Assembly: GCA_963836755.1 (NCBI GenBank)
Contig: CAWIKF010000002.1
Location: 128,001 to 192,000 of the forward strand
DNA length: 64,000 nucleotides
Reading direction: 5' to 3'
From: an uncultured Verrucomicrobiae bacterium
GTDB lineage: Bacteria; Verrucomicrobiota; Verrucomicrobiia; Chthoniobacterales; Chthoniobacteraceae
The notes under the pieces were generated by a model. That model had not been told where the DNA came from. It searched no databases and worked only from the letters and a program-made list of their open reading frames with translations. A program made the translations under genes and the position numbers. Positions within the stretch are counted from its first letter, which is position 1, and the number at the start of each line of letters is the position of its first letter. Positions 1 to 64,000 of this stretch are shown piece after piece.

Positions 1-1150
1 CGACATTATATTCACTCTGCTCGCTTTTTGGGTTCTGGGACAGGTGAGAATGTCTGCCTCCACGGCTCGCAAGCTCCCATTCCTTCTCCTCATCGGTAAT
101 CTCGGCGTCGGATTACTTGGATTCATCACCTACCATTTTCCTAGAACGGTGCCGCTGATTGCCCATTTCTATACGGGAGTCGATACGGAGCAGTATAATC
201 TCACCACATCCGAAGTCCGGACGATTGATGAGCAAGAGATGAACCGCCAGCAATATCTCGCTGCACCGGCCAGCAACGGTTTCTCCTATTTGTGTGCACG
301 CTACGTTCCCACCACGCTTTTCAATCCGCTCTACGTCGTCCGTTTCTTGCTGGCGATCACGGCGGTCCTCCTCTGCCTGAAATCGGGCCATCGTTTGACA
401 GTTCCCACGATGCTGGCTTCCTTTTTCATCTGTCTCTATTTTCGCGAGGGGCTGCTCCCCGTTTTCAGGAATGGTCTGGTTGTAACGGTCATTCTTATGT
501 TGGTAGTCGGTTCGCAGGGGCTTGTGGTTGATTTCCCACTCACCTTTCAGCGCTCCCTTTCATTCCTACCAGGCAAGTGGAGTCATGTGGCGGTCGCGGA
601 CGCGGAAGCCTCGACTGAATGGCGCCGGATGATGTGGAGGACGGTCATGTCGGGTGACAAATACATCACGAGCAAGGTCTGGGGCGATGGCTTCGGCTTC
701 ACGCATCAACAACTCAACCAGATGAAGGACAGCACCGACACCCAGGAAAATTTCATGATCAGCGGTGACGTTCACAGCGGTCCGATCTCGACGATTCGCT
801 TTGTCGGCTATGTGGGGCTGGCTCTTTTCCTCGTGTTCATGTTTTCCCTTTCCTGGTATGCCGCCACGCTGATACGCCGTGCGCAGGGGACTCCATTCTT
901 TTTCGCGGCCTTGTTCGTTGGCGTCCCTCCGATCTACCTTCCCTTTTCGTTTATTTTCATCGCAGGGGCCTACGCCAATGACATCGTCAATTCCATCATG
1001 ACTTTCGCCCTTCTGAAACTGGTGGATGACTCTCTGCGCGATTACCGGAAGCGGCACCAAAATGACAAGGAGGAGCGACCGGCTCCCCGGAAACTGGGGC
1101 CTGCGCACAGACAGTTGGTTCCTCTTCGATCTACTCTCGTCGTCAGATGA
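1..1150 (+). CDS. O-antigen ligase/polymerase (Wzy/WaaL-like) membrane protein, 5'-truncated by the window edge
   Basis: Frame is open from position 2. Multi-TM hydrophobic protein with GDGFG and DVHSGPISTIRFVGYVG resembling the Wzy_C H..G..G motif. Lies upstream of the flippase and GTs. Confidence 0.7.
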   Translation, partial: DIIFTLLAFWVLGQVRMSASTARKLPFLLLIGNLGVGLLGFITYHFPRTVPLIAHFYTGVDTEQYNLTTSEVRTIDEQEMNRQQYLAAPASNGFSYLCARYVPTTLFNPLYVVRFLLAITAVLLCLKSGHRLTVPTMLASFFICLYFREGLLPVFRNGLVVTVILMLVVGSQGLVVDFPLTFQRSLSFLPGKWSHVAVADAEASTEWRRMMWRTVMSGDKYITSKVWGDGFGFTHQQLNQMKDSTDTQENFMISGDVHSGPISTIRFVGYVGLALFLVFMFSLSWYAATLIRRAQGTPFFFAALFVGVPPIYLPFSFIFIAGAYANDIVNSIMTFALLKLVDDSLRDYRKRHQNDKEERPAPRKLGPAHRQLVPLRSTLVVR

Positions 1151-1230
1151 TCTACACGGATCCGGGGCTGGAACGCCGGAAACATTGACGCCGTTAGGTT
1201 TCATCCCCAACCTGAAATCTGCGCTTCTTA

Positions 1231-2169
1231 ATGAACCTACCCTGTCCTTGTCCGTTGTGTCAGCACGACACCGGCTCTTCGATTGACCGGCTTACCGGCG
1301 CGGAAATTCGCAAGCTATGGAAATCGCGCAACCGCGAGTTTTCACCCGAGGCATGGGGACCTCTCACACCGGAAACCGCGGTCGATCTCTTCCGTTGCGC
1401 AAATTGTGGGTTCACCTTCTTCGACCCGCGCTTCGCCGGTGGTGAAGCCCTTTACCGGGAGCTGGAAGACCCAACCTATTACACAGGTGCACGGCCGGAG
1501 TTTCAGCGCACGATCGAGTTCGCCCGCAAACATCACCTTCACCGAGTGCTCGATGTTGGCTGCGGAGCAGGGGCGTTTCTTGACCAAGCGCGCGCGGCGG
1601 GGCTCGAGACTGTGGGACTTGAACTAAACAAAACCGCCGCCGCAGTGGCTCGCGCAAAGGGGCATCCGATCTTTGACGTGCTCCTTCATGAAATCGATCC
1701 CGCGCAGGCTGGCAGCAAGTTTGATCTCATCACGCTTTTTCAAGTAGTTGAACACGTCACCGAACCTGTAGCGGTCATGCGCGCTGCGGCTGCGCGATTG
1801 AACTTGGGCGGATTCATCTCCATCGCCGTCCCTTCAGAAGATGGGCTTTTGAAATATGTGAGATGGGATCCTCATCAATGGCCGCCACATCACACCAGCC
1901 GCTGGAGGAAAGCAGATTTCCAGCAACTGGCGGCCGCTGCCGGTCTCGAGGTCGTGGAAAGTGGCGGAGATGTCCTGCAAGGCGGGGACTTCGCGTATTG
2001 GTGGAAGTTTCACAGTGAACTCGCACGCTGCATTGGGCGCAAACCTTTGCCGGGTGGAAATATCGCTCCGAACATCCTTTCCTTTATCTACCGGAAGACA
2101 GGAATGAAATATCTGATGCCTCATTGGGGGAGCAGCATCTACGGCTACTTCCGCCTTCCGCGGCGATGA
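1231..2169 (+). CDS. Class I SAM-dependent methyltransferase with N-terminal CxxC..CxxC zinc site
   Basis: VLDVGCGAG motif I, FDLITLFQVVEHV, CPLC and CANC. Confidence 0.85.
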   Translation: MNLPCPCPLCQHDTGSSIDRLTGAEIRKLWKSRNREFSPEAWGPLTPETAVDLFRCANCGFTFFDPRFAGGEALYRELEDPTYYTGARPEFQRTIEFARKHHLHRVLDVGCGAGAFLDQARAAGLETVGLELNKTAAAVARAKGHPIFDVLLHEIDPAQAGSKFDLITLFQVVEHVTEPVAVMRAAAARLNLGGFISIAVPSEDGLLKYVRWDPHQWPPHHTSRWRKADFQQLAAAAGLEVVESGGDVLQGGDFAYWWKFHSELARCIGRKPLPGGNIAPNILSFIYRKTGMKYLMPHWGSSIYGYFRLPRR

Positions 2170-3707
2170 GCCGCTTCCGACGGTTTGCGCACAACGTTGG
2201 CTCCGGTTACGTCGCGCTGGGCGCGAACATCATCTATAGCTTCGCCTCAGTCCCATTAGCCTTGCACTATCTCTCACGGCAGGACTTCGGCTTGTGGGCG
2301 CTGTTGATGCAGCTCGTCGGCTACCTCGGGTTGATCGATCTCGGCATGAACGGCGCAGCGACCCGGCTCCTGATCGACCACAAGGACAACCCCGAAACTG
2401 GCGACTACGGAAGCATGGTGCAAACGACTGTTCTCGTTTCGCTGGTGCAGGCTCTCATCGTGGCGGGGGCAGGGCTCGCCTTTGCAACCATCTGCGCTCG
2501 ACTCGTCAGCATCCCCGCCGCGCGCGCTGCCGATTTTACCATGCTGCTGCGGTGGCAGATCCTGCTTACCGCCTTCGGTTTCGCCACCCGCCTCTTCGGC
2601 CAATTGCTCGGGGCGCATCAGCGCATGGACATCGCCAACTACGGCCAGACCTTCCAACTGCTCGCTGGCCTCGGCTTTCTCTGGTGGTTCTTCTCGCATG
2701 GCGCGGGAATTTTCGGCCTCCTCTATTCCAGCGCGCTCGGCACCCTTCTCTGCACCGCGCTCTTGGCGATCATGTGCCAGGTCCTCGGCCTCTTTCCACC
2801 GCGCAAATTTCTCGGCGCTCCCTCATGGCGCGTCTTCAAGGAAGTCTTCGGCTACGGCAAAGATGTCTTCCTCGTCGCCTTCGGTGGCCAGCTCATCATG
2901 GAAAGCGCCACGATCATCCTCGCCCGCCGTCTCGGCCTTGAAAAAGTAGCCGCGTGGGCAGTCGGCACGCGTATGTTCACCCTCGTCTGCCAGGTCATCT
3001 GGCGCATCTCCGATTCCGCGATGGCTCCCTTTGCCGAGATGATGGCGCGCCGCGAGCACGAGCGCCTCTTCCGACGTTACAAGGAAATGGTCATCGCTTC
3101 CTGTGCCATCGCCGGAGTCGGCGCGACGATCTTCGCCGCCTGCAACAGTCTTTTCATCCATGTCTGGACTTTGGGCAGAATCGAGTGGGCTCCGCACAAC
3201 GATCTCTTGCTCGCGATCTGGATCATTCTTCTTACTCTTGTTCATTGCCATTGCGGCTTTGTCCTCATCACCAAACAGATCGGCTGGATGCGTTACATCT
3301 ATCTGCTGGAGGGAATCGTGTTCATCGCTTCCGCGCTCGTAGCAGTCCGCTTTTTTGGCATTGCAGGGATTCTCATCGCCTCGTTGGTCTCCGGATTGGG
3401 ACTGAGTGGAACCTACGGAATTTTAAGAATCGCCCGATATTTCGAACGTAGCCCGATGGAAGTCGGCCTCGAATGGCTAGTCCCGATGGCGAAAGTCCTC
3501 GCTATCCTCGCACCGGTGACGCTGCTCCTATGGTTTCTTACGCTGCCTCTTTCACCATTGATCCGGCTAATCCTTCTAGGAATCATCCCATCCCTCCTTG
3601 GCAGCTTTCTCCTGATCCGCTTTGTTCTGACGGCCGAAATGTTCTCGCACTTTCCCATCCGACTTCAGTCTCCACTTAGGCCTTTCGTATCGTTCAAAGT
3701 ATCATGA
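2166..3707 (+). CDS. Oligosaccharide flippase (Wzx/MOP superfamily)
   Basis: About 12-14 TM segments; LSRQDFGLWALL..LIDLG N-terminal pattern; ATG 2166 overlaps the upstream stop (ATGA). Confidence 0.85.
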   Translation: MSRFRRFAHNVGSGYVALGANIIYSFASVPLALHYLSRQDFGLWALLMQLVGYLGLIDLGMNGAATRLLIDHKDNPETGDYGSMVQTTVLVSLVQALIVAGAGLAFATICARLVSIPAARAADFTMLLRWQILLTAFGFATRLFGQLLGAHQRMDIANYGQTFQLLAGLGFLWWFFSHGAGIFGLLYSSALGTLLCTALLAIMCQVLGLFPPRKFLGAPSWRVFKEVFGYGKDVFLVAFGGQLIMESATIILARRLGLEKVAAWAVGTRMFTLVCQVIWRISDSAMAPFAEMMARREHERLFRRYKEMVIASCAIAGVGATIFAACNSLFIHVWTLGRIEWAPHNDLLLAIWIILLTLVHCHCGFVLITKQIGWMRYIYLLEGIVFIASALVAVRFFGIAGILIASLVSGLGLSGTYGILRIARYFERSPMEVGLEWLVPMAKVLAILAPVTLLLWFLTLPLSPLIRLILLGIIPSLLGSFLLIRFVLTAEMFSHFPIRLQSPLRPFVSFKVS

Positions 3708-4411
3708 CTCCTACTCACCCGAAGGCCGAGCACCCACTTAAACACTTCAAGAAAATCCCATCCTGCACGCTAAGACGCGCTGATCGGACTTATCTCACGG
3801 CCTTGAACCTCGAAGCTTCACTCATGCAGTGCCGCGAATATATTCGCGGAAGCCTTCTCGATGTCGGTTGCGGGCGGAAGCCTTATCAAAATACCTACTT
3901 TTCAGGCGCTACCACCTATCTGGGCGCGGACTATCTCTCCGATCGTTCGACTCCCGATGTCATTTGTTCTGCTCTGGACCTTCCTTTTGACCCGCAATCC
4001 TTCGATACGGTGGTCAGCACCGAAGTGCTCGAACATGTGCCCGACCCGCTCCTCGCCTTCAAAGAAATGCACCGGGTTCTCCGTCCGACGGGCTATCTGA
4101 TCCTAAGCACGCCCATGTATTGGCCCCGCCATGATCTGCCGTATGATTTTTTCCGCTATCCCTACGATGGGCTGATGCATTTGCTAAAGGAGAGCGGATT
4201 TGAAGTCGTCCGGTTGTTTAACCGCGGACAATCTTACGCATTCCTCGGCCAGGTCATTCAGCACATCGGCATTCATTATGTGCTGCCTGCCCCGATTGCC
4301 AGGGCGGTGAGCTGGTGTCTGAACAGCTTTTTTCTCTGGTGCGAAAGACATCTCGATCACGACCTGCTCACCATGGGCTGGACCGTCGTCGCACGGCCAG
4401 TCGCAAGCTGA
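3704..4411 (+). CDS. Class I SAM-dependent methyltransferase
   Basis: LLDVGCGRKPY, LPFDPQSFDTVVSTEVLEHV; ATGA overlap with the flippase stop. Confidence 0.9.
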   Translation: MTPTHPKAEHPLKHFKKIPSCTLRRADRTYLTALNLEASLMQCREYIRGSLLDVGCGRKPYQNTYFSGATTYLGADYLSDRSTPDVICSALDLPFDPQSFDTVVSTEVLEHVPDPLLAFKEMHRVLRPTGYLILSTPMYWPRHDLPYDFFRYPYDGLMHLLKESGFEVVRLFNRGQSYAFLGQVIQHIGIHYVLPAPIARAVSWCLNSFFLWCERHLDHDLLTMGWTVVARPVAS

Positions 4412-4431
4412 CGGCGGCTCTCTTTTCTCTG

Positions 4432-4480
4432 AAAAAAAGCCGCGCAGCCGGATTTCTCCCCGGCTGCGCGGTTTTTGTTT
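4432..4480. terminator. Bidirectional intrinsic terminator
   Basis: Perfect 12-bp stem CCGCGCAGCCGG (4440-4451)/CCGGCTGCGCGG (4460-4471), preceded by an A7 run and followed by TTTTTGTTT, between convergent genes. Confidence 0.9.
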
Positions 4481-4494
4481 GCGAAGGTCTGCGC

Positions 4495-5178
4495 CTACGC
4501 CGGGTTCACGTTGACCGATAGCGACATGCTCCAGTCGCCGGTGGTCGCGTCGCCGTCGAGGTAGATCATCCGGTATTCACGGATCTCGGGCTGGTTCGCG
4601 ACCGCGAGCGGACGCGTGTCCACGAAGGGCGAGAACAGGTCGGTCCCGAGATCGGTCCAAGTCGCATCCGTCGGGTGACGGCTTTGAACTTTGACGCCAG
4701 TCCAGCCGTCTTTTTCCCATGGAAGGGTGACGTTGCCGGCGTTGGTATCGGTTACATGGAAGACCGGCGGCGCGGATGGCTCGGTCGGCGCTGGGCTGCT
4801 GGTGCCGTCAATGCCGAGGTCGATGCCGATCGCCACGGTGTAGGCCGGGTGGTTCACGATCCGGGCGATCAACGCACGCAGGCGCGCGATCACGCCGGGC
4901 AGCACGGCAGTCGGCAATGCGCCGAAAACCGGCAGCGACGGGAAGGGCATTCCGGTGCCAGTGCCATTCTTGATGAGGTTTTTGTAGCTCGTCATCGTCT
5001 GCGTGGAGGTGCGCAGCTGCTTCAAGACCTGGAGGTAAATTGCCTTCAGGTAGTTGCAATCGTTGACGGCTGAGGTGATTTCCGTTGCCAGCAAGCCGAC
5101 GTTGGGGCCTTGCAGTGGGATTTTGGCTGCGAAGTTCTCGAGCCAGACGGGCTGGGAACCTTCATTTTTAGGGATCAT
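4495..5178 (-). CDS. Uncharacterised protein: helical N-terminal region + C-terminal FN3/Ig-like beta domain
   Basis: About 227 aa from ATG 5178, after an A-rich leader (alternative GTG 5205). C-terminal V-T-L-P-W...V-K-V-Q..W..L...F-V-D...E-Y-R-M-I-Y...G-D-W-S resembles FN3. No signal peptide visible. Confidence 0.8.
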   Translation of the reverse strand: MIPKNEGSQPVWLENFAAKIPLQGPNVGLLATEITSAVNDCNYLKAIYLQVLKQLRTSTQTMTSYKNLIKNGTGTGMPFPSLPVFGALPTAVLPGVIARLRALIARIVNHPAYTVAIGIDLGIDGTSSPAPTEPSAPPVFHVTDTNAGNVTLPWEKDGWTGVKVQSRHPTDATWTDLGTDLFSPFVDTRPLAVANQPEIREYRMIYLDGDATTGDWSMSLSVNVNPA

Positions 5179-5257
5179 TTTGTTTTTCTTTCTGTGTTGA
5201 GCCACGCCATGGATTGGCGCCGCGAAGCGATCCTGAGGGAGGAAAGCGTCGGTCGTG

Positions 5258-5284
5258 TGACGGAAAAGTTACTTTCCTGTGTCA
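5258..5284. promoter_or_regulatory. Imperfect inverted repeat between the array and the FN3-like gene (candidate operator or hairpin)
   Basis: TGAC-GGAAAAG-TTA-CTTTCC-TGT-GTCA. Confidence 0.4.
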
Positions 5285-5295
5285 TTTTGGCCGGA

Positions 5296-5603
5296 AATGG
5301 CTTCTGCCAGTGTGCGGAGCCATTCTGCCGGTGGGCCGAACCATTCTACCGGTGCGCAGAACCATTCGGCGCGTCGGCAGAACCATTCTGCCCGTGCGCC
5401 GAGGCCTCTGACGGCTGGCAGAACCATTCTACCGGTGCGCGGAACGATTCTGCCGGGCCGCCGAGCCCTCCGCCGGCGCGCAGAATCATTCCGCCGGTGC
5501 GCAGAACCGTTCTGCCGGGTCGCCGAGGCCTCCGCCGGGGCGCGGAACCATTCCGCCGACGCGCAGAATCGTTCTGCCGAGGCGTAAAACCGTTCTGCAA
5601 CAG
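5296..5603. repeat. Tandem array of about 15 units, 21 bp (three of 20 bp), consensus GAACCATTCTGCCGGTGCGCA
   Basis: Unit starts 5296, 5317, 5338, 5359, 5380, 5401, 5421, 5442, 5463, 5483, 5504, 5525, 5545, 5566, 5587. Confidence 0.95.
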
Positions 5604-5642
5604 AGTAAACTGCCGCTTCCCGCGTGCTTCGGGAGAAACCGC

Positions 5643-6842
5643 CTACGCCGAAAGCCTTTTCGCCAGTCGCCGAAAGGGACGCAACAGCGGCGCGTATTTC
5701 CACGGGTGGCGATCCCGCAGCGGCGCACGCACTTTTACCGCAGCCCGCCACGGGACGCGTGGCTTCGGCGCATTTTCGAGGCCCGCAAGCCAACAGTCCG
5801 CCATTTTTTCCACGGAAAACTCGGTGCGCGCAGTCGCGGTCGCCGCGAGCGATTTTGCCTGCAGCTCGTCGCGATGCGTGTGCAGGTGGATGATCGCCCG
5901 CGCGTAACCGTCGGTGTCGTCCGGTGGCACGGGCACGCCGTTGGTTTCATTCACCACCTCGCGAATGCCGCTCTCGAGCGCGCTCGCCACCGGGACGACT
6001 CCGTGCCCCATCGCCTCCAGCAGGCTCATCGGCAATCCCTCGGATTCCGAGGCGAGCAGGAAAATGTCGCGGTCGGCCAGCAGTTGCGGCACTTCGTGAT
6101 AGGCGATGGTGTCGAGGAAGCGGACGGTTTGCGCTGGCGAGGTGCTGCGCATATTTTCCTCCAGCCACGCGCGCTCCTCGCCCTCGCCGGCGATCACCCA
6201 ATCGAACGGCACGCCCGCGGCGGTGAGCGCGGCCATGATTTGCGGGAAAAGTCGCACCCGTTTTTGCGGATGGATGAGCCGGCCGAAGTAAAGGATGCGC
6301 AAGGGGCGGTCGAGGTTTGGCGGATCGGCGCGGGGCGGGGTGCGAAAGGGGATGCCGTTCGGCACGTAGTGGACCGCGTTCAACAAGAAGTCAGGCATCC
6401 CGCGGAGCCTGTCGGCAATGGCTTGGGAGACGGCCATGAGGCCATCGACACAATGGCGAAAGGGGCGGACGGCATCGTAGAAAATCCAATGATCGCAATG
6501 GATGACGGCAAGGCGGGTGACGCGATCTGGGACATAGCGAAGTATTTCGAGCGGCCCCTCACCGAGCCAGGCGATGACCGCATCCGGCCGGAACCGCGCC
6601 AGCCCGGAGAGGATGTTTTTCACACAATCCTCGAAGATGAGGCGGCGATCATCCTGCCGCGTGAAGTTGAGCCCGAGCGCGGCGATGTCGGAATCGTAGT
6701 CGCAGAGATGGGTGAGCGCGAAAAGCCGGATGTCGTGGCCGCGCGCGCCGAGCTCGGCGGCGAGGTTGAGGAGCGCCGTGGATGCGCCGCCCATGGCAAG
6801 GTCGCCGACGATGAATGCGAGGCGCATTGGGCGGTCGGTCAT
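5643..6842 (-). CDS. Glycosyltransferase family 4
   Basis: LAMGGAST N-terminus, ILYFGRLIHPQKRV, SESEGLPMSLLEAMGHG. Confidence 0.92.
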   Translation of the reverse strand: MTDRPMRLAFIVGDLAMGGASTALLNLAAELGARGHDIRLFALTHLCDYDSDIAALGLNFTRQDDRRLIFEDCVKNILSGLARFRPDAVIAWLGEGPLEILRYVPDRVTRLAVIHCDHWIFYDAVRPFRHCVDGLMAVSQAIADRLRGMPDFLLNAVHYVPNGIPFRTPPRADPPNLDRPLRILYFGRLIHPQKRVRLFPQIMAALTAAGVPFDWVIAGEGEERAWLEENMRSTSPAQTVRFLDTIAYHEVPQLLADRDIFLLASESEGLPMSLLEAMGHGVVPVASALESGIREVVNETNGVPVPPDDTDGYARAIIHLHTHRDELQAKSLAATATARTEFSVEKMADCWLAGLENAPKPRVPWRAAVKVRAPLRDRHPWKYAPLLRPFRRLAKRLSA

Positions 6843-6877
6843 TGCAAGAATCGTAGGGACAACTTTTTACGCGCGCA

Positions 6878-7978
6878 ATGAGGCGTGCGAAAAAAATTGA
6901 GGCGGAGTTTGTGTCGGTTATGCTGGCGGCAGTGAACAATCATTTCGAGGCGACGCGCATTGTTCCCACTACTCGATTTGTCGAGGCGGCTCTGCCGTTG
7001 GTCACGGTGAATATTCTTTCGTTCAATCGCAAAGAGGAATTGCGCATCACTTTAACGAAGCTCGCGGGAAGCTTGAACTATCCTGCGGAGAAGATGGAGA
7101 TCATCGTCGTCGATAATGCGTCGACGGATGGAACGGTGGCGATGTTGAGGGAGGATTTTCCGAAGGTTCAAGTGATCGCTCGCGACGTCAATGTGGGGAT
7201 CTCGGCGTGGAATGACGGTTTTCGGAAAGGGCGCGGCGATTACTTTTTGGTGTTGGATGATGATTGTTATATCGAGGGAGACTCGTTGCAACTGGCGGCA
7301 GGCAATGCCGTGGAGCATGGGGCGGATATTGTTTCCTTTCATGCCATCAATCCATTGGATGAAGGCTATTCCTTTAATGAAACCATCAATCCGGGACTGC
7401 TTTCGTTTTGGGGTTGCGCCGTGCTAATCAGCAGGCGGGCGATCGAGAAGCTCTCCGGCTTTGACCCAAATATTTTCGTGTATATGCACGAGCTGGAGTT
7501 TTCGATTCGAGCCCTTGGCCACGGCTGCCAACACCTCTATCTTCCGCAAGTGCTCGCTTTTCACATGAAACCAAAAGGGAAGGCGTTGACTGCGAGTGCC
7601 GCGGCTGGCTGCCGCTGTTCGTTCAATCATGGCTATATCATCGGCAAGCTCTTTAACTTTGATCACATCGCACGCGGCTGCGCCTACACGATGGTCGGAT
7701 ATATGCGCCAATACTGGAGGCGGCCCGGCTTGGGACTTCGTTTGAAATTCGCGTTTTTTCGCGGTCTCTTTCGAGGACTTGCAAATCATCAGCCGGTGAA
7801 TCGGGAAACCGTTCGCTTCTACACGCAGAACTACCTCGCGTTTCGCCCGCCTATGCTTTCTCTGGCAAGGCAACGGATGAAGGCGGAGAATCTTTTCCGT
7901 TCCCGGCGCAGCGAGCTCTATTCTCTTAATCAAAGCGCATTGCTCTCCGTGCGGGAATTCGTTCAATCCGCTACTTGA
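6878..7978 (+). CDS. Glycosyltransferase family 2 (true start may be 6920 or later)
   Basis: IIVVDNASTDGT, LVLDDD, GFDPNIFVYMHELE. Confidence 0.9.
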   Translation: MRRAKKIEAEFVSVMLAAVNNHFEATRIVPTTRFVEAALPLVTVNILSFNRKEELRITLTKLAGSLNYPAEKMEIIVVDNASTDGTVAMLREDFPKVQVIARDVNVGISAWNDGFRKGRGDYFLVLDDDCYIEGDSLQLAAGNAVEHGADIVSFHAINPLDEGYSFNETINPGLLSFWGCAVLISRRAIEKLSGFDPNIFVYMHELEFSIRALGHGCQHLYLPQVLAFHMKPKGKALTASAAAGCRCSFNHGYIIGKLFNFDHIARGCAYTMVGYMRQYWRRPGLGLRLKFAFFRGLFRGLANHQPVNRETVRFYTQNYLAFRPPMLSLARQRMKAENLFRSRRSELYSLNQSALLSVREFVQSAT

Positions 7979-7981
7979 TCG

Positions 7982-9169
7982 GTGGATACTCCCAATCGAC
8001 CGAGGGTCGTCTGCCTGAGCAATGTCTTCGACCAGCATTATCATGATCTGCGCGAGGATGAATTGCCACGCTGCCTGAGCCTTGGGAAGCGCCGCGATTT
8101 ATTTGCCTGCCTGCAAAGCGCGACGGAACGGGAGCTGATCCTTCTTTCCGCTCCGCCAAAGGCGCTCGAGCGTAAATGGACGCGGTGGCTGCCCGCGGTG
8201 CGGACGCAGTTTTATGATCACCCGCAATTCTTCTGCGCCAACTGGGATGCGCCGAAGCTCTGCCTGCCTTTCTCCTGGTTCTCCTATGCGCTGCACGTGC
8301 TGAAACATGTGCGCGACGGCGACATCCTAGTGCTGGATAACTATGAGCTGATCTATGTGCTGGCCGCGCGAGTGACGGCAATGTTTCGCAAGGTGAAGAT
8401 CATTCTCGACTATGAGGATGGGAAGCACTTGATCGACAAAGGGTGGGTGAGGCTGCTGAGCGGCGCCGCAGAAAGGCTGGGTCGCGGATTGCTCGACGGC
8501 GCTTTGCTGGCTCACCCGGCGCTTGCGGGGCGGTTGCCGGCGGAATTGCCGAAGGTGTTGGTGCCGGGATTTGTGCTGCTCAAAGCGGAGGAAGCAAAGG
8601 AACATCCGGCGGCGGGAAATATCGTTCGCTTCCTTTATTCCGGCTCGCTCGATGAAGCTCGCGGGGTGGATCTCCTGCTGGCAGCGCTGGCGCACTTACC
8701 CACAAAAGGGTGGAGGCTGGATATCTCAGGCTGGGGACCGCTAGCTGACTCGGCGAGCGACACCGCCGCGCAGCCGCAATATGTGGGAAAAGTTTTCGTT
8801 CACGGCACGCTGGAAGCGGAGGCTTACAAGGAATTGGTAGCCGCCTGCGATGCCGGCTTGAACTGCCAAAGGGCTTCCGATCCCATCTCCAGCGTGACCT
8901 TTCCTTCCAAGGTCTTCACTTATCTCTCCGGCGGATTGCTCGTGCTCAGCAGCAAGGCGAGCGCAGTTCCCGAGATTTGCGCCGATGCCTGTTATTACTA
9001 TGACGAGGAGAGCGCTGACTCTTTGGCCGAGGCGATGAGTGCAATGATCACTGATTGGAATGGAGTGCGAGATGCGGTTCATCCCAAAACCGCGGAGTTG
9101 CGCTATTCCATGCCAGCAACCAGACTTCGGCTCCAGGAGTTCCTAACAGAACTCTCGATCACCGCATGA
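7982..9169 (+). CDS. Glycosyltransferase, GT-B fold (family 4-like)
   Basis: FLYSGSLDEARGVD, FPSKVFTYLSGGL. Confidence 0.85.
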   Translation: MDTPNRPRVVCLSNVFDQHYHDLREDELPRCLSLGKRRDLFACLQSATERELILLSAPPKALERKWTRWLPAVRTQFYDHPQFFCANWDAPKLCLPFSWFSYALHVLKHVRDGDILVLDNYELIYVLAARVTAMFRKVKIILDYEDGKHLIDKGWVRLLSGAAERLGRGLLDGALLAHPALAGRLPAELPKVLVPGFVLLKAEEAKEHPAAGNIVRFLYSGSLDEARGVDLLLAALAHLPTKGWRLDISGWGPLADSASDTAAQPQYVGKVFVHGTLEAEAYKELVAACDAGLNCQRASDPISSVTFPSKVFTYLSGGLLVLSSKASAVPEICADACYYYDEESADSLAEAMSAMITDWNGVRDAVHPKTAELRYSMPATRLRLQEFLTELSITA

Positions 9170-10347
9170 CTCCACCTATCCCGAAAGTGCTGGTTATCAC
9201 GTGTGGAGCATGGTGGCTCCCATGGACGGCTAAAGCCTTTCACGCCAGAGACTCACTGGCTCAGCTATGGGTTACAGATCGCTGCAGAAATGGGCTTGCT
9301 GCTGACAAGGTTCGGCGCTGCTGGCCGTTCCAGATCGCAATGCAACCGTTCTTTCGCCTCGCGCCGCAGATCGTGATTGAGCGCGCGTTCTACGCGCTTT
9401 TTCCGATCTGGCGGCATTGGCTGAACTCGAAACTGGCCAGCCAGGTCGAGCCAGACGTGAACGTCATTCAAGCGATCATGGGATTTGCGACCGAGCCTTT
9501 CGATCATGCGGAAAAAATCGGCGCGCTGAAGGTGGTTGACTGTCCCAACAGTCATCCGACGAGCTACTACGGCTACTGGCAACGGGAATGCGATCTTTGG
9601 TGCCCCCGCGAAAAGGTGCCGATCCCGCAATGGATGTTCGCGCGAATGAACCGTGAGCTGGAGCGGGCGGACTTGATCCTTTGTCCTTCCACTTTTGTCC
9701 GCGATACGATGCTGGCCAATGGAATTCCAGAAGCAAAATGCCTGGTCAACCCGTTTGGCGTCGATACCTCCACCTTTAAGCCCCGGCAGAGCGTTCCTGA
9801 AACGCCGCGTTTCATTTCGGTGGGATCGATTTGTGTGCGCAAAGGGTATCAATATCTTTTTCGCGCCTTTGAGATCGTGAAGCACACTCTTCCATCCGCG
9901 GAGTTGATCTGCGTGGGCGGTTACAAGACAGACTTCCGGAAGGAGCGTCCGAAATGGGAAGGAACTTTCACGCATATACCTTCGCTGGATCATTCTGCAT
10001 TGAGCGACAAACTCGCCACGTGCAGTGCATTTGTCTTTCCGTCCTGCGAGGAAGGTTTTGCGAGGGTTCTTCCCGAAGCCATGGCCGCCGGCCTTCCAAT
10101 CCTAGCCAGTCATGAGAGCGGCGCGACCACCTTAGTGCAGGACGGCATGGAAGGATTCATCGTCCGCGCACGCGATCCGCAGAACATCGCCGATGCCATG
10201 ATCAAGGTGGCGACCGATCGGGAGATGAATCGGCGGATGGGAGAAGCTGCCTTCCTGAAAGGCGCCGCAAAAAACACCTGGCAGGATTATGGCGATCGGC
10301 TGCTTGCGGAATATGACCGGCGTCTCAACCTTGGTAAGGTGCTTTAG
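9166..10347 (+). CDS. Glycosyltransferase family 4
   Basis: NPFGVD, SVGSICVRKG, FPSCEEGFARVLPEAMAAGLP; ATGA overlap. Confidence 0.92.
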   Translation: MTPPIPKVLVITCGAWWLPWTAKAFHARDSLAQLWVTDRCRNGLAADKVRRCWPFQIAMQPFFRLAPQIVIERAFYALFPIWRHWLNSKLASQVEPDVNVIQAIMGFATEPFDHAEKIGALKVVDCPNSHPTSYYGYWQRECDLWCPREKVPIPQWMFARMNRELERADLILCPSTFVRDTMLANGIPEAKCLVNPFGVDTSTFKPRQSVPETPRFISVGSICVRKGYQYLFRAFEIVKHTLPSAELICVGGYKTDFRKERPKWEGTFTHIPSLDHSALSDKLATCSAFVFPSCEEGFARVLPEAMAAGLPILASHESGATTLVQDGMEGFIVRARDPQNIADAMIKVATDREMNRRMGEAAFLKGAAKNTWQDYGDRLLAEYDRRLNLGKVL

Positions 10348-10411
10348 CTCGGGGATGCACTGCAAATAAATATTGGTATTCCGTCATGCAGAACTGAGGA
10401 TAACCTGCTGC

Positions 10412-11224
10412 ATGAACCTGCGCGGTTTTCTATTCGGACGTCTGAAGGGCTTCATGATCCCTCGCGCACAACGGCGCATCCTCTCGCTCGGTCCGACCAA
10501 GGAGATTGTGCGGCAGGACTGGGAGGAGAGCCTGCGCGATCCGACCGCATTCTACGCGCGCTGCTATCGTTATTTTCACTACAACCTCCCGATCCCTTTC
10601 AAGGAGCATCGAAAATACTTCACCGCAGAAAACCGCGGCTTTGGAGAAGATGCTTTTCATGCGATGTGGTTCTTCCTCTTTCGTGAGTTCATGCCGCAAA
10701 GCTTTCTCGAGATTGGCGTGTATCGCGGACAGGTGCTGAGTCTTGCGGCGATGCTTCAGCGGGACTTGCAAATACCAAACCCAAAGCTTCTGGGGATTTC
10801 GCCATTTGCGCCAATCGGCGACAGCGTGAGCAAATATGGAGGCAAGGTGGACTATCTCGCGGACACTCTATCGAATTTCGAACACTTCGGCCTGACAAAG
10901 CCTCGTCTGCTAAAAGCCTACTCCACCGATCCGGAAGCGGTCGCTGCGATTGCGGCAGAGTCTTGGGATTGCATCTACATTGATGGTAATCACGACTATG
11001 CAGTTGCAAAGGCGGACTGGGAGAACTGCGCAAAGGCGGTGCGGCCGGGAGGCATCATCGTCCTTGATGACTCGGGGCTCACCACTGGCTACGCCCCGCC
11101 ACTCTTCGCCACGAAAGGACATCCAGGTCCATCCCGGGTCGCAGAGGAAATCGATGTCGATCAATTCCGTGAAATCCTCCAAGTGGGCCATAACCGTGTA
11201 TTTCAAAAAATCGGCGCAAAGTGA
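10412..11224 (+). CDS. Class I SAM-dependent methyltransferase (Methyltransf_24-like)
   Basis: FLEIGVYRG, CIYIDGNHDY, PGGIIVLDD. Confidence 0.85.
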   Translation: MNLRGFLFGRLKGFMIPRAQRRILSLGPTKEIVRQDWEESLRDPTAFYARCYRYFHYNLPIPFKEHRKYFTAENRGFGEDAFHAMWFFLFREFMPQSFLEIGVYRGQVLSLAAMLQRDLQIPNPKLLGISPFAPIGDSVSKYGGKVDYLADTLSNFEHFGLTKPRLLKAYSTDPEAVAAIAAESWDCIYIDGNHDYAVAKADWENCAKAVRPGGIIVLDDSGLTTGYAPPLFATKGHPGPSRVAEEIDVDQFREILQVGHNRVFQKIGAK

Positions 11225-12357
11225 GAGTGGCCCTGCTGACGACCGACAGTCGCGAGCACTACCGCGATTATCGGGCTCCCGTGCCTTCCTTCGGCGCTGC
11301 GCCGGAAGCGTTGCTGGAGGGCTTCGCGATGCTGGACGAGGTAGAAGTGCATGTCATTTCATGCGTGCGCCAACCTGTAAATAGTCCCGAACGACTAGCG
11401 CGGAATGTATTCTACCACTCCCTGCTCGTGCCAAAGATCGGATGGATGACGAGTGGCTATCAAGGCTGCATTCGGGCGGTGCGTCGAAAGCTGCGGGAGA
11501 TCAATCCGCACATTGTTCATGGACAAGGAACCGAGCGGGATTGCGCAATGGAAGCGGTCTTCTCCGGCTCTCCGAATGTGCTGACGATCCATGGAAACAT
11601 GGCGGAGCTTGGCCGGTTATTTAAGGCAAGGATCGGGAGTTTTCACTGGCTCGCGGCGAAGCTGGAGAACTTCGCGTTGTCGCGAACGGCCGGCGTCTTC
11701 TGCAATTCGGCTTACACAGAATCCCTAGTGAAGCCTCGCGCCAAGAAGGTCTGGCGCGTTGCAAACGCGGTGCGATCCATTTTTTTTCAATCTTCCAGAC
11801 CTTCTCAATCCTCCGAAGTGCCGGTGATCGTCAATGTGGGACTAATTTCTCCACGCAAGCGGCAGAATGAAATTCTCGATCTTGCTGCTGATCTATTTAG
11901 GGAAGGGACACGCCCTCAGTTTCACTTCATCGGTCATATTCCGGATGATGATTACGGCAGGGAGTTTCGGCAAAAGATCGAGGCAGGCGAGCGGACTGGA
12001 TATGCTCGCTATCTGGGCACTAAAAGCGCCGGCGAACTGGTGAAGGTGTTCGATGACTCTGCTGCCATGATTCATTTCCCCATCGAAGAATCATTCGGCC
12101 TCGTTGTCGCAGAAGCCCTGGCTAGGAACCTGAAGTTCTTCGGCTCAGCAGTGGGTGGCATTGTTGATATCTCTCAGGGCATTGAAATGGCGGAGCTACA
12201 TCCGGCAAATGACTTTTTGGCATTGGAGAAAGGCATTATGAAGTGGATGAAAGAAGGATGCTGCAAACCGACGGCAGCTGCGCCGGCGATGCGGGAGCGC
12301 TATCATCCCGGGGTGATTGCGGCAAGGCACTTGGAGATATACAGGTCACTCGTGTGA
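11221..12357 (+). CDS. Glycosyltransferase family 4
   Basis: VNVGLISPRKRQ, EESFGLVVAEALA. Confidence 0.92.
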   Translation: MRVALLTTDSREHYRDYRAPVPSFGAAPEALLEGFAMLDEVEVHVISCVRQPVNSPERLARNVFYHSLLVPKIGWMTSGYQGCIRAVRRKLREINPHIVHGQGTERDCAMEAVFSGSPNVLTIHGNMAELGRLFKARIGSFHWLAAKLENFALSRTAGVFCNSAYTESLVKPRAKKVWRVANAVRSIFFQSSRPSQSSEVPVIVNVGLISPRKRQNEILDLAADLFREGTRPQFHFIGHIPDDDYGREFRQKIEAGERTGYARYLGTKSAGELVKVFDDSAAMIHFPIEESFGLVVAEALARNLKFFGSAVGGIVDISQGIEMAELHPANDFLALEKGIMKWMKEGCCKPTAAAPAMRERYHPGVIAARHLEIYRSLV

Positions 12358-12400
12358 CGGAGACTCTGGTCCTTCCACCCAACCTTATCCCCACTTAAAA

Positions 12401-13246
12401 TTGAACCACTCCAGTAACACTTTTCGATCCAGACTTCTGGTAGCTTTCTATCGCTTCTGGCATGGCCGTCTGCACTTGAAAGGAGCTGGCGCTCTTCTTC
12501 GTTTCGCATCGCGCTTCTTCCCGGAACTTCGTCGTTATAGCTTGAAAATTCCTCAGCTCGGAAAATTGAGCGTGGACTTAAAGGACCCATCTGGGATGGC
12601 GTGGTTGAACCGATCATTGGGGGAAACTGGCGAGGAAGAGGGAATGCTGATCGCGATCAAACGACTGTCGCCGAAGAATCCGGTGGTATGGGACATTGGC
12701 GCGAACGGCGGAGTCTTTGCGGCTACTTTAGCCGAACATTTAAAGAACTTTGCCGAAATCCATCTGTTCGAGCCGAATCCTGCGCTGATTCCAACTCTCA
12801 AGCAACTGTCACAGTGCATTCCCAAAATGCACGTGCATCATCTGGCGTTATCGGATTCGACTGGGATGTTGACGTTGCACATCCCATTGGATTCAAGCAT
12901 GACAGCTTCTTTGAGGGCAGTGAAAGGTTCGAGGCCGGTCGAGGTCGAATGCACCACCGGCGATCTGTTCCTGGCGGCTCAGTCATTGCCAGCGCCCGAT
13001 GTCGTGGTAATCGACACGGAAGGGAACGACTGCCACGTGATTCGCGGGTTGCAGGAACTGGTCGCGCAAAAACGGCCGGTTATTTTCTTCGAACATATCT
13101 TCGTGGGCGAAGAGAGCATTCGCGCAGTCGTTCCAAATAACTACGCTCACTATACGGTGGATGACGGAACCGGGGAACTGATGGAAGGCTTACATCCGAC
13201 TCGCGGACATAACTCAGTGCTTGTGCCTCGAGAAGCGCACAAATGA
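12401..13246 (+). CDS. FkbM-family methyltransferase (start uncertain; ORF is open from 12317)
   Basis: WDIGANGG, FEPNP, ALSD, VVIDTEG. Confidence 0.85.
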   Translation: MNHSSNTFRSRLLVAFYRFWHGRLHLKGAGALLRFASRFFPELRRYSLKIPQLGKLSVDLKDPSGMAWLNRSLGETGEEEGMLIAIKRLSPKNPVVWDIGANGGVFAATLAEHLKNFAEIHLFEPNPALIPTLKQLSQCIPKMHVHHLALSDSTGMLTLHIPLDSSMTASLRAVKGSRPVEVECTTGDLFLAAQSLPAPDVVVIDTEGNDCHVIRGLQELVAQKRPVIFFEHIFVGEESIRAVVPNNYAHYTVDDGTGELMEGLHPTRGHNSVLVPREAHK

Positions 13247-13247
13247 T

Positions 13248-14249
13248 CTAAGGCGCCGAGAGAGAAGTGTAGATGGCTGCGATGCTCTGAGCGATCTGTG
13301 ACCAGCTCTTTGGCTTGTCAGGCGTCGGAAGTGTCGGCGCCTTTTCATAAAACTCCCGAAGGATGGTAGCGCCGCGATCTAGCTTGGTGTCCAAAGGGAA
13401 GTAGACCGCCTTTTGTCCGAATACAGTTCGCGCCCATGGCAGATCGCTCAAGAGCAACGGGCAACCGCAGGCGGCGGCTTCCAGTGCAGAAAGACTAAGA
13501 CTTTCCATCGTGCTGAGGAGGATGAAGCCTCGCGACTCCCGAAGAATTTTAGCGAGAACCCGCCGGTCGGAGACAGCGCCTTCACAACGAAGAAGTTGCG
13601 GATGGTTCGCGACTAGACTTTGCAAGCGCCGTGCGTATTCATTTTCTTCATACGCCTTCCCGATGATCCAGAGCGGAGTCTTCGCAGCAACCGCGAGTTC
13701 GGCAGTTTCAAGGACACGTTTGCGTTCAGTAATCGTCGCGGTGCACACCAGCCACTCTTTCCGCGGAACTGCGGGCGCATCTAGAAATTCCCGCTCTACT
13801 CCATTCGGCACGACATAAGTCCGCGCCGCAGCCACGCCAAACATCTCTCGCATCAAGTAAGCCTCCCATTCGGTGAGAGCTATGAACGCGTCTGCCATCC
13901 GATAGGAATCCCATGCCATTCGCTCGATGAATGACTTGGGTAAAAGGCGCTTGGATGCTGAAGTAATCAACCTTTGCAAGCGGCGCTGCGTTGCCGGCCG
14001 AGAACCTACAGCAGTCAGCAATTCAGCCATCACGACCTTTACTCCTTTACCATGAGCAAAACGGATATAGGAGGGCGAAGCGCGTCCGAAGTAGTGGATG
14101 ATTTCCCCGCGTTGCCCGGCATCCCACCAGCGCAGCCATTCCACCTCTACGCCGATCTCTTCCAGCGCATTTTTAGTCTGCTCGATCTGGATTTGAAAAC
14201 CGCCATGCGCGAGAAAGAATGGATTGGGGTGGTCGAAGAGCACCTTCAT
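13248..14249 (-). CDS. Glycosyltransferase family 4
   Basis: HGGFQIQI, VVPNGV, ESLSLSALEAAACGCP. Confidence 0.9.
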   Translation of the reverse strand: MKVLFDHPNPFFLAHGGFQIQIEQTKNALEEIGVEVEWLRWWDAGQRGEIIHYFGRASPSYIRFAHGKGVKVVMAELLTAVGSRPATQRRLQRLITSASKRLLPKSFIERMAWDSYRMADAFIALTEWEAYLMREMFGVAAARTYVVPNGVEREFLDAPAVPRKEWLVCTATITERKRVLETAELAVAAKTPLWIIGKAYEENEYARRLQSLVANHPQLLRCEGAVSDRRVLAKILRESRGFILLSTMESLSLSALEAAACGCPLLLSDLPWARTVFGQKAVYFPLDTKLDRGATILREFYEKAPTLPTPDKPKSWSQIAQSIAAIYTSLSAP

Positions 14250-14329
14250 TTGGATTTATCCAATCAAGTTATCAAAGTCCGGGAAGCCTAAATATAACGC
14301 GGCAGCGTTCCCCGTTTTCAGAAAAGCTT

Positions 14330-15493
14330 TCATGTAAAAAAATCGCGCACGGTGCTTTTCAATAATTCAATATCCGCGGAAGGGCGATACTCATCGTCAG
14401 CAGGAAAGATAATATATCGATGCTTTATCTCGCGCGCGGCGCAGATCACTTCGTAGCAGGCGTTTAAAAAGTTGTCGGCAAAGAGTTCGAGCACGCGGCA
14501 ATCCGACGGTGCGAACAGAAGGTTTGTCAGCGCAGCGCCGTGATCGGCGCAGATCGCTTCGGCCTGCGAAAACAATGTGACCTGTTCGGTAAAGGTCAGC
14601 TTTTCCGGTCGAATAATTTCCCATCCGATCGATCCAAAGAAGTCGCAGATCGCTTCGCTGTTTATTGGCATCCGTGTGCCCGTTCGCGGAATATAGAATC
14701 GTCGCCGAGGCGCACCCGATGATGACGGGAATTTTTTCAGCACCATCGTTCTCACGGCATTCACCGCATATGGATTCATTGCTCCGGTCATCCCAGTGGG
14801 CGCGGAAAAAAAATAGTTCTCGAGAATCAAATGAGTTTCGGGTGTCGGTCGTATGCGATCTTGCAATCCTAGCAGAGCCAGACTTTCCCTCTGATAAGAT
14901 TCCAGCTGGGCCGGAACAAGGATGCGAGTTTCTGCGGGAAACTCCTCAAGAATGGCGAGGCGTGGAAGGGCATCCAACAGCCAATGGTAATAACCCTTGC
15001 CGAAAGGTATTACGAGGCTGGTCCATGTTCCATCGAGATATGTAGGAGCAGGCCGCCGCCAGGATCTGTATGCAGGATCTTCGTAATATGTTGGGCGGAA
15101 TAATGACTCCAGTGCGAGTCGCACTTGATTATTCATCAACGCCAGCGTCGGTCCAACGAGATGAATGCCGCTAAGCTGACCCCAGAAGATCGGCCACGGC
15201 TGATAATCATCCTGCTTCATTCCACAACGTCGCACCATTGAATCTTCGGGAAACTTCGGAAGTCGCTGACAGTCACATACAATTCGACCATGGATAGCAC
15301 CTTCTCGAACCAGCGAATCGAGAGAAAAAATTCCGCGAGGTAGGCCAAGAGGGATTGTGCCGGGGAATAAAGCTCGTGCGATGGTATATCCGAGATGGGT
15401 GAATTTCCGCACCATCAGGCGCAAGACCCCTCTGAGCCATGGCTTACTCCGCAAAAAACGGCGCACCTTCCGCGATGGAAGTGCTCGTTTCAA
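14330..15493 (-). CDS. Glycosyltransferase family 61 (DUF563)
   Basis: GYYHWLLDALPRL, LTFTEQVTLFSQAEAICADHGAALTNLLF. Confidence 0.88.
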   Translation of the reverse strand: MKRALPSRKVRRFLRSKPWLRGVLRLMVRKFTHLGYTIARALFPGTIPLGLPRGIFSLDSLVREGAIHGRIVCDCQRLPKFPEDSMVRRCGMKQDDYQPWPIFWGQLSGIHLVGPTLALMNNQVRLALESLFRPTYYEDPAYRSWRRPAPTYLDGTWTSLVIPFGKGYYHWLLDALPRLAILEEFPAETRILVPAQLESYQRESLALLGLQDRIRPTPETHLILENYFFSAPTGMTGAMNPYAVNAVRTMVLKKFPSSSGAPRRRFYIPRTGTRMPINSEAICDFFGSIGWEIIRPEKLTFTEQVTLFSQAEAICADHGAALTNLLFAPSDCRVLELFADNFLNACYEVICAAREIKHRYIIFPADDEYRPSADIELLKSTVRDFFT

Positions 15494-15607
15494 GGGGAAG
15501 AGCAGATTGTTTTACTAAGAATATGTCGAGTTGGATAGACAGGTGATACTTTCATTCCTTAGTTTCTTTCTCTGGCTTAGTCTGCGAGACTTCAAAAGTC
15601 GCGCAAA

Positions 15608-16876
15608 ATGAAATCAGCGGAAACTATTCCTGACTGCCCGATCGGTGCCACCAACTCGCCCATGCCGGCCGGAGCCCGAATTCTTGCGTGCGTTCCCATG
15701 CCTTACTCCGAAACCGGCGGCTTTTGGTTTCGCGATCTCGGCCTGATTACTCTCACACTTCGGGAGATGGGATATGATGCGTCGCTCGTCACGCTCAAAA
15801 GAGAAGAAGATGAAAAAACAACGTCCCCAGTGATTGGAGCGAGCATGAGCGAGCTCAACTCAGCAGCATGGTGGCGATCGCTCAAACCCGATGGGATCAT
15901 CCTCAGCACGTGGTCTGCCCCTCGTTATGATGCGTTGCGTCGAGCAGCTGTGAGTAGCACAAACCGCGTCCTGGAAAAACTGGACACGGATGGCCATCGG
16001 TCTGCTCTCATTGGCGGGTGGGATTACTTTCTCGGATTCCTGAGCCACTATCGCGAATCCGATAGGTCTCGAGCCGAGAACTTACTCAGTCCTTTTCTTG
16101 CATCGGCACGGACGATCGCCTTGCGCTGGTTTCCATTTCTTCTGGAGCGCCCGATGGTTGAAACCATGGCCCTAATACCGGTTCTCACCGCGGAATCTCC
16201 GATTGCAGCGGTTCGAATGGAGCGGTTTTTGAAGTTATTCCTTCGTAATCCACCTCCAGTGCACTGCGTGTTACATCCAGTCAATGACCTCCGCATGCAG
16301 CCAGAGGTAGGGCGGAAACGAGACAACAAAGTAGTCTCTGTGGGCGGGTGGCATCGCTATCAAAAGGACTTTCCATTGCTTCTGAAGAGCTTGATTCTAT
16401 TTCTCGAATCTCAACCTTCCTGGCGCGCCGAAATTATTGGGCATCTCCCAGATGGCTTTAGCCTGCATGAAGTCGAGGCGAAGCAGGAGGTCAAATCGAG
16501 GTTGAATTTTTTGGGGCCTCTTTCAAATGAAGCTGTTGCCGAAAGAAATCAAACTTCAAAAATTTTCTTCGTCAGTTCCAGGCATGAGAGCTTTCACATC
16601 GCTGCCGCGGAAGCTCTTTGTTGTGGCTGCAGCGTTGTCGCTCCGTCCAGTATTGCCAGCATGATTTTTTTCGTCAGCGGAAACTCCGGCACACTGAGCC
16701 ACCGGAGGAGCCCATTGGATTTCGCAGACGCCTTGAATGCAGAGGTGATCGCGTGGGGCGAAGGTTGGAGGCAACCCGAAGAAATTTCCAAGACCTGGCG
16801 CAGTAGAGTAGGAGCTCATAACGTAGCGCAAAGGCTGCTGGACCTTTTGAATGCGTTTCCGCCGCGTGCAAAATGA
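15608..16876 (+). CDS. Glycosyltransferase family 4
   Basis: SVGGWHRYQKD, SSRHESFHIAAAEALCCGC. Confidence 0.88.
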   Translation: MKSAETIPDCPIGATNSPMPAGARILACVPMPYSETGGFWFRDLGLITLTLREMGYDASLVTLKREEDEKTTSPVIGASMSELNSAAWWRSLKPDGIILSTWSAPRYDALRRAAVSSTNRVLEKLDTDGHRSALIGGWDYFLGFLSHYRESDRSRAENLLSPFLASARTIALRWFPFLLERPMVETMALIPVLTAESPIAAVRMERFLKLFLRNPPPVHCVLHPVNDLRMQPEVGRKRDNKVVSVGGWHRYQKDFPLLLKSLILFLESQPSWRAEIIGHLPDGFSLHEVEAKQEVKSRLNFLGPLSNEAVAERNQTSKIFFVSSRHESFHIAAAEALCCGCSVVAPSSIASMIFFVSGNSGTLSHRRSPLDFADALNAEVIAWGEGWRQPEEISKTWRSRVGAHNVAQRLLDLLNAFPPRAK

Positions 16877-17724
16877 AATCCGAGGAAACCATTCCTGACT
16901 TTTCGATTATTACTCCGAGCTTTAATCAGCTCGAATGGTTGCGGCTTTGCAGGGCTTCGGTCGCGGATCAGACGGAAGTCGAGGCGGAACATATCGTCCA
17001 GGATGCCGGGACTGGTGTGGCCTTGGAAAACTGGGCTGCGACTCAAAATGGACTGCGGCTTTTTGTCGAGAAGGATGCCGGAATGTATGACGCCATCAAT
17101 CGTGGGTTGCGCCGGGCAAAAGGGACGTTCTGTGCATATCTAAATTGTGACGAGCAATATCTCCCAGCAGCTCTCGAGAAGGTAAAGGTTGCGTTTGCAC
17201 AAAGACCTGAGGTGGATGTCCTTTTTGGCGATGCTCTTCTTATCGATGACTCTGGCAGAGCGCTCTCCTATCGACGCACTGTAAATCCTTTCGCGCTGCA
17301 CACCCGGCTGGTTCATTTAAACACGCTAAGCTGTGCAATGTTTTTCCGGCGCCGCCTTTTGGACGAAGGCTTTTTGTTCCCGGACGAATACAAGATGATT
17401 GGGGACGCGGTCTTTATCTGGAATCTTTTGAAAGCGGGTAAAAGAACGGCCGTGCTGCATGAACCTCTCGCGGCGTTTACCTTTACGGGAGCAAATCTAG
17501 GGCAGACTGAAAAGGCTAGCAAAGAAGCGGCGGGATGGCGGGGAAGAGCTGATGCGCCATTGCCGCTTTTGAAATGGCCCGCGATCGTCGCTCATCGGCT
17601 GCAGAAGTGGATGGCGGGAGCTTATGAGCGCCGGACCCTGAGCTATTCCATCTACACGCGCGATTCGATCGACAAAAGGAAGCAGTTCACGGCCGAAAGC
17701 TTGGGCTGGGATTGGCCTCGGTAG
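16873..17724 (+). CDS. Glycosyltransferase family 2
   Basis: FSIITPSFNQ, DAGMYDAINRG, YLNCDEQY. Confidence 0.92.
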   Translation: MKSEETIPDFSIITPSFNQLEWLRLCRASVADQTEVEAEHIVQDAGTGVALENWAATQNGLRLFVEKDAGMYDAINRGLRRAKGTFCAYLNCDEQYLPAALEKVKVAFAQRPEVDVLFGDALLIDDSGRALSYRRTVNPFALHTRLVHLNTLSCAMFFRRRLLDEGFLFPDEYKMIGDAVFIWNLLKAGKRTAVLHEPLAAFTFTGANLGQTEKASKEAAGWRGRADAPLPLLKWPAIVAHRLQKWMAGAYERRTLSYSIYTRDSIDKRKQFTAESLGWDWPR

Positions 17725-17730
17725 CACCAG

Positions 17731-18453
17731 CTATGGCTCCGGCGCCTCCGACTGCGCCGAAGGTTTGATGACGGTGATCAAGCAGCGACCTTGAGTCAGG
17801 TTGATTGGCATCAATATTCCGGCGTAGGCGTCCTCCGGACGGTTTATCATTTTGAGCCGGATGATCGATTCCTCGCTCCCCTTGCCGTCCAGCATCGTGA
17901 GATATTTCTGAACGGCGGTGCCTTGGTCCGAGACGTTCATAAAAAGGGCGAAGTAGGATTGCGCCGCGGCGGCTTCGTTGGATATTCCCATCCACTCGGA
18001 AGCTTCTTTGCTGATGAAGAGGATCACTCCATTCCTATCAGACACTACCACGGGAATGGGGATCCGTTTAAGAAAGAGAAGTAACTGTTCATGGTTGCCA
18101 GCGGCCCTTGCCCGAGTCATGCAAAGCACGAAGGCAATCCCTCCGCCCACGAGAGCACCTATGGAGCGCGTGTTAAAGTTTAAAGTCGTGTTGATCAGGC
18201 CGGGCTGCGAGAAGTTGAGATGGTAAAGCATCCAAACGGAAACCGAGGTGTAGACGAGCGCCCAAAAGGCCATGTAGATCGGACTAAGATACATGGCGAG
18301 AAGTCCCATCATCAGAAAATTCAAAGTAGGCGTGGTGACTGCGCCGGTGATGGAGTAGTGATCCGCGATAACGATCATTACCAGCGCGGTCGCTGGGAAG
18401 ACGAAATCGCTAATTGGATGGGATCTGGCGTCGTCGGGGGCAAATATGTTCAT
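17731..18453 (-). CDS. Membrane protein with C-terminal PAS-like domain, no output domain
   Basis: About 4 TM helices, then IPIPVVVSDRNGVILFISKEASEWMG (PAS N-terminal pattern). Confidence 0.65.
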   Translation of the reverse strand: MNIFAPDDARSHPISDFVFPATALVMIVIADHYSITGAVTTPTLNFLMMGLLAMYLSPIYMAFWALVYTSVSVWMLYHLNFSQPGLINTTLNFNTRSIGALVGGGIAFVLCMTRARAAGNHEQLLLFLKRIPIPVVVSDRNGVILFISKEASEWMGISNEAAAAQSYFALFMNVSDQGTAVQKYLTMLDGKGSEESIIRLKMINRPEDAYAGILMPINLTQGRCLITVIKPSAQSEAPEP

Positions 18454-18480
18454 TGGGCTAGTTCTTCAAGCGCTGATACC

Positions 18481-20355
18481 TCACGTCACAGCTTCATAGA
18501 TTTTCAAGATCTTCGAAAGCCATTCCCGCTGGGAAAATTTCGCCTCGAGAACCCTTCGCCCTCGGACGCCCATTTCGTTGGTTTCCTGGGGCGATGAAAA
18601 AGCCTCGTCCAAGGTCGCGGCCAATGATTCTCGATCAAAGGGTTCGGCCAGTAGGCCTGTCTGCCCATGCGTGATCAGTTCGGGCAAAGCTCCGATTCTA
18701 TGGGCGACCACCGCCCGCGATTGCGACCACGATTCGAGGACGACCATGCCGAAAGGTTCCAGCCAGATGGAAGGCACCACTGAAAACAAGGCATCGTTCC
18801 AAATCTTCTGCTGTTCTTCCGCTGGGATAAAGCCGAGAAAGGTGACGTTAGTCATACCTTCGCTCCGGGTCATTGCCTTGAGCCGATCCGACTCCGGGCC
18901 ATCACCCATGATGACAAGGTTTCTATCCTTGCCGAGCTTGCTCCAAGCGGAGATGAGTTCAGCCACTCCCTTTTCCGGCGATAGTCGTCCGACAAAGAGC
19001 GCGTAGCCATTCGGAGCAGGTGGTGTCATTTGCCGCTTCGGCGTGTAGAAGTGGTAAAGCACCGTAATATTTTCTGCCGGGATTCCCATCTCGACGTGCT
19101 TGAGTTTCTGGCATTCGCTGATAGCTATCCATCGCGTTACCTTTTGAAAAACGCCCATGCTTCGGGAGTAAGAAAGAACTGCGCCCATCATGCCGCTGAA
19201 GAGATAACTGTCGTGCCACGCCTTTGTAGCAAGCGCAGGCCAGAAGTTCCCATTGATGCAGCGCTCGCAAGGCTTACCATGATTGATGAAAAAGCCATTG
19301 GTGCATCCGAACCGATAATTATGAAGGAAATGAACGATCGGGATACCCCATTCGCTCGCCAGTTCATAGATGATCGGAGAAAGCGCGGGGAATACGTTGT
19401 GGACCTGCCATAGGTCAAATCGACCGACCTCCTGGAAACGGCGCAGGCGCTTCTTAACCTCGAGGTTGCGAAAAACATAGAGTGGGATCAAAGACTTTTG
19501 CCGCAACGGGGTATTTAGGAAATCCTCCGTTGATCCGAGGAAGTATTCCACGTTGTGGAAATCTCTAATGGCATCGGCCATCCGATAGACACTTGATTCT
19601 TCTCCGCCATAAGCCTCGTAGCGGCTAAAGACCTGCAGGACGTTCAGGCGCGGTCTTAGTTGTCCGAAGGTCGCCGCCTTTGGTCGCAACATGGGCAAGC
19701 CACGAACTACCGAAGATTTTTGAAGCGCAAACCTGATGTCTTCAAAGTGCGCACGCAAAGCGTTTTGGAACTGCCAGCTGCCGGACGGGCCAGTCATGGG
19801 CTTGCCCGATATCCTGAGAGCAATTTCAGGAACGATGGCTGCGTCCCGGGTCTGAAACCAAAGTCCGTCTCGCATCGTGGAAATTGCCGAAGAAAGCGAC
19901 AGCGCCGGGAAGTCGAGCAACCGATGACTGATCCATCGCTCAAGACGACCGCCTTCGTTTTCCAACCAATCGCCGAGGCCGACGAAACGCCAGTCGAAGA
20001 TGACTTGTCGAAAGAAGGGCCGGCACAGGAGCATCACGACCCAGTCGCGGTAAAGCGGTCCGCGTCTGCCCGGGGCCGGTATGTAGTAGAACGACTTCAC
20101 TCCATAGCGGAAGCGGCACCAGATGGCTTCGAGGCAGTAGCGCAACACCAGCAGGAATTCGCCGGCGCTAAAATTGCCGCCGTTTCTCAGGCTCGATGTG
20201 ATCCTCGCGTCGACGTGGTAGCAGCCGATGCCGCCGCCTGTCGCAGGAAAGCGTTTTTTGCGTTGATCGCCGCCAAAGGCGTCGAGCATGAGCTTGACCA
20301 TGGAGCTTTCGCCATCATCCGGCGGTGCCGCGTGCGCAAAGACGAGGAGCTTCAT
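18481..20355 (-). CDS. Glycosyltransferase family 4 with an extra N-terminal GT-B half-domain
   Basis: ATG 20355 overlaps the upstream stop. The C-terminal ~390 aa is a complete GT4 (YGGEE, FVGRLSPEKG, EPFGMVVLE). Confidence 0.85.
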   Translation of the reverse strand: MKLLVFAHAAPPDDGESSMVKLMLDAFGGDQRKKRFPATGGGIGCYHVDARITSSLRNGGNFSAGEFLLVLRYCLEAIWCRFRYGVKSFYYIPAPGRRGPLYRDWVVMLLCRPFFRQVIFDWRFVGLGDWLENEGGRLERWISHRLLDFPALSLSSAISTMRDGLWFQTRDAAIVPEIALRISGKPMTGPSGSWQFQNALRAHFEDIRFALQKSSVVRGLPMLRPKAATFGQLRPRLNVLQVFSRYEAYGGEESSVYRMADAIRDFHNVEYFLGSTEDFLNTPLRQKSLIPLYVFRNLEVKKRLRRFQEVGRFDLWQVHNVFPALSPIIYELASEWGIPIVHFLHNYRFGCTNGFFINHGKPCERCINGNFWPALATKAWHDSYLFSGMMGAVLSYSRSMGVFQKVTRWIAISECQKLKHVEMGIPAENITVLYHFYTPKRQMTPPAPNGYALFVGRLSPEKGVAELISAWSKLGKDRNLVIMGDGPESDRLKAMTRSEGMTNVTFLGFIPAEEQQKIWNDALFSVVPSIWLEPFGMVVLESWSQSRAVVAHRIGALPELITHGQTGLLAEPFDRESLAATLDEAFSSPQETNEMGVRGRRVLEAKFSQREWLSKILKIYEAVT

Positions 20356-21356
20356 TTTCTGCGGCTTTTCGACGCTGCTCGGTTTTGAAAGCTTTTCGTT
20401 TTTCTTTGAAGCTGAGCGGGCGCGGAAGTTTGACGCGGCATTGGCCAATCCAGAGCCGGATGGCCGGCAGGACGCCGCATGATCGCGCCCTGCCAGAAAA
20501 GTTTTACTGCATCCCAAAGGGTCTTTCGCGAAACGCCCCAGTTTTGGAAATGCCGATAATACCGCCCCGCGATATGCCGCCTAATGCGTCGACCATGCGG
20601 CAGATGCAGGCCGATGAAGGTCACGTTTTGCACCATCGCGCACTGTTTCCGATACTCGTTTTCGCGCGCTGTTTCTGATCCCAAAACATCAGGCACGACG
20701 TGATGAACGGTGGCGCGAGGCACGAAAACGCCACGGCGGCGCGCAGTGATGCGGAGTGAAAAATCAAAGTCTTCGCCACGCACCCAAAAGTCGCTTCGAT
20801 GGAATCCCACTTCCGCGATCGCACGCTGCGTGACGAGCAGCGCGACGCCGGTGCTCCACGAAAACAAGGCCGGTTCTGCGCCGCACTTTCCGATGTATTG
20901 CGCGGGCGTCTGCGGCGTGTCCAAGACGCGGAGTTTTCGTTCGTCGAGCACGCCGGGAGAAAGGACGATGCGTCCACGTGAATCGGCTACCATTGGGCAA
21001 GCCAGATCGGCTTTCTCTCGCGACATCGCCTCGAGTAAAAGTGCGAGCGCGTCCGGCTCGACGACCGCATCGTCATCAATCATCCAAAGGTGCGTGAGCT
21101 TGTCGCGAAAAGAATCGAGCGCTCTTTTCTCGCCGAGAGCGAGGCCACCGCCGCAGCCAAGATTTTGCGGCGACGAGACGTAGCGGGATGAAATCGTGCA
21201 CGTTTCCACCAGCTGACGCACGGCGGCTTCGGCACCATTGTCGACGACGACGATTCCGCCGAGCGGGTGCGCCGATTTTTCCAGAGAACGAAGCAGGCGC
21301 GCGAGCTCTTGCGACCGATGATGCGTCGCCACGACCGCGACGACATATGAAGTCAT
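20352..21356 (-). CDS. Glycosyltransferase family 2
   Basis: VVVDNG, NLGCGGG, WMIDDD, GEDFDFSLR; ATGA overlap. Confidence 0.9.
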   Translation of the reverse strand: MTSYVVAVVATHHRSQELARLLRSLEKSAHPLGGIVVVDNGAEAAVRQLVETCTISSRYVSSPQNLGCGGGLALGEKRALDSFRDKLTHLWMIDDDAVVEPDALALLLEAMSREKADLACPMVADSRGRIVLSPGVLDERKLRVLDTPQTPAQYIGKCGAEPALFSWSTGVALLVTQRAIAEVGFHRSDFWVRGEDFDFSLRITARRRGVFVPRATVHHVVPDVLGSETARENEYRKQCAMVQNVTFIGLHLPHGRRIRRHIAGRYYRHFQNWGVSRKTLWDAVKLFWQGAIMRRPAGHPALDWPMPRQTSAPAQLQRKTKSFQNRAASKSRRK

Positions 21357-22471
21357 GCCTTGTCCAACACCGCCGTGGAGGTCATCGGCACTTTTTTGAC
21401 GAGCGTGGCGGGAAGGCACTGTCTGGAAATGAGCGAGAGAATGTGCTGGTGAATTTCCGGCCAGACGGTCTCAGGCAGAAGCTTCGTCATGCAATACGGT
21501 TCCTTGAACTTACAATAATCGAAGCAGGGCCGCCAAGGGCATATGTCGCGGATCACGATCTTGCTCTCCTCGCCCCACGGATGAAACCAAACGGGATCGC
21601 CCGGGCCGAAAACAGCGACGACCGGCCGCCCGCACGCCGCCGCGATGTGGCCGGGGCCGCTGTCGTTGCAAAGGAGGAGATCGCAACGGCAAAGGACGCT
21701 GGTCAAATCGCGCACGGAAACTGTGCGGATGAACGTATCTGCGAGCGGCGCGAGCGCGGAACCGTAGCCATCGGTGTCCGGGATGAGAATGAAATGAAAA
21801 TCAAAACGGCTGCGCAGCTGTTTAACGATATGCGCGAAGTAAGCCTCGGGCCAGCGGCGGACGGCGAAGCGTGCGCCAGTGTGCAGACAAAAAACGGGCT
21901 TCGTGATTTTTGAGAAAAGATCCGCGACGGAGACGGAAAAATAGCCGGCGGCGCGCAAACCGGGTTCATTACTCGCGACGCCCGGAAGATCGAGCGCAAG
22001 GCCGATTTCGCGCCAGTCCTCGACTTTGTGCTGCTTCTTTTTTTTTCGCGTGAGCGGATGCGTAAGAAAAATTTCACTGCAGCGCACCGAAAAGCCGTAG
22101 CGCTCGCGCGCGCCCGAAAGCGCCATCAGGAAATGATCTCGCGGATCATTTCGAACCGATACCGCGACGTCGAAATGCTCTCGACGCAGTTGCCATACGA
22201 TCTGCCAAAGATTCTTCCAATCCCAACGGAACAAATCGTATTTGCGGCGGAATGCCGTCCACGGCGCATTGTATCCAATAAAGCGGAGCGACGCGAACGA
22301 CGGGTGTAAAAGATCGCGCGCATAGGGCTTCGCGAGCAGCGTGACATCGTGCTCCTTGATCGCCTCGCGGAGAAACGGCGTCGAAAAAGTCAGGTCGCCC
22401 AATCCCCACAATTCCACGACGAGAATCTTTTTTCGCCGCGGCTCGCGCGTCTCCTCACCGGGGGAATCCAT
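21353..22471 (-). CDS. Glycosyltransferase family 9 (heptosyltransferase-like)
   Basis: LWGLGD, RRWP, CNDSGPGHIAAA, VFGP. Confidence 0.92.
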   Translation of the reverse strand: MDSPGEETREPRRKKILVVELWGLGDLTFSTPFLREAIKEHDVTLLAKPYARDLLHPSFASLRFIGYNAPWTAFRRKYDLFRWDWKNLWQIVWQLRREHFDVAVSVRNDPRDHFLMALSGARERYGFSVRCSEIFLTHPLTRKKKKQHKVEDWREIGLALDLPGVASNEPGLRAAGYFSVSVADLFSKITKPVFCLHTGARFAVRRWPEAYFAHIVKQLRSRFDFHFILIPDTDGYGSALAPLADTFIRTVSVRDLTSVLCRCDLLLCNDSGPGHIAAACGRPVVAVFGPGDPVWFHPWGEESKIVIRDICPWRPCFDYCKFKEPYCMTKLLPETVWPEIHQHILSLISRQCLPATLVKKVPMTSTAVLDKA

Positions 22472-22561
22472 GTTCACACGGAAACAGCAAACTTTCCGCA
22501 AACTGGCAACGAGAAACTCGAATCGCCGCGAGGCATTGGCGCGAACAAAATGCGCGATCTT

Positions 22562-23251
22562 TCAGCCGAGCTTCACTGACGGCTTCAGGATCAAAGGCGC
22601 GAGCTGCTTAATGAAATCGCGGATCAACTCGTCCGTCTCCTGCTCCGTGCGGCCATCTTCCTTGAAATTTTTCGTCACGTTCGCGACGACCGTGACGTAA
22701 GCCCATCGCTGGTTGTAACCCTTTAGCAATCGGTCGCGGATATCATAAAAAGTGCGAGTCATGTGCGATGCCGTGATGTCGCTGAAACCGACGAACCAAT
22801 AATAGTTCAGGTTATACAAATCCGCGGTCGCGCCGTTTTCCATTTTCACCGGCCGCACGTCATGCAGCCGCGTCGCATGGAGGCTCGCGCCGTCCGCGAG
22901 TGGAATCGACACTACGTGCGAATCGAGGATCGCCCAGCCCTGCGCCGACAGGCAACGCTCGGGACGATGAATGCTGGTATTCATGTCCTGCCCGGAGAGC
23001 ACGACGGAAACGAAAAGCTGGTCGCCGGCGACGTTCGTGTAAGTTTTTCGCGAAAATTCCGTCTCGGGCCCGAGCACTTGATGCTCCTTTTCCGTGACCG
23101 CCGCGTCGCGCCCGGCCCATCCGCCGACCAGCGAGGGAAGCTGGAGATCGACACCGCTCGGCTGCGATTTCGGGCTCGCCGGCAGGACGAAAACCATTCC
23201 CATGCCGACCATCAGGAACGCGATTAAAATGAGCAGCCGATTAGTAGTCAT
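22562..23251 (-). CDS. epsI: Exosortase-associated EpsI-family protein
   Basis: SIHRPERCLSAQGW, YYWF; directly downstream of the exosortase. Confidence 0.85.
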   Translation of the reverse strand: MTTNRLLILIAFLMVGMGMVFVLPASPKSQPSGVDLQLPSLVGGWAGRDAAVTEKEHQVLGPETEFSRKTYTNVAGDQLFVSVVLSGQDMNTSIHRPERCLSAQGWAILDSHVVSIPLADGASLHATRLHDVRPVKMENGATADLYNLNYYWFVGFSDITASHMTRTFYDIRDRLLKGYNQRWAYVTVVANVTKNFKEDGRTEQETDELIRDFIKQLAPLILKPSVKLG

Positions 23252-24242
23252 ACGAGATGGCAGGCCGCGGTCCTTCGCTGCTCCCGCCTTTATCCATCGG
23301 GGTTGAGAGCTGTTTGAAATTTAGATTCACAAGCTTGCTGAAGGCGAGCATCGCCAGCACCGCCACGGGAAAAAAGATCAGCCCAGCGATCCGGTCGTGA
23401 AAAAACATGCCGACGCGTTCGCCCCAAAATCGTGCGAGCAAAATCACTACGAAAATTCTTCCCACGTTTCCAGCGATCGCGAAAAGCAGCGAACCGCAAA
23501 AGATCGTGACTTTTTTCCACAGCCGATCCTGCGTGAGATGCACAAACACCGCTGTCAGCATCGTCATCGCCATCAGCGAGCGAATGCCGCTGCAGCCTTC
23601 AGCGACCTCGAAATTAAAGCTGCCGTCGCTCGCCTTCAGCGCCGTGCCGGTCGACTGCATTTGAATGCCGATCAGGTTTACAAGAAAGCCGACGATGCCC
23701 GTGATGACGAACTGCATCCGGAAAGTCGCCTGCACTAGCGCTGCGAATGGAATGGTGAAAATCAAAAACGCGAACGGGAAAAGTAAAATGCGCGCAACTT
23801 TTTTTCCCCACAAAAATTCGCTCGCGCCGAAGAGCAAAAACGGCAGCGCGACCAGCGCCATGCGCGGTTGCAGGCAGCGCGCCGCGAGCACGAAAAAGAT
23901 GACGCCAAGCGCTACCCACCAAAGGCCGCGATTCGAGCCGCGCTTCGACGCGCGTGCGAGTTCCTCGCGATGATGCCAGATGAGCCAGAGCGAGATCAGC
24001 GGGATCAACGGGCCGTGCTGGAGATCGTTTTCCTCATTCCACGCGGCCCATGCCCATCGCGCGGCCGTCAGCGAGCCATTCACAAAAATGTGCACGCAGC
24101 CGAAAAAATAAAACAGCGTCGCGAGCACGATCGCGAGCAGTGCGGCGCAGACCGGTTCCGCCGCGCACCATTTTCCAAAAGTGGAAACAACTTCCGAAAT
24201 TCCGACCTCGCGCGGCGGCTCGTTGGGGGCGGTTTCGGGCAT
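23241..24242 (-). CDS. Exosortase (EpsH/Xrt family)
   Basis: About 8 TM; catalytic Cys in VAEGCSGIRS, Arg in NVGR, His in FFHD. Confidence 0.92.
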   Translation of the reverse strand: MPETAPNEPPREVGISEVVSTFGKWCAAEPVCAALLAIVLATLFYFFGCVHIFVNGSLTAARWAWAAWNEENDLQHGPLIPLISLWLIWHHREELARASKRGSNRGLWWVALGVIFFVLAARCLQPRMALVALPFLLFGASEFLWGKKVARILLFPFAFLIFTIPFAALVQATFRMQFVITGIVGFLVNLIGIQMQSTGTALKASDGSFNFEVAEGCSGIRSLMAMTMLTAVFVHLTQDRLWKKVTIFCGSLLFAIAGNVGRIFVVILLARFWGERVGMFFHDRIAGLIFFPVAVLAMLAFSKLVNLNFKQLSTPMDKGGSSEGPRPAISYDY

Positions 24243-24255
24243 AAAATGCGCCCCA

Positions 24256-24283
24256 AGTTTACGGCAAAAAGGCTTTTATGCAA
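24256..24283 (-). promoter_or_regulatory. Candidate sigma70 promoter for the exosortase operon
   Basis: TTGCAT-16 nt-TAAACT on the minus strand, 13 nt before ATG 24242. Confidence 0.5.
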
Positions 24284-24307
24284 TGCGCGCAAACCGTAAC
24301 CAGAAGC

Positions 24308-25111
24308 ATGCCGCCGCCAGACCTCGAGCCGTTTCGCACCTGCGAAGTGCTCGGCATGCCGCTGGCGGTGCTCGATTATGAAAAAGCGGTAGCTTGCGTT
24401 CGAGCGTGGGCAAGCGCGCGAACGGAAGTGCGCGCGGTCGAGGCCGCGAACACGCACGTAGTCGCGCTCGCGAGGCACGAACCGGATTTTGCGGCGGCGA
24501 TGGCGGAGTTCGATTTGATCCTGCCCGACGGCATGCCGCTCGTCTGGGTGATGAACCGCCGCGGCGCGCAAATGCGTGATCGCGTTTACGGCCCGACCTT
24601 TATGCTGCGCTGTCTCGAGGCAACGCAGGGAGATTTTTCGCATTTCCTGCTCGGCGGTTCCGAGGAATTGCTCGCGGAGTTGCAGGCGAAACTGCGTGAA
24701 AAATTTCCGCGTCTGGAATTCGCCGGTGTTTATTCGCCGCCGTTCGGCACTTGGCCGGAGAATGAAAATGCGCGCATCATCGAAAAAATCACTGCGGCGC
24801 GCCCGCACTTTGTCTGGATCGGGCTCGGCTGTCCGAAGCAGGAATTTTGGATCGCGCGCCTCAAAACTCGGCTGCCGAACGCCGTTTACGCAGCGGTCGG
24901 CGCGGCATTCGCCTTTCATGCAGGTCGCGTGAAACAGGCGCCAGCGTGGATGCAAAACATCGGACTCGAATGGCTTTTCCGTTTGCTCGCCGAGCCGCGC
25001 CGATTATGGAGACGTTACGTTTTGTTCAACAGCCTGTTTGTATGGCATCTCGCGACAGATCGATTTTTCGCGCAGAAAATTTCCAGCGCGCGCCGCAGTC
25101 CGGGGAATTGA
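24308..25111 (+). CDS. WecB/TagA/CpsF glycosyltransferase (GT26)
   Basis: PDGMPLVW, RVYGP, GLGCPKQE, GLEWLFRL..EPRRLWRRY. Confidence 0.95.
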   Translation: MPPPDLEPFRTCEVLGMPLAVLDYEKAVACVRAWASARTEVRAVEAANTHVVALARHEPDFAAAMAEFDLILPDGMPLVWVMNRRGAQMRDRVYGPTFMLRCLEATQGDFSHFLLGGSEELLAELQAKLREKFPRLEFAGVYSPPFGTWPENENARIIEKITAARPHFVWIGLGCPKQEFWIARLKTRLPNAVYAAVGAAFAFHAGRVKQAPAWMQNIGLEWLFRLLAEPRRLWRRYVLFNSLFVWHLATDRFFAQKISSARRSPGN

Positions 25112-25136
25112 CACCCGGCGCTGAGAAAATTACCGT
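25108..25136 (+). promoter_or_regulatory. Candidate sigma70 promoter giving a near-leaderless transcript
   Basis: TTGACA (25108-25113)-17 nt-TACCGT (25131-25136), 8 nt before GTG 25145. Confidence 0.6.
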
Positions 25137-25144
25137 TTCACCCC

Positions 25145-26203
25145 GTGGAAATTATTTCCCCCATCCCGAGCCAGCGCGTTGGGCGGACATTCATTGTCGC
25201 AGCGAGTCTGCTGGGGCTCATGGCGCTCGCGCAAATCACCGCGGCGAGCTGGGCTCTTTTTGCGAAATATCGCACCGCTTCCAGTGTCGAACCCGCGCTG
25301 CCGGCCGATGCCGAAAAATCCGTCCCGCAGCATCTCGCGCTGGTCAATCCGCCGAAAAAAGCCGCGGCGCCCGTTGCACCAGTGCCCGCTGCCACGCCTG
25401 CCGCGCCAGTCGCGAGCCTTCCAAATCCGACACCGGTGCCTGCGGAAAAAATTACGCCAGAATCACGGCTCACCGACCTGGTCCAGCAGGAGCGCGCGCT
25501 GCGCGAAAAAGGCGACATGAGCACGGCGCTCGTGCGGTTGCGTGAAGCCCAGGCGATCGCGCCCAACAGCGCGCTCGTCATTTCAGAACTCGCGATGACA
25601 TTTGAAAAAATGGGGCAGACCGACAAGTCGCTCGAGCAGTGGCGCCGCATTTTCGACATGGGCGAATCGGCCGGCATTTACTACCAGGCGGCCGACGCAA
25701 AACTGAAGGCTGGAGAAGCCGACACGGTTGCCGCATCGAAGCACAACGGCACGGAAAGCAGTGGCATCCAGCCGGGCTCGATTCTCGGCCTCGGCACGAT
25801 CACGACTGTCGAGGAAACCGATCCCGAGGCGCTGAAGAAAATTCTTTTAAAAATCCCGCTCCGCGCGCGTCAAAATTCGGACGTCGAGGTCAAGGACGTC
25901 GTCATTCAGGTCTTCTTCTATGACCTGATCGATAACAACGACATTGTTCAAACAAACGCGAACGTTTCGTCGCACTGGAGCACGCTGCCGGCGGATTGGA
26001 AAGACAACGACGAGGAAGTTTTGGAAGTGGAATATGCGCAGCCGCTGCCGAAGACCGGCAAGGCCCCGGAGAACCGGACGTATTTCGGCTACGTCGTGCG
26101 CATTTATTACAAAGGCGAACTGCAGGACTGGCGCGCAGACCAGGACAAGCTGCGCGCAAAATATCCGCCGCCACTCACCCTGCCAACGGATCAAGCCCAA
26201 TGA
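25145..26203 (+). CDS. Membrane-anchored TPR-containing hypothetical protein
   Basis: N-terminal TM, Pro/Ala linker, TPR-like helices (GDMSTALVRLREAQAIAPN..LA..FEKMGQ), beta-rich C-terminus. Confidence 0.75.
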   Translation: MEIISPIPSQRVGRTFIVAASLLGLMALAQITAASWALFAKYRTASSVEPALPADAEKSVPQHLALVNPPKKAAAPVAPVPAATPAAPVASLPNPTPVPAEKITPESRLTDLVQQERALREKGDMSTALVRLREAQAIAPNSALVISELAMTFEKMGQTDKSLEQWRRIFDMGESAGIYYQAADAKLKAGEADTVAASKHNGTESSGIQPGSILGLGTITTVEETDPEALKKILLKIPLRARQNSDVEVKDVVIQVFFYDLIDNNDIVQTNANVSSHWSTLPADWKDNDEEVLEVEYAQPLPKTGKAPENRTYFGYVVRIYYKGELQDWRADQDKLRAKYPPPLTLPTDQAQ

Positions 26204-29087
26204 AAATCCTGATCGTCGACGAAAACTCAGCAATGATCGGCTCGCTTTTGCCGTTGCTAAAAAATACGCCAGGCAACGAAGTGCGCGCCGCGAACAGCGG
26301 AGAAAAAGCGCTCGAGGCCGCAGCGCAATGGCAGGGCGTGGATCTGCTGATCACCGAGGTTTTCATGGAGCCGATGAACGGCTTCACGCTGCGGAACAAG
26401 ATGCGAAACCGCTTCGGGACGAAGACCATTTTTTTCAGCAAACACGATCTCACCGACTATGCCGAGCACGTCGAAGATGCGGCGACGCTGCGCAAGCCGG
26501 TGAAGGGCAATGAACTTTTCGCCGCTATCGCAAAAACTTTTGCACCAGCTCCTCAAGCACCGGTTGAAGCGAAAGCCGCGACCCGGAGTGAACCTCCGGC
26601 ACCAGCTGCGCAGCCCCGCCCGCCGCCTCGCAACCTCCGGCTATTGCGCAGCCTGCTGCTGCTCCGGTCGTCGCGCCCGTTCCTCCGACGCCGGAAACGA
26701 AAGCTCCTCCTGCGATTATTTCACCCATCGCTGCGCCAAACACGCCCACGACTCCGGCCCCGATGGCAGGTCCCGCCCCGGCCCAACCATTCACACCGCT
26801 AACACCCGTGCTGAAACCGAATGCGGCCCCGTCGGTTCCGCAGCCGGTCGCTGTTCCAAAACCGGCCGCCGCGACGTCAAAGATTGATCCGCAGCCCGAG
26901 CAGCCAAAAACCGTCTCGTCGCCGACTCCGGTCGCAAGGGCTGTTGCTCCTCCCGCCTCATCGCCGCCACCAGCTGCAAAATCTCCTGCGGCTGCTACGC
27001 AAAAAATTTCCGTAGCCTCAGTTCCTAATCCGGTCGCTGCGCAAAACTCGACGCCTCCGCCAGCGGCTGCGCCGACCACTCCGCCGCAAGCTGTCGCGAA
27101 CCCAGTGCCGACTGTCATGCCAAAAGTTTCCGCGACGCCGGCCGTTCCCAATGTTGTGGCCGCGCCAAAACCAGCTGTCAGCGCGACTCCGTCGGCGATG
27201 CCGAAAATCAATCCGCCACTCGCGCAACCAAAAGCGGTGAGCTCGCCAACGCCAGTTGCGAGAGCCGCGACGCCGCCAGCGGCTTCTCCGCCACCTGCCT
27301 CAAATCCAGTTCCGAGGGCGACGCCCAAAGTTTCTGCGACGCCGGTCGCCACGCCGAAAGCCACGCCGCCCTCTGCGCAGCCACGCGCCGCCGCGCCTGT
27401 TGCCGCGAAAGGTTTCACACCACCGACCGCAGTTTCAAAACCTTCCGTCGCACCGAGACCGGCCGCGCAACCTGTCGTCGCAAAAACTGTAACTTTGACG
27501 CCAAAAGCCGCGGAAGATCCGCTGGTGGGGCAGACGCTCGGGGCTTACAAAATCGTGCGAAAACTCGGCGAGGGAAAATGGGGCGCGGTTTACGAAGCCG
27601 ATCAAACTGCGATGGGCCGTCTCGTCGCGATGAAAATTCTTTCGCCGGAACTCGAGCAGCAGCCGGAGGCGAAAAAGCGTTTCATCGGCAATGCCAGTGC
27701 GAAAGCAAACGTGCAACATCCGTTCATCCTGTCGGTCTACGAGGCGGGCGAAGCGGACGGGCACTGTTATTTCACGCACGAGTATGTCGAGGGCGAAAAT
27801 CTGGCGCAGCTCGCCGCGCAAAACCGGACGGTGGATGAACCGACCGCGCTGCACACGATGAAGGTCGTCGCCGAGGCGCTCTCGTCTTTAAACCAGCAAA
27901 AAATCGCGCACGCGCTTCTGAAGGCGAACAATATTTACATCGGCACGGACAAGCGCCCGCGTCTTTCGAATCTCGCGACGCACGATGGCGACACGCCAAA
28001 CATGCAGCACGAAATTTTGACGCTAGGACAAGCCGTGTCCAATGTTCTGCCGAACAAGCGCGCGACGGCGCCGGGGTTGCAAGCAATGCTCAAGCGGATG
28101 CAGACGCCGGGGCAAAACGGCTTTCTGTCGTGGGTGGCGCTGTTGCAGGCGGTGAAAGCGCTGGAGCCGAAAGTGATGCCGGTGGATGCATTCAAACTCA
28201 CCGCGCAGGACGAGGCGGCGATCCGCGCGGTCGAGAACGCGCGGAAAAAACAGCGGATGTCGATCATCTACAGCTCGATCACCGCGCTGGTGCTCGTGGT
28301 CATCACGGGCGTGGTTGTCTACCGGACGTTCTTTACTTCCAACGAACGGATGGAGCTGGAAAAAATGCTGCCGGTGCCCGCTGGCGAATTCATTTACCAG
28401 GACGGGCAGAAAGCTTCGACGAATGCTTTTTGGATGGATCAATACGAAATCACGATCGGCCAATACGCGAAATTTCTGGAATACCTGAGAGCGCATCCGA
28501 CGACACAATTCGACAGCCCGAAGCAGCCTGCCGGGAAATCGCACGTGCCGAAGGACGACGTGACCTGGAGCATTTACTACGGCCGCGCGCGCGCCGGCAA
28601 ACCGGCAAACAATACGCCGATCGACTTGAACTGCCCGGTCTTCAACGTCGATTACTGGGACGCCTACGCCTACGCGAAATGGAGAGGCCATCGGCTGCCG
28701 ACGGAGATCGAGTGGGAAAAAGCCGCGCGCGGCACCGACGGCCGCATTTATCCGTGGGGCAACGAGCTCGACATGAAACGCTTTGACGGAAACGCCGACT
28801 ACGTCGAACGGCCAGGCCCTGAGACGAAGGCGACGAGCGATGGATATTGGTGGTGGTGTCCGGTCGACGCGAAGCCAGGTGACAAAAGCCCCTACGGCAT
28901 CGTCGGCATGGCCGGCAACGTCAGCGAATGGACCGACACATGGATTGACGACAAATTTCCCGTCATCCGCGGCGGCAATTTTCACTCGCCCGATTGGAAG
29001 GTGACGAAGCGAGTCACCGGCGCATACCCAAACACGTTTAGCGAATATCTCGGGTTCCGCACCGTGAGCGATACGCCCCCGAAATAA
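26200..29087 (+). CDS. Receiver-like domain + Pro/Ala linker + Ser/Thr pseudokinase + TM + FGE-sulfatase (SUMF1/EgtB/PvdO) domain; 1-nt frameshift at about 26614-26617
   Basis: MKILIVDE..DLLITE..RKP receiver from ATG 26200; GEGKWGAV, VAMK; RLPTEIEWEKAARG, GMAGNVSEW, LGFR. Adding one C to the C4 run joins the two ORFs. Confidence 0.8.
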
Positions 29088-29141
29088 CGCGCCCAGAGGA
29101 AGTCGCTCGCAAGTTTTTGGATTTGTCGTAAGTTCGCGCCC

Positions 29142-30023
29142 ATGTCTGCCCGCCGCCTCCTCCTTTGGTGCGCCTTGTCTTTGGCCGCCGCGTCCGCTCA
29201 TGCGCAGTTGCAGGTCAAAATGACGATCCCGCGCCATCTTTATATGGCGTATGAGCCGATCATCACCACGGTCTCGGTGACAAACCTCACCGGCCACGAC
29301 GTGATGCTCGATGAGGTCGATGCGCAAAAATGGTTCAGCTTTCAAATCGTCACCGGCGACGGCAGCCTCGTCCCGCCGCGCGATCCGAATTACCAATTGT
29401 CGCCGCTCCTCGTTCCCGCTGGCCAGACCGTCAAGCGCAGCGTCAACCTCGTCACGCTTTATCCGGTCAATGACTTTGGACTTTACCGCATTAAAGCCAG
29501 CATCTACCTGCCCGAACTGCACCGCTATTTTTCCTCGCCGATGACCGGCGTCGAAATTAGCGAAGGTAAAACGATGTGGCAACAGACGGTAGGCGTGCCC
29601 GAAGGTCAGCCCGGAGCCGGCAGCTACCGGCTTTTCACCCTGCTCAGCTTCCGCCAGACAAAGGACAACATGCTCTACGTCCGCGTCGAAGACAAAGACG
29701 GCAGCTCCGTTTACGCCACCTATCCGCTAGCGCATCTGCTCACCTCCACCGAACCGCAAATCCAGCTCGACGCGCAGAACCGCCTCCATGTGCTCCAGCT
29801 CGTCGGTCCTAAAACCTATACCTACTCACGCATTGGCGTGAATGGCGAGTGGCTCGGCCAAACCACTTACAGCGAGCTCAAAACTCGGCCCAATTTGCGT
29901 CATCTCGCGAATGGCGACGTCGCGGTGGCTGGCGGCAAAATTGAAGTGCCTGTCGCAACCGCCGCGAATAACCCATCGATTCCAAAACTCTCTGACCGTC
30001 CGCCGGGAATGCCCGCGCAGTAA
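29142..30023 (+). CDS. Exported hypothetical protein (beta-rich)
   Basis: Signal peptide ending AHA; clean 293-aa ORF in gene order. Confidence 0.8.
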   Translation: MSARRLLLWCALSLAAASAHAQLQVKMTIPRHLYMAYEPIITTVSVTNLTGHDVMLDEVDAQKWFSFQIVTGDGSLVPPRDPNYQLSPLLVPAGQTVKRSVNLVTLYPVNDFGLYRIKASIYLPELHRYFSSPMTGVEISEGKTMWQQTVGVPEGQPGAGSYRLFTLLSFRQTKDNMLYVRVEDKDGSSVYATYPLAHLLTSTEPQIQLDAQNRLHVLQLVGPKTYTYSRIGVNGEWLGQTTYSELKTRPNLRHLANGDVAVAGGKIEVPVATAANNPSIPKLSDRPPGMPAQ

Positions 30024-30111
30024 GGTTTCGCGGGCAAGTCGGGGAAATGGTTGACACATCCGGGCGCTGACCGGAAGATGCGGCGCCCGTCCGCGCCGGA
30101 CGCGCTTTTTC

Positions 30112-30708
30112 ATGAAAAATCGTTACGCAATTTTTCTGTTCCTTTGGATCGCTCTCACCTCGTCCGCGTTCGCCAGTTTTTCCACCGTCGTCATTGACGC
30201 GGGCCACGGAGGCCACGATCGCGGTGGCATTCCCGGCCAGCGCGCCTCGGAAAAATTTGCTACGCTCGATGTCGCGCGCCGTCTCCAGGCCAATCTTCAA
30301 GCGGCCGGCCTTCACACCGTGATGACTCGCAGCAGCGACACTTTCATCTCGCTGCCGCAGCGCGTTGCGACCGCCAATGCACAGCGAAATGCCGTTTTCG
30401 TCAGCATCCATTTCAATGCCGCCACACGCGCCGGCGCCTGCGGATTTGAAACCTATTATAACTCGCGCCGATCCGCCTCTCTCGCCGCGCGCCTTTATTC
30501 GAAGCTAGTTCGCGCCTGGCCGAGCGTGAATCGAGGCGTGTTTGTCCGAGGCTTTTACGTGATCCGCAAAACGCGTATCCCGGCAGTTTTGTGCGAGTGC
30601 GGTTTCCTCACCAATCCGCACGAAGTCTCGCTCATCGCCCAACCCGAGATCCGCCAGCGCATCGCCGATCTGCTCGCGCAGGGGCTCATCGGACAAAGCA
30701 CGCGCTGA
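30112..30708 (+). CDS. N-acetylmuramoyl-L-alanine amidase (Amidase_3), catalytic domain only
   Basis: VIDAGHGGHD, EK, SIHFNA, LCECGF; signal peptide. Confidence 0.93.
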   Translation: MKNRYAIFLFLWIALTSSAFASFSTVVIDAGHGGHDRGGIPGQRASEKFATLDVARRLQANLQAAGLHTVMTRSSDTFISLPQRVATANAQRNAVFVSIHFNAATRAGACGFETYYNSRRSASLAARLYSKLVRAWPSVNRGVFVRGFYVIRKTRIPAVLCECGFLTNPHEVSLIAQPEIRQRIADLLAQGLIGQSTR

Positions 30709-32174
30709 TGCTCGTTTCCGCCGACGAAATGCGCGCGCTCGAGCAAGCCGCGTTTGCGGCGGGAACGACCGCGGATGAGCTGATGGAGCGGGCTGGCGAG
30801 CAAATCGCACGAGCAGTCCGCCAATTTTTTCCGTCTCCTGGCACTGCGGAAATTTTTTACGGCAAAGGCCACAACGGCGGCGATGCGCTCGTCGCCGCGC
30901 GTCATCTCGCGCAGTCAGGCTGGCAAATAAATTTGCACACGCCCGAAAAGGATCGCGAAAAATTAACCGAGCTGACGCGCCAAAAACTCGCAGCGCTCAA
31001 ACTCGCGGATCAAAGTTTCGCGCCCGATCCGCACATCGTTTTGGACGGGTTGCTTGGCATCGGCGCGCGCCTCCCATTGCACGCGGAACTGCGCGAATGG
31101 ACGCGTGCGATCAATGATCTTCGACAAAATGAAAGCGCCAGCGTCGTCGCGATCGACATCCCGACCGGACTCGACGCCGACACCGGCGAAGCTGATCCCG
31201 ACTGCGTCGTCGCCGATTTCACGCTCGCGATCGGCCGCGCAAAAAAGGGATTGGTCGCCGACGGCGCGACCAATTTCGTCGGGCGCCTCGCCCTTCTTCC
31301 GCTCGCGGAACTTGCATGCGCGAGCGAAGGCGACGAGCTCGCCACCGCCGCGCAACTTTCGCCGCTTTTGCCGCCACGGAAATTCGAATCCCACAAAAAT
31401 AGTTTCGGCCACATCGCGATTCTCGCCGGTTCTCTCGGCTTCACCGGCGCCGCCGCGCTTTGCTCCGAAGGCGCTCTGCGAGCGGGCGCGGGCCTCGTCA
31501 CTCTGTTCGTGCGCGAAGAAATTCAACCAACTTTGACGGCAATCACTTCGCCCGAAATCATGGTGCGCCCGATCGAATCCTATGCCGCAATCCTCGAAGA
31601 AAAATTCGACGTGCTCGCGATCGGCCCGGGTCTCGGACACGCACATGCCGAAGAAATTTTGCACCTCATCGAAAAGTGCAAACAGCCGATGATCGTCGAT
31701 GCCGATGCGCTGAACGCGATCGCCCGGTCTGAAAAAATGGATCTGCTTCTTCGATGCGCCGCGCCCCGTTTGCTCACGCCGCATCCCGGCGAAATGGCGC
31801 GACTTTTTTCCATCGGCACACGCACCCGCCGCGAAATCGTGTGCGACTTTGTCGAAAAATTTCCCATCACACTTTTGCTCAAAGGCGCGCGCACGATCAT
31901 CGGCGAGCGCGGCAAACCGCTCAGCTACAACACAACTGGCACGCCGGGAATGGCAACGGGCGGAATGGGAGATGTGTTGACGGGTGTTTGCGCGGCGCTC
32001 GTTGGTCAAAAACTTTCGCTGTTTGACGCCGCGCGGCTTGGCGCGTGGCTTTGCGGGCGTGCTGCTGAACTCGCGATCCACAATGGCACAGAATCCGAGC
32101 AGTCGCTTGCGGCGATGGATGTGCCGCGCCACATCGGTCAGGCTTTTAAACAGCTAAGAACGAATTGTTTTTAG
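30708..32174 (+). CDS. nnr: Bifunctional NAD(P)H-hydrate epimerase/dehydratase
   Basis: LMERAG, GKGHNGGD, DIPTG, IGPGLG, DADAL, TPHPGE, GGMGDVL. Confidence 0.95.
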   Translation: MLVSADEMRALEQAAFAAGTTADELMERAGEQIARAVRQFFPSPGTAEIFYGKGHNGGDALVAARHLAQSGWQINLHTPEKDREKLTELTRQKLAALKLADQSFAPDPHIVLDGLLGIGARLPLHAELREWTRAINDLRQNESASVVAIDIPTGLDADTGEADPDCVVADFTLAIGRAKKGLVADGATNFVGRLALLPLAELACASEGDELATAAQLSPLLPPRKFESHKNSFGHIAILAGSLGFTGAAALCSEGALRAGAGLVTLFVREEIQPTLTAITSPEIMVRPIESYAAILEEKFDVLAIGPGLGHAHAEEILHLIEKCKQPMIVDADALNAIARSEKMDLLLRCAAPRLLTPHPGEMARLFSIGTRTRREIVCDFVEKFPITLLLKGARTIIGERGKPLSYNTTGTPGMATGGMGDVLTGVCAALVGQKLSLFDAARLGAWLCGRAAELAIHNGTESEQSLAAMDVPRHIGQAFKQLRTNCF

Positions 32175-32180
32175 CGTTCT

Positions 32181-33614
32181 TCATGAACGCGTGTCAGCTG
32201 TTGCTGAAAAAGTTGCCCCATTTTTCAGCAAATATTCTCGCGCGAGTTCTCGCCGGCTGACTTTGCCCCGCTCATTTACGGGAATCTCCGGCACGATCCA
32301 GACATCGCGCGGCCGTTGCCAAGCGCTGAGACTTTTTCGCGCGAACTGCAGCACCTCGGACGCGCTGACATTTCCCGCGACGCACGCCACGGCTTCTTCA
32401 TGACGAAGCGCTGACGGAACGCCGAAAATCACGACTTGTTTAACCCCGGCAAGCGCTGCGATTCGCGCTTCGATCTCCGCCGGGTTCAATTTCCGGCCCG
32501 CGACATTGATCACGTCCGTTGCGCGCCCGACGAGCCGCAAACCGCGAGTGGAGATTTGCACGAGGTCGCTCGGAATGAAGCGCCCGCGGCCGAGCGTTTC
32601 CGCATCGGCGTCGGGAAAATAGCCGTCGCCGACAGCAGAGCTGCGGACTTTGATGCGCACGGCAGCATCGGAACCGAACGAAAAGATGCGCACGTTCTTG
32701 AGCGGCTGTCCGACAAAGCCCTCGGGCTGCTCCAGCTTTGCGCTGGCGTCGTAGCAGATGCCGCCACATTCGGACGCGCCGTAGAACGGATGAATTTTCA
32801 ATCCGAACTTTTCGTGGAATTGGCTGGCGACCGGCTTGGGCAAAGGCGCGCCGGCCGATTGGCAAAGCCGGAGGCGCGGAAGTTTGGGAACATTTCCCAG
32901 TGCCAAAATTTTCTCGAAAAAAACTGGCATGCCCGGGAAAACAGTTGCATCGCTGCGTGCGAGATCGTGCAGGATCGCGCGCGGCATTCGCTCTTCGCTC
33001 GCGACCAGCGCGACGCCACGGCAAAGCAGCGGGGTGAGCAAATTACTGAATCCATACGAGTGCGAAAACGGAATCACGCCGAAATTCACGTCGTCGCGCG
33101 TGATGCCCATCGTCTCGCAAATATTGTCGCAATCCGCAACGAGCTGCTCCGCGCGAAAGCGAATCGCGCGCGGCGCGGAAGTGGTGCCGGAGGTCAATTT
33201 TAAAAAATCGGGCGGCTCGCCGCGCCAGTCCACTGCTTGCTTCGCGAGCTGCGTCCATTGGAAATCGATGCCGTCAAATTCGACTAGTGTCGAGACGCGG
33301 CAGGTCTCGAGCGCGGCGGCGCGCTCGGTCTTTTCCATGTGGCGGCCGAGCGGCAGCGGGATGATCTCGCGCCGGAACGCCGCAAGCAAGAGCGCAGGCC
33401 AGCTCGCGCAATTGCCGATTTGGATCCCCATCACGGAACGCGGCGGAATCGTTTCCAGCATTGCGTCGAGCTCTGCGGCTTCTTTCTCGATCTCGGAAAA
33501 AGTGCGCAGCGACATTCCATCGGTGCCAAGCACGGCGGCGGCGGCGGCAGCGCTGTCGGCCAAAGTTTTTTCCCAACGCAGGAGGATTGCGTTCTTTTTA
33601 TTTGCAGATGCCAT
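32181..33614 (-). CDS. Class I adenylate-forming enzyme (acyl-CoA synthetase family)
   Basis: LTSGTTSAPR, PFSHSYG, YGASE, GRATDVINVAG, GKVSR. Confidence 0.9.
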   Translation of the reverse strand: MASANKKNAILLRWEKTLADSAAAAAAVLGTDGMSLRTFSEIEKEAAELDAMLETIPPRSVMGIQIGNCASWPALLLAAFRREIIPLPLGRHMEKTERAAALETCRVSTLVEFDGIDFQWTQLAKQAVDWRGEPPDFLKLTSGTTSAPRAIRFRAEQLVADCDNICETMGITRDDVNFGVIPFSHSYGFSNLLTPLLCRGVALVASEERMPRAILHDLARSDATVFPGMPVFFEKILALGNVPKLPRLRLCQSAGAPLPKPVASQFHEKFGLKIHPFYGASECGGICYDASAKLEQPEGFVGQPLKNVRIFSFGSDAAVRIKVRSSAVGDGYFPDADAETLGRGRFIPSDLVQISTRGLRLVGRATDVINVAGRKLNPAEIEARIAALAGVKQVVIFGVPSALRHEEAVACVAGNVSASEVLQFARKSLSAWQRPRDVWIVPEIPVNERGKVSRRELAREYLLKNGATFSATADTRS

Positions 33615-33648
33615 CGGGGCAGGTATCTTTTACGTCCTTTTTCGAGCC

Positions 33649-33879
33649 ATGAAAGCAGATATTCATCCCGACTATACCGACTCCACCATCACGTGCGCGT
33701 GCGGCGCGGCCTATCACACGCGCTCGACGCGGCGCTCAATCGCAATCGGCATTTGCGCGGCGTGCCATCCGTTTTTCACCGGTGAGCAAAAGTTCGTCGA
33801 CACGGCTGGACGCGTCGAAAAATTCGCGCGGCGCTTTGGCGGCACCAAGGCGACGCGAGTGAAAAAGACAGCGGCTTAA
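33649..33879 (+). CDS. rpmE: 50S ribosomal protein L31 (zinc-binding CxC/CxxC form)
   Basis: MKADIHPDY..CACG..CAACHPFFTGEQKFVDTAGRVEKF. Confidence 0.97.
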   Translation: MKADIHPDYTDSTITCACGAAYHTRSTRRSIAIGICAACHPFFTGEQKFVDTAGRVEKFARRFGGTKATRVKKTAA

Positions 33880-33896
33880 CGTCCAAAAATTTTGAG

Positions 33897-33935
33897 AACG
33901 GTGATCGCGTGCTAGCGCGGTCACCGTTTTTCTTT
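33897..33935 (+). terminator. Intrinsic terminator between rpmE and prfA
   Basis: 13-bp stem AACGGTGATCGCG/CGCGGTCACCGTT (one G-U) followed by a T-rich tract. Confidence 0.75.
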
Positions 33936-33937
33936 GC

Positions 33938-35017
33938 ATGGATTTCGCCCCACTCATCGCCAAAAAAGAGGAACGCTTCCACGAACTGGAAGCCGTCATC
34001 TCTGCACCGGACTTTTACGCAAACCCGCAGGCGGCGAAGGAAAAAATGCGGGAGCACACGCGGCTGAAAGAGTTGCTGGCGGCGTGGAAGGATTTTGAAA
34101 AGGCGCAGATCGAACTGCGGGAAAGCCAGGAACTCGCGAAGGGCGAGGACGCGGATTTTGCAGAAATGGCGCAGGCGGAAATCCCTCGACTGGAGGAAAA
34201 AATCCGCGCGGGCGAGCGCGCGATTCAGCTCGCGCTTTTACCGCCAGATGCGAATGAGGACCGCGACGCGATCGTGGAAATCCGCGCGGGAACCGGTGGA
34301 AATGAAGCGGCGCTCTTTGCCGCAGACCTTTACCGCATGTATAACAGGTATGCGGAAGCGCACGGATTGAAAATCGAAGAGATGGAAACGAGTCCGTCCG
34401 AGCTCGGCGGGTTGAAGGAAATGATTTTTCGCGTTTCGGGCAACGCCGTTTTTCGGCAATTGCGATACGAGAGCGGCGTGCACCGTGTGCAGCGCGTGCC
34501 GGCGACCGAGGCGCAAGGGCGCATCCACACGAGCACGGCGACGGTGGCGGTTTTGCCGGAGGCGGAGGAGGTTGATCTGGAATTGAAACCGGAGGAGCTG
34601 CGCATCGAGGTCTGCCGCTCCGGCGGTCCAGGCGGCCAAGGCGTGAATACAACCGACTCAGCCGTGCAAATTCTACACATCCCGACGGGCACGATCGTCC
34701 GTTGCCAGGATGGTCGCAGCCAGCAAAAGAACAAGGACAAGGCCTTACGGATTTTACGCTCGCGTTTATTGGAAGTAAAACAACGCGAGGAGGCGGAAAA
34801 GTATGCAGCTCATCGCAAAAGCCAGATCGGCAGCGGCGGCCGCGAGGAAAAAATCCGCACTTATAATTATCCGCAGAACCGCGTCACCGATCATCGGATC
34901 GGCCTCACGCTTTACAATCTCGACCGCTTCGTTGAAGGCGACATCGCGCCCATGATCGAGGCGCTGCAAGCCGGCGACATGCAGGAGCGGCTCGAGGCCG
35001 CGAATCTGCACGTGTAA
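33938..35017 (+). CDS. prfA: Peptide chain release factor 1
   Basis: GGQ motif (SGGPGGQGVN), PAT recognition motif (VPATE), IRTYNYPQNRVTDHR. Confidence 0.97.
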   Translation: MDFAPLIAKKEERFHELEAVISAPDFYANPQAAKEKMREHTRLKELLAAWKDFEKAQIELRESQELAKGEDADFAEMAQAEIPRLEEKIRAGERAIQLALLPPDANEDRDAIVEIRAGTGGNEAALFAADLYRMYNRYAEAHGLKIEEMETSPSELGGLKEMIFRVSGNAVFRQLRYESGVHRVQRVPATEAQGRIHTSTATVAVLPEAEEVDLELKPEELRIEVCRSGGPGGQGVNTTDSAVQILHIPTGTIVRCQDGRSQQKNKDKALRILRSRLLEVKQREEAEKYAAHRKSQIGSGGREEKIRTYNYPQNRVTDHRIGLTLYNLDRFVEGDIAPMIEALQAGDMQERLEAANLHV

Positions 35018-35221
35018 CTTTGACGCGCAAGATTTCGCGCGCGGCAGATGTCTTGTGCTTCGCATTTCGGCGCGAAGATTTTTGGGGAAAAGTTGGAAGC
35101 TGTTCTGAAAATTGTTGCAGCTGCGGGCCATTCCACTATTGGTTTTTACGCGGATTTCCAGCTGCGCGCTTGCACCTAAACTCGGGCGCGCCGATCCACT
35201 TCAGCTTCACCCCCAAATGTT

Positions 35222-37897
35222 ATGAACCGATCATCTCACGGAAAAAGCCGCCGCGAATTTTTGCGAGACGTCGCCTGGGGCACCGCCGCGATCTCACTAT
35301 ACGGGTTCGGAAAAAACCGCGCTTCGGCGGCCGACGTGCCCGCAGCGGATTCCTCCGCGCCGGAAGCGACTGTTTCGTGGCTCGGAAAAAATGCGCCATT
35401 GGCTCCCGCGGAAGTGAGCTGGGGCGTGCCGTGGCCGCGCGGTGCGATGTCGAAGGGAACGGAGTTGGTCGTGCAAACGGTCGGCGGGCAACCAGTGCCA
35501 GCGCAAACCTGGCCGCTGGCATATTGGCCTGATGGCTCGCTGAAATGGTCGGGCTTCGCCATTGCCGCAGATCCAAATCTCGCGACTCCATTGACCGTGA
35601 AGGCTGGCAACGCCGAGGCGCCGCCGAAGGCTTTGACGGTGCAGCAAAGTGCGGGTGCGCTTGAGATTTCCACTGGCCCGCTCGTTTGCCGAATTTCATC
35701 GGGCGGCGCGAATATCGTCGACTCGATTGCGATCAATGGCACCGAGGTCGGCCGCGATGGCCACCTCATCGCCCTGCGCGAGGATCGCTCCCAATTCGCC
35801 TCGGTCGGCGTTCTTCGACAGGAAAAATTTGTGAGCCAGGTCAGCAAAGTTTCTGCGGAGCAAACGGGACCAGTCCGAGCCGTCGTCCGCATCGAAGGCA
35901 AACACGCCGGCGCGGATCCGACGCGCGAGTGGCTGCCTTTTGTCGTGCGTCTGTATTTTACCGTGGGCCTCAGCTCCGTGCGCATCGTCCATTCGTTCGT
36001 TTTTGACGGCGACGCGCAGACGGATTTCATCCGCGGGCTCGGCATCGCTTTTATCATCCCTTTTCGCGAGGAGCGTCAAAATCGGCACGTCCGCTTCGCG
36101 GCGGATGGCGATGGAGTTTGGGCGGAGCCGGTGATGATGAGTCCCGGATACCGCGCGGTGCTGGTAAAAGATGCGCTCGAGATGAACAAGGCGCAGCTGG
36201 CTGGCGAACGCATTCCCAACCTTGCCGCGCTGGGCGATAAAGCGAAGGCGCAGTTCGAGACAGTGGCGGTTTGGGATGGATTCAAGCTCACGCAACTCGA
36301 CCCGGATTCTTTTGCGATCAGCAAACGCACCGGCGCGGCGAGCTCGTGGCTGCACGTCCTCAATGGCCATCGTGCGCGCGGATTGGCTTTTCTCGGCGAT
36401 GTTTCCGGCGGCCTCGCGGTCGGCGGCAAACGCTTTTGGGAAAAGTATCCGGCTGCCTTGGAAATTGAAGGCGCTTCGTCGAAGACGGGCCAATTGACGA
36501 TGTGGTTTTGGTCGCCCGATGCGCCGGCGATGGACTTGCGGCACTACGACACTGTCGGCCACGACGGCGTGATCTCCTATGAAGATCACCAGGAAGGGTT
36601 CAGCACGCCGACGGGCGTTGCCAACACGCATGAGCTGACGCTTTGGGCGCTGGAAAATACGCCGCCGAACGCGCTCATCGCGACTCTCGCGAAAACGGCG
36701 AACGAGCCGGCGCTGCTGGTTTGCGAGCCGGAACGTTATCACTCCACTCGCACGCTTGGCATCTGGAGTTTGCCCGACCGCTCGACTCCAGACAAGGTGG
36801 CGATCGAGGATCAACTGGATCGCGCGTGGCGCTTTTACAAAGGCGAAATCGACCGCCGGCGCTGGTATGGCTTTTGGGATTTCGGCGATGTCATGCGGAC
36901 CTACAGCAGCACGCGCCACACGTGGCTTTACGACATTGGTGGACATGCCTGGAACAACACCGAACTGATGCCAAACGCATGGCTTTGGTTCAGCTTTTTG
37001 CGCACCGGCGATGCCGAACTTTTCCGCATGGCAGAGGACATGACGCGTAACACCACCGAGGTGGATGTCTACCACATGGGAAGATTCGCGGGACTAGGTT
37101 CGCGGCACAACGTGAGCCATTGGGGATGCGGCGCAAAGGAAGCGCGCATCAGCGAAGCATGGCTCAAACGCTTTTACTACTATCTCACCACGGATGAGCG
37201 GACGGGCGATCTGATGAAAGAAGTCCTCACGGTGGATGAGACGATCGCGCGGGTTCAGCCCTTGCGTGAAGAACTGGTAAGGCCTGAAGTCCCTGTGATT
37301 CTCCGCATAGGTCCTGACTGGCTTGCGCTCGCGAGCAATTGGATGACGGAGTGGGAACGCACCGGCAATGTGAAGTATCGCGACTACGTGCTCACCGGCA
37401 TGAAATGCATCGGGGCGATGCCCGAGGCGTTCATTACCCGCATGGCTTATAGCTATGACGTAAAGACGAAGACGTTGACTGATATCGGGCAACCAAATCT
37501 ACCGGCTGGTGAGTTCCTCGATCTCTTTGGAGGCGATCAGATCATGATGGAACTTATGCAACTGATTCCGTGCCCAGAATTTGTTACTGCATGGCATGAT
37601 CTGATCAAAAAATGGGGCGAAGATCCGAAGTGGAAGGGTTACACCAAGATGAGGATGATGGCATACGATGCGAATGTTACCCATAACGTAGCTCTCAAGG
37701 ACGAGGCGTGGAAGCTTCTCATGGAGAGCTTGACCGTAAAGGAGCATGAGCGCTTTCCAAAGTCGCCTCAGTTGATCGAAGGATCTGAAGTAGCCGAACC
37801 GGTGGAGGAAATCCTGCCGCTGGATACACCGGGCGTGTCGCAATGGGCGATCAATGTCCTCACCACGATGGAGCTCGTCCGCGAGTTCAAGCCTTAG
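35222..37897 (+). CDS. Tat-exported exo-rhamnogalacturonan lyase-like protein (PL26/YetA-like)
   Basis: SRREFL Tat motif; WGVPWPRG, WPDGSLKW, WYGFWDFGDVM, GSRHNVSHWGCGAKE. Confidence 0.75.
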   Translation: MNRSSHGKSRREFLRDVAWGTAAISLYGFGKNRASAADVPAADSSAPEATVSWLGKNAPLAPAEVSWGVPWPRGAMSKGTELVVQTVGGQPVPAQTWPLAYWPDGSLKWSGFAIAADPNLATPLTVKAGNAEAPPKALTVQQSAGALEISTGPLVCRISSGGANIVDSIAINGTEVGRDGHLIALREDRSQFASVGVLRQEKFVSQVSKVSAEQTGPVRAVVRIEGKHAGADPTREWLPFVVRLYFTVGLSSVRIVHSFVFDGDAQTDFIRGLGIAFIIPFREERQNRHVRFAADGDGVWAEPVMMSPGYRAVLVKDALEMNKAQLAGERIPNLAALGDKAKAQFETVAVWDGFKLTQLDPDSFAISKRTGAASSWLHVLNGHRARGLAFLGDVSGGLAVGGKRFWEKYPAALEIEGASSKTGQLTMWFWSPDAPAMDLRHYDTVGHDGVISYEDHQEGFSTPTGVANTHELTLWALENTPPNALIATLAKTANEPALLVCEPERYHSTRTLGIWSLPDRSTPDKVAIEDQLDRAWRFYKGEIDRRRWYGFWDFGDVMRTYSSTRHTWLYDIGGHAWNNTELMPNAWLWFSFLRTGDAELFRMAEDMTRNTTEVDVYHMGRFAGLGSRHNVSHWGCGAKEARISEAWLKRFYYYLTTDERTGDLMKEVLTVDETIARVQPLREELVRPEVPVILRIGPDWLALASNWMTEWERTGNVKYRDYVLTGMKCIGAMPEAFITRMAYSYDVKTKTLTDIGQPNLPAGEFLDLFGGDQIMMELMQLIPCPEFVTAWHDLIKKWGEDPKWKGYTKMRMMAYDANVTHNVALKDEAWKLLMESLTVKEHERFPKSPQLIEGSEVAEPVEEILPLDTPGVSQWAINVLTTMELVREFKP

Positions 37898-37913
37898 CTT
37901 TCGAGTAGTAACC

Positions 37914-40900
37914 ATGAAGGCCGGCATTCGAGTGGGACTCACAGCTGGACTACTTGCCATGTTATGTGGCCCGGCATTCGCCGGCAAACAGGGCCGGGTT
38001 AATCTACAGAACCTGGTAACTCCCATCTATTCCGTCGATGGTGATGCCTTCGTCCGTCACAATGGCGACCGTTACTCGAACCGTCCTCTCTATTGCAACC
38101 ACATCTACGCGGTAGTCTTGGCTGGCGACAAGCCTTACAGCGTCCTCGGCAGCGAGACAAACATCATGGGAAACCTCATGTTCGCTTTGATCCGCGACGG
38201 TCACGGCAAATGGTTGCAAGATGCTTCTGATATCACTTCAAAGTATCGGCCTGGACGCATGGAATGGATAGTCAAAGATAGCTCTTGGAGCGCGACCACG
38301 GCGCATCTTGAAGTAGTGCCGGCTGCCCGCGGACCAGGTCTCGCCGCGCATATTCGGATTCAGGATGCGCAACCGGGAGACAAGCTCGTCTGGGCCAGCG
38401 GCGGAGCTAGCATCGAGAAACAAAGCGTTCTTTGGGAATACGATATGACCAGCCAAAGCGGCAAACTCAGCTACCGCGGCTTTGACCCGGCGAGTTGTGA
38501 ACATAATGAGACCGCCGTGAATGGGAATTCGTGGACCGTGCAGGGGACTGGAAGTCTGCCCGTGGTGACGGGCCGCTGCAGCGTGGAGACGAAAATGTCG
38601 CTGGCCGACGCCGACGCTTGGAAAGATCCCGCGCTGCTCTTGACTACTCAAGGTTACTCAAGAGCGATAGCTTGTGGCTCGCTTCCAGTGCAGTCCAACC
38701 AAGACATCTACTGGAGTTTTCTCGGCCCCGATGCCGGAGTAGGCAACTCACCAGCAAAAGATTTCGCTGCGGGAAAGGAACGAGCACAAATGCTTGAAAG
38801 CAGAGCCGTCATCGACACTCCCGATCGATGGCTTAACGCAGCTTTCGCGGCATCATCGATTGTTGAGGATGCATGCTTTCGTGACGGAATTTATACCCAT
38901 TCCGGAATGCGCTGGAGCAAAGCTCTCATCGGCTGGCGCACAATCTTCGGCGGAACTGTTTTCGGCGCGCACGAAAACGTGAAGACGCAAGCAGCTTACT
39001 GTTTGGGGAAGCAAATCAAAGACTCCGATCGGACTTCCGCGCAGGCTGATCCTAAGTTGGGATTAACTCGTCAATCCCCGCAATCGCGCCTCTTCGGCAA
39101 AGGCCGGGTCGATGTTTATAATCCTCCGCACTATGACATGCAGACGCAGTTCTTTGACCAACTCGAACACGCGTGGCGCTGGACTGGCGACAAAACTCTC
39201 GAGAAGCTACTTCGACCCGCGCTGGATCTACACTGCGAATACTTGAAGGACTGCTTTGATCCCGCTGGCTTGGGCATCTATGAAAGCTATGCGAATACTT
39301 GGCCGACCGACGACCAATGGTATAACGGTGGCGGCACTTCGGAAGAAACAGCTTATGCCTATCAAGCCGAACTCACTGCGTTTCAGCTTTCAAAGCGCGT
39401 CGGCGATGAGGCGGCGGCTGCTCTGCACCAGGTGGCCATCGAGCGCATTCGCAAAGGATTCTTCGACCTACTGTGGAATCCGGCGACTGGCTATCCCGGT
39501 GCCTACCGCGAACAAGAGGGTCTCAAACGACTGCATCAAAGTTGCTGGCTCTATGCCATCTTTTGCCCAATCGACGCGGGCCTTCTGACTACTGAACAAT
39601 CGGCAGAAGCTCTTTATTATACCGAATGGGGACTGGAGCGAATGAAGGTGCCTTACGGCGGCGAACAATGCTGGCCGTCGAACTGGGTCCCTTCGATTTG
39701 GTCGGTGAGAGAGATGTGGTCGGGCGATGACTACCACTTAGCTCTGGCATACTTGCAGACCGGGCTGCCGGACGAAGCGTGGAAAATCTTTCATGGCATG
39801 TTTCCGCAGCAGTTGCTCTTCGGGCCGGTTCCTGGCGACATGGGCAATCCTGCTGGCGGGACTGATTTCAATGACTGCAACAGCATGTTCGCACGAACGA
39901 TTGTCGAAGGTATGTTTGGCTACCGGCCCGACTATCCGAATGGTGTGGTAAAAGTAGCGCCGCAGCTTCCGAGCGACTGGGACCATGCTTCCATTCGAAC
40001 GCCTGACATGTCTATAAGCTATGAACGCAGCGGTATGTCAACAAGCTGCGCGATCACTCTCGCCCACGACTGTGCGATGGAAGTCGAGTTACCAGTTTGC
40101 ACTCATGAAGTCACACAAGTGACAGTAGACGGGAAGCCGGCGAAGTGGGAGCTATTGCCGGGCTTCGGTCGGAGCTTGGTGAAGGTAGAGATACCTTCCG
40201 CCAATGCCATCAAGGTGGAAGTAACCGCGAAGGACTCCTTGAAGAAAGCGCCCTCGATCGCTTTGTCCGGCAACACGGGCGACGTGGTTACGCTTAGAGA
40301 CCAGATGGGAAAGATAGTGGATTTTCACGACCCAGAAGGCGTCCTCAGTAATGCCAAGCTTACGAGCGATGCTATCACTGGCACACTTACTTCCAACGCT
40401 GGCTATCATCTCGTCTTCGGATTGAGCCAGGTAGGAGAGACTCGGCAATGGAAGATGTTTAAAATCCACGTGACGGATGCAAAGGCGGATGCAGCACTGG
40501 CTGCCAGCACTGAGGTAAATGTGCCAAAGGATGCGCAATGGGACCAAGTCAACGTGCAATCTTCCTTTAATGGTGACATCCGCACGATCTATGAGCAGCA
40601 GTATCTTTCTCCTCGCCCGAATACCTGCTCACTGCGGCTCGCGACCGATGGTTACTCTACCTGGCAGATGGCTTTGGGCGGCCCTTTGCATCCACCGAAG
40701 ATTACTCTCGATAACGTGCCGAAGCTGTCGGATAACTCCGGCCATGTCCTTGCGGAGAACGGCGTCCCTTTTCCCGTCCCAAGTGAGACCAATAACATCG
40801 CATTTACCTCTCGATGGGATAACTGGCCGCGTCAGGTGGAAGTTCCCGTTCATAAGAGTGGCGACGCCATCTGGTTTCTGTTGTGCGGTTCCACCAATCC

Positions 40901-41216
40901 GATGGAGGTGCGCATTCCTAATGCGGAATTGCGAATGAAATATGCAGACGGTAAGGTAGAAAGACTGGAGATCACTCCACCATTCAACTTCTGGTCGCTT
41001 TGTCCCTTTGGCGGCAATGACTATGACTATGTGCGCGATGCATTCGCTTTGCCCAAAGTCCCGCCGATGACGATGCAGCTTGGCAAGAACTGCCGCGGCA
41101 TTGTTCTCGGCTGGCGGTTGCGGCCGGGAGTAGCATTGGAAAGTGTCACGCTCGAAACTTTGTCGGAGCAGGTAGTCATAGGTCTCATGGGTGCCACTGT
41201 GATGAATCCAAAGTAG
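37914..41216 (+). CDS. Large exported DUF4450-like putative glycoside-active protein
   Basis: Signal peptide; NRPLY N-terminal motif; (alpha/alpha)6-like core (YDMQ, YESYANTW); NIAFTSRWDNWP. Confidence 0.65.
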   Translation: MKAGIRVGLTAGLLAMLCGPAFAGKQGRVNLQNLVTPIYSVDGDAFVRHNGDRYSNRPLYCNHIYAVVLAGDKPYSVLGSETNIMGNLMFALIRDGHGKWLQDASDITSKYRPGRMEWIVKDSSWSATTAHLEVVPAARGPGLAAHIRIQDAQPGDKLVWASGGASIEKQSVLWEYDMTSQSGKLSYRGFDPASCEHNETAVNGNSWTVQGTGSLPVVTGRCSVETKMSLADADAWKDPALLLTTQGYSRAIACGSLPVQSNQDIYWSFLGPDAGVGNSPAKDFAAGKERAQMLESRAVIDTPDRWLNAAFAASSIVEDACFRDGIYTHSGMRWSKALIGWRTIFGGTVFGAHENVKTQAAYCLGKQIKDSDRTSAQADPKLGLTRQSPQSRLFGKGRVDVYNPPHYDMQTQFFDQLEHAWRWTGDKTLEKLLRPALDLHCEYLKDCFDPAGLGIYESYANTWPTDDQWYNGGGTSEETAYAYQAELTAFQLSKRVGDEAAAALHQVAIERIRKGFFDLLWNPATGYPGAYREQEGLKRLHQSCWLYAIFCPIDAGLLTTEQSAEALYYTEWGLERMKVPYGGEQCWPSNWVPSIWSVREMWSGDDYHLALAYLQTGLPDEAWKIFHGMFPQQLLFGPVPGDMGNPAGGTDFNDCNSMFARTIVEGMFGYRPDYPNGVVKVAPQLPSDWDHASIRTPDMSISYERSGMSTSCAITLAHDCAMEVELPVCTHEVTQVTVDGKPAKWELLPGFGRSLVKVEIPSANAIKVEVTAKDSLKKAPSIALSGNTGDVVTLRDQMGKIVDFHDPEGVLSNAKLTSDAITGTLTSNAGYHLVFGLSQVGETRQWKMFKIHVTDAKADAALAASTEVNVPKDAQWDQVNVQSSFNGDIRTIYEQQYLSPRPNTCSLRLATDGYSTWQMALGGPLHPPKITLDNVPKLSDNSGHVLAENGVPFPVPSETNNIAFTSRWDNWPRQVEVPVHKSGDAIWFLLCGSTNPMEVRIPNAELRMKYADGKVERLEITPPFNFWSLCPFGGNDYDYVRDAFALPKVPPMTMQLGKNCRGIVLGWRLRPGVALESVTLETLSEQVVIGLMGATVMNPK

Positions 41217-41269
41217 CGCCCGCTTGAACTTTGACGCCACACGAAACCTGCTCGACCTGACATACGCTT

Positions 41270-42286
41270 TTGAGAGCTTTGTATCTAAAGGAGCCAGGAT
41301 CGCTGGAGTGGCAGGAGATTCCGATTCCCGTAGTCGCGGACGGTGAAGCGCTCGTTCGGGTGCGCAGATGCGGCGTCTGCGGCACGGATATTCACGCGCT
41401 TGCCGGCAGACAACCTTTTTTCAATTACCCACGGCGTCTGGGACATGAGCTATGCGTCGAAGTCATAGAAGCGCCGGCGGCGAGCAAACTTTCTCCGGGG
41501 GACTTATGTGCGGTCGAAGCTTATTACTTTTGCGGCGTTTGCGCCGCGTGCCGCTCGGGAAAAACCAATTGCTGCAAGCAACTGCAAGTCCTCGGCGTGC
41601 ACCTCGACGGTGGCCACGCACCGTTCATCGCGGTTCCGGCGGAGAAATTGCACGGTGCGAAGTCATTGAGCGTCGAGCAGATCGCGCTGGTTGAGCCGCT
41701 GGTGATCGGAGCGCATGGCGTGGAGCGCGCGGCGCCCAAGGCCGGCGAGCCGACGGCGATCATCGGACTGGGCCCGATCGGACTGGCTGCCGCCATCTTT
41801 GCAAAGGCCGCGGGCGCGAATGTGGCATGCGTGGATACTCAACCAGAGCGGCTGGATTTCGCCGCGCAAGAAATGCAACTCGGCCAGCCGTTCCGCGCCG
41901 GAGAAAACCTCGCGAAGCAATTGCAAAAATATTTCGGCCAGCTTCCCTCGCTGGTCATCGATGCAACCGGAAATGCCGCGTCGATGAGAGGAACTTTCGA
42001 ACTTACCGAACATGGCGGGCGCATCGTTTTTCTCGGGCTTTTCAGCGGCGAAATAACTTTTGATGATCCGAATTTTCACCGCCGCGAATTGACGCTGATG
42101 GCGAGCCGCGCCGGATTGAGTGGAAGTTTTCGCGATGTGATCCGATTGCTCGAAAAAGGTGCGATCGATGCGCTGCCGCTGATCACGCACCGTTTCGATT
42201 TTGCCGAGGCGGCGGAGCGCTTGCCCGACATTCATCGCGAGCCAGGATTGGTGAAAGCAATGATCGATTTCGACGAAGCCGCATGA
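41270..42286 (+). CDS. Zinc-dependent sugar-acid dehydrogenase (MDR family, LgoD/YjjN-like)
   Basis: CGTD, GHE, CGVCAACRSGKTNCC, GLGPIG, FHRRELTLMASR. Confidence 0.85.
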   Translation: MRALYLKEPGSLEWQEIPIPVVADGEALVRVRRCGVCGTDIHALAGRQPFFNYPRRLGHELCVEVIEAPAASKLSPGDLCAVEAYYFCGVCAACRSGKTNCCKQLQVLGVHLDGGHAPFIAVPAEKLHGAKSLSVEQIALVEPLVIGAHGVERAAPKAGEPTAIIGLGPIGLAAAIFAKAAGANVACVDTQPERLDFAAQEMQLGQPFRAGENLAKQLQKYFGQLPSLVIDATGNAASMRGTFELTEHGGRIVFLGLFSGEITFDDPNFHRRELTLMASRAGLSGSFRDVIRLLEKGAIDALPLITHRFDFAEAAERLPDIHREPGLVKAMIDFDEAA

Positions 42287-43395
42287 AAATTACAAAGCTG
42301 GAGCCAATCATCCTGCACGCGCCGGTGACGCGCGGCGGCATCGCCGACAGCACGCACGCGCTGACGCATTGGGGCGCGCCGGGCGTTGCGATTCATGCGG
42401 ACAACGGCCTCATCGGCTACGGATTTTCCGGCACGCACGCGCACTTGCCGACCGACCGGCTCATCGTCGATTGCATCGTGGAAAGCTACGGGCCGCTACT
42501 CGTCGGCGAGGACCCGCGTGAAGTGCGTGCGCTTTGGGAAAAAATGTTCCGGCGTTCCGAAATTTTCTGGGTCGGCCGCGCTGGCATCACGCATCTCGCG
42601 CTCGGCGCGATCGATATTGCGCTTTGGGATTTGAAAGCGAAGGACGCAGGACTGCCGCTCTGGAAATTGCTCGGCGGCAGCGCCGCGAAAAAGGTCGAGG
42701 CTTACAACACCGACGGCGGCTGGTTGAACTGGTCGCGCGAAACGCTGGTTTCCGACTGCAAGCGCATGGTCGAGGAAGAAGGCTATCGCGCAGTGAAGCT
42801 GAAAATGGGCGGACCCGATCCGCAGGAAGATTTACGGCGGGTCGAGGCGGTTCGCACGGCTCTCGGGCCCGACATTCGCATCATGACAGATGCCAATGGC
42901 CGTTGGACTTTGCCGCAGGCGATGCAAATCGCCAGCAGGCTCACGGACTTCGATATCGCATGGATCGAAGAGCCGCTTTATTTCGATGATCTGGAAGGCC
43001 ATCGGCGGCTGGCTGAAAAAATCGGGACGCCGATCGCGCTCGGCGAGCAGCTTTACATGGCGTCGCAGTTCCGCGATTTCCTCCACGCGGGAGCGGTGCA
43101 TTATGTGCAGCCGGATGTGGTTCGTCTCGCCGGTATCACGGAATTTTGGCAGGTTGCTGACCTTGCGCAATGCCATCATCTGCCCGTCGCGCCGCACGTC
43201 GGCGATATGGCACAGGTTCATCAACATCTTTGTTTCGCACATCCGGCCTGCACGCTGCTCGAATACATTCCGTGGCTGCGAGACTGGATGGAATTTCCAG
43301 CGAAAATCGAAAACGGTTTCCATGTGGCTCCCGAGGAACCCGGCGCGGGCATGACTCCCAGCCGCAAAGCCCTTGACGAAATCAACCGGATTTAA
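42283..43395 (+). CDS. Mandelate racemase/muconate lactonizing enzyme family (probable acid-sugar dehydratase)
   Basis: AIDIALWDL, KLK, DAN, EEP, GE, QPDV, PH. Confidence 0.9.
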   Translation: MKITKLEPIILHAPVTRGGIADSTHALTHWGAPGVAIHADNGLIGYGFSGTHAHLPTDRLIVDCIVESYGPLLVGEDPREVRALWEKMFRRSEIFWVGRAGITHLALGAIDIALWDLKAKDAGLPLWKLLGGSAAKKVEAYNTDGGWLNWSRETLVSDCKRMVEEEGYRAVKLKMGGPDPQEDLRRVEAVRTALGPDIRIMTDANGRWTLPQAMQIASRLTDFDIAWIEEPLYFDDLEGHRRLAEKIGTPIALGEQLYMASQFRDFLHAGAVHYVQPDVVRLAGITEFWQVADLAQCHHLPVAPHVGDMAQVHQHLCFAHPACTLLEYIPWLRDWMEFPAKIENGFHVAPEEPGAGMTPSRKALDEINRI

Positions 43396-43413
43396 AACGA
43401 TTCCTTCCTCTTT

Positions 43414-46400
43414 ATGATGCAAAAAATGATGCGCGTCGCATGCGTTGCTCTTTCTGCGATTTGCGCGACGTCCCCCGCCAAGGAACCTGCCGATAAGCTG
43501 GCAGATCAGTTCATTCACCCGCCGGAGTCCGCAAAGCCGTGGACTTGGTGGCACTGGATCAGCGGCAATGTTTCCAAGGAAGGGATCACTGCGGACCTCG
43601 AGGCGATGAAAGAAATCGGACTCGGCGGAGCGCAGATTTTTACGGTCGATCAAAGCGACGTGAGAGGGCCGATCAAGTTCATGAGCCCGGAATGGCGGGC
43701 GCTCGTGAAGCACGCACTCGCGGAAGCGAAGCGGCTGCATCTCACCATTTCCATGGAAGGGTGCGACGGCTGGAGCGAGTCGGGCGGGCCATGGGTGACG
43801 CCGGCCGAATCGATGCAAAAAGTTGTCTGGTCGGAGCGGCAAGTGACCGGTGGGACGAAGGTTCCGCTCGATCTGCCGCAGCCGACGACATTGCGTGATT
43901 TCTACGAAGACATCGCGCTCTATGCGTTTCCCGCGCTGGAGAGTCCGGCGCAAATGGCCTCGGCAAAAGTCACGGCGAGCGATCCGAACTTTGACGGAAC
44001 AAAAATTCTTACGGCTGAAGGACACCCTGCGCCGCTGAATTTCGACACCCCCGACGCGCCGGCGTGGATCCAGCTCGAATTTCCAAAAGCCGCGACTTTT
44101 TCTTCGGTGCGTCTTTTGGCCAATCGTGAAAGGCCTCCGACCGCGTGGGAAGTGCAGGCGAGCGACAACGGCACGCAATTCACAAAAATCTCCGCGGTGC
44201 AGGCAGGCGGCAGCGCGATTTTCGCGCCGGCGACCGCGCGTTTCTTCCGCGTCTGGCGGCCGAACGCTCCCAAAAATGTCGCGCACTTCGCGGTGACGAG
44301 TTTAACTTTTAGCCGAGTGCCAGCCGGCAAGCTCGAAACACTCTCCGGCATGAGTTCGTCCATCGACGCGACGCAGTTTGTGGAGGCAACCGTTCCGGAC
44401 AGCGACAAAATCGACCCGAAGTCGCTCGTGAATTTAACGGGCAAGCACGAGTGGGACGCGCCGGCTGGCGCGTGGACTTTGATTCGCATCGGCCACACTT
44501 CGACTGGCGCGACGACGCATCCTTCTACCGCCGCGGGTTTGGAATGCAATAAACTCAGCGCCACGGCGGTGACGCATCATATCGAAAATATGTTCGGGCC
44601 CGTCTTCGCCGATTCGCCGGGCCTGGTTGGCGATCCATTGCACTACATCCTTCTCGATAGCTGGGAAGCCGGCTGCGAAAATTGGACACCGAAGATGGCA
44701 GCCGATTTCCAAAAACGGCGCGGTTACGACCTGACGCAGTGGCTGCCGGCGCTGGCTGGAAAAGTCGTTGGCTCATGGGAAAAGACGCAGCGTTTTCTTT
44801 GGGATTACCGCCGGACTTTGGCCGACCTCGTGGCCGAGGAGCATTACGAAACGATCCAAAATTTTGCGCATCAACACCAGATGGGCCTCGCGTCGGAAGC
44901 TACTGGCGATGGGATGCCGACGGTAGCCGATCAATTGCTTTGCAAGAAATATACGGATATTCCGATGGGCGAATTTTGGGTAAACGCTACCCGCGAAACC
45001 AACATCGACGATCCGAAGGAGGCCGCATGCGCCGCGCATATTTACGGGCAAAATGTCGCCGGTGCGGAATCGTTCACCTCCGTCCCAAATACGGCGGCGT
45101 GGAAAAACGATCCCTACTCGCTGAAGGCGCTGGGGGACGAGGAATTTTGCGTCGGCATCAATCGCTTCATTTTTCACCGCTATGCGCACCAGCCTTGGCT
45201 CGATCGCGTGCCGGGAATGTCGATGGGGCCATGGGGCATCAATTTTGAGCGGACGAACACCTGGTGGGAACCGGGCGCCGCTTGGATCAGTTACATCACC
45301 CGCTGCCAAAATCTGCTGCAGTTGGGGAAATTTCAGGCGGATCTTTGTTACTTTTACGGCGAAGGCGTGCCGATTCGTGTGCATCACAAGGCGCTCAATC
45401 CGCCGCTGCCCGCGGGATACGATTACGACGTTTGCAACGCCGATGTATTGTTGCATTCCATGACGGTCGAGAACGGCCTCATTAAGCTGGCGAGCGGGAT
45501 GACTTATCGCGCACTCGTCCTTCCGGCCACGGATCGGATGACGTTGCCAGTGCTTAAAAAAATCGAGTCTCTCGTGAAGGCAGGCGCGACGATCTATGGG
45601 CAGAAGCCGTTGCATTCGCCGACTCTCAGCGGCGGCGATCAAGATGCGGCTCTGGGAAAATTGGCGAACGAAATCTGGGGCGCGTGCGATGGCACGACGG
45701 TGACGGAAAATGTGTGCGGGAAGGGCAAAATCGTTTGCGGCGAGCCACTGGAAAAAGTGCTGCAAGTCGGCCCCGATTTTTCCTTCGCGCAGGGCGATTT
45801 TCTTTTCATCCATCGCAAGATTGGCGATGCGGATGTTTATTTTGTCTCCAATCAACAGCCGCAGGAAATCACGACGGAACTGACCTTTCGTGTCGCTGGC
45901 AAAATTCCAGAACTTTGGCATCCCGATTCCGCGAGCGAACAAACGGCGGCTCTTTTCAAGTCTGACAAGTCGACGACGACTTTGCCGCTGCACTTTGATC
46001 CGACAGGCTCGATGTTCGTAATCTTTCGCCACAACGCGCCAGCATCGGCGCCGATGCCGGAGCTGAAGCTGGATGGCGCAAAAGTTTGGGCGGATAATGA
46101 TTCTCCGCCGACGACTCTGCCTTCGCTGAACAAAGGCGCAGTCGAGTTTGATGCTTTTAAAAATGGGACTTACGAGCTGAGCAACGGATCGCAAAGCCGC
46201 GATGCGGTCGTGAAATCACTGCCAAAACCGCTGGAGTTATCCGGCCCGTGGAACGTGATTTTCCCGCCGAAGCTCGGCGCGCCCGCGAGCGCCAGCTTTG
46301 ATCATCTCATCTCGTGGACGGAGTCGCCAGAAGATGGCGTGAAGTATTTTTCCGGGACCGCAACTTACCAAAAAGATTTCTCAGTCTCGTCCGATTACGT

Positions 46401-46737
46401 GGAAAAAGGCCGCCAGGTATACCTGGAACTCGCCGACGCAAAAAATCTCGCACACGTCTTCGTCAACGGAAAAGACCTCGGCGTTTTGTGGAAGCCGCCC
46501 TTCCGCGCGGACATCACCGACGCCGTGAAAGCTGGAACCAATCACCTCGAGATCAAAGTTACAAATCTTTGGCCCAACCGTTTGATCGGCGATCAAAAAT
46601 TGCCTGAGGACAAGCGCGTCACATGGGCCAGCGTTTCGTTTTACAAAGCGAATTCTCCACTGCTTCCGTCGGGCTTGCTCGGCCCGGTCGCGATCATTCC
46701 GGCGCAGAAAGTTTCGATCCCGCTGGCTGCGAAATAA
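43414..46737 (+). CDS. Alpha-L-rhamnosidase, GH106
   Basis: PWTWWHWISGNVSKEGITADLEAMK..GLGG, GWSESGGPW, DSWE, PMGEFW, NLWPNRLIGD, PSGLLGPV. Confidence 0.88.
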   Translation: MMQKMMRVACVALSAICATSPAKEPADKLADQFIHPPESAKPWTWWHWISGNVSKEGITADLEAMKEIGLGGAQIFTVDQSDVRGPIKFMSPEWRALVKHALAEAKRLHLTISMEGCDGWSESGGPWVTPAESMQKVVWSERQVTGGTKVPLDLPQPTTLRDFYEDIALYAFPALESPAQMASAKVTASDPNFDGTKILTAEGHPAPLNFDTPDAPAWIQLEFPKAATFSSVRLLANRERPPTAWEVQASDNGTQFTKISAVQAGGSAIFAPATARFFRVWRPNAPKNVAHFAVTSLTFSRVPAGKLETLSGMSSSIDATQFVEATVPDSDKIDPKSLVNLTGKHEWDAPAGAWTLIRIGHTSTGATTHPSTAAGLECNKLSATAVTHHIENMFGPVFADSPGLVGDPLHYILLDSWEAGCENWTPKMAADFQKRRGYDLTQWLPALAGKVVGSWEKTQRFLWDYRRTLADLVAEEHYETIQNFAHQHQMGLASEATGDGMPTVADQLLCKKYTDIPMGEFWVNATRETNIDDPKEAACAAHIYGQNVAGAESFTSVPNTAAWKNDPYSLKALGDEEFCVGINRFIFHRYAHQPWLDRVPGMSMGPWGINFERTNTWWEPGAAWISYITRCQNLLQLGKFQADLCYFYGEGVPIRVHHKALNPPLPAGYDYDVCNADVLLHSMTVENGLIKLASGMTYRALVLPATDRMTLPVLKKIESLVKAGATIYGQKPLHSPTLSGGDQDAALGKLANEIWGACDGTTVTENVCGKGKIVCGEPLEKVLQVGPDFSFAQGDFLFIHRKIGDADVYFVSNQQPQEITTELTFRVAGKIPELWHPDSASEQTAALFKSDKSTTTLPLHFDPTGSMFVIFRHNAPASAPMPELKLDGAKVWADNDSPPTTLPSLNKGAVEFDAFKNGTYELSNGSQSRDAVVKSLPKPLELSGPWNVIFPPKLGAPASASFDHLISWTESPEDGVKYFSGTATYQKDFSVSSDYVEKGRQVYLELADAKNLAHVFVNGKDLGVLWKPPFRADITDAVKAGTNHLEIKVTNLWPNRLIGDQKLPEDKRVTWASVSFYKANSPLLPSGLLGPVAIIPAQKVSIPLAAK

Positions 46738-46740
46738 CGG

Positions 46741-47781
46741 CTAGACGCGCGCGAGTTTGATCGGATACGTGCGGCCCGAATTCCACTGCGCGACGTAGAT
46801 GCTTTCCTCATCGTCAACCACCAGCCCATGCGGATGCGTGAAAAGGCTGGAGGTGCGCTGCAACGGCGCGAGCTGGCCTTCCGCACTGTAAACCGGCGGT
46901 GCTCCGGCGGGGTTGGACACGACGCGGTCGTGAGTGTCGAAGATGCTGACGAAGCCGGAACTTTTCGCATCGCGCATGCGCAGTTGCGCGACATAGGCGG
47001 CTCCGTTTTTGAAAGTGATGTCGCACGGCAGCGCATTCGGCAGCGCGATTTCGCTGAGATATTTTCCATCGAGGCTGAAGCGTTTGATCGAGCAATCCTG
47101 CCGCGACGTGACCAGCAGCGTCGGATTCTTCGGATCGCGAAGATCGATTTCGCCGCCGTGCGCTTCGTTGATATTTTCCGGGGCCTTGCCACGTCCGCCG
47201 AAGATATTTTTCAGATCACCCGTCGGGCTGTAATGCAAAATCAGCGACGTGCCGTAGCCGTCCATCACGTAAAAATCTCCGTCCGGCCGCACGGCCACAT
47301 CGGTCGGCTTAAAGTCGCCGCCGCGCGCGAACTTCCCGCTTTCAAACGGCGCGTCGAGCTTGAGCAGAATTTTCCCATCCATCGTTGTTTTAAACACCTG
47401 ATGGCGGTCGTAATCGGTGATGAACAAAAATTCCTCTCCGTTTTCATTCACCAGCGTCAGCCCGTGCGCGCCCGGAAAATCGTGGCCCCAGGTGCCGAGC
47501 AGCTTCCCGGCTTTGTCGTAGATCACCACATTGTTGCGCGTCTCGTTCGTCAGCAGGAGCAGTCGTCCGCGCCGGTCCTGCACCATCGCGTGGCAATCGT
47601 TGACCGGCGTCTCCGCACCAAGCACGCCCCAGCCTGGAACGACGCGGTATCGGTAGCTGCCGTGACCGAGCACTGCGGAATCTTCCGCGGCGTCGGCAGC
47701 AAATAAATGGCCCGCGTATGCCGCGCCCACACTCAGCGCAGTCGTTCGCAGAAAATCGCGGCGGGAGAATTTCGTGTTAAT
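46741..47781 (-). CDS. Tat-exported NHL-repeat six-bladed beta-propeller (PAL-like); apparent ATT start
   Basis: AHGL, PTDVAV..DG..Y..DGYG, HPHGL repeats; in-frame SRRDFL upstream of the first GTG (47730). Confidence 0.8.
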   Translation of the reverse strand: MNTKFSRRDFLRTTALSVGAAYAGHLFAADAAEDSAVLGHGSYRYRVVPGWGVLGAETPVNDCHAMVQDRRGRLLLLTNETRNNVVIYDKAGKLLGTWGHDFPGAHGLTLVNENGEEFLFITDYDRHQVFKTTMDGKILLKLDAPFESGKFARGGDFKPTDVAVRPDGDFYVMDGYGTSLILHYSPTGDLKNIFGGRGKAPENINEAHGGEIDLRDPKNPTLLVTSRQDCSIKRFSLDGKYLSEIALPNALPCDITFKNGAAYVAQLRMRDAKSSGFVSIFDTHDRVVSNPAGAPPVYSAEGQLAPLQRTSSLFTHPHGLVVDDEESIYVAQWNSGRTYPIKLARV

Positions 47782-47790
47782 AGCCGCGCC

Positions 47791-48144
47791 TTATTTGCGA
47801 TGATGAACGCCCGCGTCCATCGCGCTATGCAACTCTGCGATGGCATGATTGATCTTGTCCGTCATCTCCGGCTTTTTTCCAGCTTTGGCCAGCTCCGTCG
47901 CTTCGGCTACCAGATCCTTTGCCTCATCTCTTTTGCCTTTCCGATTGAGGACTGCTTTGTCCAAATCTTTCATGGCTTCGTCGAGTTTTGGCAAAGGGTC
48001 GGTCGCCGCCTTTGCGGCTTCCAGCGCCTCGATCGCTGCGCGCACGTTTGGCGCTGCGGCCGCGGCGGCAATGACGTGGCCTTGCATGCAGGTGAGAGAA
48101 ACCAAAACGAGAAAAGCGGCAAATCGGGCGGGAAATCTTTTCAT
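47791..48144 (-). CDS. Small exported helical hypothetical protein
   Basis: Signal peptide MKRFPARF..; Ala/Lys/Glu-rich helices. Confidence 0.75.
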   Translation of the reverse strand: MKRFPARFAAFLVLVSLTCMQGHVIAAAAAAPNVRAAIEALEAAKAATDPLPKLDEAMKDLDKAVLNRKGKRDEAKDLVAEATELAKAGKKPEMTDKINHAIAELHSAMDAGVHHRK

Positions 48145-48305
48145 AAGTCCGTAGTATAAATGATCGCCCAGCAGGTCAAGTGACACTTTTGTAACGTGTC
48201 TGAATGCGAGAAACTAAAGGACATGATGACCAGTGTGAAAAAGTCTCCGCTATTCAAAAATAAGCTGCGTCGCGACGACGACGCCTTTAAGATCGCGCTT
48301 CTGTC

Positions 48306-49886
48306 GTGAGTCAAAATCCCCAGCCGCGCCGGCTTCCCGGCGGAATACTTTTGATTTGTTTGTGCAGCCTCGGCACGCTCGCGCTGCTTCCGTTTTTGCA
48401 ACTTGGCAACGGCACCGATGTGCCAACGTTCGCGCTTTTTCTCGGACGTTTTCATCCCGTGATTCTGCACGTGCCGATCGGACTGATCATCCTGGCAGTC
48501 GCGCTCGAGCACGCGCATTGGGCTGGCGTGCGGCGTTGGATTCCGAAAGCGCCGCCCGGCACTTCGACTTTTCTTATTTTCTTTGCGGCGATGAGCGCGC
48601 TGCTTTCCACGCTGCTGGGCTGGCTGCTTTCCTACAGCGGCGGCTACGATCCGGCGCTGCTCGCGCGGCATTTTTACGCCGGTCTCGCGACCGCAATCGG
48701 TGTGAATCTGGCGCTGCTGCTGAAGATTTTCGCGGACGCCAAACCGGCGCGCCGCTCGCTCACCATCGCGTATGAAATCGTGCTGATTCTGACCGGAGGC
48801 TGCCTCGCGCTCGCCGGGCATTACGGCGCGGACATCACGCACGGCGAAGATTATTTGACCGAATATGCGCCGAATCCCGTCCGCCGGTTGCTCGGCCTGC
48901 CGCTGCGCCTGAACCTCGCGGATCAGCCTGTGAAGCCACTTCCCGAGCGCGTCGCGTTTGCCGAAGTCGTCGCGCCGATCCTCGCCGAGCGCTGCGTCGG
49001 CTGCCACAGCGGGCAAAAAGCGAAAGGCGGCTTGCGGCTCGATCGCTACGATCTCGTCATGAAAGGCGGCGAGAGCGGCGCGTCGGTAATCGTCGGTGAG
49101 CCGGCGAAAAGTGAGTTGCTGCGGCGGATTGATTTGCCGCTCGACAACGAGAAACACATGCCGCCGAAAGGGAAGACGCAGCCGACTGACGACGAGATGG
49201 CCGTTTTAAATTGGTGGATCCAGGCCGGCGTGCCGGACGACAAGCGCATCGGCGAATTGAACGTGCCGAAGGAAGTTTTGCTCGCGATGGATCGCGCGAC
49301 GCCGGAGCCGATTCGCGAGAAGCTCGACGCGGCGCGGCGCGAAAAAGCGCAACAGCAGCAAGCGCTGCTCACGGAGCTGCGGAAAAAAGTTCCGGGCCTG
49401 ATCAGGCCGCTGGTGCCCGGCCAGCCGGAGCTCGATTACTCCGCGGGCATGAGTTTCGCGGATTTCGGCGACGAGCAACTGCGCGAGCTCGCGGTGGTCG
49501 GCGAAAATCTTGTGCAACTCGATTTGGCCCGCACCAAAATCACCGACGCGGGGTTACAAGCTCTAGCCAAAATGCCGAATCTCGCGCATCTCGAACTCGA
49601 AAAAACTGCGATTGGCGACGCTGGGCTCGCTTTCGTGAAGACGCTGCCAAAGCTCGAAGTTTTAAACCTTTACGGCACGAGCGTGACGGACAAAGGCGTG
49701 GAAATGCTCGCCGGGATGAAGACGCTGCGCCGGCTGTATCTTTTCCACACTGCCGTCACCGACGCGGAGGAAAAGCGGCTGCACAAGGCCTTGCCAAAGC
49801 TCGAAATTGTGCGAAAGGAATTGGCCACCGCGCCACCGGTGGCGAGCCCGTCGCCAAAAGGTTTGCCCTCCCCTGGGAAGCAATGA
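48306..49886 (+). CDS. Membrane protein: DUF2231-like TM region + planctomycete cytochrome c + leucine-rich repeats
   Basis: GRFHPVILHVPIG, GHYGADITHG, CVGCH, MPP, LxLxxTxITDxGL repeats. Confidence 0.85.
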   Translation: MSQNPQPRRLPGGILLICLCSLGTLALLPFLQLGNGTDVPTFALFLGRFHPVILHVPIGLIILAVALEHAHWAGVRRWIPKAPPGTSTFLIFFAAMSALLSTLLGWLLSYSGGYDPALLARHFYAGLATAIGVNLALLLKIFADAKPARRSLTIAYEIVLILTGGCLALAGHYGADITHGEDYLTEYAPNPVRRLLGLPLRLNLADQPVKPLPERVAFAEVVAPILAERCVGCHSGQKAKGGLRLDRYDLVMKGGESGASVIVGEPAKSELLRRIDLPLDNEKHMPPKGKTQPTDDEMAVLNWWIQAGVPDDKRIGELNVPKEVLLAMDRATPEPIREKLDAARREKAQQQQALLTELRKKVPGLIRPLVPGQPELDYSAGMSFADFGDEQLRELAVVGENLVQLDLARTKITDAGLQALAKMPNLAHLELEKTAIGDAGLAFVKTLPKLEVLNLYGTSVTDKGVEMLAGMKTLRRLYLFHTAVTDAEEKRLHKALPKLEIVRKELATAPPVASPSPKGLPSPGKQ

Positions 49887-52800
49887 AAAAGTTCGCCAGC
49901 ATCCTCATTATCATCGTCGTCTCTGCCAGCGTGCTCGCGCTGTCGCGCGCCGGTTTTATTTCGTTCAAGCACACGAAAAGCGAGAACGTGGTGAGCGCCG
50001 AGGATGCATCGCTGCCGAAGGTCATTACCTTTAGCGAAAATATCGAGCCGGTGCTTTCGGATAACTGCTACCATTGCCACGGGCCTGACACGACCGCGCG
50101 CAAAGCCGATCTGCGGCTCGACCGCCCGGATCTCGCGTTCGCGCCGCGGAAGGATGGGCAGCCGGTGATCATACGCGGCAATCCCAGCGCGAGTGCGATG
50201 ATCAAGCGCATCACCTCGAAGGATCCCAATCAAATGATGCCGCCGCCCGATTCGCGCCGGCAATTGACGCCGCAGCAAATCGCGCTGCTGACGCGCTGGG
50301 TGAAAGAAGGCGCGGTTTACCAGGAGCATTGGTCGTTCACCGCGCCGATACGGCCGCAGGTGCCGGATGTCGCGCAGAAGGATTGGCCGAAAAATCCGAT
50401 CGATCATTTCGTGCTCGCGAAACTGGAGCAAAACGGTCTCGCGCCCGAAGCGCCGGCCGACAAGCGTGCGCTGATCCGTCGCGTTTCGCTCGACCTCATC
50501 GGGTTGCCGCCGACGCCGGAGGAAGTGGAAAATTTTGTCAAGGACGACGCTCCGAATGCCTACGAAAAAGTCGTCGATCGCCTGCTCGCGAATCCGCATT
50601 ACGGCGAGCACGAAGCAACCTACTGGCTCGACGGCGCGCGCTACGCAGACACGCACGGGCTGCACTTTGACGATTACCGCTCGATCTGGCCGTATCGCGA
50701 CTGGGTCATCAACGCGTTAAACAACAATGAACGGTTTGATCAATTCACGGTCGAGCAGCTCGCCGGCGATTTGTTGCCGAATGCAACCATTGAACAAAAA
50801 ACCGCGACCGGTTTCATCCGCTGCGGCGTCTCGACGAATGAAGGCGGCTCAATCGCCGATGAGGTGCTGGCGAGCTATGCGAAGGATAATGTCGAGACGG
50901 TCTCGACAGTTTTCACCGGCCTGACGATGGGCTGCTGCGCGTGCCACGACCATAAGTTTGATCCGATCACGCAGAAGGAATTTTACCAGTTCTCCGCGTT
51001 CTTTCGGAACACGACGCAGAAAGCGCTCGACGGGAATGTTGAGGATACGCCGCCGTCGATTCGCATCGTGGCAAAGGCAGATTTGCCGCGCTGGGATGCG
51101 CTGCCGGGCGAGATGACCGCGACGCAAAAAGAACTCGATGATCGGACGAAGCTCGCGAAAAAAGAAGTGGCCGAGCTGCGAAAGTCGGTCGCGGCCGACA
51201 CGAAATTCAAGCCGATCAGCACGGACAAACTTGATCTGCGGCTGCTGTTGAATGAAGGCCACGACGCGAGCGTCGCCAGCTCGACCGCCGTCAATTTTCA
51301 AATCACCGGCAACCTGAAATGGATGGCGGGTTTGTTCGGCAGCGCGCCGGTTTTTGCCGGCGAAAATTATGCGCAGCTCGGCAACGTCGGCGACTTTGAT
51401 GCCAGCGATTCTTTTTCCTTCGGCGCATGGGTCCGCTTCACCGGAAAACCGAATGGCGCACTGCTCGCGCGCGTGGATGCGGACAATAATTTGCGCGGCT
51501 GGGAGCTAGCATTCCGGGACGGCAAAGTCGTCGCGGAGCTCAACAACTTTGTTCCCAATAATGCGCTGAAAGTCGTGACTGAGAAGCCGCTCGTGCCGGG
51601 CGCCTGGCAGCATGTTTTCGTCACATACGATGGCAAGAGCAAAGCGGCTGGCGTCAAAATTTATGTCAACGCGATGCCGGTGCCGACAAAGTCCGAAACC
51701 AACAGCCTGACCGAAACGATCCGGACGGCCGCGCAACTTCAGCTCGGCCGCAGCACCGGTGATGAAGCGGGCTTGAAGGACTTTTCGGCGCAAGATGTGC
51801 GCATTTACCATCGCGCGCTTTCCATGAACGAAGTGAAGATTTTGGCCGGCGATGAAGCCGCGCATGCAATCCTGACGGCGGTGCCAGGCGAGTGGAGCAG
51901 CGAGCAGCAGAAGATCGTTCTGAATTATTATTTGCAGAAGTTTGATCCCGCTTTCGCCGCCGCGGAAAAGAAGCTGGCGGGGTTGAAAGCAGAGCAGGAA
52001 GAAATTCGCAAGCGCAGCCCGGCAACACTCGTCGAGGATGAAAAACCGGATGCGCCGTTTGCCTACGTGCTGAAGCGCGGCCAATACGATCAGCCGGGTG
52101 AAAAAGTTGCCGCGGGCACGCCGAGTGTGCTGCCGCCAATGCTGAAGGATGAGCCGGACAACCGCCTCGGCCTCGCGAAATGGCTCGTGGCGCCGACGAA
52201 TCCGCTGCTCGCGCGCGTGACGGTAAATCGCTTTTGGCAGCAACTTTTCGGCATCGGCATCGTGCGCACGAGCGAGGATTTCGGCATCCAGGGCGACCGG
52301 CCGATCAACCAGCCGCTGCTCGATTGGCTGGCGGTTGAATTCCGTGAGTCTGGCTGGGACGTGAAGCACGTATTCAAATTGATGGTGATGTCCGCGGCAT
52401 ATCAGCAGGACGATCGGATCACGGCGCAAAAGCGCGAAAAAGATCCGGAAAATCGCCTCGTCTCGCGCGGGCCGCGTTTTCGTCTCGATGGCGAAACGAT
52501 CCGCGACCAGGCACTCGCGGTGAGTGGTTTGTTGGTGCCGAAAATCGGTGGCCCGCCGGTGAAAACGTATCAGCCGATCAATATCTGGGAGCCGATCAGC
52601 ATGCCGAACTCGACCACTGGGGTTTACATGCAGGATCATGGCGAAGCGCTTTATCGCCGCAGCATTTACATGCTCTGGAAACGGATGGCGCCGCAGCCGG
52701 AGCTCGAGACTTTCGGCACGCCCTCACGCGTCGCCTGCACAGTCCGCCGGACGCCGACGAACACGCCGCTGCAAGCGCTCGTGACGATGAATGATCCGCA

Positions 52801-53104
52801 GTATGTCGAGGCCGCGCGGCAGTTTGCGGTCAACGCCATCCACGCTGCGCCGTCGCCCGCCGCGAGGCTTGACTACATGTCCGAGCACTTGCTGGCACGG
52901 CCTTTGGAAGAAAAGGAAAGGGCGATCCTGCTCGCCAGCGCGGAAAAGTTTAGCGGCATCTTCGCGAAGAAACCCGAGGCCGCGACTGACCTGATCCACA
53001 CGGGCGAAACCGCGCCGGCGACCGACGTGCCCGCGCCTGAGCAAGCCGCATGGACGATGGTCGCGAGCCAATTTTTCAATCTCGACGAAGCATTAAATAA
53101 GTAA
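49883..53104 (+). CDS. PSCyt1 + DUF1549 + LamG-like + DUF1553 protein
   Basis: [59 protein letters not shown]. Confidence 0.9.
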
Positions 53105-53120
53105 CCAGCCGCGTTTCCTC

Positions 53121-54599
53121 ATGGACCCATTCGATCTCATCCATCAGCAATACAACCGCCGCCAGTTCTTCGGCAAAGCCGCAAAGGGTCTCGGCGGCGC
53201 GGCGCTCGCCTCCATGCTCGGCCAGTCGTTCTTCTCGCAGCTCGCGCGCGCGGCCGCTGTCGGCGATACCGATGCGATCACCGCGGCGCTCCCCAATTTT
53301 GCGCCGAAGGCGAAACGCGCCATCTACCTCTTCATGGCCGGCGCGCCATCGCAGATCGACATGTGGGATTACAAGCCCGGCCTCACAGCCCGCTTCGACA
53401 CGGATCTGCCCGGCTCCATCCGCAACGGCCAGCGCCTCACCGGCATGACCGCGAACCAGACGCGCTTTCCAGTCGCACCCTCGATTTTCAAGTTTGCCCA
53501 GCATGGCAAATCCGGCACGTGGGTCAGCGAGCTGCTCCCATGGACGGCGAAAGTCGTGGACGACCTCGCCATCATCAAGACCGTCTGGACCGATGCGATC
53601 AACCACGAGCCGGCCATCACTTTCATCCAGACCGGCAACATGAACGCCGGAAAACCTTGCCTCGGCTCTTGGGTTTCCTACGGCCTCGGCACGCTCAACG
53701 AGAACCTGCCGACGTTCGTCGTCCTGACGTCAAAGTTCAGCAACAAGAAAAACACGCAGGCGCTTTCCGCGCGGCTATGGTCCTCCGGCTTCCTGCCCTC
53801 TCAGCACGCGGGCGTCGCCCTTCGCGGCTCGGGCGATCCGGTGCTGTATTTGAGCGACCCGCACGGTATCGACCGCGAGACGCGCCGCTTCATGATCGAT
53901 GGCGTCGATGCGCTCAACGAACTCGAACAGGAGCGTGTCGGCGACCCGGAAATCGAAGCGCGCATCTCGCAGTATGAGATGGCGTTTCGCATGCAAGCCT
54001 CCGTCCCCGAGCTCACCGATATCTCCGGTGAAAGTCCGGAAACCTACGACCTCTACGGCCCCGACGTGAAAGAGCCCGGCACCTTCACCTCAAATTGCCT
54101 TCTCGCCCGCCGCCTCGTCGAGCGCGGCTCACGTTTCGTGCAAATTTTCCACCGCGGCTGGGATCACCACTCCGATCTCCCGGCCGAACTCCGGCTGGAA
54201 TGCGCCGACATCGACCAAGCCTGCTACGGCCTCATCACCGATCTCAAGCAACGCGGCATGCTCGAGGACACGCTCGTCATTTGGGGCGGCGAATTTGGCC
54301 GCACCGTTTATTCACAAGGCAAACTCACGCAGACGAACTACGGCCGCGACCACCATCCGCGCTGCTTCACCATGTGGATGGCCGGCGCGGGCATCAAAGC
54401 CGGCACCAGCTACGGAATCACCGACGACTATTGCTACAACATCGTCGAAAATCCCGTTCACATCCGCGACCTCAACGCCACCATCCTCAATCAATTCGGC
54501 ATCGACGCGGAGCGCTTCACTTTCAAGTTCCAAGGGCTCGACCAGCGCCTCATCGGCCCTGATTCGGGCACCAAAGTGATCAAAGAAATTCTCGCGTAG
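53121..54599 (+). CDS. DUF1501 (sulfatase-fold) Tat-exported protein
   Basis: [43 protein letters not shown]. Confidence 0.92.
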
Positions 54600-54639
54600 C
54601 CAGCTACGAATCGCGATTCCGCCAGCGACGCAACTGGCG

Positions 54640-56088
54640 TCAAAGTTTGTAATACTGTTCCCAACCCGGCCGCGGCGGGACGCCCGCGAGAAGCCCGTTT
54701 GCGACTTTGTGATTCGTGATCTGCTTCGTGTCGCGATCGAAGGCGAGCTTCGCATTCACGCGCTGCGCGACCACGCCGAGCGCCATCGTCTGGCAAAGCG
54801 GACCGGCGATCGCGAACGGCGAGCGGGTTTGCTCCTCGCCCTTGCACGCGAGCAGAAAGTTTTTCCAATGATTCGAAGGGCTCTTCGGCACATCTGGAAG
54901 TTTTGACGCCATCTCTTTCGCTTTCGATTCGGGGATGATCTTCAGCGTCGAGCCGTGCGAACCTCCTTTGAAAGTCAGGTCCTCGCCGTAAATGACCTTG
55001 CCAGGCGGAATCGCCGTCGTGCTTAGCGAACCTTTCGACGGGGGCGGGATGTTTGGATCGACGACGGCCGCGCCGAACCCTTCGGGGAGCGGCGGCAAAT
55101 TCTTCACGCCGTCATACCACGTCAACTCCACCGGCGGCATCGTGCCGCGCGCGGGGAATTTGAACAAAAGCGTCGAGGCCTGCGGAAAGATGAATGGATT
55201 CGGTCCGTCGAGTTTCACCGCATCGACCTCGGTCGGCAAACCCATCTCCAGAAATTGATGCGCGGTGTCGAACATGTGCGCGCCCCAGTCGCCGAGAGCG
55301 CCGTTGCCGAAATCGAACCAGGAACGCCAGTCGCCGTGGGTGTAACCGACGTTGTATTTGTGCTGCTCCGCTGTCTCCAGCCAGACATCCCAGTCGAGCG
55401 TCTCCGGGATCGCCTGTTCCGGCAGATAGCCGTCGACTTTCATCCCGTGCCAACGCCGCTTGAGGTTCATGAACGCCGTGATGCGCGTCACGTTTTTGAT
55501 GATCCCTGCCTTCGTCCACGCCTTAAATTGAAAATAGTTCGCCTCGGAGTGCCCTTGGTTGCCCATCTGCGCGTGCACTCCATATTTTTTCTCGGCCGCC
55601 ATCATCAACTCGATCTGCCGAAAACTGTGGCCCATCGGTTTCTCGCAATAGATGTGCTTGCCGAGCGACATCGCGAGCATCGCGATCGGGAAATGCGAAA
55701 AGTCGGGCGTGCCGACGCTCACCGCCTCGATCTCCTTTCCCATCTTGTCGAACATCTGCCGGAAATCCTGGAAGCGCGGCACGTTCGGAAACTTTTTTAA
55801 AATCGGGAGCGTGTGCGGCGCGCCCATGTCGGTATCGCAAAAGGCGACAATGTTCGCGAGGCCAGTCGCGAAAAGAGCGTTCACGTCTTCGCCGCCGCGA
55901 TTGCCGATGCCGCAGCAGGCGAGGTTGACTTTTCCGCTCGGCGATGCGCTTGAAATCGCGGAACCGTCCGCGGCGAAAAGCCGTCGCGGCGTGAAGATTG
56001 ACGCCGCTCCCAGCGTTGCGACGCCTTTCAGAAAAGTGCGCCGATGCATCGCCGCAGCAGGAGTGATTTTTGGATCAGGCGCGCTCAT
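54640..56088 (-). CDS. Tat-exported Gfo/Idh/MocA oxidoreductase
   Basis: RRTFL, GIGNRG, TPDFSH, YCEKP, QMGNQG, GALGDWGAH. Confidence 0.92.
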   Translation of the reverse strand: MSAPDPKITPAAAMHRRTFLKGVATLGAASIFTPRRLFAADGSAISSASPSGKVNLACCGIGNRGGEDVNALFATGLANIVAFCDTDMGAPHTLPILKKFPNVPRFQDFRQMFDKMGKEIEAVSVGTPDFSHFPIAMLAMSLGKHIYCEKPMGHSFRQIELMMAAEKKYGVHAQMGNQGHSEANYFQFKAWTKAGIIKNVTRITAFMNLKRRWHGMKVDGYLPEQAIPETLDWDVWLETAEQHKYNVGYTHGDWRSWFDFGNGALGDWGAHMFDTAHQFLEMGLPTEVDAVKLDGPNPFIFPQASTLLFKFPARGTMPPVELTWYDGVKNLPPLPEGFGAAVVDPNIPPPSKGSLSTTAIPPGKVIYGEDLTFKGGSHGSTLKIIPESKAKEMASKLPDVPKSPSNHWKNFLLACKGEEQTRSPFAIAGPLCQTMALGVVAQRVNAKLAFDRDTKQITNHKVANGLLAGVPPRPGWEQYYKL

Positions 56089-57551
56089 TTTCCGGCCTTT
56101 CCGGGAGCCGCGAGTTCGCGAAGTTTCACGTTGCGGAAGAAAACTTCCGAGCCGTGCTCCTGCAATAAAATGTGGCCGTCCGCCCATTCGCCGTAATCGG
56201 GAATGCTATTGAATTTGCTCTCCGCCACCGCCTTGCGAAAAGCCGCGGAGCCACGGTCGAACTGAAGCGTCATCGCGCCATTGAGCCAGAACTCGACGTG
56301 CCGGCCCTTCGACAAAATCCGCGCGTGATTCCACTCGCCGACCGGCATCACTTTTTTGTCCTTCGCCGGCGGGATCAAATCGTAAAGAGCGCCGATCGTG
56401 CGGTCGCCGTCGCGGCCGAGCTTCGCATCGGGATGCAGCTTGTCGTCGAGGATTTGATATTCCAAACCAATGGACGAGCCGACTGCGACAGGCTTGCCGG
56501 TCTTTTTGTCGATCGGCGAAATCTGTGGCTGCACGAAAATTTTGATGCCGCTGTTGCAGCCCGGCGATGTCTTGAAATCAACCTTCAGCTCAAAGTTCGA
56601 GTAAGTTTTCTTCGTGATGATGTCACCGCCGTTTTGCGATTCCGCGTTGCCCGTGGAATTCACCGCGAGCACGCCATCTTTCATGCTCCAGCTTTTCGTC
56701 GGAAATTCATCCGACTTCGCGCCGCGCCAGCCTTCGCTTGTCTTGCCGTCCCATAGCAATTTCCAGCCGTCCGCCTTTTCCTGTGGCGTCAAAGTATTCG
56801 GCTCGGCCGCGTCGGCAGTTTTCGCGGCGGCGGACTTGCCGAGTTCGTGGATGCGAATATTTCGGAAGCGGACTTTGAGGCCGCCTTTTTTCGAGTCGTT
56901 GCCGACGCCGTGCACTTGCAGGCCGATGATGCCGCTCGGGTTCACGGTGTCGCGAATGTCCGTGCGCGCCACGCCGTTCAACCACGTCTTGAGCGACGGT
57001 CCGTCGGCGACGATGCGCAGTTTATTCCACTCGCCATTCTTGCTGATCGCGCGGCCTTGCACGGAAAACGCTGTTCCGTCCTTCCCCTTTTCGCCGTCCG
57101 CCGGGTAGAGCCAGTGGCGCCGCGCCTCGTCCTCGATGCCGCCACTCCACATCCGCGCACGCGGCGCGTCCATGTCGATTTCGCACTGGTAGCCGTAGAC
57201 GCGATCGGGCGGGAACTTGAAAACTTTGCCGTCGATTTCCTCGGTGGTCGCCTCGGGTGAAAGTTGGCTGCGGAATTGCACGCCGGAGTTGAGCAGCGGG
57301 TCGCATTTAAATTCGAGTTCGAGCTCGAAATTCCCATACTTTTTCGCGAGGCAAAGAAAACTATTTCCGGTGCCGGGAATCGACTCGCCGACGATCGTGC
57401 CGTCCTCCACGTAGTATTTGGCCTTGCCGCTGTGCTCGGTCCAGCCGTCGAGATTTTTGCCGTTGAAAAGCTCCACCCAGCCTTCCTCCGCGTGCAGGCG
57501 CGGCGCGATGAGTGCAATGGTGACGATGAGAGCGAGCTTCGATAAACGCAT
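56085..57551 (-). CDS. Tandem DUF1080 (3-keto-disaccharide hydrolase-like) exported protein
   Basis: Two copies of LF/WxGKxxxGW..NSG..GEWN..GxIxLQxH..FRN. Confidence 0.9.
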   Translation of the reverse strand: MRLSKLALIVTIALIAPRLHAEEGWVELFNGKNLDGWTEHSGKAKYYVEDGTIVGESIPGTGNSFLCLAKKYGNFELELEFKCDPLLNSGVQFRSQLSPEATTEEIDGKVFKFPPDRVYGYQCEIDMDAPRARMWSGGIEDEARRHWLYPADGEKGKDGTAFSVQGRAISKNGEWNKLRIVADGPSLKTWLNGVARTDIRDTVNPSGIIGLQVHGVGNDSKKGGLKVRFRNIRIHELGKSAAAKTADAAEPNTLTPQEKADGWKLLWDGKTSEGWRGAKSDEFPTKSWSMKDGVLAVNSTGNAESQNGGDIITKKTYSNFELKVDFKTSPGCNSGIKIFVQPQISPIDKKTGKPVAVGSSIGLEYQILDDKLHPDAKLGRDGDRTIGALYDLIPPAKDKKVMPVGEWNHARILSKGRHVEFWLNGAMTLQFDRGSAAFRKAVAESKFNSIPDYGEWADGHILLQEHGSEVFFRNVKLRELAAPGKAGK

Positions 57552-57714
57552 GAGTTCTGAGCGGGGATGTGCTGCGGAAAGCGGTAGGGTTGGGTTTGGA
57601 TTACTAGACCGATGAAACAATGGCAAAGCGAATTCGTTGCATTGTGATTGCGAAAAAGTTGCGCCGCGCGCTGCGGAACCGATTTGCGCGAAGAGGCCAA
57701 TTGCACTAAAACAA

Positions 57715-58713
57715 ATGCGCGTGAGAAACTTTGACCCGCCTCTCGATGCCTCCGCGCGCGCAGTCGATTATTTGCGCATCTCGATCACCGACCGGTGCAA
57801 TGAGCGCTGCCTTTATTGCCTGCCGGAAGGGTTCACCGGCTGGCAGGAACGTGCGGAGATTTTGAGTTTTGACGAGCTTCTCTCCGTGTCGCGGACGGCA
57901 GTGGAAATCGGCTTTCGAAAATTCCGCGTCACCGGCGGCGAACCGCTGCTGCGTCGCGGCGCGGAGGATTTCATCGGCGACTTGATCGCGCTAGCGGGCG
58001 CGGACTCGGTGAGTCTTTCGACAAATGGAACGCGGCTTTCCGCCTGCGCGCCCGCGCTTGGCGCCGCCGGACTGCGCAGCGCGAACATCAGCCTTGATGC
58101 GATCGACGCGGAGATTTACCGGCGCGTCACTGGCGGCAAAGTTTCCGATGTGCTGGCGGGAATAGAAGCGGCGCGTGCGGCGGGGATTTCAAAAATGAAA
58201 CTCAACGCCGTGCTGATGCGCGGTGTGAACGAGACGCAAATCTGGCCGCTGGTCGAGTTCGCGGCGGAGCACCATTTGATTTTGCGATTCATCGAGTTGA
58301 TGCCGGTCAGTCTCACGAGCGTGCTGAACGAGGAGAACTTTTTCCCAGTCGCTGAGGCGAAAAAAATCATCGCCGCACGCATGCCGATGCTGCCGGACAC
58401 GGCGCGCCACGGCAATGGCCCGGCGGTTTATCATCGGTTGCCGGAGATCGGCGCGACCGTCGGATTCATCGGCGCGCTGACCGATTTCCACTTTTGCGAG
58501 ACCTGCAATAAAATGCGGCTGACTGCGGACGGCCACATCCGGCCGTGTCTCGGGCATCACGGCGAGATCGATCTGAAACCGGCGCTGCGCCCGCGCGTGG
58601 ATGCGGAGGAATTGCGCGCGCAGTTTTTGCGGGCGCTGCGTGAGAAGCCGCGCGAGCACAGCTTCCGCGAGAATTATCAGCCGGAGCGCGTGATGACCGC
58701 CATCGGCGGCTGA
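57715..58713 (+). CDS. moaA: GTP 3',8-cyclase MoaA
   Basis: YLRISITDRCNERCLYC, TGGEP, FCETCNKMRLTADG..C, C-terminal IGG. Confidence 0.96.
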   Translation: MRVRNFDPPLDASARAVDYLRISITDRCNERCLYCLPEGFTGWQERAEILSFDELLSVSRTAVEIGFRKFRVTGGEPLLRRGAEDFIGDLIALAGADSVSLSTNGTRLSACAPALGAAGLRSANISLDAIDAEIYRRVTGGKVSDVLAGIEAARAAGISKMKLNAVLMRGVNETQIWPLVEFAAEHHLILRFIELMPVSLTSVLNEENFFPVAEAKKIIAARMPMLPDTARHGNGPAVYHRLPEIGATVGFIGALTDFHFCETCNKMRLTADGHIRPCLGHHGEIDLKPALRPRVDAEELRAQFLRALREKPREHSFRENYQPERVMTAIGG

Positions 58714-58736
58714 TCGGGCGCGCGTTTGCCGAGAAA

Positions 58737-59687
58737 TCAGATGCGGTCGGGTTTGTTCCCGATGCGCCGCGCGTGCGGCTCCGGACGGATGCCGGTGCCG
58801 TGACGCCGTGCATAGACTTGAGTAAATTCCGCGCCGAAAAAGCTGATGAGCGCTGAGTAATAGACCCAGAAAAGCAGCACGACGAATGACCCGGCCGCGC
58901 CGAACGCGCTCGCGACGGCTGTGTGGCCGAGATAAAGCCCGATCAAATATTTTCCCGCCGTGAAAAGCACCGCAGTCGCCGCCGCGCCGATCCATACATC
59001 TTTCCACCCGAGCCGGACATCGGGAAGAAACCGGTAGATCATCGCGAAAAGCAGCGCCGCCACGAGAAATGACGCGCCGATATTCGCGGCGCGCCACAGC
59101 CACGGCACGGTCGGCATCCATGTCGTAAAATAATCCTGCAAGCCGCTGATCGCCGCGCTGAAAATGAGCGAGACGAGCAGGAGAAACCCGACGCCGAGCG
59201 CGATGGCAAACGAGCGGGCGCGATCGACGATCAATTTCATGATGACGCCGCGCTTCGGATCGCTCTCGACGTCCCAGATTTTGTTGAGCGCGGACTGCAA
59301 CTCGCCGAAGACCGCCGTCGCGCCGACGAAAAGCGTGACGACGCCGACGACGACCGGCCAGACGCCGGAGCCGAAGCCGCGCGACGCGGTGATGACCTGG
59401 CGCACCGCGCTCGCGCCATCCGCGCCGACCATGTTGCGCATTTCGCCCTCGATTTTTGACGCGGCGGATTGGCCGCTGAGGAAAAAAGAAGCGACGCCGA
59501 CGGCGATGAGCAGCACCGGCGCGAGGGAAAAAATCGTGTAAAACGCGAGCGAGGCCGAGAAGCGGAACGTGTCGTCATTCCACCATTCCCGGCAGGTGAT
59601 CTTGAAAAGCCGCCACGCTTCCACGGCAGACGAACCGCTGACCTGCGGGCTGGCTGGCGGGAGATTGCGCGCGGTTTCGTCGCTCAT
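58737..59687 (-). CDS. YihY/virulence factor BrkB family membrane protein
   Basis: ASLAFYTIFSLAP, LQSALNKIW, GAAGS..LLFWVYYSA..FFGAEF. Confidence 0.92.
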   Translation of the reverse strand: MSDETARNLPPASPQVSGSSAVEAWRLFKITCREWWNDDTFRFSASLAFYTIFSLAPVLLIAVGVASFFLSGQSAASKIEGEMRNMVGADGASAVRQVITASRGFGSGVWPVVVGVVTLFVGATAVFGELQSALNKIWDVESDPKRGVIMKLIVDRARSFAIALGVGFLLLVSLIFSAAISGLQDYFTTWMPTVPWLWRAANIGASFLVAALLFAMIYRFLPDVRLGWKDVWIGAAATAVLFTAGKYLIGLYLGHTAVASAFGAAGSFVVLLFWVYYSALISFFGAEFTQVYARRHGTGIRPEPHARRIGNKPDRI

Positions 59688-59762
59688 TGGATGAAATTTC
59701 GCGCGCCGCGGCGGTCGCGGGCCTCCGAATTTTTCCAAACTTTGACCCAAGCGGCTCAAACA

Positions 59763-59951
59763 GGCGTCGGTGAACCGGAAATCTTCGCCGTGGAAGCCCT
59801 AAAAGGCGTCGGTGAAACGCTATCGGTCGTCGGGGAAGCGAAAAAAGACGTCGGGGAAACGATATCGGACGCAGATTTAGGGCTATTGGACGTCGATGAA
59901 TCGATATCGGACGTCGATGTTGGGCTATCGGACGCACCTTTTGCTCTAAAC
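59763..59951. repeat. Tandem array of 9 degenerate 21-bp units, consensus GACGTCGRTGAAACGCTATCG
   Basis: Unit starts 59763, 59784, 59805, 59826, 59847, 59868, 59889, 59910, 59931. Confidence 0.9.
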
Positions 59952-60100
59952 GAGACATTTTCAGAACAAATGCCGCCTGAGCGCAGCAAAATTAAAAATA
60001 AACGCCGAAAAAAACGTCGGACAACCGCGACGGCTTGCGCGAGCGATGTTTTTTACATGCCTCCGTTTCCAGAGGGCGCAATCCACGGGGCGCGAATTTA

Positions 60101-61171
60101 ATGGAGCGGCGCGCCCGGCTCGATTTTTCAAAACGCGTCCTGCTCGCGGTCAGCATCGCCATCGCGGTGGGCGGCGCGGTCTGGCTGTTCTGCGAGTTTT
60201 CACAGGTGCTTCTTTTCATCTTCGCCGGGCTGCTGCTCGGGGTTTTGCTGCAGGGGCTCGCTGCTTTGCTCACGCGCCTGACCGGGCTTTGGCCGGGCGT
60301 CTCGCTCACGCTGGTGGTCGTCGCGATGCTGGCGGTGATCGGCGTCGGCTGCTGCGTGATCGGCCCGCGGCTCGCGGCGCAATCGGCGGATCTCGCCAAA
60401 ACCATTCCGAAAGGTTTCGACACCGTCCGCGAGGAAGTCGAGTCGTCGTGGGCCGGGGCGGTGTTTTCCTACATCCCGCCGATGTCGAAGATGCTGCCGG
60501 CGCCGCGCGCGCTGCTCGGCGATCTGCCGGGCTTTCTCTCGACCACGAGCGAAGCGGCCGCGATGGCGCTTTTTATTTTTTTCCTCGGCATCTACACGGC
60601 TGCGAATCCGCAGATTTATCGCGAGAGTCTTATCCGGCTCGCGCCTTTGAAAAAACGCGAGCGCCTGCGTGAAATCGCCGATTTGCTCGGCCACGCGCTG
60701 CGCTGGTGGCTGCTCGGGCGCATCGTGACGATGACGGTGATGGGGGCCTTGACGGCATTCGGGCTCTGGCTGCTCGGCGTGCCGATGGCGCTGAGTCTCG
60801 GTGTGATCGCGGGGCTGCTGCAATTTGTCCCGTATCTCGGCGCGATCGTGGCGGCGATTCCCGCGCTGCTGATCGCTTTTACGCAAAGCCCGCTGATGAC
60901 CGCGGAAGTGGCGGCGCTGTATGTCGTGATCCATCTCGTGGAGGGCTACTGCGTGACGCCGCTCATCCAGCAGCGCGCGATCGCCCTGCCGCCGGCGGCG
61001 CTTCTCACGATGCAACTGCTGATGGGAGTGCTTTTCGGCATTCCCGGCGTGATGCTCGCGTCGCCGCTGACGGTCGTTTTCATCGTGCTCGTGCAAACTC
61101 TTTACCTGCAGGATATTCTCGGCGACTCCGTTTCCGTGCTCGGCTCGAACCATCCGGCGCACGATTCCTAG
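60101..61171 (+). CDS. AI-2E family transporter
   Basis: Multi-TM; FVPYLG, EGY..TP, GVMLASPL. Confidence 0.9.
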   Translation: MERRARLDFSKRVLLAVSIAIAVGGAVWLFCEFSQVLLFIFAGLLLGVLLQGLAALLTRLTGLWPGVSLTLVVVAMLAVIGVGCCVIGPRLAAQSADLAKTIPKGFDTVREEVESSWAGAVFSYIPPMSKMLPAPRALLGDLPGFLSTTSEAAAMALFIFFLGIYTAANPQIYRESLIRLAPLKKRERLREIADLLGHALRWWLLGRIVTMTVMGALTAFGLWLLGVPMALSLGVIAGLLQFVPYLGAIVAAIPALLIAFTQSPLMTAEVAALYVVIHLVEGYCVTPLIQQRAIALPPAALLTMQLLMGVLFGIPGVMLASPLTVVFIVLVQTLYLQDILGDSVSVLGSNHPAHDS

Positions 61172-61174
61172 GCG

Positions 61175-61690
61175 ATGCACGTGGTCCACTTTTTCGACCA
61201 GCTCCTCGGGTCGCATACGCCGATCGGGGAGCTGAGCATCGTGCAGCTCGTCGCCCGCGCGCTGATCGTCTTTTTTTTCGCGCTCGCGATGGCGCGCTTC
61301 GCCGACAAGCGGGTTTTCGCGAAAAAAACTCCGTTCGATATCATCCTTGCGCTCATCCTCGCCTCGATGCTTTCCCGCGCGATCAATGGCTCCGCGCCGC
61401 TCGCGGGCACGATCGCCGCAGGCTTCGCGATGGTTTTCATCCACCGCTGCATGGGCTGGCTCGCGTGCCGCTGGCCGTTCTTCGGCGAGTTGATCAAGGG
61501 CCACAGCGACACGCTCGTCAAAGATGGGAAAATCATCACCGCCGCCATGCAGCGCAACCGCCTCAGCCATGAAGATCTCAACGAAGATTTGCGGCTAAAA
61601 GCGTCCACTGACGACCTTGCGAAGATCGAGACCGTGCGCATGGAACGCAGTGGCGATGTCAGCGTAGTCCCGCGGGACCAAGCGGGTTAA
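61175..61690 (+). CDS. DUF421/YetF-family membrane protein
   Basis: TPFDIIL, LVKDG, MERSGDVSV. Confidence 0.88.
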   Translation: MHVVHFFDQLLGSHTPIGELSIVQLVARALIVFFFALAMARFADKRVFAKKTPFDIILALILASMLSRAINGSAPLAGTIAAGFAMVFIHRCMGWLACRWPFFGELIKGHSDTLVKDGKIITAAMQRNRLSHEDLNEDLRLKASTDDLAKIETVRMERSGDVSVVPRDQAG

Positions 61691-61733
61691 AACTCCCGCG
61701 CGCTGTCCGCGCGTGCGCCGATTAGTTTTGCGC

Positions 61734-62560
61734 ATGAAAATCACTGATACCATCCGCCTCGCATCCGGCGTCGAGATGCCGATGCTCGGCTTCGGCACTT
61801 GGAAATTGAAACCCGATGGCGAAGCGCAACGCGCCGTCGCCGCCGCGCTGGAGATCGGCTACCGGCACATCGATACCGCGTCGGTTTATGAAAACGAACA
61901 GGCCGTCGGCGAAGGCCTGCGCGCCAGCGGCGTCCCGCGCGAGGAAATCTTTCTCACCACCAAACTCTGGAACGACGACATCCGCGGCGGCCGCGAAGCC
62001 TCGATCAAAGCCGCGCACGAATCGCTCCGGCTCTTGCGGGTCGAGTATTTCGACCTTTACCTCATGCACTGGCCGATCGCCGAGCACGAGGCCGACGCAT
62101 GGCGCGCGATGGAGAAACTTTACGAGGATGGCGTCGCCCGCTCCATCGGCGTCTGTAATTACATGCCCGAGCAGATGGATCGGCTCCTCGCCGGCGTCGA
62201 CGTGAAGCCGATGGTCGACCAGGTCGAGTTTCACCCGCACCTCACGCAGCCCGAGCTGCAGAAGTATCTGCGCGAAAAACAAATCGTCGAGGAAGCATGG
62301 TCGCCGATCATGCAAGGCAACGTTGACCTACCCGAGATCGCCGAAATCGCGAAACGCCACGGCAAATCGCCCGCGCAAATCGTCCTCCGCTGGGACCTGC
62401 AGCACGGCATCGTCACCATCCCGAAATCGTCGCATCCCACCCGCATCCGCGAGAACATGGAACTTTCGACTTCGAGCTCTCGCCCGAGGAAATGGCCACG
62501 CTCGATGGCTTGGACAAAGAAAAGCGCTACGGCCCCGACCCACGGAACTTTTCCTTCTGA
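61734..62560 (+). CDS. Aldo/keto reductase (2,5-DKG reductase-like); 1-nt frameshift at about 62464
   Basis: GFGTW, GYRHIDTA..Y, TTKLW, DLYLMHWP, IPKS. Adding one T restores [31 protein letters not shown], stop 62558-62560. Confidence 0.9.
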
Positions 62561-62781
62561 CCGAAAGCGCAGCTCGCTAGCTCGCGATCCTGCGCGAAGC
62601 TACTTCGCCGCCACAGCCGGCGTCGCGACCGGCTTTTTCGCAGCGCCGTTATCCCGCTTCGCCGCCAGCTCCGTGTCCCCATCGCCGTGCGACATGCGGA
62701 ATCGATCCATCAGCGACGGCTGCTGCGTCTCGTGCGCGATCGCCGCCACCGTCGTATTTATGAAGAGTTCGAGGTGCAGCC

Positions 62782-62930
62782 GTTCCCCCCCTGCCGCCTC
62801 TTTCCGAGTAGAAGCGGATTGTGGCGAACGTGGATGAATTGATGGCCTTGGTAGACGCGGTGGAAACCCAGCTCGCCACCGCCCGCGCCCCCGCCGCGAG
62901 CCTGCTCGCCGCCGCCGTCGCCGAACCGAC
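62782..62930 (+). pseudogene. hsdS: Remnant of a type I restriction-modification specificity subunit C-terminus
   Basis: PLPPLSE*KRIVANVDELMALVDAVETQLATARAPAASLLAAAVAE; TAG at 62809 where Q is expected; no upstream gene body. Confidence 0.7.
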
Positions 62931-63060
62931 ATCGGCTGAGCGGCGAACAAATTCCGAAGGCAAAACACCTGCTCCGTCGGTCTAGATCAAACCTGCGTTG
63001 AAGAGACCAACCGGCATTTCGCGCTCGCGATCTTGTCGGCCGAAATCGAAGCCGGAACAG

Positions 63061-63200
63061 CTTCCGGCATTCTGCACATCTTCCGGGGCGATCTGAACGT
63101 CTTCCGGGCCTCGCTACTGCCTCCGGTCTTCGCTGATGCGCTTCCGGGCGTTCTGTCGTGCTTGCGGACGGGACTGGTTTGCTCCCGAGTCGGGGCTGAT
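63061..63200. repeat. Degenerate array of about 7 units, 19-21 bp, CTTCCGG-N-CTG-N
   Basis: CTTCCGG-like starts at 63061, 63080, 63101, 63120, 63141, 63161, 63182. Confidence 0.65.
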
Positions 63201-64000
63201 TTACGCGCTGAGCAACTGGTCGATGGCGCGGCGATGGGGCGACGGGATCGGCGGGAGATTTTCGCGGGGATGCCATGCGGAGGCGTCGCGGCGCGGGAGG
63301 GTGCGGACTTTGTAGATGGTGAGCCGCACGCGGTGGTGGGTGAAGGGGTAGTCGAGCTTTAGCAGCGGCTCGGTTTCCGGCGCGAGGGTGAGCGCGGGAA
63401 GTTTCCACAAGCCGCGCCAGCGCGACTCGGTTTGCTTTTCGAGCAGGATTTTTCCGCCGGAGAATAGGAATGCGCAGTTTTCAATGAGGTCGATGGCGGC
63501 GCGGCGCGGTTTTTTGCGCGGCAGTTCGAGCGGGTTTTCGGCGCGGCAGAATTCGGCGACGGGGCATGCGGCGCATTTCGGGGCGCGCGGGGTGCAGATG
63601 AGGGCGCCGAGTTCCATGAGCGCGCTGTTAAACAAACGGCCACGCTCCGGCGGCTGGAGTTTCTCGGCAGCGGTCCATAAAAATTCGGCGCCGGCGGTGG
63701 TGTCGATGGGGATTTGCAAATCGAACAGCCGCGCGAGGAGGCGGGCGATGTTCGCATCGACGATGGGGACGGGCTGGTCGAATGCGAACGCTGCGACCGC
63801 GCCGGCGGTGTAGCGACCGACGCCGGGCAGCGCGCTGATTTGCGCGAGATCGCGCGGAAAGTGGGCGCGATGCGTCGCGGCGAGGAATTGCGCGGCGCGG
63901 TGGAGATTGCGCGCGCGGGAGTAGTAGCCGAGGCCCTGCCATTCGTGCAGGACGCTCTGTTCATCGGCATCGGCGAGCGATTGCGCGTCGGGGAATCTTT
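63201..64000 (-). CDS. mutY: A/G-specific adenine glycosylase, 5'-truncated by the window edge
   Basis: WQGLGYYSRARNLH, LPGVGRYTA, VDANIAR, ALMELGALICTPRAPKCAACPV..C, FTHH. Confidence 0.96.
   Translation of the reverse strand, partial: RFPDAQSLADADEQSVLHEWQGLGYYSRARNLHRAAQFLAATHRAHFPRDLAQISALPGVGRYTAGAVAAFAFDQPVPIVDANIARLLARLFDLQIPIDTTAGAEFLWTAAEKLQPPERGRLFNSALMELGALICTPRAPKCAACPVAEFCRAENPLELPRKKPRRAAIDLIENCAFLFSGGKILLEKQTESRWRGLWKLPALTLAPETEPLLKLDYPFTHHRVRLTIYKVRTLPRRDASAWHPRENLPPIPSPHRRAIDQLLSA

What the first reader, a model, noticed from the sequence alone, without database searches (positions are those of the whole stretch)
4432..5603. Candidate undescribed cassette: palindromic 21-bp array + operator-like site + helical/FN3-like gene + own terminator
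Seen, in the direction of transcription (minus strand): about 15 tandem units, an imperfect palindrome (5258-5284), an A-rich leader, a 227-aa gene with no signal peptide and no glycan-enzyme motifs, and a strong terminator. The unit is inverted inside a polysaccharide operon. Inference: array and protein form one functional unit, for example a protein that binds or polymerises on its own array, an autoregulated switch, or a protein plus repeat-derived RNA. I do not know a named system with this layout.
Basis: partly seen in the sequence, partly recalled or inferred. Interest (0 to 1): 0.8.

Follow-up and report, generated by a model that had tools for sequence, protein, structure and literature searches.

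The report
Gene-linked 21-base DNA repeat array
A non-coding DNA repeat whose unit is two helix turns long sits just upstream of this uncharacterised gene and of nearly all its relatives examined, and it is likely a protein-binding control array, possibly read by the gene's own product, which would give a way to test what the unexplained 20-21-base repeats of bacteria do.

Summary
The array (15 units, 5291-5599), the 227-aa gene and the terminator are real. The pairing is a rule: 41 of 44 non-redundant homologues from other genomes have a 21/42-bp array within 750 bp upstream, against 0 of 43 downstream and 27 of 1000 random windows. All 8 family genes in this genome have one. The period is fixed, but unit sequences differ freely: this genome holds 71 arrays in 46 unit families, 47 of them gene-less. 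The arrays show no coding or strand-specific RNA signal, and their conservation peaks at 21 and 10.5 bp, which points to double-stranded DNA. The predicted protein is a helical domain with no fold match plus an FN3 domain; it has no Pfam hit, signal peptide or catalytic signature. The proposed operator palindrome is chance-level, the terminator looks bidirectional, and the upstream glycosyltransferase gene is inverted too. Best reading (0.4): a phased binding array coated by its own gene's product; binding is untested. Constant-length 20-21-nt bacterial repeats are published as unexplained (PMC8161180); I found no paper linking them to a gene family. This scan noted the same pairing before on other DNA.

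The parts
5291..5599 (.). Tandem array of 15 units, 21 bp each (three 20-bp variants give a 62-bp higher-order period); dyad core GCRGAA-nnn-TTCYGC; non-coding
   Evidence: pooled tests
5601..5608 (-). Array-edge octamer TTACTCTG, shared by arrays of unrelated unit sequence in this genome; -10-like (TAnnnT), role unknown; here it points into the array
   Evidence: 20 of 31 genome copies lie within 150 bp of an array, 0.36 expected
5258..5284 (.). Imperfect palindrome in the leader; present but chance-level, not shown to be an operator
   Evidence: 120 of 300 shuffles equal the best dyad
5179..5200 (-). A/C-rich leader before the ATG, also seen in homologues and other cassettes
4495..5178 (-). 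Gene for a 227-aa protein (P0001) of an unnamed family with 2,734 clusters at 50% identity
4804..5178 (-). Predicted N-terminal helical domain (aa 1-125: helices 9-27, 31-71, 96-109, 115-121 and a Pro-rich linker); no clear fold match
   Evidence: pLDDT 94.9; best VIA Z 6.0, rmsd 4.2, 89 aligned
4498..4782 (-). Predicted C-terminal fibronectin type III domain (aa 133-227)
   Evidence: VIA Z 11.4, rmsd 2.0, 82 aligned to 6tpw_A; Foldseek
4432..4479 (.). Intrinsic-terminator-like hairpin with T-runs on both strands, between the cassette and the convergent methyltransferase gene
5643..6842 (-). Context: GT4 glycosyltransferase gene on the same strand directly upstream of the array; not part of the conserved unit
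59758..59934 (.). Second, gene-less 21/42-bp array in the window; part of it matches the leader of another cassette in the genome (86% over 43 bp)

Best explanation
The 21-bp array is non-coding and sits upstream of this gene and of nearly all homologues examined, and it likely acts as double-stranded DNA, a row of dyad sites on one face of the helix that the gene's own product is predicted to coat, which would set the activity of the neighbouring promoter. Shown: the cis pairing, the fixed period with free sequence, the lack of coding and RNA-strand signals, the predicted two-domain fold, and gene-less and gene-truncated copies. Inferred: that a protein binds, that it is the cassette's own product, that it reads mainly spacing and symmetry (one symmetric oligomer per two turns) with loose sequence preference, and that the outcome is autoregulation or a local nucleoprotein filament. 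Gene-less arrays would be copies that lost the gene or were copied without it.
For: Linkage: 40 of 41 non-redundant homologue loci against 0 of 43 downstream and 27 of 1000 random windows; 41 of 44 with three later loci; 8 of 8 family genes in this genome; 8 of 8 testable loci of a shorter subfamily in a Bacteroidales genome. DNA-level signals: conservation within units has power at 21 bp (1.71x) and 10.5 bp (1.53x) but not at 3 bp (0.70x); synonymous fraction 0.479 against a null of 0.482; dyad arms 4.3 against 3.4. G-T against A-C mismatches on the sense strand are 127 against 120. Promoter-like sequences lie between array and ATG in several cassettes (read by eye), so there the array is upstream DNA. 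Forty-six unit families in one genome are hard to assign to one sequence-specific host factor. Unit similarity follows protein similarity: chance level below about 50% identity, and 14 of 28 pairs share at least 14 of 21 positions above 75%; one pair from different genera has a 21/21 unit at 60% protein identity. Twelve conserved K/R columns, four of them around helices 3-4 and the long helix, and no conserved His/Cys or signal peptide. Sampled DNA was either array-free (0 in 680 kb of three genomes without these genes) or rich (15-33 per Mb in four genomes, each with array-adjacent candidate genes).
Against: No known DNA-binding fold; FN3 is usually a protein- or sugar-binding module (general knowledge). 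Net charge is about neutral (mean -0.2; 50 of 114 positive). Close pairs can have unrelated units (75% identity: 9/21; 89%: 11/21), and the co-variation may be plain co-inheritance among kin. Three of 44 homologues lack an array. In a second, all-helical family only 3 of 6 have one, and that family shows no profile match to this one. Forty-seven of 71 arrays have no gene, and only 18 of those share a unit with a gene-bearing array. Genome G004 lacks both families searched yet has 10 arrays in 300 kb, three of them next to other uncharacterised genes. Whole-unit symmetry is only modest (11.9 against 10.7 of 21). No promoter is evident in this cassette's own leader.
Confidence: 0.4

Rival explanations
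1. The array is an upstream promoter module read by a host factor (a nucleoid protein, an activator or DNA shape). It tunes or varies expression of a multi-copy gene family whose products do something unrelated to DNA, for example self-assembly or binding other proteins through FN3.
For: FN3 domain and neutral charge. Promoter-like sites between array and gene, of sigma70 type in some cassettes and sigma54 type in others (by eye). One -10-like octamer is shared by arrays of many unit types and lies near whole helical turns from the dyads (12 outward cases, R 0.70; 7 families, p about 0.03, post hoc). Sequence-unrelated protein families share the architecture. BrickBuilt repeats carry promoters (PMC4596501, abstract).
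Against: It does not explain why this gene family keeps a 21-bp array across phyla while the unit sequence is free. The octamer is limited to this genome, and its phase fit is about as good for periods of 10-12 bp.
Confidence: 0.25
2. The cassette is a selfish or mobile element: the protein measures or promotes 21-bp duplications and helps arrays spread, and gene-less arrays are its non-autonomous copies.
For: Recent copies at unrelated sites: array plus leader plus the first 35 codons at 96% identity, and array plus leader plus about 7 codons at 89%. Gene-less arrays match others mostly over the array plus up to about 60 bp. Distribution is patchy but multi-copy: 4 of 201 phylum genomes, 8 of 41 relatives, up to 8 matches each. 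Several frameshifted or fragmentary genes.
Against: No catalytic signature and no nuclease, recombinase or HUH match. No terminal inverted repeat or target duplication at this cassette: the longest match is 6 bp. The genome's clear Y1 transposase has its own palindromic flanks. None found in viral contigs or plasmids.
Confidence: 0.2
3. The array works as RNA, either a structured leader or processed 21-nt pieces bound by the protein.
For: The array folds very stably (z -7.9). Here the -10-like octamer points into the array, so a transcript could start at the first unit. There is a slight excess of double changes in dyad pairs (149 against 118 expected; 62 complementary).
Against: Any dyad array folds well. 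There is no strand preference (sense strand more stable in 29 of 65) and no G-U excess, no Rfam match at gathering score, and no unique spacers. In other cassettes the promoter-like site lies downstream of the array.
Confidence: 0.08
4. The array encodes a heptad (7-aa) repeat peptide.
For: 21 bp equals 7 codons; more open frames than a column-shuffled null (3.8 against 2.9 of 6); one representative is called with the repeat read in frame (P0056).
Against: Regular 20-bp units shift the frame. There is no synonymous excess and no 3-bp signal. Stop codons are near the dinucleotide expectation (788 against 898), and the gene's frame is open from array to ATG in only 7 of 47.
Confidence: 0.03

Closest known systems
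Constant-size 20-21-nt bacterial tandem repeats (Subirana and Messeguer 2021, PMC8161180; abstract, passages and sections 3.3 and 4.2 read)
   Same: Fixed 20-21-nt unit with variable sequence, many species-specific families per genome, mostly non-coding, few or none in many genomes, some 40-41-nt forms. The authors note that the length is two helix turns and that the function is unknown.
   Different: In what I read the paper links the repeats to no gene family ('upstream' occurs 0 times in its main text). Here they are tied in cis to one uncharacterised protein family. Its supplements and the 2020 J Bacteriol paper (PMC7549362, not held) were not seen.
Plasmid centromere/operator arrays bound by the adjacent gene's product: F sopC-SopB (PMC3177203, start of abstract seen: 12 x 43 bp, each with a 16-bp inverted repeat); R1 parC-ParR (recalled)
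   Same: Tandem, helically phased dyad sites next to a gene. This is what the best explanation works like.
   Different: Chromosomal and multi-copy; no ATPase or filament-motor gene beside it; no ParB, HTH or ribbon-helix-helix match; unit sequence is free.
Repeat-filled MITEs of Porphyromonas gingivalis: BrickBuilt (PMC4596501, abstract and passages) and MITEPgRS (PMC2575886, section 3.4)
   Same: Dispersed intergenic copies filled with a tandem unit; promoter elements at the edges (BrickBuilt).
   Different: Those have IS5-family terminal inverted repeats and one unit sequence per element (23 nt in BrickBuilt). Here no such ends were seen, there are 46 unit families, and there is a cognate non-transposase gene.
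REP/BIME arrays with RAYT transposase, REPtrons (PMC3733652, passages)
   Same: Dispersed palindromic intergenic repeats, with gene-bearing and gene-less forms.
   Different: The associated protein has no HUH/Y1 match, and the period is fixed at 21 bp with free sequence.

Membership tests
Constant-size 20-21-nt bacterial tandem repeats | Unit of 20-21 nt in tandem | tested here: met
   (period 21 is the commonest TRF period in the genome, 111 rows)
Constant-size 20-21-nt bacterial tandem repeats | Several families of different sequence in one genome | tested here: met
   46 unit families among 71 arrays
Constant-size 20-21-nt bacterial tandem repeats | Not protein-coding | tested here: met
Plasmid partition centromere (sopC/parC type) | Tandem phased dyad repeats | tested here: met
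Plasmid partition centromere (sopC/parC type) | Adjacent ParB/HTH or ribbon-helix-helix binding protein | tested here: inconclusive
   no Pfam/NCBIfam hit; the C-domain is FN3; the N-domain has no clear match, which excludes nothing
Plasmid partition centromere (sopC/parC type) | Adjacent partition NTPase gene | tested here: not met
   the neighbours in the window are a GT4 glycosyltransferase and a methyltransferase
Plasmid partition centromere (sopC/parC type) | Protein binds the array | not testable with these tools
   needs EMSA or ChIP
MITE with internal minisatellite (BrickBuilt, MITEPgRS) | Terminal inverted repeats and target duplication | tested here: not met
   longest inverted match 6 bp, longest direct match 5 bp at this cassette's edges; no empty site was available to confirm the edges
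MITE with internal minisatellite (BrickBuilt, MITEPgRS) | Dispersed gene-less copies in unrelated flanks | tested here: met
REPtron (REP + RAYT) | Adjacent gene is a Y1 HUH tyrosine transposase | tested here: not met
   PF01797 matches two other places in the genome, not this gene; no conserved His
CRISPR-type guide array | Unique spacers between conserved repeats | tested here: not met
   all 15 units are variants of one consensus; no Rfam match at gathering score
Integron gene cassette | attC site after the gene | tested here: not met
   a simple attC scan found 2 sites in the genome, neither at this cassette
DUF6261 (PF19775) genes with 41/42-bp arrays, as in earlier scan notes | PF19775 match | tested here: not met
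   no hit for P0001, 116 family members or 13 other cassette proteins; none in the genome at E 0.1; distant homology untested

The most novel reading that the evidence does not exclude
This is one member of an undescribed class of protein-DNA systems behind the constant-length 20-21-nt repeats of bacteria: a non-enzymatic helical protein that polymerises on DNA with a two-turn ruler, selects or generates arrays of that period whatever their sequence, and so seeds dozens of satellite-like arrays across the chromosome.
Probability: 0.2. Interest if true: 0.92.

Novelty: categorically new. Interest (0 to 1): 0.75.

Why it matters
Bacterial repeats of fixed 20-21-nt length but free sequence have been described as an unexplained class (PMC8161180). 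A protein family that almost always sits directly behind such an array is a concrete candidate partner, so the question becomes testable with one small soluble protein and a 300-bp DNA. If the protein binds, it would do so with a fold not known to bind DNA and by reading spacing more than sequence. The novelty class refers to the gene-array pairing, which did not fit the known systems tested. The repeat class alone is already known, and the mechanism is not shown.

Tried and rejected
Family scans: Pfam, NCBIfam and PHROGs gave nothing for P0001; one other cassette protein has weak fn3 and phage minor-tail hits. Fold searches of the N-domain alone gave no clear match; this does not show the fold is new. 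Rfam: no match at gathering score. Empty-site comparison failed: no close relative among 40 genomes. No homologue in viral contigs or plasmids. No longer or fused form among 7,999 candidates, which is weak evidence. No RNA holder listed. One DNA run holds the strain, and one contig spans 4580-5352 from the gene into the array; it may be the source sample, so it is not independent, and no joints were seen. The complex-prediction tool and the ESM Atlas were not available, so self-association is untested. The leader palindrome as an operator was rejected. An integron link was considered because other cassettes lie by an integrase or attC-like ends, but none is at this cassette. Both Y1 transposase hits lie within 3 kb of an array (14% of the genome does), but the clear one has its own flanks. 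A shared edge motif like TTACTCTG was not found in six other genomes with 6-12 arrays each. My prediction that genomes lacking the two families searched would lack arrays held for three genomes and failed for G004. A recalled lead, that P. gingivalis hagB has upstream 42-bp repeats, was not verified. Literature searches for the pairing found no description; supplied comparison papers. The pooled spacing count (686 of 852 at 21 bp) is partly circular because arrays were picked by that period; searches are the unbiased evidence.

Full report
Observation. On the minus strand the region reads: end of a GT4 glycosyltransferase gene (5643-6842), the octamer TTACTCTG (5608-5601), an array of 15 units (5599-5291), a leader of about 110 bp, a 227-aa gene (5178-4495) and a 13-pair hairpin (4471-4440). 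TRF gives period 21, 14.3 copies and a 62-bp higher order, because every third unit in the middle is a 20-bp variant. The core is the dyad GCRGAA-nnn-TTCYGC. The 5258-5284 palindrome is chance-level (120 of 300 shuffles). The hairpin has T-runs on both strands, so it probably also serves the convergent operon. The glycosyltransferase gene is inverted together with the cassette, and both are GC-richer (0.57-0.67) than the flanks (0.51-0.55).

Protein. P0001 has no Pfam, NCBIfam or PHROG hit, and 116 aligned members have no shared Pfam family. A profile finds 2,734 clusters at 50% identity. Named relatives come from Verrucomicrobiota, Acidobacteriota (Pyrinomonadaceae), Bacteroidales, Methylumidiphilus and Fimbriimonadaceae. 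The model (pLDDT 89.9) has four helices with a Pro-rich linker, then a beta-sandwich that matches FN3 domains (Z 11.4, rmsd 2.0, 82 aligned). The helical domain alone (pLDDT 94.9) has no clear match (best Z 6.0). There is no signal-peptide-like stretch (2 of 114 representatives pass a crude test) and no conserved His or Cys; there are twelve conserved K/R columns and the net charge is near zero.

Array and gene are linked. An unbiased scan of lags 5-64 upstream of the first 16 homologue loci put 21, 41, 42, 62 or 63 among the top three lags in all 16, one of them short and weak. With a fixed score, 40 of 41 non-redundant homologue loci from other genomes have an array within 750 bp upstream, against 0 of 43 downstream and 27 of 1000 random windows. 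Of 64 loci I dropped 9 from this genome, 11 near-duplicates and 3 with under 500 bp upstream. Three later loci added one yes and two no: 41 of 44. The loci are not independent, but arrays occur in every main clade of the tree, with unrelated units. A shorter subfamily in a Bacteroidales genome has arrays at 8 of 8 testable loci. In this genome all 8 family genes have one. The family is patchy and multi-copy: 4 of 201 phylum genomes and 8 of 41 relatives, this genome included, with up to 8 matches.

The genome-wide picture. Period 21 is the commonest TRF period in the 3.18-Mb genome. I kept 71 arrays (63 from TRF, 8 from autocorrelation; two candidates dropped), which fall into 46 unit families. 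Twenty-two precede an uncharacterised gene of this look, assigned by eye; only 8 of them are shown homologues of P0001, and a second family has no profile match to it and carries arrays in 3 of 6 outside loci. Two arrays are recent copies cut off after 35 and about 7 codons (96% and 89% identity). Forty-seven have no gene, and 18 of these share a unit with a gene-bearing array, four with ours. Two genes of the other families lack an array. Samples of other genomes were array-free (G022 400 kb, G030 100 kb, G006 180 kb) or rich (G024 6 in 400 kb, G028 6 in 400 kb, G002 5 in 320 kb, one of them coding). G004 lacked both families searched yet had 10 in 300 kb, three of them beside other uncharacterised genes.

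At what level does the array act? Not as protein: there is no synonymous excess (0.479 against 0.482 in 80 arrays), no 3-bp signal, and the units shift the frame. Probably not as RNA: it folds well (z -7.9), as any dyad array would, but G-T and A-C mismatches are balanced (127 and 120) and neither strand folds better (29 of 65). Conservation within units peaks at 21 and 10.5 bp, and dyad arms are longer than chance (4.3 against 3.4; 25 of 112 at p 0.05 or less), though whole-unit symmetry is modest. In several cassettes a promoter-like sequence lies between array and ATG (by eye). Together this fits double-stranded DNA read on one face of the helix. Unit sequence follows protein similarity above about 55% identity and is random below 50%, with exceptions both ways: 9/21 at 75% identity, and 21/21 at 60%.

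An unexplained edge motif. TTACTCTG occurs 31 times in the genome, 20 of them within 150 bp of an array (0.36 expected): 15 after the array pointing away, 1 inside the called edge, and 4 pointing into it, as here. It flanks arrays of many unit types and lies on either side relative to the gene. It resembles a -10 box without a consistent -35. Outward copies lie near whole turns from the dyads (7 families, p about 0.03, post hoc, and not specific to 10.5 bp). It was not seen in other genomes.

Mechanism. I put 0.4 on a phased binding array coated by the gene's own product, which would regulate the adjacent promoter or form a local filament. The cis rule and the fixed period with free sequence are shown; binding, the identity of the binder and the outcome are inferred. 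Against it stand the absence of a DNA-binding fold, the neutral charge, close paralogues with unrelated units and the many gene-less arrays. The rivals are a host-read promoter module in front of a gene of unrelated function (0.25), a selfish element whose protein generates or spreads arrays (0.2; recent truncated copies, but no enzyme signature, terminal repeats or target duplication), an RNA role (0.08) and a heptad peptide (0.03). Self-association could not be modelled and no expression data were found.

Relation to what is known. The arrays meet the description of the constant-size 20-21-nt bacterial repeats of Subirana and Messeguer (PMC8161180; abstract, passages, sections 3.3 and 4.2), who note the two-turn length and give no function or gene link in what I read. 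Passages of PMC6749651 and PMC8625621 added none. Their 2020 paper was not held and no supplements were read, so a link could be stated there. The unit works, on my best reading, like sopC-SopB (PMC3177203, start of abstract), but has no NTPase neighbour and no matching fold. It did not meet the tests for repeat-filled MITEs (PMC4596501, PMC2575886), REPtrons (PMC3733652, passages), CRISPR-type arrays, integron cassettes or DUF6261. Searches found no paper on the pairing. Earlier notes of this scan report the same kind of pairing on other DNA; they are unchecked, came after my own linkage result was in hand or in view, and supplied the Subirana and P. gingivalis papers.

Verdict. The cassette is real and the array-gene link is strong. 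The repeat class is known but unexplained; the pairing appears undescribed in the literature searched; the mechanism is inferred. Interest 0.75.

Noticed in passing
window 59758-59934: Second 21/42-bp array, gene-less, between two divergent membrane-protein genes; part of it matches the leader of the cassette at G000:C2:661578-661620 (86% over 43 bp).
   Followed up: partly
G000:C2:923713-924208 and G000:C1:273583-274243: Recent copies of array plus leader plus the first 35 or about 7 codons of a cassette gene, at unrelated sites; the first is cut off just before an attC-like end.
   Followed up: partly
G000:C2:764695-765667, C2:1471263-1472290, C2:1698700-1698820: One cassette lies right after an integron-integrase-like gene, and others have attC-like ends nearby; a roughly 200-bp segment next to one array recurs at three other sites.
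   Followed up: partly
L047, L052, L091, L095, L096, L100, L103, L106, L109; P0048-P0075, P0174: Many homologues have a Trp-rich N-terminal extension or short upstream frame with spaced W/D motifs between array and core gene. It recalls motifs in phage tail or baseplate proteins (from memory, untested).
   Followed up: no
G000:C2:764536-764695 and C2:1471141-1471263: Leaders of two related cassettes carry a sigma54-like -24/-12 sequence, while others carry sigma70-like ones (by eye).
   Followed up: no
L230:2715-3872, L236:5075, L242:1549-2499 (G004): Arrays in front of further uncharacterised protein families of 160-260 aa that neither profile detected; the set of array-linked families is wider than searched.
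   Followed up: partly
G000:C1:228706-229500, C2:1903757-1904400, C2:641073-641400: Three arrays abut long, Gly/Thr-rich, secreted-looking repeat genes of 750-957 aa; in two the edge octamer or a close variant points towards them.
   Followed up: no
G000:C1:58953-60794: A RAYT-like Y1 domain lies in one open frame with what looks like the C-terminal part of an alanyl-tRNA synthetase, 400-600 bp from an array.
   Followed up: partly
G000:C2:1835076-1836600: A phage major-capsid-like gene (by eye) follows an 84-bp repeat that was dropped from the array list; possibly a prophage remnant.
   Followed up: no
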